A stretch of DNA of 63,602 nt, filler included, from Olpidium bornovanus S191 (Eukaryota; Fungi; Olpidiomycota): assembly GCA_017911155.1 (NCBI GenBank). It is 29 parts of 29 records of this genome, joined end to end, with 100 filler letters (N's around TTAATTAATTAA, not from the genome) between each part and the next. Parts side by side here need not be neighbours in the genome. Positions count along the whole stretch, not along the records: positions 36,587 to 37,871 come from JAEFCI010001519.1; positions 37,972 to 40,291 come from JAEFCI010011274.1; 27 more parts are not named here. The stretch is one strand, 5' to 3'. The first letter of the stretch is position 1. Every line of letters starts with the position of its first letter. Positions 1 through 63,602 of the stretch are shown one piece after another. A model generated the notes under the pieces. That model made no database searches and was not told the DNA's origin. It was given only the letters and a program-made list of their open reading frames with translations. Both the position numbers and the translations under genes were made by a program.

Positions 1-13202: not shown

Positions 13203-14258
13203 GGACAGCCGCCGGTCTCCACGGCGCGAATCCGCTCTGGCGGAAGTGCCTGGTTCCGGACCAGGAACCTGGTTCGGGGAATTTCCGCTCGCACATCAAA
13301 CGGAACAGTTCGCCAGGTCTCGCCAAAGAAAATGACGAAGCTTCCTTCTGAAGTTCAGGGAAAGAGAAAGGAACAAAAGCGATTCGCGCGGCAGAAAATT
13401 AAACTCACTCGGTGTCCTCACGCGTGAAGATGTCGTTGGTAACGCACGCGAGGTTGTAAGAGTCGTGTAGGGCGCGGCATAGCGCCAAGCAGAGGGCAGT
13501 CTTCCCTGCGGCGAATTTTGACGGGCGGCCGCCTCACGTGAGCAAATTGCTTCGGCCCAGATTGTCAGCGTTCCGAAATGTGCCGACCGCGCGGGAAACA
13601 TGTGCGTTGTGATTTTGGCCGTCCGGACACGCAGCCAGCGCAAAAACCCCGGCAAACATCGTTTGGTCGCAATCTTACCGCTGCCTACAGGACCGCCGAT
13701 ACCGACGGTGAACGCCCTGGCACGCAAAAAAATAAAAAAAAAAAATAAAAAAAAGAAAAAGGAAGGACAAACGGGGAGAAAGAAGGGAGTGATAAACCGG
13801 TTGGCCAGCCGCGAAAGAAAGCACGAACGAGTCAGCTTCGACAAACTGGGGGGCCTCCACTTGCTTCCCGGCTTCCTGTATCTTTCATCCGGCATTCTAG
13901 GTAATTCTATTTTATATATTTTTTGTATGTTTTGACGAGAGCACGCCGCGCTCGAACGTGGAACGCACCTCTCGGCCCAGTTCCGCTCGCTGTAGAGCGG
14001 CACGGGCCTGTTCACGTATCTGCCGGGATGTTCAAGAACCTCGTGGGTGTGGCCGTGGTCGTGGGCGTGGTCGTGGGCGTGGTCGTGGGCGTGGTCGTGG
14101 GCGTGGTCGTGGGCGTGGGCGTGGGCGTGGTCGTGGTCGTGAGGGTGGCCGTACGCGGCCTGCGCCGCGTACACGCTCCCCTCGTCCTCCAGCGGGCCGC
14201 GCACCTCGAAGCGGCACACATCCTGCTTGGTCGGCAGGCTCTCGACGCCGGTGTCCAT
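13203..14258 (-). CDS. ureG: Urease accessory GTPase UreG, eukaryotic His-rich type (3'-partial)
   Basis: Spliced exons give [10 protein letters not shown]...[14 protein letters not shown] / [33 protein letters not shown] / [21 protein letters not shown], with canonical GT-AG junctions. Confidence 0.97.
14043..14147 (-). repeat. Coding His repeat in UreG (18 His alternating with D/A/P/G/T)
   Basis: Five exact copies of GTGGTCGTGGGC (14055-14114) plus 6-bp variants. Confidence 0.95.
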
Positions 14259-14330
14259 GTCTAGCGCCCCGCGTTCGCGGGCGGCTTTTTAGTGGTCCGT
14301 TGCGGGGAAGAACGCGCGCGTTTGGGCGAG

Positions 14331-14374
<44 letters not shown>

Positions 14375-14603
14375 AGAGGGGGGGGGGGGGGGGGGGGGAG
14401 GAGCGGANNNNNNNNNNNNNNNNNNNNNNNNNNNNNNNNNNNNNNNNNNNNTTAATTAATTAANNNNNNNNNNNNNNNNNNNNNNNNNNNNNNNNNNNNN
14501 NNNNNNNGGCCAGAGATAACATGCTTGTCTATGGCCTTCCCTGCCAGCATCCACTTACAGCCCACAACTCTGCATTCGACACCGCCAAACAATCATTTTC
14601 AAG

Positions 14604-14655
14604 TGCAAGGTATCTCTTTTGTACAGATTTGCAAGGTATCTCTTTTGTACGGATT
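14604..14655. repeat. 26-bp tandem duplication
   Basis: TGCAAGGTATCTCTTTTGTAC(A/G)GATT twice, at 14604 and 14630. Confidence 0.9.
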
Positions 14656-14940
14656 GACGTTTGTAGAACTGTATGAAGTAGTTAGCAAAACTACGGTAGC
14701 TGTTTTTTTCTTTGCAAAAACGTGATAGCTGATTTTTTTCTTTGGTAATTGTGTGCAATTTCCGGCTACGTAGTGGTAAGGTGTGCTGTGGCACGGCCCT
14801 CCAACCGCCCGTCGACCGACGCCACGGAAGGCGGGCGGCAGGCGAAGGACGGCGGGCGCAGGGCAAAGGGCGAGAGGCGGTCGAAGAGCAGAGGCGGAGG
14901 CGGGATCGAGGGCAGGATGGCCCCCGAACCCGGGGGCCGA

Positions 14941-15247
14941 CCAATAGAATAATCCCCCTCGAAGCCCGCCAATCAAAGAGCTCTTCCCCCCTTCCCCCCT
15001 CGAAGCCCGCCAATCGAAGAGCATTTTCCCTTTCCCTTTTCCCCCCCCAGCGCCACACGCGGGAACCCCCGTTAACCATAACCCCCCCCCCTCCCCGACT
15101 GCCCCTTGCACCCCACCGCACGAGAGCGCGGAGCCCCGCGTGGTAACCGCGCGGGAAGGGACCGGACGCACCGCGTCGACAGACGTGACGTCGAAGGACG
15201 GCTTTGACGTCGACTGACCTCCGCTCGACGTCGACGAGCATAAATAG
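14941..15247 (+). promoter_or_regulatory. Putative promoter-like motif cluster
   Basis: CCAAT at 14941, 14969 and 15010 (the latter two inside a duplicated CCCCTCGAAGCCCGCCAATCRAAGAGC). GACGTCGA at 15187, 15206 and 15228. CATAAATAG at 15239. Function is inferred only. Confidence 0.3.
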
Positions 15248-15484
15248 CGTCCCTTCCGCTCCATAGCTCGACTTCGAACACAACAACGGCCTTTCCCCTT
15301 TTACTTTCCAATCGTCTTCGATCAAACTTGCCCTCGTCGACCCTCGTCACCTTACCTGTAGCACCCTGCTCAGACCTGACGAGGAAGAGGAATACAACGC
15401 TGTGAACCTTGCTGCAGTACATAAAGTGGTTCACACAGCGGGACACCACTGCTGCTGCTATTCGTTTTCAGTTAATCTGGCTCG

Positions 15485-15555
15485 TTCGGCTGACCCGGCT
15501 GGTTTGGCTGGTTCGGCTGACCCGGCTGTTTCGGCTGACCCGACTGTTTCGGTCC
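15485..15555. repeat. 18-bp tandem repeat (TTCGGCTGACCCGGCTGK), three copies plus a 9-bp half unit
   Basis: Visible directly. It preserves frame and encodes GSAETAGSAEPAKPAGSAE on the minus strand. Confidence 0.9.
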
Positions 15556-16457
15556 TAGTAATGTCGAGTGGAGTTAGATTGAATTCCTTCGAAAGGTTGC
15601 TGTTCAAGAAACACAAAATGTCGCTCGTACCAACTGCAACTTTTTTGGGGGTCGTCCGAAACATTGATGACCGTCTGGGCTTTGCGCGTATCTTTTTCGT
15701 CAGACGAGATCACAATCACAGGCGCCTTTTGTTGCACCTTTGGATTTTCTTTTTGGTGCCATTTCCCGTGTTTTGTTTTTTTTTATCGGCGATCGTTCTG
15801 TTTTTTTTTTCTGTCAATGTGAGCTGGTTCAGTGGTCGGAGGTTTAATTTGATGTTTGGCGCCGGTGGATCACGAAGGAATATCAGACACTGCACGCGGA
15901 TGCGCCCACCAGGCGTGCAAAGCAAACCAGATGTGACGTGCTCACCCACCAGAGGTTGTAAAGATCTTTCCTTTTTTTCGCGTTTTTGGCTGTCGTTGAC
16001 TGGGTTTTTTTTGGTTTTGACAAACGGTTGATATCGGATGCTGGGGGTTTTTTTTTTTGACGAAGACTTGATGTCAGAGGTTAAATAGTCTACCTACGAC
16101 GCAAACATGTCACGCTTCTAAAGTTTTCTTACCGTAACTCATTTGTTGTTACAACGCGTAAAATAAAAAGTTGAGGTAAAGAAAACCGTAGCTGTAGACG
16201 CCTCTTTCGTTACTTTGTTCCCTGACCGTGTACTTTCCCGCACACAGAAATGGCCGAAGAAGACAACGACGTTCAGCAACAACTCAAGGTGTTAAAAAAA
16301 CAACGCGAACCGCGTTTTTTTGAGCAGCGACGGAAGTCGTGCTGGAAGAAGCGGTCANNNNNNNNNNNNNNNNNNNNNNNNNNNNNNNNNNNNNNNNNNN
16401 NTTAATTAATTAANNNNNNNNNNNNNNNNNNNNNNNNNNNNNNNNNNNNNNNNNNNN

Positions 16458-16517
<60 letters not shown>

Positions 16518-16665
16518 CGTCGCAACTCCCGGGTCCCTGAGTGAAAAAAAAAGGGAAAAGTCAAGAAGTCGTCGTATAAAAAAGAACCCGCGTCGCGCGC
16601 GCGCACGAATCAACAGCCCGCGGTTGCCCCGCTGCGATTTGCTGCGTCCCGGTTCTCCCTCAGCC

Positions 16666-17479
16666 ATGGTGGCGAAGAGTAAGTTTCCGGTTATGCCGCC
16701 TCGCTTTTCCCCACCTCTTCCGGCCCCTCCCGGCGCCGCGAAACGGTGACTTGTGCGGCGCGCTCCGCCCGCCTCTCCCCTCAATTCCCTCCCCGGCCCT
16801 ATCTCCGTGCGAGCTGCCTTTGACGCCTGTCTCGCGGCGGCCTGTTCGACGGCGAACAGTGCTAACAGCGGGCCATTTCTTGGCCTGGGGTGAACCTTCT
16901 TGTCGCCGTTTCCCTGGTCGAACCCCCTGTGGCTTGACGTCGCGGGTTTTTGCTGGGGGCCAAAAGTTTTGCTCGACTAGCGGTTTTGCGTTGTTTCTCA
17001 AAACCCTAACTTTTTGTCGGTTGTATTTCCTTCTCGTCGTGTGGGACGGACCCGCTTTTCCCCCGCGCAGAGCACAAGAGCAAGCGGATGAAGTGTTCGA
17101 CGAAGTACCGGATAACGAAGCAGGCGGCCGAAAAGCGCCGCAAGGACAGGAAGGAGGCGAAGAAGAACCCGAAGAAAAAGAGTACGCCGTTCGTTTGCCC
17201 TCCCGCGCTCTGCCCCGTCCCTCCGTCGTGACCGTCCTGTCCCCCCCACCCCTTTTTCTTTCCGTGCAAACAGAGGCGAAGAAGGACCCAGGGATTCCTG
17301 CAAACTGGCCGTTCAAAGAGGAGCTCCTGCAACAATTGGCGGAGCAGAGGAGAGAGGAGGAAGAAACGAAAGCCAGAGAGCGAGAAGAGCGGGCAAGGCT
17401 GGCCGCGAAAGCCAGACAGCAAAAGGAGCGAGCGCGGCAGGCCTCGCGCGTCCCCCGTGAGCGCCCGTCTACGGCGTGA
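16666..17479 (+). CDS. GNL3/Nug1/Grn1 N-terminal domain; GTPase domain not found
   Basis: Exons 16666-16678, 17071-17181 and 17274-17479 give MVAKKHKSKRMKCSTKYRITKQAAEKRRKDRKEAKKNPKKKKAKKDPGIPANWPFKEELLQQL, followed by a coiled coil and TGA. KDPGIP..PFKE is the GN3L_Grn1 signature. Confidence 0.8.
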
Positions 17480-17868
17480 TAATAACGCGCCCTATAATAG
17501 CGAAATCATTTCCGGCCATTCCAAATTTAATTGCGCTCTCGTTTTCAACCGTCATTGAGAGAAATCGGGGCATCCACAGAAAGTCCAATAGTTGGCAGGA
17601 TCACGCGATACGGCAGTGCATCAGAAACGTCGTAGTCACTTTGCGTGACTGTTGGTTGGAAAAAGAACTCTCTTAACTCGGATCGCTTCCTGGACGTTTA
17701 TTTGGGACGTCGTCGGTGAAAGGAAAAAAAGGAGGAGGGGGGCGGGGTCCGCCAATTTCACAAGCCGACCGGATTATCTTCGGTCTGACCAAGCGCGCAC
17801 GTCAAATTCAACGCTTCCCGCAATCCTCAACCACGAGACGAAGGTTATTCGGCCAACAAAAAAAAAAG

Positions 17869-19697
17869 TCAAGCTACAACCTTCATTTTGCCTTCCACCA
17901 TCCCGACCAAGATGTCTGAGTAAGTCTCCAGGAGGTCTCGGGCGTCCACGCCGCAGATCCCGCTCCGCGCGTTGGCAACGGCCTCGTCGGAGGCGCGGCG
18001 GTTCTCGTCCCCTGTGGAGCGGAGCGCGACCTCCCTCTGCTGTCCCGCCACCTCGTCCAGCTCGGCCCGGACGCCGCGGAAGCACGCCCTCATCTGGTCC
18101 AGCAGCTCGCTCTGGTCGTTGTCCGGATCAGGGAGGAGAGCCGCCGCATTGTAAGCATCCACGAGACTAGAAACGAGACCCTGCAAGTCGGAGAGCTCCC
18201 GGCGGATCTGCACCGTGTCTGGGAGAGAAGAAAAAAAAAATAAAAAAGGGGGGGGGTGGGGGGAAGGGAAGAAAAGGAGGAGTTGAGAATTAATTTTGTT
18301 GTAACCCATTAAAAAAAAGAACAGTGCGTTACAAAGCGAGACCAGCCCTCCCCCCACCTCACCAAAGCCTCTGGCGGAGTAGATCTCGTGCGGTGAGGTG
18401 GACACGATGGCGATGTTGTTATCGCGCGTGTGGCTCCACCGCCGGTTCGCGCCGGTGTCTGGCGGCGCGGCAACGTGCAGTTCGCCCTGCCTTCTCCTGC
18501 CCGCAGCTCCCTGGAATCCCGCGCCTTGTGCAGCCGCGCCGGGCAGCGCCCCGCCGTCGTACTTTGCGGTTCCGAGATGCGCCGTGGAAGCCGGCGGCTG
18601 AGTAGGATTTCTTCGCGCGTAAGCATCCTTGAGAAACGGTTGGAACGGCGCCTCACCCCCGGCCACCCTGCAGCCGAACGTATCCGGCCGGCAGTATTCT
18701 TCGATGACGACGGCGGAGGTGCTGCCGGGCTCGGCATCGTCGCCGAAGTTTCCCTGGTCACGCGGCACCACCGAAATTCGGCCCGGCAGCAGACGCTCGT
18801 GCGGTGCGATACCTGCTCGGACGGGCGGCGGCTCCCGCGCAGTAGCCCGCGTCCACGCCGGCTTGGCCGCCGGCCCTCCCGGGTGCGGGCTGCGCGGGAT
18901 TTCGGCGTTGCTCGCGACCCGCCCTCGATCATCCCTGGCCCGCGCGGGCGGCGGCGCCTTTACAAATACGTACGGCCCGGCCTCGCCGCCACCGTCCGGC
19001 GCAGACACCGACCGTTTTCGCGACGCGGAGGGCGGCGTGACTGGACCCTCCGGCATCACGGGGGACTCTGCGGGCGCCGGCGTCACTGGCGAGAGGGAAT
19101 GCCACTGCTGCCGCGACGCCAGGTCCCCCGTTCGCGCCAAGTGCCCCGCCGCTGAACTCGACTCGCCGCTATAGAGGACCACGCCGACCTGGTCGACCCG
19201 CTGGAATTCGACATTTGAATAGCCGACGCCGAGTTGGTGGAGAAGCCACGGCGCAAGGAGCAGGAAGTGAATTTCACGACCTTTGCCCGCGGGAGCACTT
19301 AAAAACGGTAAAAAGAAAAGAAAACATTCGCGGAATACCTGAGCCCATTTGCCGGAGACCGGCGCGAAATTCCCCGTCGTTCCTGCTGCCATATCCTGCC
19401 CGGCGGGACTCGCGGCCACCCCAAGAGATATTTGCTCGGTAAATTCCGGCAGGAAACTCGAGTGACCGGTCTGGTACGCTCGTTTGAACCCCGGCGGCCT
19501 TGCATCTGTTTCCGTCGCCTCCTCGCGCGTGTGCGCTGCACTCAACGACGAATCCGGCGCGACCGGGCGGCGATGTTCCGGCCGTTCGTCTGGACGGCGG
19601 ATCTCGAATGCGTCCGCGCCGACGCCTGATTCCGCCGGGCGCACCTGCTGTCGGTAGCCGGACGAAGCTTTCTCCATCCCTCGGGCGGTGGCCGCCG
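17869..19697 (-). CDS. C-terminal part of a large low-complexity protein, MAPKBP1/WDR62-like
   Basis: The terminal helix DLLETYSDILVGMVEGKM resembles the MAPKBP1/WDR62 C-terminal LLEQYSELL..AV motif and is preceded by a predicted helical bundle. WD repeats are not on this contig. The ORF reads through probable introns. Confidence 0.5.
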
Positions 19698-19806
19698 NNN
19701 NNNNNNNNNNNNNNNNNNNNNNNNNNNNNNNNNNNNNNNNNTTAATTAATTAANNNNNNNNNNNNNNNNNNNNNNNNNNNNNNNNNNNNNNNNNNNNACA
19801 TGAATA

Positions 19807-19879
19807 AATTGCATCGGGTCGGAGAGGGGTCCGTAAAAGAGCATAAAGTAATTGCATCGAGTCGGAGAGGGGTGCGTAA
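19807..19879. repeat. 30-bp direct repeat, two copies, 43-bp period
   Basis: AATTGCATCG(G/A)GTCGGAGAGGGGT(C/G)CGTAA at 19807 and 19850. Confidence 0.9.
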
Positions 19880-20437
19880 TGGCGGGCGGAGTTTTTCGTT
19901 GGGTGCTGGAAAGTGGTGTTCCTCGCTGCTGTTACAATGGGTTTTCCCGGATTTATATGGAGACAGAACGGGATTTCGTCGTTACCAGGTGGTCATTGAC
20001 ATCTAAATTGTTAACCACCGTACTCGAAGTTCCGCCGGCACTCGACACGCCCATTGACCACGTAGTTCGCCGTTGAAGCAGCGTCGCGCATCCTGCAACA
20101 TAGCCTAAAATAGCACAATAGAACCATATGGCTGCTTCTGGTAGAATCTACTTCACATTCCAGCTGCCGCGCAACACCGAGGGATGATGCCGTACAAGAT
20201 GGGAAGTTTTCCGTCGCTACTGGCTCTTGAGAATTTGCCAGCCTTGGCCATCGTGCGAGCTCGGCTTCTGCCGCGAAGCCTGTTTACTCCGGCAAAATTT
20301 ACGTTGCAGCCGTTGAGAAAGGGCGGGTGTTTTCTTTTTTTTTTGTCCCTCCTGAGTGAGGCGCATCCACCTGCCGCGCAATACCTTTCCGGGAGGCCAA
20401 AGGCCGCGCAAAAATCGAACGCAACGAAGGGGCAACC

Positions 20438-21422
20438 ATGGGCATCTTCAAGCAGCAAGAGCGGAGGCAGCAACGGAAGAAGGCCAGGCAGGAGGAGCTG
20501 GATGCCAAGAGGGCCGCGAGGGACGCCGCGGAAGAGGCCAGGCAGGCAGCCGCTGCCGAGTACGAGGAGCGCGCTAGGAGGAGGGAGGCGGTGCTGGTCG
20601 CCGCAAAGGCGAAGCAAAGAGCTGCTGCGAAAAAGAGGAAGCACGAAGGTGCAAGACCTTTCGCGGGCGCGCCGACGGCAAGGGAGACGATCGCCGGCCT
20701 GAAGCGCGGCGCCGAGGAGGCAGCGGCCGCCGCTCAAAAGACGAACGGGGGGAAGAAGAGGAAGACCGCCGCAGCTGCCGCCGTCACCGCTGACGCCGGG
20801 AAGAAGACGGTCCAAGGGGCCCTCGCTCTCACCGAGAAAGGCGAGGAGAAGCCTAGGCACAAGCAAAAGATTCTCCTTCTAGCGTCCAGGGGGATCAGCT
20901 TCCGTCACCGACACCTCATGAACGACCTGGGGGAGGTTCTTCCGCACGCGAAGAAAGGTGGGCTTGGCTTCGGACGCTTCCTCTCGTGCCACGGTGCGAT
21001 CCTACCTGTCGGCTCACACTCAAACCGGCCTGCAATTCCCTGCCCGCACGTCCCGCAGGCGCGAAACTGGACTCCAAGTCCGACCTTAAGCTGATAAACG
21101 AGCTTGCCGAGCTCTCTAACTGCAACGGCTGCATGTTCTTTGAAGCGCGGAAACAGGAGGACCTGAACCTGTGGCTGGCCAAGACGCCGAACGGTCCGAG
21201 CGTCCAGTTTCACGTTCAGAACGGTACGGCCATGAGTTTTGCGCGTGACGCGCGCCCAAGGTGCAGGAACTCTGATCCACGCAATCGTCTTCGGCAGTCC
21301 ACACAATCAGTGAGCTGAAAATGACCGGCAACCGCTTCAGGGGGACTCGACACCTCTTGTCTTTCGACAGAAATTTTGACGGAGAGCCCCACCTGCGGTT
21401 GATGAAGCACATGTTTACGCAG
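20438..21422 (+). CDS. BRX1: Ribosome biogenesis protein Brx1 (Brix domain), 3'-partial
   Basis: KQKILLLASRGISFRHRHLMNDL...LPHAKK / AKLDSK...NELAELSNCNGCMFFEARKQEDLNLWLAKTPNGPSVQFHVQN / VHTISELKMTGN...LSFD, with canonical introns. Confidence 0.95.
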
Positions 21423-21804
21423 GTATGCTGGTAGTCGGGTAGCACGTTTATGCCGTGCAAACCATTGCGAGGGCGGGCAAAGGCGAATGTTAGAACCGCG
21501 CCTTCCCAGTACGCTGACTGCCGACTACGCNNNNNNNNNNNNNNNNNNNNNNNNNNNNNNNNNNNNNNNNNNNNTTAATTAATTAANNNNNNNNNNNNNN
21601 NNNNNNNNNNNNNNNNNNNNNNNNNNNNNNCCGCCCCCGCCGCGCCCCCGCCATCGCCGCGCGCCCTCCGCCACCGCCGCGCTTCGGCACCGCCTTTGCG
21701 CGCCACCACCCACCGCCTCCCGCCACCCACCCCCCGCCGAACGACCCGCCAGGGTTTCGCGCTGGAGCAAAACCTGTTTTCCGCAGCCGAACGACGCAGC
21801 AACC

Positions 21805-22747
21805 ATGGCGGCCTCCCTCGACGGAGGCTGGAAGTTCGCGCAGTGCTTTGGGGATAAGGGGGACGTCGACGAAATCACAGAAGGTGGGGAGTACGGGCGT
21901 GTTGGCAGGGAGCAGTCGTTGCGGGGCCTGGAAAGAGGAAAGGAGAGCAAAATCGGATGGTCTGGAAAGAAAGTGTCTCGCGCCGTATTTTATCCGCGGA
22001 TGGCTTCCTTGCCGTCGGCGAGTCGAGGGTTGCTGCAGCCAAAGATATGAGGCCTTCGCGAGGCTTGGTCGATGGTGCCACAGGGATGGTTTTGTTCTTC
22101 GATGTCCTGGGAGAACTTTAAGGAGCTGCGCGGCCTCCACAAAGCGCAGCGGCGCGGACATCGACCGCTATCCGCTTGTATCTTTCCCAGACGCGAGAGG
22201 GCGCTTCCGTCGGAAAATGGCAGCCAAATGCGTTTGCAGTTTCGAACAAATTTGCGTGCCTTCTTTGGACTTGCGCACGAGAAACCTCTGCGGGTCGATC
22301 TTGCGTCTGACTCCCGCCTCGTTCTCCTACATCTTAGCGGACATCATTTCCACAGTCGAGTTCGATCACACCGGAGACTATCTTGCTACTGGTGACAAAG
22401 GCGGCCGTGTCGTACTTTTTGAGCGGAACGAAGGGGTAAGCAGGAAATCCGCGCGCTACCTTAGATTTTAGTTAATTCCAGAAACTGAAAAATATTGTTC
22501 GGGTTTCGGGCATCGAAGCTCGAATAGCCGGTAGCTTTGCTTCCATTGACCTTCTGTTCCTGCTCCGCGTCTCCGTCAACTGGTCTGACGCGGTAGAAAA
22601 AATGCTGCGAGTATAAATTCCATGCAGAGTTTCAGTCTCACGAGCCTGAATTTGATTATCTCAAAAGTCTGGAAATCGAGGAGAAAATTAACAAGATAAA
22701 TTGGTGTCGTCGGCAGAATTCGTCGCATTTTCTGCTGTCAACAAACG
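21805..22747 (+). CDS. CDC55: PP2A regulatory subunit B55, 3'-partial
   Basis: Exons 21805-21883, 22338-22435 and 22597-22747: [64 protein letters not shown]. Confidence 0.98.
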
Positions 22748-23715
22748 GTGCGAGAGCCGCCGAGTGAACCGTTCATGANNNNNNNNNNNNNNNNNNNNNN
22801 NNNNNNNNNNNNNNNNNNNNNNTTAATTAATTAANNNNNNNNNNNNNNNNNNNNNNNNNNNNNNNNNNNNNNNNNNNNCATGAGGGATATGGCATAAGTT
22901 GGCCTGGCCCCTCTTACGAAACAAAATACCAAACCTGGAGGTGACGGCTGAAGGGAGATGAACCAGCTGCCTGGGAAGGGGATTAATGAAAAACTATATT
23001 AAAGAGATCGTTTTTATTGTTACACTTAATAACACCAGGGTCCCCCAAGCGTATGGTGAACGCTGTCCTCCCGTCCTGTCGCTAATTTGCGCTAAAGCAG
23101 AATTCCTGCGCTTTGAAATGGACAAACCGAAATGAAGACAAAAAGTCACGCGTTTTTCTAATTTTCAGCGGGGCGAAGGGGGAAAAATCAGGACGCTGAG
23201 CAAGCTTCAGGTACAGTTGCGCGAGCGGCGGCAACTGCCAAAGTAGCCGTGGTTGTTTTGTTGTAGTGGCGAGTTCTGAGGAGGCGAACTTCGAACGGCG
23301 GGGGCGCGTGGAGGGGGGAGCGTCGAGGGGCCGGTCGTGTGGGGGTGACCCCGCGACGTGGCGGCGAGGGGTTGGGGCGGGCAGGCGTGTGGCGTTGGAA
23401 GGGTGCGGGCGCGTGGCTCGACGTGTTCCTGCCTTTTCTCTTTCTAAAAAAAAAACCCCATCACTTACTTAATAATACACGCACACGCACACAAACACAC
23501 GCACACACACACAAAAAAAAGAAAGACCGCAGGGCCAGCAACTTGCACGCCCTGTCTGCCTTCCCTGATCCTGGGCCACAGCGCCGCGGGCCTCGCCCCG
23601 CGACTGAGCAGCAAAACGGCGCCGTTTATCCCCCCACCCCCCCGGCGGCAGCCAGCGCGGGCCGTTGTCGCGAGAGCCGGAAGCGGGTTCCCCGGGGAAG
23701 CGGGGGAAAAAAGCA

Positions 23716-24247
23716 ATGCCGACCCTCTTGGCCGAGTACGGCGGCTTGATCGTCTGCCGTTCGACCAAACCGCGGACTGGCAAGAGCCAGGGCCAAAACG
23801 GAGAGGCGGACAGAGAGGAGTGCATCGTGAAGTCCGCGGACCCGATGTCCCAGTTCGGCGGGGACGTTTCGGAACTGCTGCCGAACGAATTCCGGCTGCT
23901 CACCGAACTGCCGGAATCCGGCGGCTGGTGGAAGCCAAAGTCGATCGAGACAACGGCGGACGGCGTCCGGGTCATTTTTCCTTGCCGCTCGTGGCGCCCT
24001 CTTCGGACCGTTTTCTGTGCGTCCGGAGGCAGCCCGGGGGAAGCGCGGACTCCGAAATGGTCGTACACGACGTCAGGCACGAGCAACGCCCTCCGCATCA
24101 GGGATCTCCTCTACTGCGCATCATATACATGATGGCACAGACCCAAACGCAGCGATAGCATTTCGCTAACCCGACATCGTCAGGAAATTGGGATAGCCTA
24201 CCTCGATATTATTCTGGGTTCGCTGCGTCAGTTGACGGATTCAGAAC
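23716..24247 (+). CDS. Hypothetical protein, possibly a degenerate kinase-fold N-lobe
   Basis: ORF from ATG 23716 (...EECIVKSADP...ELLPNEFRLLTEL...WWKPKSIETTADGVRVIF). A CTAAC...CAG acceptor precedes EIGIAYLDIILGSL. Resemblance to a kinase is weak and by eye only. Confidence 0.3.
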
Positions 24248-24453
24248 NNNNNNNNNNNNNNNNNNNNNNNNNNNNNNNNNNNNNNNNNNNNTTAATTAAT
24301 TAANNNNNNNNNNNNNNNNNNNNNNNNNNNNNNNNNNNNNNNNNNNNGGGGATTTCCGCTTCCGACCGCGACACACCTCCGAGGACGAGATGGGGTCTGG
24401 CGATTAACGTTGCGGATGGGAAGGGTGGGGGGGGGGGGGGGGGGGGACGGGGG

Positions 24454-24498
<45 letters not shown>

Positions 24499-24695
24499 GG
24501 GGAGGGGACCTGCGCGGTCCTCGACCGGCGCCGATCTCCGAATCCCTCCCGCTTATGAAATCTTTTCTCGCGCGGGGAGGAAGGTCGTCTTTGCGGCTGC
24601 CGCCCTTCCCCTCTCGTCTTTTCTGAGCAGCAGGTTCGCCCGAGACGAACCTCGCCCGTAGCCAGTCCGTCAGCCTGCACCTCCCGGGAAACGCC

Positions 24696-26707
24696 ATGGC
24701 GTCGAGCCTGCGCGCGGCGGCCCTGCGGCCTGCGAAGATGGGGCGCGCCGGCCTTGGCTGCCTCGGCCGCGGCGCACGCCTTTTCCCGATCCGCCGTCTC
24801 GCCGGCAAAGCAAGCGTCTCGCCCGCACTCCCGCGGCTCCGCGGCTTCGCTTCTGCGGCGACTCCTCCGCCGGGCTCGATCGCGTTCGGCCTGACGGAGG
24901 AGCAGCGGAACTTCCAGGAAACGGCGCGCAAGTTTGCGGCGGAGGAGATCATCCCGAAGGCCCCCTACCACGACCGGACTGGAGAGTACCCCACGGAGAT
25001 CATTAAGAAGGCCTGGGAGCTGGGCCTCGTGAACACGCACATCCCGGCCGAGTACGGCGGCCTGGGCCTCGGCGTCCTCGACAGCGCCATAATCACCGAG
25101 GAGCTCGCCTTCGGGTGCACGGGAGTGCAGACCGCCATCGAGGGCAACAGCCTGGCGGAAGCGCCTGTTGTCATCGCTGCCAACGACGCCCAGAAGAAGA
25201 AGTACCTCGGCCGCATGACGGAGGCGCCCCTCATGGCGGGCTACTGCGTCACGGAGTCCGTCGCCGGTTCGGACGTCGCCGGGATCCAGACGCGCGCCGT
25301 CAAGAAAGGCGACAAGTGGATCGTCAATGGCCAGAAGATGTGGATCACCAACGGCGGCGTGGCCAACTGGTACTTTCTCCTCGCCAAAACTGACCTGAAC
25401 GCAAACGCCGGGCGGGCCTTCACGGGCTTCATCGTCGACGCGGATACCCCCGGCATCACCGTGGGCAGGAAGGAGGTAAACATGGGGCAGCGCGCTTCGG
25501 ACACGCGGGGGATAACTTTCGAGGAGGTCCAGGTCCCCGACGAGAACCGCCTGGGTGAAATCGGCAAGGTACGAAGAAAAAAAAAGAACAAACCGCGCCC
25601 CACGGAGGACGACCAAGGGTGTCGGGGGGGGTTCACGGAGGACGACCAAGGGTGTCGGGGGGGGGGGGGTTTCCTGCCAAAGTCCCCCCCCCCGACACCC
25701 GGGCAGCGTTTTTGCCCGCCTCAAACCGATTGCCGGCGTTCCCGTTTCTAAATTCCTCTGGCGCAGGGGTTCCAAATTGCGATGGGTGCATTCGTGAGTG
25801 TCGCGCCGTGTCCGTCGCGTTATTTCCCCCGGAAACCAGCCGCGCGCGCTCTTCATTCCCCGACGCCGCTTCGCGAGCACTTCTGCTGAAAGAAAAAAAA
25901 AAAAAAAAAACGCGGTCCCGGGCGACGGGAAACAGGACATCACTCGCCCCCTCGTCGCGGCCGGCGCCGTCGGACTTGCCCGGAGAGCCCTGAATGAGGC
26001 GACCATGTACTCTCTGGAGCGGAAAACGATGGGGAAGCCGATCTGCGAGCACCAAGCCGTGGCGTTCATGCTGGCCGACATGGCCATCGGCGTCGAGGCC
26101 GCCCGAAACCTGGTCCACAAGGCGTGCTGGCTGCGCGACCAGAACAAGCGGAACACGTACTACGCCTCCATGGCCAAAGCCCTGGCCTCCGAGGTCGCCA
26201 ACAAGAACGCCGCGGACGCCGTCCAGATCTTCGGCGGAAACGGGTTCAACACCGAGTACCCGGTCGAGAAGTTGATGCGAGGTATTAAAAAAAAAAAAAA
26301 AAAAAAAAGAAAAGAAAACCGCGGACCCAGCGGCCGGCCGTCTTTTGCCGGGACAAAAGAGGTTTTGGAACGGGAGGTTTCTTCATACGCTGAAATGATG
26401 ATGACGCTCATTCATTTGCTCGTCGTCCCCCCCTCCCCACCACTCCTTACACCCCCCCTCCGCCCCGCGCAACGGTGTATGCAGACGCGAAGAGTACGTC
26501 GCCGACGGCCCGAATCCTGGCAATAAAACGTCAATACCAGACTCTGACTCATCCTTTTCGTTTCATAATTATCCCCCGCGGGCCGGGAAAAAAACACGCG
26601 CGCACGCGCGCGCAGTCTTTATGATCTACGAAGGAACAAGCCAGGTGCAACGCCTGATTGTCTCGCGGACTCTGCTGGATTCGGCGAAAGCCGGAAATTC
26701 GCCTTGA
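24696..26707 (+). CDS. ACADM: Medium-chain acyl-CoA dehydrogenase, mitochondrial (complete)
   Basis: Five exons: 24696-25568, 25767-25793, 25936-26281, 26485-26493, 26616-26707. Motifs [55 protein letters not shown]. Arg/Ala-rich presequence. Confidence 0.97.
25601..25669. repeat. 33-bp-period tandem duplication in ACADM intron 1
   Basis: CACGGAGGACGACCAAGGGTGTCGGGGGGG at 25601 and 25634. Confidence 0.9.
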
Positions 26708-27293
26708 CCGACAGCAGCGGGCTGGCCCCCTTCCCCCCCCCCCTTTCCCTCCATCCCCCACAGCCCGGCTTATTATAGCGATTTTGAGTTTACGTGGCCG
26801 CCAAGGTTCCAGTTCCGCCCGATCCCCATCGACCCTTAAGAGGGTAACCGGCGAAATGCGAGCTCGGCTTTCGCCTTTCAGCATGCGTGTGTTCGACGTT
26901 TTTGTTTTTCGCGGAGAGACTTTACCCCGCTCGGGCGAGTTGCTGGGTGCGCGAGCCTTTGCGGAGCCGGGCGTTGTTGTCCGGGGAAAAGGAAATTTTG
27001 GCTTTCGAGGGGGGGGGGGAGGGAAGGGTGGGGTGGCGCGGGGGAGGGGGGGTCTTCGGCAAAACGAAACAAAGAAGGAGGCGGCGGCGGGGTTTGGTAT
27101 CGAAAGGGAGAGGGGGGGAGGGGGGTTCGAACCCTATGCCGTTTTCGATTGGGATGTTTGGCGTCTTCGCGCTGTCCGCCGGGGACGATGACTCTTCCGA
27201 AATGGCTCTGAGCGCCATCTATGGCAGGCGGAGGGAATCCCGGTTGTCCCTGTTGAAATGGCTTCACAGGGCGAGCCAGACACCTGGTGAATA

Positions 27294-27366
27294 GGGCAGA
27301 TAGCTCAGTTGGTAGAGCGTCCCTCCGGGATAGGGAAGGTCCCGAGTTCAACCCTTGGTCGACTCA
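27294..27366 (+). tRNA. tRNA-like gene or pseudo-tRNA, nominal anticodon GGG
   Basis: 73-nt cloverleaf. D stem GCTC/GAGC with loop AGTTGGTA, anticodon stem TCCCT/AGGGA with loop CCGGGAT, T stem CCGAG/CTTGG with loop TTCAACC. A and B boxes present, TTTT immediately after. The acceptor stem has 2 mismatches and position 33 is C. Confidence 0.75.
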
Positions 27367-27434
27367 CTTTTGATGCGCAACAGGTTATAAGCCCAACCGA
27401 TCGACCTTCCGAACACGACTCGGGGCGCAGAACC

Positions 27435-27791
27435 ATGCCCGGGGCCCTCCAAGCCCCAGAAAGGCATGGCACGACGGCCTCTACTGCCTCCAGACGGTCC
27501 CGGACCTATGCCGACTCCGTGACTGTACTCAGAGAACGTCATAGAAGAGAGGAAGAGCAGCAACGCCACGCTGAGGAACTAGAGGAGCTGCGCCAAGAAC
27601 TGGCATGAGAAAGAGCAAAGACGAAGAGGGAGAAAGCCCGCCGTACTCGCGCTGAAGAACCCAACAAAGCCATGCATGTATATTCGAACAAGCCTTCGTG
27701 GGAGATGAATGCGGTTTTCTCCCGTGTGCGCGGGTCGAGCGGTATCTGCCAATACCCCGAAGCGAGGTCGATGGTCGAAAAGAACGCTGCA
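27435..27791 (+). pseudogene. Disrupted coiled-coil ORF, possibly a retroelement ORF1/gag N-terminus
   Basis: MPGALQAPERH...RERHRREEEQQRHAEELEELRQELA* continues in frame as ERAKTKREKARR. Architecture resembles the start of the gag remnant at 36688. Confidence 0.3.
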
Positions 27792-27968
27792 NNNNNNNNN
27801 NNNNNNNNNNNNNNNNNNNNNNNNNNNNNNNNNNNTTAATTAATTAANNNNNNNNNNNNNNNNNNNNNNNNNNNNNNNNNNNNNNNNNNNNCATGCAAAA
27901 ATAGTTTCCCGCGAACTTTTCTTTTTCATTTCGCTGCTGAAAGCCGCACGCGAGGACGACGGGTTTTC

Positions 27969-29744
27969 TCACAGCTCTTGCGCGGCCGTCTCCTGCATCA
28001 GGTCCTTCGGCATGCTGTAAAAGATGTAAAACAGCGTCTCGTCCGAAAACGTTCCGATTTTGGTGTGCGCGTGCGCCGGTGGTTGGACGTTGTAACAGGC
28101 CGGCAGGTGGTAGTCCGGCTCGATGTACACGCTCTGGTTGTCTTCGGTGAACGGCGTCGAAAACGAGGTGTACAGGTTGCTGTGCAAAAAAAAGGCGAAA
28201 AACCGTCCCCGGGAAACGTCAGGCCGCCGGAAGACACGCGGAGACAACGCGCGTGGCTCGACATCCGGGCGGGGAAGAAAAAAGAAACCCCCGTCCGGGA
28301 AACGGGGCCGCCCGGGCTCACGTACTCGGCCGAGTTCAGGTTCAAGCCGAGGTTCGTCAGGTCGGTTCCCAGTGCCAGCGCCTGCAGGTCCGGGTGCGTC
28401 ATCTGTATGATCTTGAGGATCCCCAACAAACCCCATCTCTCGTGCTCCGCTCTTTGCGCGTCTTGGGCCGCCGCGAGGTGCGTGTCGTCTTTCGCCGCCG
28501 AAAGCTGCGTCGCGGCCGCGCCCGCGCCGGCGAAACTACTTGGCGTCGCGTTGAGGGACGCTTTCGTGGCATAGCTCTGGGTGTAAAAAAAAAAGAAGGA
28601 AACGCGACATGCGCGGAGGGGACATGTTCACCGCCGCGATCTCCGCGACCGGCGCACTCCTTTTTTTTTTTTTTTCGCAGCGCAGGATCAGTTCAACGTC
28701 GTACTTTGTCGCCTTCCCCGGACGCGTGATGCGATATCGCTGGACCGGAGGAGCAGGAAAAAAAAAACGCCGCGGGCGCGGCGGCGTCAAAGGGGGCGAC
28801 ACGCAGACGCCCGCGCGTTGCGGACGGAAGAGCTTACATGGCCGCCGAGTTTGGCTCCCCGCGCCCGCGTCCTCCGCGCCCGGGTTCTGGTGGCCTGGCG
28901 GCGGCGCGGCGGCCGCGTTCGACGGGCCAGCCGCCGCCGCGGCGCCGGGCAGCGCGGGGAAGTCCTCCATGGAGAACTCTTCTTTCTGATGCTGGTGCAC
29001 CTGCTGGTGCTGGTGCTGTTTGCCCGAGGCGAACAGGCTCGCCACGCTGCCGCCGCCGAAGGTGCCGCCGCCGCCGCCGGCGTTCGACGCCGCGGAGCTC
29101 GACGTCGCGCCGAGGGCCGGAAACTCGGACAAATCCAACACCTCGCCCGCGTTCAGCTGCGACGACGGCCCGCCCGTCGCGGCCCCTCCGGCCCCTAAGT
29201 GCTGCTGGTGGTGGTGCTGCTGGAACGGCGAATACCCTACCGGATGGGCGTGCGACTGCCTCCCCGGCACGTGCGAGAGCATCTGCTGCTGCGACGCTCC
29301 CGCGGCGTTGAAACCCCACTTCGCTCCTGCAAGCAGGGAAGAAAAAGGAGGGGACAGGGTCAGGCGGACGTGCGAACGGAAGGCTGAACAAACAAAAAGG
29401 AACACACGGAGTCGCCGGGTAACACAATTCACCGCCCCCCCTCCCCCCCTTTTCCTCTCCCCCCACCGCCTCCCCGCCTTCTTTTTTTTTTGGTCTCTTC
29501 CTCCCGCCCAAGCGGGCGCGCGCGGGCCGCACCTGGTGCGTTCTGGGCAAAGGGCAGGTTGCCGGGCCTGCCAAAGTTGCCGGACACGTTCCGCACGTTG
29601 GCCATGTTCGGGTTGACGGGAGGAGCCGCCCGCGACGGTAGTCCCTGCCCTATCGACGAAGGCGCCGGGTACTGCTGGGCTTGCTGGCCCACCCGCCCGA
29701 TACCTGGTATTTTTTTTTCTTTTTTTTTTTTTTTTTTTTTGTGG
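27969..29744 (-). CDS. NOT2: CCR4-NOT subunit NOT2/CDC36 (partial at both ends)
   Basis: GLLGILKIIQMTHPDLQALALGTDLTNLGLNLNS, PDYHLPACYNVQPP, FSDETLFYIFYSMPKDLMQETAAQEL, plus upstream LDLSEFPALG and FSMEDFPALPG motifs. Confidence 0.95.
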
Positions 29745-31085
29745 NNNNNNNNNNNNNNNNNNNNNNNNNNNNNNNNNNNNNNNNNNNNTTAATTAATTAA
29801 NNNNNNNNNNNNNNNNNNNNNNNNNNNNNNNNNNNNNNNNNNNNCATGATTATCATTGCCGTTGCCACCGATGCTAATCCTTCATTGATTGCGCGGACAT
29901 TTGAGGAGAGGTGTCTCAATTTGCCGGCAGTCCCCGCATTTGGGCTTCTACTAGAGAGGGTACGTGCATTACGGCGTGACTACTGTGACGCGTTTTGGAG
30001 TTTTGTTCTTTAACCTTTTCCACCTTCCCCCCCTTCCTTCTCATCCTCTTTGATTGTGTTCCACTCGTCCTCAGCCAATTCTGGACCTCTACGATAAGAT
30101 GGTTCGGAGAAAAAACCGGGAAACTTTTAATTTTGAAATACACGAGGTACGTCATCGCAAGGCATTAGGAGCAAGTTTTCCTGCCCTGTCTCATTCTATG
30201 CATCTCCGTGTTTTATTTGTTCAGAATGAAGTCCAGCAATTCAAAGAAAAACAAATTTATTCTACGATAACCAACGAGGAAGGGAATGATCACCCGTAAG
30301 TCCGTTCGAAGCTTCTTATCCTGACCATCTTCTTGGGAGCCCCTCAAGTTCTTCGTTACCGTTGTTAGAAATGCAGGGGGACTTATGTTGTTACCGTGAT
30401 CTGCTTTTTCTTCGCCTACTAGGTGGCTACACTGGCTTGCACTAACTGAAAAGCAACGGGAGTCCTTTGTGCCATTCCTGGAGGGGCGTATCTGTTCCCC
30501 GGAAATGGACAAACTACATTCCCGCATTTTCCCTTGCCGTCAAGCGGTTTCCGGGTGCCCTCCGTCCTTTTCTGCGGAGTCTGACGATGAAGTTGGGGAA
30601 GGCGAAGACGAAGGAGACGAAGGAGACGAAGGAGATGAAGAAGAAGTTGCAGACGACTGAATTCTTCGCTTCACGGCCCTTTTCTATTCATTTACATAAT
30701 TCAAATGAGTATCCCTCTTCGCGGTATATGTCCGCTTTTGCACGTAGACATAGAATACGTAGACTCTTGTAACTGGAGCGGCGCGGCTGCCGCCCCGCCG
30801 TTTGCGATCCTTGTCACTGTAGCTTAGGCGCGGAGGAGGTCTCGGTAATCGATCTTTTTGTGTACGAAACGGACGTCTGGTCTGGTGATTTGCGTCCGTT
30901 TTAGTTGGCGTTGTCCCAACTTCGCAAATCCCTTCCATAGAACGCAAAAAAAAAAAAAAAAAAACCGCGAGCGCTTATCCGGCGCTCGGAGAACGGGGTA
31001 GGAGACAAGCAACGAGTGCCCAAGGTCCTGGAGAGGCCAGCCGCTTTTGAACGAAACCGTTTCTGCGGCTCAAGAGAAGAAGTCC

Positions 31086-32253
31086 ATGTCCGTGCCGCTG
31101 GTCGCCGCCTACGTCGCGGGATGGGCCGCCGTAGTGGGCACCTTCGCCTTCTGCTACCACAGGAGGAATCAACGCCAAGGTGCGAGGTGCGGGATGACGC
31201 GACGCGGAACCAAGACGGGCAGCACTCGCACGCATCGAGCGCAAGTGCGCCTGCGTCCGCGAACGGCATCCTGGCGGGCCGGTGAACCTGTCGGAGACGG
31301 CCAGGGAAGCTCGCGTCGTTTGTGCGCAGCAGCGCCGATTCTTTCGCCCAAAGCCGAAGGGTTGGCGGACGGCGGAAACCGGGAGCGCGCAGCTGCTTTG
31401 CCTGCTTCGGCGCTGAAGAGGAACGTTAAACGGCGACTAGCGACGCGCGGGATATGGGACTACACGCATCTCCGCCTTTCATAACGTAGCTGATTGCGTG
31501 GCGGGACTGAAGTCGAGCGGCGTCTTCGTCGGCCCGCGGAAGCGTTAGCCGTGAACGCGCCACCGGAGACGTGTTCTCCTCGGCCCACTCTGCCGTTCGG
31601 CCGAAACTAGGTGTCCTTTTGAAGACGCACGCTAATGTCATCTCTCGTTTCCTGCGGCCGTCGCGCACCTGAACAATTGTCCCGTCGTCAGGACGGAACC
31701 AACCGTCGGATGCATGGTTCGGCTCTCTCGAAGCGAGAGATCATTACTATGACCTCGTTGAATCTAACGCGCCGGACAGTTTGCTTAAACCTGCGCTCCT
31801 CCGGCGTGCGATGGCAAGCATAAAACGGATGAGCTCGCTCGCTGAAGAGCACGCGGCGCTTCAGACGCTCCTGCGGTCTGGCGCGATCGGGGACGACCTG
31901 TGGTCGGAGTGGCAGGCGGCAAAGACAGAGTTGGACGCGGAGAACAGGGAAATCCTGGAGGAGGCAGAGACGTTCAAGCAGGGATGGGCCGAGGTGAACT
32001 GCACCTTTCGCGCTTGCGATCTTGATCCGCGGTCACATTTTCGCCTTGTTTGGACGGGTTATTTCCGAAATATATCCCTCAGAAAAGAGCGCTCACGGCA
32101 TGTCGTTTGCACACCTGGTTACCACCAGCAAATCATGACGCAGGCGAAGAAGATGGTCGAGCACGAGATGGAGAAGGAGATGCAAGCAAAGGCGGAACAG
32201 GCAGCGACTGAGGAAGAGAAAGAGCGATGGCGGCGGAAGCAGCGCGAAAAGGC
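31086..32253 (+). CDS. SEC66: Sec66/Sec71 subunit of the Sec62/63 translocon, 3'-partial
   Basis: N-terminal TM segment (VPLVAAYVAGWAAVVGTFAF) and exon LKPALLRRAMASI...LLRSGAIGDDLW...EILEEAETFKQGW. Confidence 0.85.
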
Positions 32254-32353
32254 NNNNNNNNNNNNNNNNNNNNNNNNNNNNNNNNNNNNNNNNNNNNTTA
32301 ATTAATTAANNNNNNNNNNNNNNNNNNNNNNNNNNNNNNNNNNNNNNNNNNNN

Positions 32354-33479
32354 CATGGGTGACAACACTAGCCCACGTGCTAGGAGCGGTACGAGCTGCC
32401 AAGGATAGGGAAGAATCCGATTCCTGCAGAGCCCGTTTAGCTGGTGACGTATTCTCAACAGCCGTCGGAGCCGAAGCACCGTTATCCAAGGATCTGCTGG
32501 GCTCGACGTTGTCAGCGGCGTGTTGCGTGCAGCGAGTCGCAGACTCCGCACCATCGGCGGTGGTGGGCGGCTCTTCCAACGGAATCCCCGCAATGTCGGC
32601 AGCGCCGTCGTCCTTCGGTCCTTTCCATTCAGGCTCGGCCCCATCGCTCTCCGGATTTTGCAGTTTTAAATCTGTTTCCACGTCTTGCAAAATCAAAAAT
32701 TCCTTGTCTTCGGAAGACCACGCGGGCGGGGACTCCTCGTCCACCACAGAGCTAGACGCCATGTCCTCGGCATATGGCAGCTGAGACGCCTCGTGAACTG
32801 GGGTCGCATCGACGCCGTTCTCCGTCGTCTGACTTTCGCGATCGCGGTTTTCGTCCACTGCCTCGTCTTCACCGTCATTTTCGTAATCATCATCCAATGC
32901 CTCCTTCAAGTACCGGAAAACGTCGTTCAACAGGTAATACCCGTTTTCCTGCTCTGCTAAGAAAAAGCTCTGGGCGAACTTTCGGGATTGCTCCCCGCGG
33001 TTTGACATTTCGCCGATGACTTGAACAAAAATCCCTCCATCAATAGATGGGAGGCAGTCGACATTGGTGACGCACACCCGGCAGTCCTCATATCTCAACT
33101 CGGTGAACTTCCGATGGATTTCCTAGTTTGGGGAAAAGGCGTTCCGTCAGCGAGCGCCAACAGAACAGATGGCACCCGGTCAAGCGCGCTTTATGCCACA
33201 CCTCCGAGCGGACGTCAAAAGCCACGCTCCAAACGGCCAACTCGACGCGCTCCGAAGAGTTTTGCTCACCTCCCGCCCGTTGTACTGTTCAGCGCCGTCT
33301 CCTTCGGTGCCGTGCAACATTGTGGAGTTGTTCATGTAGAAGAGGTGAAGCATCTGGGCAGCGCTGTGCATGGTTCTGTAGTATTTCCTGACAAACATCC
33401 ACGCGACCTCCGCCGCGCTGAAGCGGTGCGGGGCTGGCGTCTGCGCTGGCGCCAGCGTGGCGGGCGGAGAGGACGCCAT
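32354..33479 (-). CDS. NTF2-domain G3BP/Nxt3/Bre5-like protein, 3'-partial
   Basis: EVAWMFVRKYYRTMH...LHLFYMNNS, then VQVIGEMSNRGEQSRKFAQSFFLAEQENGYYLLNDVFRYL, then an acidic linker. Confidence 0.92.
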
Positions 33480-34051
33480 TGCCGTGTCCCGTTCGGGCGA
33501 GCGTGGGGAGGGGGATCCGCCGGTCGGGTGGGCCGTCCGCCTGGGGTGACTGGGCCGGGGGCGAAGTGGAGGGGAAATGTGGGGGGAGGGGGTCTTTGGG
33601 GGGACACTGGGGGTTTTTTGGCCCGCGCCTTTTTATCATATGCATGCCGGGCGCCCTGGAAGTCCTGCTCAGCAAGCTGCTCCGTTGGAGATCCGGTTGT
33701 CGGCCCCCTCAGAAGAACTCCCACTCCTATTCGTTCACGAGTCCCTTTGGCGTCGGGCAGACGACATACTCTTTTTTTCACCATCCTCTTATGTGGCTGC
33801 CCCTGCAGTGGCAGTTCGTTTCCGCCGTCCCGGTTAAATATATCTGCGCAGTTGCGTCCGGTGTCGTGCGCTTAGCCGTCACAGTGTCGCTTGTCTGTGG
33901 TTAGCGTTTTCAATCAGACTTCCGTTGGCTGGAGCTTCGGGGCGCCNNNNNNNNNNNNNNNNNNNNNNNNNNNNNNNNNNNNNNNNNNNNTTAATTAATT
34001 AANNNNNNNNNNNNNNNNNNNNNNNNNNNNNNNNNNNNNNNNNNNNCGGGT

Positions 34052-34113
<62 letters not shown>

Positions 34114-34205
34114 AAAGGGAGCGGAAGGGGCCCCGTTCAGGCAACGCGCACACTCGACCCGGCCGCCCTCTCGTTTCCCCTCGTTCCCTCTACCTAATAA
34201 CCCCC

Positions 34206-34262
<57 letters not shown>

Positions 34263-34465
34263 ACCCCCCCCCTTTCCCCCCCCCTCCCCCCCCCCCCCGC
34301 CCCCCCCCCCCCCCCCCCCGCCCACACTACCGAACAAGGGAAGAGGAGCAGAAACCGCCCGCCACCATGAAGTACGTCCGCGACTTCCCACGCCGTGTTT
34401 CCCGCGCCCCATCCCATCCCCGCGCCCCGTCCCTCGGCCGCTCCTGGTCGTCCCCGCGGCGACCG

Positions 34466-34534
<69 letters not shown>

Positions 34535-34557
34535 CCCCCCCCGCCCCCCGCCCCCCC

Positions 34558-34589
<32 letters not shown>

Positions 34590-34709
34590 TCCCCCCCCTT
34601 TTTTTTTTTTTTTTTTGCCGGCCGCCGCCGCTTTTCCGTCGGCAGCCGCCGCTTTTTGCCGCCTCCACCTTCCTTCTTCGACACGGTCATCACCGCTTCA
34701 AACTGCATC

Positions 34710-35213
34710 ATGCCTTTTGACGACGCCGATACTCCGGCAGGCGGAACCTCCAAGGCTCCCAAGGTGAAACGCAGCAAGACCGCCATCTTGTCAACCAGAT
34801 TTGACTCTGCACCTAGAATGAATGACATTCCAGAAGGAACACCCTATGGAGCCACAAGTACATGGCACTCTTCAAGCTCTCCTCGCAGCGGTGACCATGA
34901 CGTCCTGGACGAGATTGCCGCTCTGCGTGCCGACCTGCAGGAATTACGCCTGCAGCGCTCTTCGTCTTTCCTGTCACCGGCTCCTCCGCCTCCCTCTGAA
35001 TCTCTAAGAACTATGTTGGCTGAAATAGCCAAATATGACAGCTGCGGGGGACCTATGCAATTGCGCAATTTATTAATGCAATTGGAATCGTATTTGCGCT
35101 TGTCCAGACACCTGCACCATACAAGGCAGTTCTCGCTTCCAACAAATTAGTCGGTATTCCAGCGAACATATGGTTTTCGTATTTGAATCGGAATCCACAG
35201 GCTTCCTGGGACG
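34710..35213 (+). mobile_element. Retrotransposon gag-like remnant (frameshifted)
   Basis: Coiled coil, then IAKYDSCGGPMQLRNLLMQLESYL. After one frameshift it reads AVLASNKLVGIPANIWFSYLNRNPQASWD, the KL...A..W....SW pattern of Retrotrans_gag. Confidence 0.65.
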
Positions 35214-36586
35214 NNNNNNNNNNNNNNNNNNNNNNNNNNNNNNNNNNNNNNNNNNNNTTAATTAATTAANNNNNNNNNNNNNNNNNNNNNNNNNNNNNNN
35301 NNNNNNNNNNNNNCATGACAAAAGGGAGGGGCCGTTAAGGCGACGCCTCACCACGCTGGGCGCAAAAGCCGCCTTGTTAAATAGTTCACCGCTATCCAAG
35401 GCACGGAAAAACAAGTTCGCTCGCATTTTCGCTCGCACTTTCTTTGAATTTCCCACCTCTTCCCGGAGGATGGCCCGTTCCTTCCCCTAACACCATCCCC
35501 ACCATTGCTTTTAAGCGGGGGGAAATATTAAAAGAAAACGACGGGCGGGCCCCGTTGGTTTGCGGCTGTAGCTCTCTCAAGTAGTGCTCACCGGGGGGGG
35601 TGGCCGCCGCACCGCCGGACCGTGCCAGAAGGCGTCATGTAGTGTGTTGCGGAGTGTGCCTATGTAGTTGACAGCTCGACGTTGGATTTGCATGCACTTT
35701 GGTATGTGCGCCTGACGGGCCGCAAGCGTGCCTAGCCGCCGTTCTCTCCCCCTCCCTCCCTCTCAATCACTCACTCATTCTCTCACTCCCTCTCCGTCTC
35801 TCTCACTGTTGCGCTGCTTCGTCTTCGCCCTCGCAGCGCCCCAGTTCTTGCGCGGACGGCTGGACGGTGAACGAACAGAGAAAGCGGGAGTGCCAAGCGC
35901 GCACGCCTCGCATCGACTTCGGGGGAGTTTGTATCTGTGAAGAGGTCGTGGGGGGGGGGTCTACCGGACCTTTGGGAGTCGTGCGACTTCCGCGCTCGGA
36001 GAATGGGCCGGGGGCGCGACGGTTGCCCGCAAGTCACTCGGATGCGCGTTCTTCCTCTCTGCGCTTCTTGGCAACACCGCACGGCAGAAACCCGCCCGCG
36101 GCGGTTTCGTTCCGCAATCGCGACAACCCTACCGGAGCCAATCGCAACGGGGCCAACTTCGTTCCCGGGCTGTCCTGCCCTCCCCCTCCCCCACCTCTAT
36201 CCCCAGAGGAACCTCGCAACCCTCCCAGAACCGCAAAGCCAGCTCTCCCAAGCAAAACTACAAAAAAAAGTCCATCCACCCCCCTCTCGCGGAGGCCTGG
36301 GGAAACAAAAAATAGAAAAAGAGATGTTGGAATTCGGGCCAATGACTGGCGCCGGGGAAGGGTCGGGCGTGCCGTCGGGCGCCGCCGGGATACGGGCGGA
36401 ATCCCAAGCGGGGGACGTTCAGATCCGCGGGAAACTGAGGCCTTTCTCGGGCAACGGCGGCGGCCCACCTGCCGCGGAAGCGCATGNNNNNNNNNNNNNN
36501 NNNNNNNNNNNNNNNNNNNNNNNNNNNNNNTTAATTAATTAANNNNNNNNNNNNNNNNNNNNNNNNNNNNNNNNNNNNNNNNNNNN

Positions 36587-36646
36587 AACCATCCCTGCGC
36601 CGCCGCGCAGCAACCATCCCTGCGCCGCCGCGCAGCAACCATCCCC
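36587..36646. repeat. 25-bp tandem repeat, about 2.4 copies
   Basis: AACCATCCCTGCGCCGCCGCGCAGC twice plus a partial copy at the contig start. Confidence 0.9.
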
Positions 36647-36687
36647 ACGGAAAAACGCGCCATCCAAGCAAAGAAGCACCAAAAAGA

Positions 36688-37620
36688 ATGATGACCAGAA
36701 CACCGCCGCTGCAGAACGCGGAAAGCTCCGGACAAGCAACTGCTGAAACTGCTGGGCAGCACATCCTCAGGGCCGGGGAAGACTCAAAGGTAAGAAGCCA
36801 GCGCGGAACGTTCTCTGAAACTCTTGACGCAGGCGAACGCGCCCTCCGCGAGCAGCAACAAGATGTGGAATGCCAGGAAAAGGAACTTCGCATGCATGAG
36901 GAGCAGCTGGAATGAGAGCATACCGAGCGTGCAGCCGAACGCGACGTGAACAAGCTTGAGTTGGCTGACCTACGCTCAACGTTCGACCAAGTTCTCTCTT
37001 TCCTCCTCCAACAGCAACAGCAACAGCGACCACCAGTCCTTCTGTCGTTTCGACACAGGTACCACGACTTCGAAAGGGAACAATTCCCCAATGAGGACGA
37101 AGTACGTTCCGTAACTTCTAGAGCCGAGGGACCCAGGCCTGGCAATGCTACCCCTGCTCGTGCGCCCTCTGTTACTTCAAACGCAAGCAAGTCTCCAAAA
37201 GAACAAAAACTCGCCTACTCCATGGTGGTACCACTGCTTGCCGACGTACCGGGATATGAGAGAACAGGTGGTGCAATGAGACTCGAGACCTTTATCTCAA
37301 AGTTCAACGCATACACCGAATTTGCCGACGGAATTGTCCCTGATAAAATGCAACTCATGCAGGCAGAAAACTGGACAACTCAGCATCTTCGTATTTCCAA
37401 ACTAACCAGCACGGAAGCTCTCCCTGGCAGACATGGCCAGAGCTGCGCTCCGCTCTACACACACATTTCTTCCCAGTTGACCACTTCAAACGAGTTCAGG
37501 AACAACTAATGTTATTTGATTTCCAACGTATTTCCTCCATTCAAGCATACAAAGATGGTTTCAACAATCTATTAAACCAGCTTGTCGCAGCAGCGCAGCA
37601 GCGCGCTCTCCCCCTTCGCA
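36688..37620 (+). mobile_element. Retrotransposon gag-like pseudogene
   Basis: One in-frame stop (36913) and one -1 frameshift (about 37370). Reconstructed: VPGYERTGGAMRLETFISKFNAY...KLDNSASSYFQ...PWQTWPELRSALHTHFFP...VQEQL...QRISSIQAYKDGFNNLLNQL. Confidence 0.75.
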
Positions 37621-39750
37621 CACACAACACACACGCGCTGCGTTGCGGCGTGCAGGCCCACACCGCCCCCTTGCCTGGTGTGGCCAGCCCCCCCCTTGGC
37701 ACGTGGCGGCCCCACGCAAGGGGCCCCACACGCTCGGCGTGCCCGCGCAGGGGGGCACACCAGCACGCCCGGCGCACCCACGTGGAATCACGCATAGGAT
37801 TCCCACGCTGCCGAACGACCTGTGTGCACAGCGCGCCTACACACAGCGTGCCCGTGCACGGCACGCCCATGNNNNNNNNNNNNNNNNNNNNNNNNNNNNN
37901 NNNNNNNNNNNNNNNTTAATTAATTAANNNNNNNNNNNNNNNNNNNNNNNNNNNNNNNNNNNNNNNNNNNNCATGAGATTATTGCGCTGTTTGCGTTTGA
38001 ATAAACGGGGGCGATCTCGTCAGTTGCGCGCGGCCGCGGCATCTTCTTTGGCGAGTGCGGGTGCGGGGGCGAGAGAAGAGCCGGGGAGCAGGCGGCGCCT
38101 TTTATACCCGGGAGGAAAGTAAGCAAAAGCCTCCGCGGGTCACGGGAGGGCGACTCCCCGGCGTCCCCTGCTCGCCGGGCCCTCTCCCCTCCCCACCTCC
38201 TCCCCGGGCCCCGGTCGCCGGGACGCCCTCCGCTTCCTGGTGCTGACTCGCCAAGCTCCAGGTGAGGCGCCCCGTTACCGCCCTTCCCTCCACCCCAGAA
38301 GGGCCCTCCCTTCCAACCCCCCCACACGCAGCAAAGTACACGCGCGCCGGATCAGGAAAGCCTTTTTCGCGTCGAACTGAGCAAGCGCACGTCCTCGTTT
38401 TCTTGCCTTTCGCTGCGTTCGGTAAAATATCAGGATCACGTGCTTCGCGCAACTTCTCTTCGACGCTTGAGGAACAAGCATTTTCGACAAGATAGGTCGA
38501 TGTGGCTTTTGTTCTTGGCGGCGGTTAGGTTCAGTGGCGTAGGCGGCCGCCCAGTGCAGCACCGCGCGCGCCTTAGAAGGACACGCGGTGTGACCACTGC
38601 AGCGCGCCCTCTGCCTTATCGCCCCCTGAACGCCCATGGGGAACCCTAGGCGGTCAGGGTGAGGCGCAAAGATCGGGGGGGCGACGGCGCGTGGTCAGCT
38701 GGAGAATCTTCGCACATTGATCCCAGCCGGCCAGCCTTTTCCAGCGGTTCCTCTCGGAACTGTGTTATTGAGGACACGACGCCATGAGTTCCGAGTTTCC
38801 CGGGAAAGGCCCACCCCGAAACCACTGAACCGAACCGCTGCCTGGCTAACAGATGCCGCAAGTTTTTCTCCAGGAAGTGGTTTCTTTTCTCGTCAGGGGT
38901 TTCTTTTCCAAAAAAGAAAAGGGAAGCTTGTCAAACACCTCCACGTGGTGCTTCCTGGGCAACGGTCTCTGCGGTAGTTCGCATAACCGGCTAAGTTTGA
39001 CATTCCGGGCTCGGGTATACGATCGAAACAGTTGCATCCCGCGGGGCTTGAAGTTTCGTAGTGTAGGAAAGTTTTGGACTTTTTTCTTGCTGTCAACCAT
39101 TTGAGTCTTCCCAATTGCCAGATCCAATAAAAGATTATGTTTCCTCTTTCAAACGTAATCCGCAATTACTGCCCTTCTTCCCGTCAAACATCTAAGGCAT
39201 CGCCATGTCTGTTCAAATCTTGTCGGAATCATAGTGACGTAAGAATGGCCCGGCCCGTTAGCACGCGCTCAAGGTTGCAATCCCTTGACAACTAAAGTTT
39301 CTGATCCTTGAAGACGACACCGTTGACAGTTCCGTGGGCGTCGGCCTTACGAGGCCTACACACATTTACGCGTCCAACAAAAAGCGTATGGTGATTTTGG
39401 ATGGACTGCCCGGATCGGCGCGTGCCACATGTTTGCTGAGAATGCTGCGGCATCTTTCAAGAGCCACGACGAGAACGAAGGCGAAATGCGTACAGATATG
39501 CCAGTCGGTCATGGAGGCCAGTTCAGAACCGTGCAGCCCCAAGCATCCATTCCTAAAGCCCTAAGGCTGCTGCCGCCACCTGCGGTTCCTGCTGCTGCCG
39601 CTGTCCCCCAACTAAAAAAAATCTGACTATACCCGATCATCTGCTGGACTCCCGTTTTAACGCACTTGAGCAGTGTAGTGGTTCGCCGAAGGTTTGTTGT
39701 GTATTAAAGGGGGACCCGGGACGGTTTACGTACTCGGGGAGAGGTCACGT

Positions 39751-39955
39751 GATCGAAGGAGAGCGGATCGAAGAGACAGAGTGCGGATCGAAGGAGAGCG
39801 GATTGAAGAGGAGCGGGATCGAAGGGACAGAGGGCGGATCGAAGGAGACTACGGTCGGATCGAAGGAGGCTACGGTCGGATCGAAGGCGAACCCGTACAT
39901 CGGGATCGAAGGCGAGGGGCTATGGATCGAAGTCGAAGGGGTTATGGATCGATCC
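39751..39955 (+). repeat. Array of 11 (G)GATCGAAG-core repeats with variable spacers
   Basis: Cores at 39751, 39766, 39786, 39801 (GATT variant), 39817, 39837, 39858, 39879, 39904, 39925 and 39947 (degenerate). Confidence 0.9.
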
Positions 39956-40291
39956 ACTACAACAAACGCACTGTGGATGACTCCACGAATCACCTTGGCA
40001 CAGGATACACTAAACCGGTTGAACAAGGCAGGATTAAACTTTGTAAATTATCGTACCTACACGACTGGGAAAAAAAAGGCTGGTAAACCAGAGAGGGACA
40101 GTAACAATGTCATATGGAGCATTCAATCGTTGCACTACATCCAGGAAAATTACGATTTAGTTATTATCGATAAATCCGAAACTGTTTTTAACACCTTTGC
40201 CAAAGATTGCAAAACGCACAAAAAGAATCTCACCGTGAATTGGAATATTTTCAAAAGTTTAATCACGAATGCTACCCAAGTTATCTGCATG
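39944..40291 (+). mobile_element. Replication origin-binding protein (UL9-like SF2 helicase) fragment, probable endogenous viral or mobile-element sequence
   Basis: Ordered motifs LWMTPRITLAQDTLNRL (Ia), VIWSIQSLHYI (Ib), YDLVIIDKSETVFNTF (Walker B position), WNIFKSLITNATQVICM (leading to motif III MDA). Intronless and about 39% GC by hand count, against a GC-rich host. Confidence 0.7.
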
Positions 40292-40406
40292 NNNNNNNNN
40301 NNNNNNNNNNNNNNNNNNNNNNNNNNNNNNNNNNNTTAATTAATTAANNNNNNNNNNNNNNNNNNNNNNNNNNNNNNNNNNNNNNNNNNNNCATGCGGCG
40401 AACGCG

Positions 40407-42215
40407 CTAACCGGACCCCCGGATCTGTTCGAGGTACCGCACGACCACTTCGTCTTCCGCTAGGCGCTCGACTGCCGCTGAGCATCGCTCTAGGGCCCTT
40501 TCGAGACAGATGGAGGCGACCTGGGCGAAATTGTGCAGGCCTCGGTCCCACGAAGATGCCGGGCGGCCGTCGTCGTCTTCCGGGAGGGGCGGCCCCGCGG
40601 AGGTCCTGGCGCAGTCGAGCTCGCGGGACAGCAGCTCGCCGAGAAAGCTGGCCACCCGCAGCCTGAAAACGGGGTAGAGCGGGTGGCGGCGGGCAAAGTC
40701 GTTAAAGGCTGCGGCGTCGCAGAGGACCCGGCGGCCAGCGGGAGCCTCGGGCGACGCGCCGGGGCTCGGCTCTCGCGACAGCGGCGGGTCCGCCGCAGCA
40801 AGCCTTGGTGCCTGTCCGCCGTCAGCGTCGTCGGCCACCGCGGATCTCAGCCCGTCTTCGGAGTGCAGGAGGCACAAGGTGAGAAACTGCCGCGACGGGA
40901 CGTCCAGGCCGGTGTCGAGACACGCGTCCGCCGACTGGTCTCGATCCTGGGACTCCTCCAGGAGAGAGAGTTCCGCGGGCGAAAGCAGTTTTAGAAACGG
41001 TTTGCGCGGTGGGGCGAACCCTTCCAGGTTTTCCACGGCGAAGCGCAGCTTGGCCCGGAACACGTCCTTTTCCGCCTCGGGGCTGCCCAGGGTTGCCCAG
41101 AGGTAGTCGAAGGACGCCGGGATGGAGATGCGCTCCCGCTCCACGACATCCGGCGAGGGATCGGGGGCGAAACCGTAGACGAAAAGGAACTCGCACAGCG
41201 GGCGGTCGCCGTACGATATGGTCAGCTCGTCCCCCGGGGAGGCGCTGCGGGCGCCGCGGTCGTTAAGGACCAGCTCGACCGCCCCGTCAACGGGCGAGAC
41301 CCTCCACCGCGCGTTCGGCGAGCCGCTGTGGTTGCAGAAGTCGACGAGAGGCACCATGACCGGAAACTCGGAACCTGGCCCTCCGCCGCTCCCGCCGTCC
41401 CCCGCGCCGGCGAAGCACACGACGCGCGAGCACACGGCGGCGTCTGCGCCAGCGTACTCCCGGAGGGTGAGCCCAGCCAGGGCCGGAGCGCCGCCGCCGC
41501 CGCGCCCTTCCGACCGCTTTGTCAGCTCGCGGTAATTCCGGCACAGCGCGAGGGCCTTGCTCTTCGCGGCCGAGACCAGCTCCTGGGGCCAAGCCGCCTC
41601 GTCGGGCAACACCTTCCCGAAGACCTCTCGCCCGGCGGCTTCGATCCGGTCGCGGTCTTCGAACTCGCCGTCCGGCGGCGACTCAAAAGCGCGCTCGCGC
41701 AGCAGCCGGGCGGCCGGCGTGCCCGTGGTGTCCACAGGTAGAATTTTCGCGTAAGGCCGCCAGAAGCCGAGACCTCCTCCGCCGTCCGGCGCGGATGCAT
41801 TCCGCGGCGGCCGCCGCGCCCGCAGGACGCACCTGACGATCGCCTCCCTGGGATTTGTCGAGAAGACGTCCTTCGCGCCTTTCGACCCGAGTCCCAGAAG
41901 CTCCCAGTCGTCGTCGTCGTCGGCGGACGAATTGCGCGTGGCTCGGGAAATGACGTTGTCCCGGGTGAGAAGGAGGGGCGCGGGTATCCTGGCCAGCGGG
42001 GTTGAAAGTGCTTCTTCTTCTTCTTCTCCTCCTCCTCCGCCCCCCGGGGAGGCGTCGGCGTGCCGCGTCCGAGAGACGCAGTCAGGCAGCTCGGTCAGGA
42101 AGAGACCCATCATCTCGCCGCCGGCGGTTTTTCTTGCCTCCACGCACGGCAAGCTCGCGCCGTTGGCAAGAAGCCATTGCACGAAGGTTTCCAGGTCGTC
42201 GTCCGAGCAAACCAT
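40407..42215 (-). CDS. SET-domain protein lysine methyltransferase (Rubisco-LSMT/Rkm-like class)
   Basis: Intronless 602-aa ORF: FVQWLLANGA...GLF, YAKILP, MVPLVDFCNHS, ELTISYG...FLFVYGF. Confidence 0.9.
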   Translation of the reverse strand: MVCSDDDLETFVQWLLANGASLPCVEARKTAGGEMMGLFLTELPDCVSRTRHADASPGGGGGGEEEEEALSTPLARIPAPLLLTRDNVISRATRNSSADDDDDWELLGLGSKGAKDVFSTNPREAIVRCVLRARRPPRNASAPDGGGGLGFWRPYAKILPVDTTGTPAARLLRERAFESPPDGEFEDRDRIEAAGREVFGKVLPDEAAWPQELVSAAKSKALALCRNYRELTKRSEGRGGGGAPALAGLTLREYAGADAAVCSRVVCFAGAGDGGSGGGPGSEFPVMVPLVDFCNHSGSPNARWRVSPVDGAVELVLNDRGARSASPGDELTISYGDRPLCEFLFVYGFAPDPSPDVVERERISIPASFDYLWATLGSPEAEKDVFRAKLRFAVENLEGFAPPRKPFLKLLSPAELSLLEESQDRDQSADACLDTGLDVPSRQFLTLCLLHSEDGLRSAVADDADGGQAPRLAAADPPLSREPSPGASPEAPAGRRVLCDAAAFNDFARRHPLYPVFRLRVASFLGELLSRELDCARTSAGPPLPEDDDGRPASSWDRGLHNFAQVASICLERALERCSAAVERLAEDEVVVRYLEQIRGSG

Positions 42216-43017
42216 GGTGCGTTTGGGGGTTTCCGCGCTGCCGCGTCTCCCCTTCCTCCCCCCATTTTCCCCCCACCTTCACCAGGACCCCCCCTTGTTG
42301 GAAATAAAGGAAAGTGTGGAAACGAGCCGCGCCGCGCTGCGAGCACGAGAGCCCCTTCGTGGAGTCGTCCTCAGCGACACTCCCGTACAAAGCAGGCTTA
42401 GAAGGGACAGCGCCGCGACGCCCGCAATACAGTTCTCCTCCGCTTTTCCTCTCACGGGCTCACTACGGCTCCGCCCGAGGGTTCTCCTGGTTTTCCTTTC
42501 AGCCTATTATCGTCACAACACCGCAACATCCCCGGAACGGGCTTCGCGACGTGTCTGACAGAAACAAAAGAAAGAGAAGAAGCGGTGAAACACGGCCCTG
42601 GCCGCCATCCCCTCCCCATCCCTTCTTCCGCAACAAGCACCCACACGCACACCCCGCTAGAAATGTCGCGGTCTCTCTGACGCATCGTCGGCAAGTTGCT
42701 ACACGAACGCACGCGGGGCCCTGTCGGGAACGAGAAAGAGAAAAAGACACTTTTTTCTTTCTTCTTCCTCGCTCTCTCTTCTCTCCCTCTGATGTGTCTC
42801 CGTGCGACGCGCGAACGCACGCAAACCCCTCCCGCGCCCCCTGAGCGCCGTCGGCCTCTTCACTTCCCCCCCAAGGTCCAACAGGTTGGGGGGAAGAAAG
42901 GCGGGATGATTCCCGCGGGAGTCTGCGCCACCGGCTACGTCCGGTCCCCCTTTCCCCCTTTTTTTCCAACACCTTTCCCCCCTTCCTTTTCGCCCGCCCC
43001 GCATGCGGCCTGCCGGG

Positions 43018-43086
<69 letters not shown>

Positions 43087-43603
43087 AAACAAAAAAAAAA
43101 AAAAAAAAAATTTCGGATCTGAGACGTTCGCTCGTTATTATTGCCTCCCTACGGGTCTAGCGCAATTTACACGGGGCGGGGCAGGGGGCGGGGGGTGGGG
43201 GGGGGCCATTCCCCGCCCTCACCCCACCCCCACCCTCCTCCACTCAGTAATGTTGCGGGGTCACGTGATCCCGGGGGCCGCCGTTACGCACGCTCCGGTC
43301 GGTGTGTGTTTGTGTGGAAACGGCTTTTTTTTCTCTTTTTTTTTCTCATTTTTTTGGGGGGGGTTATTCTAACTTACCCACCCCATGAGTACGATTATTA
43401 CCGTACACACCCTGTAACCCTAACTGTAAACACCCGATACTCCCCCCACCCGAGCCACGATAGCCAGTATCAGACCAAATCACGAAAAAAAAAACCGCCC
43501 TCANNNNNNNNNNNNNNNNNNNNNNNNNNNNNNNNNNNNNNNNNNNNTTAATTAATTAANNNNNNNNNNNNNNNNNNNNNNNNNNNNNNNNNNNNNNNNN
43601 NNN

Positions 43604-44697
43604 CGTGGTCGTGAACGGTAACGGGGGCCAGCCGACCGCGGTCGGAGTCAGCAAGTTGGCTGTGCAGGAAGCCCGGAGAAATACTTCCGAGCAGGCTCTC
43701 GCGTACCTGGATGATGTTCATGACTCCACATCGGGAATAATCCGGCACGGCGCGTAAGCAGGGACGCCTCTCGCCCGCGAATAACAAAAAAAAAAAAATG
43801 GGGGGGGGGGGGGGGGGTGGGGGGGTGGGGTGGGGGGTGGGTTGGTGGGGGATTAAACTGGCAAAGTACGATGATGATCTGCTTACTTAGCGGAAACAAG
43901 AGGAGGACAAAAACGACCTGATAGCGCGGGTCTTCTATCGAAGTCAACGGCGACAAAACCCTGCCCTCGTGCACCGCCATCCGTCAGAAATTGAAAACCG
44001 TCTACCCTCGAGGCTCCACAGGCCGGTATACGCCGGTTTGCATGCAACCCTTACCATCTTCCGAAAGACTCCAGCACGGGAAATGCATGGAGCAGCAGCA
44101 GGACGGTCAGCTTCATCGCCGCAAGCGCGCAGAGGAAGGCAAAGCTCTGTTTGATCCAGGCGGAAATTTTGGGAGGATCCCCGTAGTGCCCTGATTGCAT
44201 CTCCGACAGCCGCAGGCGCCGAACGGCCGCGCCCACGACGCGCAGGTAGCCATACAGGATGCCGATGCCGATGGTGGTGTCAAGAAGCAAGTTGAGAAAG
44301 TATCTGGCGGTGGGGGAAGCAAATGATTTTTTGGGTCGTTGTCAGGACGGTCGCGAGAAGTTTAGAACCGTTTGCGAGAAAAGGTTTTTTTTTTGGTTCG
44401 TACAGGACACAGGGATTGGACTCGTTGCGGCGGTGCCGCGGGTATTTCGTGTACGAGAAAAGCACGTTCAGGAGGTGCACCCCGCTGGCCCCGCACGCCT
44501 GCTTGGAAGCGTCGAAAAACCTTTCGTGGGCGCCACAAAACAGATGTAAGGCTCGGCGGGCGTAACAGATTGACCGCAAAGCGCACGGTGGGTGCAGGGT
44601 GTACATAGCATCTGCGATCTCACCAGATCTCGAACGGCCTCTTGGGGATTTCGCGTTGGCGTTTGATGAGCAGCGACGCCAGCGCGACCGCCGCTTG
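43604..44697 (-). CDS. STIMATE/TMEM110-family membrane protein (partial)
   Basis: Exons ALASLLIKRQREIPKRPFEIW / FFDASKQACGASGVHLLNV...NPCVLY / LLDTTIGIGIL...SGHYGDPPKISAWIKQ...MKL / QVVFVLLLFPL / MNIIQ. The first exon could not be resolved. Confidence 0.85.
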
Positions 44698-45090
44698 TTA
44701 TTGCAAAGTTTGTTTTTTTTCCCCGCCGAACGAGGGTGACGGGGATAGTGGTGGTGGTGGTGGTGGTGGGGGGGGGGCGTTGTAAGGTGCGGGGCGGGAG
44801 CGAGGGGTTTGACGTCGGAGGCGCCTGCGGAGTTCAACAACGCGGGAGCGGAGAATCGAGGAAGGGAGGCACTGAGGCTTCCCTCCCGGAAGCGGGCCTA
44901 CCTGCGCGAGCGCCGGTAGCAAGAGAGTGAGCAGCAGGCAACCCGGCAAAGGCCGGCAGAACCGATTTCGCGCGGAGGCGGGGGAGCAGCGAACGCGTTT
45001 CGCGCCTTTTTTTTTTTCTCTCTCTCTCTCTCTTCTTTTGACGTGGCGGCGGAACAGCCGCGGGCCCCTCCCCCTCTTCCCTTCCCTCTT

Positions 45091-45121
<31 letters not shown>

Positions 45122-45264
45122 CTCTTCTCCCCCCCCCCCCCCCCCTCCTCCTCCCCCCCCCCCCNNNNNNNNNNNNNNNNNNNNNNNNNNNNNNNNNNNN
45201 NNNNNNNNTTAATTAATTAANNNNNNNNNNNNNNNNNNNNNNNNNNNNNNNNNNNNNNNNNNNN

Positions 45265-45298
<34 letters not shown>

Positions 45299-45321
45299 CG
45301 GGTGTGTTTATGCCAGGATCT

Positions 45322-46026
45322 TTAGTCCCAGGCGCTCTTCAGAGCTTGCTTCCTCGACTTGCTCTCGGCGGACCTTTCCGCCTTTGCCTCGGACTTTTCA
45401 GTGACAACCAAGGCCCTCTCGACCTTCTTGTTTTGTCGACGGCGCTTTTTAACCTGCACGCCGGCTTTCTTTTTCCGCTTCTCGACCTTGCCGGATCCCC
45501 GCGGTCTACGAGGCGGCCGCCGCGCCGTTTCCGCGTGGGTTGGAGGAGAAGGTTTATTCAGGTGTCTCCCTGAGGACGGAAGGGTCAACCGGTTTTGGGC
45601 GGCGTCTCACGTGGGGTTACCGCTGTCGACGTCCATTTTCTCGAACGCCTGGCCGCCTAGCGTGCAGGAGAAAAGAGATGGTGGGGGGGAGGGGGGAAGG
45701 GGGGGAATTCCGTGTTTTCAAGGCGGGGAGCCGTTGAGGCGCGCGGAGATCAAACGTGCCGCAGAAATCGGAGACGGTGAGTGCAAATTCCAACCCCTTC
45801 CGCGAGAGACCGGAGCCCGCGGCCGCGCTTGCTTTCCGGCGGACGTTGAGCCCATTTATTCTGTGCGAGATCCCGGGGCAGGACAATCTGCCGCGCCGCG
45901 GGCCGAGACGCCAAAAAAGGGACAGGGCAGGGGAAGGAGGGCTAGCTACCCACCGGCGCGCGCGCCGGCGGCGGACCCTGCTGCGGAGGTCTTGGTCTTC
46001 TTGGCCTTCCTGGTCGCCTTTCCCAT
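45322..46026 (-). CDS. Small basic protein, possibly Ecm1/Alb1-type pre-60S factor
   Basis: ATG at 46026 ([12 protein letters not shown], then a GT donor). The last exon [42 protein letters not shown] resembles the Ecm1/Alb1 C-terminal helix ending in W. Divergent from HIS6. Confidence 0.4.
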
Positions 46027-46374
46027 TTCCGGCAGAGGTTCCTGTGCTCGGTTCTCTTGTTCTTTTTTTTTTTTTTTTTTTTTTTATCTTGGGCGGTTGT
46101 GGTTTGGCGACGCCACAGGAACCGAGATGGGCCGAAAAGCCCTTCTCCCGCCCGGGCCCCGGCAAACACGAAGTCTGCGTCCGGTCGGGGAGTCAGAAAC
46201 GCTCGAAAGCGCAAAGCAAATAAAAAAAATAAAAAAAAAAAAACGGAAGAAGGAAGTCCGCAGTCGGCCGCTGGCGCTCGCTCGCGAACCTCCCCCGGGG
46301 CGCCGTCGGTTTTTCTTCCTGCAGGCCGTCCCAGGGCTTCCCCCCCGAGTCGCCCCCGACGGCCCATCTCGCCC

Positions 46375-47563
46375 ATGATTACGGCCGCCGGCAAAGGGAC
46401 CCGCTTCCGCCCCTGCATCGACTTGCACGAGGGCGAGGTAAAGCAGATCGTGGGCGGCACCCTCGCGGGAGACTCCTCGTGCACCACGAACTTCGTTTCG
46501 CCGCTCCCGCCGGAGCACTACGCGGACCTCTACCGTCGGAACGGGCTCACCGGCGGCCACCTGATCAAGCTGGGCGGAGGGAACGACGAGGCGGCAAGGA
46601 GCGCACTCGCGTGCTGGAGAGGTGCCTTCGTGAACAATTCGCGGCGCCGGGACACCACGATAGAAACTTCTTTTATTTTTTTCTCATGCCGAAAATCTAT
46701 GCCGAGCGGACCGACCCCGCAGCCACGCGTCTGATGCGCAACTTGTTTGGACGCAAACAATCCAGGCGGACTGCAAGTCGGCGGGGGAATCACCTTTGAC
46801 AACGCGAAGCAATGGTTGGCAGACGGTGCAGATAAAGTACTGCGTTGCTCACAAGTTTTGTGAAACGCCTACGTAAACGTTGGGTGGCGCGGTGGGCGAA
46901 GCAAACGAAAAACGAAATTCAGTCTCGATAGTGCAGGTTAACCTACGTTCCCGTCCCACCCGTCCCCTTCAGGTGATCGTGACCTCGTGGCTGTTTCCGG
47001 CGAAAGAATTCTCGCTCGACCGACTGCGACGGCTTTCTGAGGAAGTCGGCCGGGAGAAGCTCGTTGTCGACGTCAGCTGCCGGAAACGTGACGGCAGGTG
47101 GTTCGTTGCGATAGACAAGTGGCAAACCATCACCGACATGGAAGTCAACGGCGGTATGCTTTCCGCACACATCATGTCGACGCGCAAAACGCTGTAGACG
47201 GCTGATTTTGGGAATATTCCCGCCGGATGTTTCAGAATCGCTGGCGATGATTGCTCCCTATTGCTCGTAAGGGTCAAGGAACGGGCGGTCTAAAGCGCAT
47301 CTCTGAACGCCGGGGTATCAATACCGCAATCTAAGCTCTGAATCGTCACAGAGAGTTCCTGATTCACGCGGCGGATGTCGAAGGGCTCTGCCGCGGCATC
47401 GATGAGGAGCTAGTAAAACGTGGGTTTGGTTGCGTCCTTTTCGCATGCCTTCGAGCCGGATCCCACCAAGACGGGCTCTAGCGTCAAATAAAATTCTGAC
47501 TGTCCAATCCTGTTTCGTACTCTCCGAAAAACAGGGCTGGGCGAATGGGTAACGATACCAACC
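46375..47563 (+). CDS. HIS6: ProFAR isomerase, eukaryotic HisA (3'-partial)
   Basis: [69 protein letters not shown]. Confidence 0.97.
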
Positions 47564-47777
47564 NNNNNNNNNNNNNNNNNNNNNNNNNNNNNNNNNNNNN
47601 NNNNNNNTTAATTAATTAANNNNNNNNNNNNNNNNNNNNNNNNNNNNNNNNNNNNNNNNNNNNGGGGGGTGTCCCGAAGTATTGTTGAGGCTCGTGTGTT
47701 TTTTTTTTATTTGCTGACCGCGGCGCCGCGCGTAAACGCGTTTTTTCCCCCTCCACGCCTTCCCTCGCCGCGGCCAG

Positions 47778-48550
47778 TTTGACAAAGCGATAACCGAAGC
47801 GCTGCAGTCCAGAGTGCGAAGCAAGGCGACGATACGGGTGGGCACGGGCGGCGGAGCGCGCCTCGCCCCTCTTCCGCGTTTTTTTTTTTTTTTTTTTTTT
47901 TGCGTCTGACGCGGGGTTCGGCTTTGCTCGCGCGTTGGGGGGCGGGATGGCGGCGCGGGGCGGGGTGGGGGTGCGGGCCGGCAAAAATGCGCGCAACAGG
48001 GACACTTGCACACCTATCGATTTTGGTAAGCCGCGCGGGATAGTGAATCATGGAAAAAAAACAGAAGTTTCTGAACGCCGGGCTTTGCTTTTCCGGCTTT
48101 CTTCATATTTTTTCTTTTTTTTTTTTCTTTTTCGTTTTTTCTTTTTTTTTTTCTGTTTTTTTTTCTTTTTCCTTTTTTTTCTTCTTTTTTTCTTTTTTTT
48201 GTTTTTTGTTGGCCGATGCCCCGGACGGCGTCTGGCGCGAGAGCACGGCCACGTCCCACCCCGGAAAGCTGGTTCGCGGGAAGGGCAGCACCCGAACGAT
48301 CCGAAGCTACCCTGCTCTCTTTTGCCGGAGCCGAAGGGTTTATCCTTTTTTCGGCCGTTCCGTCGTTAAACTCTTTTTTTTCTCCTCTCCCCCCGGATCA
48401 CCCTACCCCGCCCTCCCTCCGCCGGGCGCGCGCAGCGACGACGTCTGGACGTTCATCATCGAGAACGCGGTGTTCAGGATCGACGGCGGCGACCTCACGT
48501 CCGTGGACAAGGTCAAGATCGTGGCGTGCAACGCCTCCAGGCCCGTCTAG
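47778..48550 (+). CDS. TOA2: TFIIA gamma subunit (5'-partial)
   Basis: Exons 47778-47837, 48000-48025 and 48436-48550: FDKAITEAL...R / GHLHTYRFC / DDVWTFII...DKVKIVACN. Confidence 0.95.
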
Positions 48551-49144
48551 TTTTCGGGGCGAAAGCGGCGCGCAGCTTCGGGGAGGATATGAATCCGGCG
48601 GTGACGAGGGAAAGGGGGTCAGGCGCCCGCGGCGGAAGGGGCCGCCCGCGATTTTACGGCTCGCGGGGGGCCGAACTTTTTTTTTTTTTTTTTCTCCGCG
48701 GAAGTTTTCCCCCCTCTCGCTGTTTTTCGTCCGGGGCGCTTTTGGGGAGGGGCGGACGGATCCACCGCGCAAACAACAACAACAAAAAGAAAAAGGAAAC
48801 AAAAGGCAAAAAAACCACTCTTTTTCGTCCGGCACTCTCATTTTCGCCGCACTTTTCCGGATATTCTTTGTTTTTTTTTTTTTTTGTTTGCCGCCGGGGG
48901 AGAGGGGGGCGGTGGAGGGTGGGTGTTGCCGGGTGCGGAGGCCGGAGGCGCGGGCGGGGCTGTGCGCGGAAACTTTTTGAGACGGGCCCACCTTCCTGCT
49001 CATCGGCCGAGCCCTTCGGCGATCGGCAGCTTCTTTCGGTGAACCTCGCCCGTTGCGCAAGCTTCGGCCAGGGCGGAAATTCCGCTTTTCTCGAAAAACC
49101 CTTCCCCGGAAGGTCCAACTTCCCGGGACCGGGGCCGGCGGGGA

Positions 49145-49198
<54 letters not shown>

Positions 49199-49241
49199 GG
49201 GCCCCCCGGGGGGGGGGGGGGGGGGGGGGTGGGGGGGGGGG

Positions 49242-49275
<34 letters not shown>

Positions 49276-50377
49276 NNNNNNNNNNNNNNNNNNNNNNNNN
49301 NNNNNNNNNNNNNNNNNNNTTAATTAATTAANNNNNNNNNNNNNNNNNNNNNNNNNNNNNNNNNNNNNNNNNNNNCATGAGAAGGGACTCCGACTACGAG
49401 CCGTCAAGGCGTCAGCTATGCGCGCTCACACTGATAAAAGGACCAAGAAAGAACCTTGTAGTCCCAGATAGAGTCCCCACGGCAAAAAAAAAACCTCATC
49501 TCGACCTTAATCTCAAACTAGCTAGAATTCGCAAGTCTCCAGATAATTCGGTTTCCCGATAACGCAGAGCGCGTAAAGTGAATAAGACTTGAGACGCACG
49601 AAGGTTCCAGAAACTCCAGATCCAGACATATATCCAGGGCCAGAACAGCGAATTTTAATCTCCAGGCGGCGCAGAGCGTCGCCGAGACAATTTGCAAGCC
49701 GTCTTGACGCATCGCCGACGCGGCGTGCATAAACAGACCAGAGGTGCGCATAATCTAGAACCACACAAAATTCAGGGTTCCCCAGACTCCCAAACCCTTC
49801 GGACCGCGAGTGGGACTTGGGTTCTTCCCGATCACTGTCGTCCAGACAACGCCTGCGGCGTGTTACCCATAGAGAAGGCTTGGCAGGTTACTCGGTGTTC
49901 GCTGTGACCTGTGACTTGCGTGAGAAATACTGGGAGGGAACATGAGCAGGGAGGACATAAAAGTTGGAGAGCAGGAAGGCTTTGCCGCTGTACTCGGGTA
50001 TCGCCGTAATGCGGGACTTGCGCGAGGCACTCTGCATGCTTGTAAAGGTTCGGCGGCACCCGAATAAAGCTGGTCACGTGATTAACAAACATGCAATCCC
50101 CCCGGGAGCGAGCCAGCGGCAGCTGGTAACACCCTCGGGCCGCAAACACATCACGAATGTATACTTCATAAATACATGGATTATACTTATATAAATATTG
50201 AAGGACTCTCAGAACGACCTCTGAGCTACAAAAACACACCCTGAAGGTTTGCGCTGGCAAAGCACTGCGTTGATCACATGCGTTAGAACGTTTAAAGGCT
50301 GGAAAGGAAGGAGGGGGGGGAATGGAAAAACGGAGGGGGGGAGGCCGGGGGACGGTTTGATGGTTCTATATCATGAT

Positions 50378-52603
50378 CTATCTTTTGGCACCTTTCTTCT
50401 TCTTATCTGCCAATTCTTCCATCGGCGCGACGGCGTTGGGGCCACCCGGCCCGGACGGCGGTACGCCGGGGCTGCTGCCGACGGGAACTTCGCTGGAGGG
50501 CCCCAGGTTGAGCGCCAGTCTCGCGGCCTCCTCAGCGGCCATCCTGGCTTTCGCGTTTGCCTCCTCGACCTGTCGGATCACGCGCTTGCGGTACTCGTCG
50601 CGGCGCCCGGCGTCCTCCTCGAAGAATTTGGCCATGACGCTCTTGTGCCGGTCCACCGCCTCGATCTGGTGGCCGCGCACGCGGCTGCGGTTCTCCTTCT
50701 CGGCCGCCCGCCGCCGGCTCAGCGCCTCGTGGGCCTCCTGGTGCGAGGCCAGCCGCGCGCGCCGCGCCGCCTTGCGCTGGTCCGCCTCCTCCGGCGCGAG
50801 GACCCTCGGCGCCGGCGCGTTCGGCGACGCCGCGGCGCGCACCCGGTACGGGTCCGGGGATTTGTTCCTCTGCTGCAGCGCCGCCGGGTTTTGTTGCCGC
50901 AACGCCGCCGGCAGGTGCTGCTGCGGCGGCGCTTGCGCGTCCGGCTGCGCCTGCGGCGGCGGCGGCGGCTGCAAGTGCGACTGCGGCGATTGCTGCTGCT
51001 GCTGCTGCTGAGACCCGGCCGCGGCTTCGGCAGGCGTGGTGATTTTTCGCGCCTGGGAAGCCGGCCCCTGCGCTTTCATCGCGTCCGCGCCCGTTGCGGG
51101 GCCGGCTCGCTTCGCCTCCCCGGCGCCCACAGCCGCCGACGGGGCCCGGCTCTGGATTTCGGAAGCGACGCCCTGCGCCGCTCCGGGAGCCTTTGGCACG
51201 AGCCCCGTCGACGGCGCCGCCGGAGAAGAGTGCTCGATCTGCTTCAGGTAAGCCTCGCGCGTTTCCCGCGCCTTCGTTGCGCGGCCGGGCTGCGCCGCCT
51301 CCCACGCTTCCTTGAGAGCCCTGTGCCGGTCCTCCTTCTCCGTGTCCCGCGTCACGGTCAGCCCCGCCCCGTCCGACGATACAATCCTGAGCTTCCAGTA
51401 CGGTTCCCCCCCAGCGCCCGCGGTCGGGCCGGAGCCGTCGCCGCCGCCTGCCCCGGCGGGAGCGCTCGACCCGGGCTTTTTCTTCTTCGCCGAACCGGTC
51501 GGGACGCCGTTGGGGTTCTTCTGCCGTGAGCTGCCGGGCCGCTGAGCTGCCGCCCCTCCGGGCGCGCCGCTTTCTGGCCCTGCCGCTCCGGGAGCTCCGG
51601 ATGTCAGGTTTGCTGCTGCGGGTGCATACTTGGTCATGTCGGTCTGCTCGGCGACTGCTTGGATGATATATTTGTGTCGGGGCTGGCCCAGAAAAGAACC
51701 CGAGGTTTAAGGTTCCAGATTGCACGGAGATTTGCGAAAAAAACGTAATTCGCACCTTGTTCTGGGACGCGTTCGCCCCAGCAGCCGCAACGCTGGTGTG
51801 ATCATCCCGGTACAAGAGCAAGACGGGGACTGCCAGCGAGCCCTTCCCCGTCACATTGCACAGCTCCACGTCGTTGTCGAAGACCTGCAACCGCAGAGGG
51901 ATGGTCGCGACGGAAATGGTGAGGTACAGCGAGACGCAATTTTCCGGTGCGTCCTTGACCTTCGCGACGAATCTGCGGGGAAGGGCAATTTCGAGTCAGT
52001 TTTCGGTGGACATATATTTGTCTAGCCGGCTAAGAGGTTCTCTGCCAGTGGCAGGTCGCGACAGCAGGGGCGTGCGTAGAAAAAAAAAACAGCCCCCAAG
52101 ACGGATTGCTAACCGGAACAGCATGTTATGCTTGTTTGGAACGTATGGCTCTTCCAGGTCCTGCACGGGGCCCTTCGCGTTCAGCTCCAATGGCTGGTCC
52201 GGCGGGAACACGGGGTACGGGTCGGTCACAAGGCGCAGCTTCCAGCGACCGGCCGGACGTGCCTGCGGCATCCTGCAGATGGCGACAAGGGTGTACCCCT
52301 TGGAGTTCGGCTCGTACGTCCGAGGGGTGAGCTGGGCGAAGGTGTGGGGGATCTCCCGGCCGGTGTCGTTGTCAAACATGCGCGTCGCGGTGTATATTTG
52401 TACCGACTCGGCCATGAGAAGCTGAGCGGCAAAATTGACGGCCTGAGGGAATCGCACCGTGTGCCTGAGCGAGAGAGAAAGTGCATGGTTTTACGAGGGG
52501 CAACAGCGGGTTGGCAAGAGCGCTCAGCAGCACGGTTGCGGACGATTTAACAAGATGAAGGAAGGGGAGAATGAGGGTAGCGACGATGAGCCGGAAACAA
52601 AAC
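50378..52603 (-). CDS. ADGB: Androglobin-like protein, C-terminal region (5'-partial)
   Basis: Ordered motifs FDNDTGREIP...NSKGYTLVA...GRWKLRL, YVPNKHNMLFR, LQVFDNDVE...GKG, HKYIIQA, PYWKLRIVS...RDTEKEDRHRALKEAWEAAQPGRATKA, and a terminal coiled coil, all as in androglobin. Confidence 0.85.
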
Positions 52604-52837
52604 NNNNNNNNNNNNNNNNNNNNNNNNNNNNNNNNNNNNNNNNNNNNTTAATTAATTAANNNNNNNNNNNNNNNNNNNNNNNNNNNNNNNNNNNNNNNNN
52701 NNNCCCCCCCCTCCTCCCCGCCGCCATCTCCGCCCGCATCCCGGGAGAACCCCGCGATGCGAACATTCGTTTCCACTACCCGTTCTCTTTCACTCCTCTT
52801 TCTCCCTCCCCGCCTCCCCACCCATCCCCCACCCCAG

Positions 52838-53149
52838 TGCCTCCCGATCTACTACTCCTCCGGCTCTCGCCTGCGGGCCTTCGCCGTCGCCGCCCTGTTC
52901 GGCGCGGCGTCGCAGTTCGCCGGCGCGCTGGCGGCCTTCTTCCTTTTCCGCCTGATCCGGCCGACCGTCGTCGTCGCCTTCACGGGCTTCCTGTTCTCGA
53001 CGGTGGCCGGCCTGCTCCTGTACATCGTCGTCGGCGGCGTCTTGCCGCTGAGCCGCGCCTCCGACCCCGAAGACAGGTTCGTCACCAAGAGCGTCCTGGC
53101 GGGCGCCGCGTTCTTCTACTTTGTGCTGAGCGTGTTCTCCTACGTCTGA
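52838..53149 (+). CDS. ZIP-family (ZupT/ZIP11-like) metal transporter, last exon
   Basis: PIYYSSGSRLRAF... followed by three TM helices including STVAGLLLYIVVGGVLP (the AG.M.Y....ELLP position). Confidence 0.8.
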   Translation, partial: CLPIYYSSGSRLRAFAVAALFGAASQFAGALAAFFLFRLIRPTVVVAFTGFLFSTVAGLLLYIVVGGVLPLSRASDPEDRFVTKSVLAGAAFFYFVLSVFSYV

Positions 53150-53820
53150 GAGGGACGAGCGCGGCGTCGTTCCGGTCCCAGGATTTTTTTTTTTTTCTTC
53201 ACGCACGTTTATTTTTTCTTTTTTTTTTTCCCGTTTCCCCTGTCCGGTTGTTTTTTTTATGGTCTTTTGCTGCCTCGCACTTTCCAAGTCGTCTTCGAGT
53301 CCACCCTTTTTTTTCCCACTCCACCCGCTCTCACATTTTCAGAGCATGAAGGCATTTTACACACATTATGTATGTTCGCATCCCAGTTTGCCGCCGATAG
53401 ATCCCGCATTCCGGCTTTTGCGTAACGGGGTGACGTTCTTTTTCTTGTTTCGTTTCTCCTAAACGCACCGAGCGCCAGATCCACGGCTGTCCCCTCCATC
53501 CCCCCGGCCCGCGTGACGCTCAGCCTGAGGAGCGTCTCCCCCCGACGAACGGATTCCCGATTTCCCATGCGCGTTGGAAATACAAGAAAACGCTAACCGT
53601 CAGGGTGCGGCCAGAGCCGCCCGGGTGACGGTCCTCCGCGCGCCGCATGCCCTGGCGCCGGCGGGCTGGTCCACTTTGCGGCGGTGAAAAAGAAAAAGCA
53701 CCGCGCTCTGCTTATCGCCANNNNNNNNNNNNNNNNNNNNNNNNNNNNNNNNNNNNNNNNNNNNTTAATTAATTAANNNNNNNNNNNNNNNNNNNNNNNN
53801 NNNNNNNNNNNNNNNNNNNN

Positions 53821-53852
<32 letters not shown>

Positions 53853-53992
53853 ACGTAAAACAACGCCACTCTCCCGGAAAGGAAAGAGCGAAACGAAACC
53901 GAGCACAGAACGACGGCGAAAGCGGCCGACGGCCGGCGCAACGCCGCCCCGCACTCTGCCAGGAGCGCCCCCCCCACGCCCGCGGCCGCCCT

Positions 53993-54370
53993 TTGATAAG
54001 TGCAACGGCAACAGCAGAAGCAGTAGGGTCAGCAACGGCTGCAGCTGCGACAGCGTCGGCAACAACGCCGACGCCAACGCCAGCCACGATAACGATAACG
54101 TGCCTAGCAACAGAAACGACGTCGGCGGCAACGGCAGTGGGACAGCGACGGCGACTGCAGTGCGACAGCGACGGCAACGGCAGCGACGGCAGTGCGACAG
54201 CGACGGCAACGGCAACGGCAGCGACGTCAGTGACGATGACGTCAACGAGTAAGGACGTTGGGACGTTGTTACCAACAGCAAGGCGTTTAGCAGAACAGCG
54301 CGTTCAGCAGCTGCAACGCTCTTAGCAACGACAAGGCGGTTAACAACGGCAACGAGTTCAGCGACGGCGG
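53993..54370. repeat. Degenerate GCAACG/GCGACG/GCAACA hexamer-based low-complexity tract
   Basis: Includes two copies of GCAGTGCGACAGCGACGGCAACGGCA (about 54156 and 54189). Confidence 0.7.
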
Positions 54371-55017
54371 CGGCGGGGAGGAGGGAAGCAGGACGTCTAT
54401 AAAAGCCGGGGGGGGGGGGGGGGGAGGAGGGGAACGTTCGCAAAAAAAAGCCAACCCCAACGCCGGAGGTCGAGGGCAAGACCGGAACTACCACACTGAA
54501 CAGGCTGCCCGGTTTGACAAGGCCCCCGACTTCGGCGACAGCAACCGCAACTCGTACCTTCTGCACCAGCGATGCCCCGAGCGAGGTGTGCGCAACTAGA
54601 AGAGGTCGACCGCCAACGGGCCGCCGCCCGCCCGGCCTTCGGAAAAACCCGCAACGGGTGCCGCCCGCAGTTCAACGACGGACTGTCTCGCAACCACACG
54701 GGAAATACCCAACTTCCGCAGAGCGCGAGTCTGACGGTCTATATTTTTCTGCCCCGCTTTTTTTTCTACCGTGTCGATTTTTTTATGCGGACGGGTGAGG
54801 GGGCGATTGAGGATGGGGAGGGGGAAAGGGAGGGGGGGGATGGGTGAACGAAGATCACGGAAACAAAGGGACATGACATCGTTGCGGAGCAATCTTGACA
54901 TGTTTTCATTTCGTCCGNNNNNNNNNNNNNNNNNNNNNNNNNNNNNNNNNNNNNNNNNNNNTTAATTAATTAANNNNNNNNNNNNNNNNNNNNNNNNNNN
55001 NNNNNNNNNNNNNNNNN

Positions 55018-56199
55018 GGCCACCCGACCCGTCCCTTACGGGGTGCAGTAATGAAGCGCGCAACCCAGGGCCACATTTTTATGCAGCTCCCGCGCCGGGG
55101 GGTTTTTTCTTCCGGCCGGGAAGGGTCCCAAGCCCATGGCTGTGTCGACGCGCGTTTTCCCGCTTCTCTCTTTCTCTTACCCCTCTCTGCCGGACCAAAC
55201 CCGCCGCTCTCCGCGCTCTCCCTCTCCACCCGGCCGTCTCCCGCTGCGCGGCCGCTCCCTGCGTACCGCAAGGTCGCTCTTGCCGTTGCAGCGCGGCGCC
55301 CTTGGCCGCTCCCCCCTCTCCCTCGCGAAAAGGCGCGCCCTGGTCACCCCGACCGGCGTGCAAAGAGAGCTTGCCCCCACAGGTTTGCTTTGCCAAACCC
55401 GCTGCTTTTTCTTCCGCCCGTGCGCACCCGGCGTGCGCGTGCTGCTGACCCGCCCGCGGCCTCTCCTCCCTCCGCCCCTCCTCGCCCCCGCTTTCCCTTC
55501 CTGCGCAGGCACGCCCAAGTGGTGAACGAACCCCGCCTGCGCGGCCCGCCCCCTGTAGGCACCCGCCGCGGGGAGAAGGGCCGTCGGGCACAGACACCCC
55601 GCAACGGAAACTGGAAGCTCGGGCCGCCGAACGGCCCCCAGCTTGCGAGCGCCTCAGCGGGGTGTACCGAGGCCGTTTTCTTCTCCCTCCGTGCCGTTCG
55701 GGTTCCCGGCAAAAACAAGTGCCAGCCGCCGCGCAGAGAAGCGTGGGGTCCTGTAAAAAGCGCTGCTTTCCGGCCCCCGTTCGCTGTCACGTTTACCATA
55801 GCTTGCACGGTTAGCTGAACGGTCTTTAGCATGCGTCGCCGCCGGTTGCAGCTTGTTGTTCACTCCGAATGACCGTTTTGCTGATCTTGCACGCGCGCTT
55901 GACGCTGTCGTGGCCTTGGCGCCCCACACAGCTCGAACACTTACTCGGTTGCGCCTTTGTTTATTTCTACCCCCTCTTCGCTTTCAAATTCGGCTTTCAA
56001 TGACGCTCGACAGTTTCGGTTTTAAACTGCCCAAGCCCTTCTTGGCCTGTGCATTTGATCAACTTCGATATCCGTCTCGCTTTGAGCTGCTATGGGCGAA
56101 AAAACGCTGTCGCGGCTGTCGCATTCGTAAGACAACGACCGAGGCAAGATCGGACAAGGAGGCGTTTGCAGCGCACGGGGAGGTTTTTGGGGAGTGGGG

Positions 56200-56236
<37 letters not shown>

Positions 56237-56339
56237 TTGGGGGGGGGGAAAAAAAAAAAAAAAAACCCCCCAAAAAAAAAAAAAAAAACCTTTCCCTCCC
56301 TTTTTTTTTTTTTGGGGGGGGAAGGGGGGGGGGAGGGGG

Positions 56340-56374
<35 letters not shown>

Positions 56375-59300
56375 GGGGGGGGGGGGGGGGGGGGGGGGGG
56401 AAGCGGGATGGGAGCGGTGGTGTTTTAGTGAGCGCCCTATAATCACCGTTAACGTGGACAACCCCTGACAGCGGGCATCGCGAAGGCAATTCCACTGGAG
56501 GTTTGGCAATTGCAAACGAAAATGAATGATTCGTTGATGGTGGGCTGAGGTTCACGCTTTCGGACTTGATGGATGATGCTGACCCCCCCGAGAATTCGGC
56601 GATGCTTGCGAGATGTAAGCTTCACTTGGAAGAATCTGACCAGCTGGGACGGCTATTTCGTCCATCTCCCTTTAAAAAAAAGGTCGAGGGCGACAACGGT
56701 CCCGGGGTTTCCCTGATTTGCAATGAAGCATCCAGGCTGCGAAATGGCGGGGAGGGGAGGTTAAAGGGGTTTGAATGGGAGGCGGGGAAGAGGGGAGAGG
56801 GGTAAGGCTCCGGCATTGTAAAAAATCACCGAGCGAGGGGCACGGTGAATCTCTTTGTTTTGATAGGAGTGGGGAGGGTTCACCTGCATTTTCACCGGCG
56901 ACGACTGTTGAGTGTGGCCGCTGCCGCTGCTAAAAGGAGGACTGAGATTTTGAGCCCAGAGTGCATCTGGTAGCTCAATATACAGTGGTAGGATTGTCGG
57001 GTTGGCGCACGGGAAAAAAACTTGACAGCCTTTACTCCGGATCCGCCTAGGCGTTTCTTTAGTTGTGATGCTCAGAATATCAACCGCGTCGTGAATCTGT
57101 CTTAAAAACTCCTTCCAAGTTGGTTGCCGTTTATTAATTCTCGCTGGTTTTATGAAATCATGTGAAAGGCGCATCCATACGTTTATTGATCTACGCTGCA
57201 CGGAGCTTGTTTTTCTTTGTGTTCGGGGTCTGGGCTTGTCGTCCTTGATTTTACGGTTTTCTCCTGCGGAAAGGTGGAAACTCCGATGATGACTCTGCCG
57301 CATGATTGTTGCCTTGCAGAGATGCCTTTCAAAGTTTTAATGCGCCCTGAGAGCGGCCATGAGCAATGCAAGGCGCATGGTTAACATAACCAACAAGAAT
57401 GCGTTGAGGCAATTCATCTGCGGGTTTCAACAAATAGATTACACTCCCGGCCCGGACACCGTGATTCTGGTTCTGCTTGAAATGTTGGTTAGTTCAGCTG
57501 CCTTTCGACTGCGTCCGAGCGTCGCACTTAGACGTTGGCAATCCCCGGCGACGCCCTCGCGAACGCACCACCGCGGAGCACAGACGACGGATGCAGCCAG
57601 TCAAAACAAGCTGAGCGGCGGATTTCCAATAGGTTCGGTGAGGCAGACGGAGAATTGGGGTCGTCATCCGCGTTGCGCTTTTTTGGGGCGCCGGGTGTTG
57701 CCCCGTCACGGCGGTACCCAGGCCAAGGCAGGTTGGCCGCAACTCGCGCACGTGACCCCGCTTTGCCGTGGGCCGCCTCCGCCCGGAACGCGCAAACCTT
57801 ACACGAAGCCCTAAACGTGAGAAGCCCTGCGGAAGGAGATCGAAGGAAAGGCGGCGGCGGGGGCGACTCGGAACGGCGCAGAACGACCGTCCCCGCCGCA
57901 AAACCCGCGGCAGAGCCGCGCGCTGAGGAGAGAGCCCGCTCGACCGCCGGCCGTCCGTTGACTGTCCGTCCGTTCCTTTTTTTGCGGCCGGGAGCCTCAC
58001 CACGCCCCCTACCCCGCCCTCCCCGCCGTTTGCCGAGTCTTCTTTCTTTCTTTTTTTTTCCGGCAGCGAACGCTTTCTGCTGTCGCGTTAAGCAGCCCCG
58101 GTTAGAAAGGCCACGGTCGTTCCGGTGGTCTGAAGCGGGACAGCTTTTCCCCGGAGACCCTCGAGCTAAAGCTTTTCCCCCGAGTTTTCTGTGAGCGCGG
58201 TTTCTGGCGACGCCCAGTCAACGCCAAAGCTAAGCGGGAGCGGAGCACGATCACCGAGATCGCGGTACGCTCACAAACCGCCAAACCCGTCCAAAGTTGC
58301 CGTTGCCGGAAGCGAGAAGCCCCTGCCGGCGACGTTTACCTGCAGCGCCAACCGCCGTTGCCAACCCGTCGACCCGTGCCGTCCCAAGGCCAGCCTTGCC
58401 GAAGCTGGTTGACGCCGCGACGCACGGCACGGGCGAGCAGAGGCGGCCTGTCCCGAAAGCGAGCCGTGCTAATCAAACCGGCTAAGACGAGCCACGCAGC
58501 AGAAGTTCGGGAAACCTGCAAGCACGGGAGAGAGCGCGGCGCACGAAAGCGAAGGAACGACCAAGGCCGAAAATGGTGTACCTTCGCCGAAGCGCGCCGC
58601 AAGCTCTTTTGGCGAAATCGATCGTCGTGGGAAACCAATTGGCCAAATTTTTTTCCCCCGTCGGCTCTGTGTCCAGTTTGTTTTTCGTTTTTGGAACTCC
58701 GCTTTTGCGCCCCTATGCGCGAATTTTGCATGCTTATTTGCGAATTTTGCATTTTTCGTTATTTCCGGAAGCAGATCCCACCGATTGGCCGCGCGAAACT
58801 GATACCATGACGTGGGACACACTGTGCGGACGGACAAAAACGTAATGGGGCAGGCGGTCTGCGAAAGGCCGGGCGAAGTTTCTTGACGACCGGTCTGGCT
58901 AATGTTCCAGCAAAGAACCTGTCCGAAGCGTCTAACCAATGCAACATTCCGGACAATGACTAATTGATTCCATACCTATCATGAACTTCATCGGCCGTCC
59001 AGATGACCCTAAAAATTGCAGGTTACCGTCGTGACTCAGCGGCCTCCTTCCGCATTTGCGCATTCGCCTTTGATTCCGCTTGCATTTTCCGTTTGTGTTT
59101 TTCCCTTGCGGCCGCCGCTTGGGAGGCGTATTCTGGAAAGGTGCCATGGAAGCAGCTTTCGTTGTAACTTCCCGTAATATTTCCCGCAACTCTTAGGAAC
59201 AGGCGTTCTGTGGCTTGAAACCGTCTTCAATGGAGCCTCGGGAAAAGTATCCTTCCTCGCCTCTTCCCCCCCCAGCCAAACTCCCACCTCTCTCCGCTCC

Positions 59301-60189
59301 TCGCCCACTCTACCGCCATTTTATGAGACTGTTTCACCGCTTCCTTCGTTTTTCATTGTTGTTTGTGAGGCGGAGAGCTGAACACCTTCGGAAGCGTCCT
59401 TTGTAAGAAGACAGGATACTTTCTTCCGGCGCTTCTGGCGATGGAACCGACCGTTCGTTTGAAGCGGCCGGGTTTTCTCCCCTTCGTTCTGACTATACGG
59501 CGGACGTCAATGCGACGCATTCGAGCGAGTTAAGTCACCGCTCGACTTTTACATCTAACTCTCCCATGACGGAGGTCATCCTCCTCGCCGGCCCTACCCA
59601 ACCCCGCAGGCCAAATCCAACTTCCGGATAATTCGCTCCTTGATTTCACAAAATCCTCCAGGCTTTGAATCTTCCTTCCTCGCGCGTTACTTCTCTGAGA
59701 GGGAGCAGGGTTGGAATTCTTGGACGCCCTGTTTATTGCTCCGTGCGGCCGTACAATTCGTGCGAATCCCAGCGCACTGAACAGGAAGACCTCCTATTAA
59801 CCGCTCACAAGCAGAGCACGTTAAAGGAAAACAACATTTGCAGTGCGCTCTCTTTCGTGTGACAGATGCCGCAAAAAGGCGGCTAGCCTTTACAACGGAG
59901 GTTTGTGTGTTTGCCACTCTTAATATATCAAGCAACATCTATGCGCCAGTGCTGTTTAGCCCTCTTCCGCCGCTGGCTCTGTATGAGTCGGGGCTTGAAC
60001 CCGCCCGATATTTGTCTCGAGGTCCGCGTCTCGCACAGCACCGTCAAAGGCTTTTTTGACTTCAATCGTCACTCCATCCCCTGCTAGACTCCTGCGGCAA
60101 TCCTATCAACTCTGTTCAATCTTTGACTTTAAGCCTACGTCCATAACGGCGCCGCCAACGGTTTTTTTATTGCATCAATTGCATCATGA
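55018..60189. other. Unassigned contig with candidate small exons on both strands
   Basis: Several short GT/AG-bounded open segments (e.g. + 57350-57487, - 59290-59020), but no family recognised. Confidence 0.2.
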
Positions 60190-60289
60190 NNNNNNNNNNN
60201 NNNNNNNNNNNNNNNNNNNNNNNNNNNNNNNNNTTAATTAATTAANNNNNNNNNNNNNNNNNNNNNNNNNNNNNNNNNNNNNNNNNNNN

Positions 60290-61467
60290 CATGGTCAAGT
60301 ACCGCAACCTCACCTACCTGGAACAGCAACTTGACGAACACAACCGACTAGAACAGGACAAGTTTGAGGTAAACAGCTCCGCCGACCCGTCCGGTTCTGC
60401 GCCAGTCGAAAGCGACCGTTGCTCCGGCGTGCCGTTTTTTGTGCCATTGCCCAACGCGCCGGCTGACGGGCGGAACGTGCGCTGTAGGAAACGGAGCTCT
60501 CGCTTAAGAAGATGCAGAACAGACTGCGGGAGGAGGAGCTGCGGCTGCTGCGCGGCGAGGACGTACCGCAACCGGGAGGCACAGGAGGAGACCAGCCGTT
60601 CATCCGATCAAGGCAACGGCCGAGCGGTAAGCATTGCCGGGTGTGCGACGAACCGGGCTGCCGCGAGTTTTTCACCGTGTTAGTTTGGCAGCTGACAAAA
60701 TTGGCCGCGACGTCGCCGGCGGCGGCGTCGCCAGCCGCGGGCAGACGGAACCTGAACTCCATGAACGCCGGCTTCGGAGGGTCGGACGAGTCAGAGGACA
60801 GCCTGGAAAGCGGGGTAAAGCTCGTTTAGTCTCTTCTGATGAACTCCTCCCCCCTCACCTCCCTTTACAACAACAACAAAAAAATTTGCTTACGAGAATT
60901 TCTGCTGCATTCGACGGACGTCGCGCACCTCAGGAAGAAGGCGGCTTCCCGGGGAACGGCAGGTTCAGCGAGAGCGACGACGGCGACCGAGGCAAGAGCA
61001 TCGACCTGGACGGCGAAGAGGACGAGGAGGGCGGCGAAGACGACGAGGCGGAAGCGGAGGAGGTCGACGACGACGACGACGAAGGCGCCGGCGGCGGCGA
61101 TGCGGCTGACGACGACGACGACGACGACGACAGCTCCGAGGACCAGCAGCCGCCGCTGGGTTCGTCGCGCGTCTACAGCAGCTCGGGCGGCCGCCCGCTG
61201 GCGGCGGGACGCGGCGAGAGCTCCCGGGCGAGGAAAGCGGGGCCGGCCGTCCCCCGCGGGCCGGGAAGCAGGTCCACGTTGACCCCGGCGGGGAGGCCCG
61301 CCGATCTCGCCCGGCGCGCCCCCGGGAAGGGCAGCGGCGTCGAAATAGAGCTGGAGGGTGCCGACGACGACTTCGGCCTCGCCGGCGGCGATTACGACGT
61401 CGAGGATGACGAGGAGGATGACATCAGCGACCGTGATGGCGGCGGACTGAGCGATAATGATTTCTGA
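60290..61467 (+). CDS. CLUAP1: Clusterin-associated protein 1 / IFT38, C-terminal part
   Basis: KYRNLTYLEQQLDEHNRLEQDKFE / ETELSLKKMQNRLREEELRLLRG, then an acidic tail ending in SDNDF*, as in CLUAP1. Confidence 0.92.
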
Positions 61468-62009
61468 CGCCCAGGGTAAGGCCCGGGCGACGGGGTGCGT
61501 GCAGCGGCCGAAAACAACGACAAGCAAAATACCGGGCCGCTGCCCTGCGGAGGGATGGTCGCCCGCGGAGGAACCGGCTGCCATAGAGGAGGAAGAACGC
61601 GGGAACACCCCCGCACGGGGTCCGTTCTCAAATCTGACGTCCGGGCAAATGATGCATTCGTAATATAACATCCGGGCAGCATGTCAAAAATGCCCGGCAT
61701 CCCCCCGTTGCCCCGCCGCGTATGCCCCCCCCCCCCATTTGCAGGCGTCACTGAGAGGGGGAAGAAGGGGGAAGAAGGGGGGGGGGCGCGCACAGTTCTT
61801 TCGCAAGTTCGACTTGGGGGGTGACGGGAGAAATCTTGCCCAGCTCTTCGGGCTCGTCCGGCCGGTAGCGAGAGCGGGTCGAGGGCAGAGGTGCGTCAGT
61901 CGGCCGGTGGCCCCGCGCCGGGCTCCGGGTCCGTTTGGTGGCCGACGGTTGTGGCGGGTAAAAAAAGGTGGAGGGGAGAGGGAAAGGGAGAGGAAAAAAA
62001 AATAAGAGG

Positions 62010-62048
<39 letters not shown>

Positions 62049-62396
62049 GGGATTCCGGTTGGAACCCCGGGCGTAAACACCCCGGGGGCCCCGGGACAAA
62101 AATTTTCCCCCGGCCGGAAACAAAACCCTCCCTCCCGGGGCCCTCCCCCCACCCCCCCACAAACAAAAACCNNNNNNNNNNNNNNNNNNNNNNNNNNNNN
62201 NNNNNNNNNNNNNNNTTAATTAATTAANNNNNNNNNNNNNNNNNNNNNNNNNNNNNNNNNNNNNNNNNNNNACATGACTTTTCAACAGCAATAACGATCG
62301 CGGTCACGATCCAAAAAGCGATCAGCCCACACATTGTCCAGGCGCAATACTTTGAGAAACGGGATCTTGGCCACCGATTCTGCCGCAAACAGCAGA

Positions 62397-63053
62397 TCAG
62401 GGGGGCATTTGCAAGTCAGCGAACCCCCTGAAGCATAATTGGAAAACTTCCGCCCATTTATCAACCTCCGATCGCCATCCTTGCTCCTCATCTCCTTGGA
62501 TGTCGTTCCACGGTTGTCGATTATCATTAGCTTCTTCTTCCCAATATTCAAGCTCGCGTGTGACGTCATCGTCGCCGAGAATACGACGGTCACTGGACTT
62601 CCGTAGTAATTGCTCCCGCCAGCTGTCGTGGGATTTCCGTCCGCGTCCTTCGCCGCGTCGGTCAGAACTGGCGGCACGGTGCAATTCTTCTCCGAACAAT
62701 ACGTCCCCGACCGGTGGAGCAGTATCCGGCCGAGCATTTGGGTCGCTCACGAAAAAATCGAATTTGGTTTCGCCGCTCACGACCACCTCGGGCGTTAGGT
62801 GCCTCGCGTCCACGGTTTGTGGACAGGTCTCATCTGCACTAGCCCTCTGCGAAGCACGAGGTTTAAGAGCCGTCGAAGAACTCCGCGGCAAGCTAAAATC
62901 CGTCATAGGGAACGCTGGGTCAGAAGACTCGTTGAGTTTGTGGTACGGCTGGTTTTTCATGGCGCGACGCTCCGGCGTCACAGATTGCCCAGGTGATATG
63001 AACAGCCAAAGGCGGGCACGGTGTGAAGACGGCGAGTTTGGCGAGGACGCCAA
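62397..63053 (-). CDS. Hypothetical protein fragment
   Basis: 218-codon ORF with protein-like composition and a Trp/acidic C-terminal segment. No family recognised; overlapping plus-strand ORFs compete with it. Confidence 0.25.
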   Translation of the reverse strand: MASSPNSPSSHRARLWLFISPGQSVTPERRAMKNQPYHKLNESSDPAFPMTDFSLPRSSSTALKPRASQRASADETCPQTVDARHLTPEVVVSGETKFDFFVSDPNARPDTAPPVGDVLFGEELHRAASSDRRGEGRGRKSHDSWREQLLRKSSDRRILGDDDVTRELEYWEEEANDNRQPWNDIQGDEEQGWRSEVDKWAEVFQLCFRGFADLQMPP

Positions 63054-63602
63054 AACGGGACTCGCGCAGGTTGCTTGCGTCTCGACTTTGCAGTTCCAAG
63101 TGGAAGGCCGTGCAGCAGCAGTTGGGCGTGCACGACCGAAAGGCAGCCGGATCGCAACGTCTGCTCCGCTTTGGATGTTTCGTCTGGGAACCGAGCTCGG
63201 AATGTTTCGTGTGGAAACCGAACCGGCCCGAGTCGAAACTTGAAGGCTGCGCTGCAGAGGAACCGCGGCGGCCCAAATGCCAAACAGGCGAGGCGTTCAG
63301 GAGTTTCTACAACGCTGTCAGAGAGACCTTCGCGGCGTTTGACGAGGAAGAAGTCTGTCCCAAGCCAAGCGGGCGCCACGCGCAGCGAGTGCCGCAGTGT
63401 GCTAAAACGCGAGATCAGCCCAAAAAGGAGAAAAAAATTTGAGGACAAGCAGCTTTCTCGCGCCTCAAACTCCCTAGCCGCTCAAACTCTGCATGAGAAA
63501 TGCGCATTACGTGCAGTCAGGGTGAATGCCTATGGTCATCGCGCAGGGGCGAGGGAGAGGCACCGAACATCAGGGCTGCTCAAATTTCAGCTTTCAACAG
63601 CA

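Follow-up and report, generated by a model that had tools for sequence, protein, structure and literature searches.

A truncated UL9-like primase-helicase gene of Polinton-like virus type adjoining a direct-repeat array in Olpidium bornovanus

The window analysed here is a 63,602-nucleotide stretch of Olpidium bornovanus S191 DNA (assembly GCA_017911155.1) made up of separate pieces joined end to end, and the locus described below lies on the piece at positions 37972–40291. From left to right this piece contains upstream DNA of 44%–72% G+C in which composition, ORF and similarity searches recognised no coding sequence (37972–39750), a candidate HDV-like self-cleaving ribozyme within that DNA (38921–39002, plus strand), a direct-repeat array, non-coding in character, with 11 copies of the core GATCGAAG (39751–39954, plus strand) and a 5'-truncated remnant of a primase-helicase gene which encodes motifs Ia to III of the N-lobe of a UL9-like SF2 helicase (39932–40291, plus strand).

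The helicase fragment forms the final 360 bases of the piece and its right end is cut at the piece edge, so that the rest of the gene may lie beyond 40291. The mechanically called ORF runs from a GTG at 39749 to the piece edge, and its helicase part has a G+C content of 35%–40% compared with 52%–72% upstream, which bears out the low G+C reported for this ORF in the preliminary description. A phmmer search with the fragment returned 169 relatives at E ≤ 0.001, the best matches being P0001 (E 1.5e-33) and P0002 (E 2.9e-33), each aligned over residues ~396–546; the proteins matched at this strength are of ~1000 residues, with 54%–59% identity to the fragment. Collinear alignment placed the fragment on residues 389–504 of P0001, just past motif I, with motifs Ia to III in the family order as originally read from the DNA. 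Three of four invariant and nine of ten nearly invariant family columns are kept (12/14 conserved columns), and the 116 codons contain neither a stop codon nor a frameshift.

When the fragment alone was searched against Pfam no model reached its threshold, the only match being to PF00270 DEAD (E 0.0076, 16.4 bits, cut-off 26). No match was obtained in PHROGs, in a PDB sequence search at E ≤ 10 or, within the length band covered, in a word-indexed protein search, and no close copies of the fragment were found in IMG/VR or the JGI metagenomes. A weak NCBIfam match to the plasmid-replication family CyRepA1 (E 5.5e-6, 25.5 bits, cut-off 200) was set aside because tblastn searches for helicase relatives among 72,556 plasmids and 50,697 phages gave no match.

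The likeness to UL9 that had been assigned to this ORF is established only through its full-length relatives and not from the fragment itself, which gave the sub-threshold DEAD match. Among 24 full-length relatives, 12 passed PF02399 Herpes_ori_bp (best E 1.7e-24; P0001, E 1.2e-15, 57 bits, cut-off 20), and a family profile searched against the PDB recovered 'Replication origin-binding protein' chains only (E ~1e-18). An AlphaFold model of P0001 (pLDDT 83.7) was compared with the PDB by Foldseek and the top four matches were HSV-1 OBP (E 3e-16 to 6e-13), below which generic SF2 helicases were listed from E 3e-10 onwards. By profile and by predicted fold, the closest solved relative of the helicase family is HSV-1 UL9 (PDB 9hgi, 9hgj), with the qualification that the relatives match UL9 over the helicase N-lobe only (Pfam model positions 47–207 of 820) and at 12%–14% identity. 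In the window, the gene region that would correspond to the C-terminal origin-binding domain of UL9 falls past the piece edge.

Intact relatives consist of ~390 N-terminal residues followed by the UL9-like SF2 helicase. This differs from UL9, which has no N-terminal primase domain, unlike the primase-helicases (PMC11253617). No Pfam primase domain was matched in seven N-terminal regions of the relatives, and assignment of the region as a predicted primase comes only from fold matches and the literature (PMC11253617). The combination of an AEP primase with a UL9-like SF2 helicase is a type described in Nucleocytoviricota and mriyaviruses, as exemplified by mimivirus R8 and ASFV F1055L (PMC11253617), and the relatives share the two-part build of these giant-virus proteins. 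When the P0001 model was searched against BFVD, full-length matches to giant-virus 'helicase-primase' and 'replication origin-binding' proteins were obtained, with alignments of 1000–1200 columns and E 1e-34 to 1e-20 to entries annotated 'DEXDc helicase-primase', 'Superfamily II helicase' and 'Replication origin-binding protein'; these alignments show a sequence identity of only 13%–16%. In contrast to the giant-virus proteins, the copy in the window is devoid of the N-terminal domain altogether.

It had been proposed that the gene begins inside the repeat array. This was not borne out, as homology to the relatives begins only at 39932–39971 (outer bounds from tblastn), at the end of the array. 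Residues 1–385 of 40 relatives gave no tblastn match in any frame of the 2 kb upstream, and no Walker A P-loop (motif I) was present in the six frames of 37972–39980. Some 385 residues are missing from the N-terminus, the primase-like domain and the P-loop among them, and this loss is the sole break in the fragment. A gene split by a long intron is an unlikely explanation because single uninterrupted ORFs encode those chytrid relatives for which coordinates were inspected (e.g., locus L003). The window copy of the gene is broken and cannot be a working initiator; having neither P-loop nor primase-like domain, it would be expected neither to hydrolyse ATP nor to prime DNA synthesis, and it would therefore be a dead endogenous viral fragment.

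Because the fragment is so well preserved, with no stop codons and 12 of the 14 conserved columns intact, the break is recent or could be an assembly join. A chimera made in assembly at or near the array, out of GC-rich host DNA and a viral contig rich in AT, would explain why G+C falls from 57% to 35%–40% within ~150 nt at the end of the array, why family homology starts abruptly at the same place and why the fragment shows no internal decay. Such a join normally needs a repeat common to both partners, however, and nothing suggests that the array was also present on the viral side. We give the assembly chimera very little credence.

The genomic setting of the relatives identifies the kind of element from which the fragment derives. 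Relatives are encoded on 53 IMG/VR contigs, mostly of 14–25 kb, and the neighbours of their genes include an rve+Chromo integrase, a Pox_A32 ATPase and a cysteine protease. A double jelly-roll capsid fold is predicted for one neighbouring protein of 406 residues (pLDDT 84.9), whose best fold matches are the major capsid proteins of SGIV and PBCV-1 (E 1e-16). In four chytrid genomes the helicase is flanked by these capsid, ATPase and integrase genes. Helicase genes of Spizellomyces, Powellomyces, Phlyctochytrium and Rhizophlyctis are within 10 kb of genes for the double jelly-roll capsid, the A32 ATPase and the rve integrase; metagenome contigs L006–L010 carry the same set of helicase, capsid, A32 ATPase and integrase. 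The integrase of these elements is of retroviral type. All named relatives are chytrid, and a search of 185,579 prokaryote genomes yielded one locus only; misbinning is the probable explanation for several prokaryote-labelled records that carry the helicase or the capsid protein that accompanies it.

The helicase family is viral and not core cellular, and the virus type is Polinton-like, neither herpes-like nor giant. Of the DNA-virus relic that had been suggested, the viral family and its residence in virus-like elements are upheld while the type of virus is a different one. Polinton-like viruses (PLVs) with a primase-helicase fusion have been described integrated in chytrid fungi of the Spizellomyces punctatus group (PMC7805220; 10.64898/2026.06.19.733378). 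Compared with those integrated elements, all that can be seen here is part of a single gene without its 5' end, with the downstream side cut by the piece edge, and no capsid, A32 ATPase, integrase or other PLV gene was found in the 2 kb upstream of the fragment. The fragment is an ordinary endogenous-virus remnant.

The repeat array was recovered as first described. Nine exact copies of GATCGAAG lie at 39751–39932, all on the plus strand, as compared with 0.14 expected, and none of 100 shuffled sequences reached nine copies. The two degenerate copies are GATTGAAG at 39801 and GATCGATC at 39947–39954, and the core is mostly preceded directly by a G. Copies are spaced irregularly, 15–25 nt from start to start, and the spacers of 7–17 nt are mostly unrelated in sequence. 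The plus strand of the array is purine-rich with a GC skew of +0.36 to +0.49. Two plus frames and one minus frame are open across the array and the distances between repeats do not follow multiples of three, which is why we regard the openness of the ORF in this region as compositional. The possibility that a 12-nt inverted repeat flanking the array (I9) marks a stem or the end of a transposon was dropped because the same 2.3 kb contains nine such pairs.

The preliminary description had taken the array for an iteron-type origin, kept in cis beside its initiator gene by an endogenous DNA virus or self-replicating element. As in plasmid and viral iteron origins, the array is a set of same-orientation direct repeats with a conserved core, ~200 nt in extent, next to a gene of a replication family. 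The 11 same-strand cores sit about one-and-a-half to two helical turns apart and are far better conserved than the spacers, and the adjoining gene does belong to a UL9-like family. Against an iteron origin, the core is only 8–9 nt long, its spacing is irregular and the gene adjoining the array is not an intact initiator; the array stands in place of the 5' part of the gene and not ahead of a gene start, abutting the break, and has a composition like that of the upstream DNA and not of the AT-rich viral gene. UL9 itself binds a few specific boxes in oriS and oriL through its C-terminal domain and not long arrays of direct repeats, and we know of no demonstration of origin binding by the primase-helicases of PLVs or giant viruses.

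Linkage of such arrays to the helicase family was assessed in 64 loci encoding relatives (883 kb in total), all with ≤59% identity to the fragment and from other organisms, as distinct from copies in the same assembly. GATCGAAG occurred 19 times as compared with 27 expected and never more than twice per 300 nt, and neither a GATCGAAG array nor a non-coding iteron-like array adjoined the gene in any of the 64 loci; the short-repeat arrays that these loci do contain are coding repeats or plain tandem repeats. The array does not travel with the helicase gene family. The proposal of a cis origin kept beside its initiator therefore fails the check that the preliminary description itself had named, as GATCGAAG arrays never adjoin the genes of these relatives, and we consider an origin of this kind highly improbable at this locus.

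Conservation within the array is unequal, the core being 97.5% identical among copies and spacers of different classes 52% identical, close to the shuffled baseline of 46%. This difference between core and spacer points to a function for the array. A nearly invariant core of 8–9 nt among unrelated spacers of variable length is the pattern that would be expected of protein-binding sites, and the array may be a binding-site cluster for a sequence-specific protein which would have grown by local duplications. Local duplication is also what a neutral compound minisatellite without binding function would predict, its position at the break then being a coincidence or a by-product of rearrangement. 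The nearest units are indeed the most alike, with recent duplicates in the pairs 1/3, 2/5, 6/7 and 9/10, and Tandem Repeats Finder splits the array into sub-arrays with periods of 15, 20–21 and 22.

Tandem repeats of GATCGAAG are also common in public data. A search pattern with a pair of cores gave matches at chance level, and one with three cores returned 29 arrays in IMG/VR and at least 120 in the metagenomes. These public arrays are mostly different in kind from that in the window, however: among the matches listed they are mostly coding or constant-period tandem repeats, with constant spacing in 93 of 120 metagenome arrays and spacing in multiples of three in 80 of 120. Neutral decay should moreover have affected core and spacers alike. 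On balance a neutral minisatellite is a reading that we regard as rather unlikely, though one to be taken seriously.

The DNA upstream of the array (37972–39750) is probably host DNA or part of another element. It contains no ORF of more than 135 aa, and Pfam searches with 10 upstream ORFs gave nothing significant (best E 0.028, below threshold). No tblastx or blastn match below E 0.1 was found between this DNA and 63 of the relatives' loci. The idea that this DNA is rDNA flanking an R2-like element was rejected, as an Rfam scan gave no rRNA match.

The same DNA contains the HDV-like ribozyme candidate, on the same strand as the array and 750 nt upstream of it. Full-length matches to RF02682 (37.6 bits, cut-off 44, E 8.3e-5) and RF00094 (38.3 bits, cut-off 50, E 0.0022) are both below the gathering cut-off, with E-values that apply to the 2.3-kb piece. 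All helices can pair: the 27 listed pairs of P1 (7 bp, with a G.U at the cleavage site), P1.1, P2, P3 and P4 are all standard, and P2, a 7-bp pseudoknot which lies outside the score of the model, has a chance probability of 4e-4. J4/2 carries a cytosine and cleavage is predicted directly 5' of G38921. The nested double pseudoknot, the G.U and the J4/2 cytosine are shared with the HDV-like ribozymes of retrotransposons and with the bacterial and phage HDV-F-prausnitzii ribozymes. Unlike phage theta ribozymes, the candidate has no tRNA beside it, and no tRNA was found in the upstream DNA.

Several families of non-LTR retrotransposons carry HDV-like ribozymes at their 5' ends. One example is L1Tc (PMC3185411). 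Unlike these elements, the candidate has no retrotransposon coding sequence downstream of it. One alternative is a nested insertion, in which another mobile element would have landed in the viral helicase gene and the array would be its end or lie close to its end. The inserted element could be a retroelement with the 5' end of its RNA generated by the ribozyme at 38921 and the short repeats at its 3' end, or a larger transposon with subterminal protein-binding repeats and its other end beyond the piece. A structurally complete ribozyme candidate on the same strand, the sharp break in both composition and homology at the 3' end of the array, and a conserved core among variable spacers would all fit such an insertion. 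A simple 1-kb insertion would place the 5' part of the helicase gene just upstream of 38921, where it was not found; nor does 37972–39750 contain a reverse transcriptase, a transposase or any other coding match. Neither IMG/VR nor, among the matches listed, the JGI metagenomes yielded a second array that shares its flanks with this one. We consider a nested insertion unlikely.

Taken together, we favour as the probable explanation a dead remnant of a PLV primase-helicase gene beside an array that came from the upstream DNA, the two having been joined by insertion or rearrangement. Positions 39932–40291 are what is left of the replication gene of a PLV, from just after the P-loop to the piece edge. 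The array lies exactly at the break and borders the upstream DNA, which differs in composition. It would be part of that DNA, whether host or another mobile element; an insertion or rearrangement would then have brought this DNA up against the truncated viral gene.

On a piece of only 2.3 kb, the array may nevertheless be a functional part of the viral element. It could be a cis site at which a DNA-binding protein of the virus or the host would load for replication, packaging or integration, and the locus a reduced, non-autonomous PLV derivative in which only this site and a stub of the helicase were kept, with transcription possibly starting upstream and the transcript being trimmed by the HDV-like ribozyme. 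To our knowledge no such cis site has been described for PLVs which carry a UL9-like primase-helicase, and we judge a reduced derivative of this kind to be quite improbable.

What had been put forward as an undescribed system is now mostly explained as a further broken remnant of PLVs, a group already reported as integrated in chytrids. The conserved-core array and the HDV-like ribozyme candidate upstream of it are of modest interest; should the two prove to be parts of a single mobile element, its organisation would be one not described so far. For the family as a whole, sequence, fold and gene neighbourhood establish the UL9-like primase-helicase, which 53 IMG/VR contigs and at least eight chytrid species encode, as a common replication gene of PLVs of 14–25 kb.

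The helicase fragment (39932-40291, + strand) was searched exhaustively with HMMER against 1.84 billion representatives, which gave 169 relatives at E ≤ 0.001, 48 of them at E ≤ 1e-10, and the closest, proteins P0001 (1.5e-33) and P0002 (2.9e-33), were 58-59% identical to it. Almost all relatives were 900-1100 residues in length, with the fragment corresponding to residues 390-545 or thereabouts, and the 3' part of the gene was cut off at the edge of the piece (37972-40291). By itself the fragment fell below every curated threshold in database profile searches, and a PDB sequence search likewise gave no family assignment. A weak match of 39944-40291 to NCBIfam CyRepA1 (cyanobacterial plasmid replication; E 5.5e-6, 25.5 bits, cut-off 200) hints at a distant tie of UL9-like helicases to some plasmid Rep proteins.

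The assignment as a UL9-like helicase made in the preliminary description was confirmed through the relatives. Pfam Herpes_ori_bp was passed by 12 of 24 relatives (best E 1.7e-24), and in the PDB their profile had no matches other than "Replication origin-binding protein" chains (E about 1e-18). The top four PDB matches of the AlphaFold model of P0001 (pLDDT 83.7) were to the HSV-1 origin-binding protein (E 3e-16 to 6e-13); next in rank, from 3e-10, came generic SF2 helicases. By far the top BFVD match of this model was an unnamed 922-residue viral protein, A0A0A0RKB1 (E 2.5e-56, 23% identity), which probably belongs to a Polinton-like virus or virophage-like genome already described. The named matches below it were giant-virus proteins, aligned with the model over its whole length and labelled superfamily II helicase, replication origin-binding protein, DEXDc helicase-primase or PrimPol-helicase, whereas herpesvirus proteins ranked lower. 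The N-terminal domain of the relatives had zero Pfam matches.

When 40 relatives were compared with the piece by tblastn, homology began at 39932-39971 and their first ~385 residues could not be traced in any upstream frame; the P-loop pattern was absent from all six frames of 37972-39980. Aligned together with 24 full-length relatives, the fragment occupied P0001 residues 389-504, retaining three of four invariant and nine of ten nearly invariant columns with no stops. A single break has therefore removed the complete N-terminal part of the gene, and decay elsewhere is slight.

The named relatives all belonged to chytrid fungi (Spizellomycetales and Rhizophlyctidales), namely Spizellomyces, Powellomyces, Gaertneriomyces, Geranomyces, Phlyctochytrium, Thoreauomyces, Borealophlyctis and Rhizophlyctis, often with several per genome. 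In five metagenome contigs (L006-L010) the helicase gene was accompanied by an rve+Chromo integrase, a Pox_A32 packaging ATPase, a cysteine protease, an HNH protein and conserved unknowns. One of these unknowns, P0188 (406 residues), was predicted to adopt a double jelly-roll fold (pLDDT 84.9), its model matching major capsid proteins of SGIV, PBCV-1, Sputnik and others (E 1e-16 to 1e-12). By tblastn, capsid gene, ATPase and integrase were located <10 kb from the helicase in Rhizophlyctis, Phlyctochytrium, Powellomyces and Spizellomyces loci, and IMG/VR contained 53 further loci on contigs mostly of 14-25 kb. A single peptide pattern gave one locus among 185,579 prokaryotic species, that on L212, and no relatives were found in plasmids and phages. 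Two records labelled bacterial, L212 (CBCXTS010000015.1, 21 kb, from an alphaproteobacterial MAG and with helicase gene and integrase) and P0194 (a capsid homologue labelled Acidimicrobiales MAG), are probably eukaryotic-virus contigs misbinned with bacteria. [quoted passage not shown] Integration of Polinton-like viruses in Spizellomyces punctatus and other chytrids has already been published (PMC7805220; 10.64898/2026.06.19.733378).

The repeat array proved real: GATCGAAG stood in nine exact copies between 39751 and 39932, on the + strand throughout, where 0.14 were expected and no shuffle reached nine. Two degenerate copies were also present, one with a single mismatch at 39801 and one with two mismatches at 39947-39954, the latter read directly from the sequence. 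Start-to-start distances were 15, 20, 15, 16, 20, 21, 21, 25, 21 and 22 nt, and Tandem Repeats Finder reported sub-arrays with periods of 15, 20-21 and 22. Across the ten clear copies the core was 97.5% identical, spacers of 7-17 nt were alike at only 52% (shuffled spacers, 46%), and four pairs of units (1/3, 2/5, 6/7 and 9/10) were recent duplicates. That the core is conserved while the spacers are unrelated speaks against a minisatellite under purely neutral decay and favours a putative cluster of binding sites grown via local duplication. Every core contained a GATC site. DNA methyltransferase genes flanked the helicase gene in Phlyctochytrium (L003, 2219-3019 and 7732-8610; D12-class N6-adenine, EDM2-like), as did a C5 DNA methyltransferase in Spizellomyces (L005, 13527-16752); a link between these genes and GATC would be speculation.

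The piece consisted of zones of 56-72% G+C (37972-38870), 44-57% (to about 39950) and 35-40% (to the edge), and the array lay where the middle zone ends. A promoter and first exon look-alike was seen by eye at 38095-38270 (+), a TATA-like stretch being followed by a C-rich block of 70% G+C and a candidate splice donor, CAG/GTGAGG. Three frames ran open through the array (39749 to the edge, +; 39694-40086, +; 39745-40026, -) because it is purine-rich, not because it is coding, and its spacing was not in multiples of three. The first description was partly confirmed: array and helicase fragment stood, but not the gene start within the array; the mechanical frame from 39749 crosses it, yet homology starts only at 39932-39971.

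The array had been read as a cis origin beside its initiator gene, which was not supported. It was located exactly at the gene break and not before a gene start, on the side that matches the upstream DNA in composition, and the adjacent gene copy, missing its P-loop and N-terminal part, cannot be an active initiator. In 64 loci of relatives (883 kb), all at ≤59% identity and from other sources, GATCGAAG occurred 19 times against 27 expected, with a maximum of two per 300 nt. A screen for any 8-mer present ≥5 times in 300 nt found short-repeat arrays in 17 loci. Six were looked at in detail: five were contained in long open frames, four being spaced in multiples of 3 or 9, a mark of coding repeats, and the fifth (L170) sharing its open frame with the helicase match; the sixth (L179) was a plain tandem repeat of three units. 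This is the outcome that the preliminary description itself had named as refuting its reading, other copies of the gene never lying beside the array, although it was seen in relatives at ≤59% identity. In Powellomyces hirtus (L004) large tandem repeats were observed downstream of the helicase gene at a distance of 250-1500 nt (13192-13923, 208 nt x 3.5; 14123-14433, 124 nt x 2.6). We consider it probable that the array is not the origin of the viral element; that this holds together with the identity of the fragment is favoured a little less firmly.

In several families of non-LTR retrotransposons the RNA begins with an HDV-like ribozyme, and the array could for this reason, as a less likely alternative, be part of a second mobile element that landed in the viral helicase gene, since a structurally complete candidate HDV-like self-cleaving ribozyme was present at 38921-39002 (+). 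Its full-length matches to RF02682 (37.6 bits, E 8.3e-5) and RF00094 (38.3 bits, E 0.0022) were both under gathering cut-offs; however, all five helices of the nested double pseudoknot would pair, including a 7-bp P2 unscored by the Rfam models (chance 4e-4), with G.U at the predicted cleavage site and the J4/2 cytosine present. L1Tc is one example of a non-LTR retrotransposon with such a ribozyme at its 5' end (PMC3185411). Against such an insertion, retroelement coding sequence was absent and the missing helicase part was not found upstream of the ribozyme. An A-rich tract lay directly 5' of the predicted cleavage site. The ribozyme core (P3/L3 stretch and GGGCAAC) was exact in ten IMG/VR contigs (L202-L211, 16-127 kb, nine at 18-127 kb and one at 17 kb), likely phage HDV-like (theta-type) ribozymes.

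In public data GATCGAAG arrays were frequent, IMG/VR contributing 29 and JGI metagenomes at least 120; among the matches listed these were mostly constant-period or coding repeats, and none shared flanks with the window. Two IMG/VR tailed-phage contigs of 65-69% G+C carried non-coding, variable-spacing arrays of 8-9 copies, one adjoining a small-terminase gene (Sf6_terminase; L082, 2855-2982) and one upstream of capsid-protease genes (L085, 4993-5097), which may serve as repeats bound by terminase or another protein; this context is unrelated to the helicase family. For the fragment itself, with relatives in virus-like loci carrying capsid, ATPase and integrase, the proposed viral origin is supported, yet the element is of an already known kind, a Polinton-like virus.
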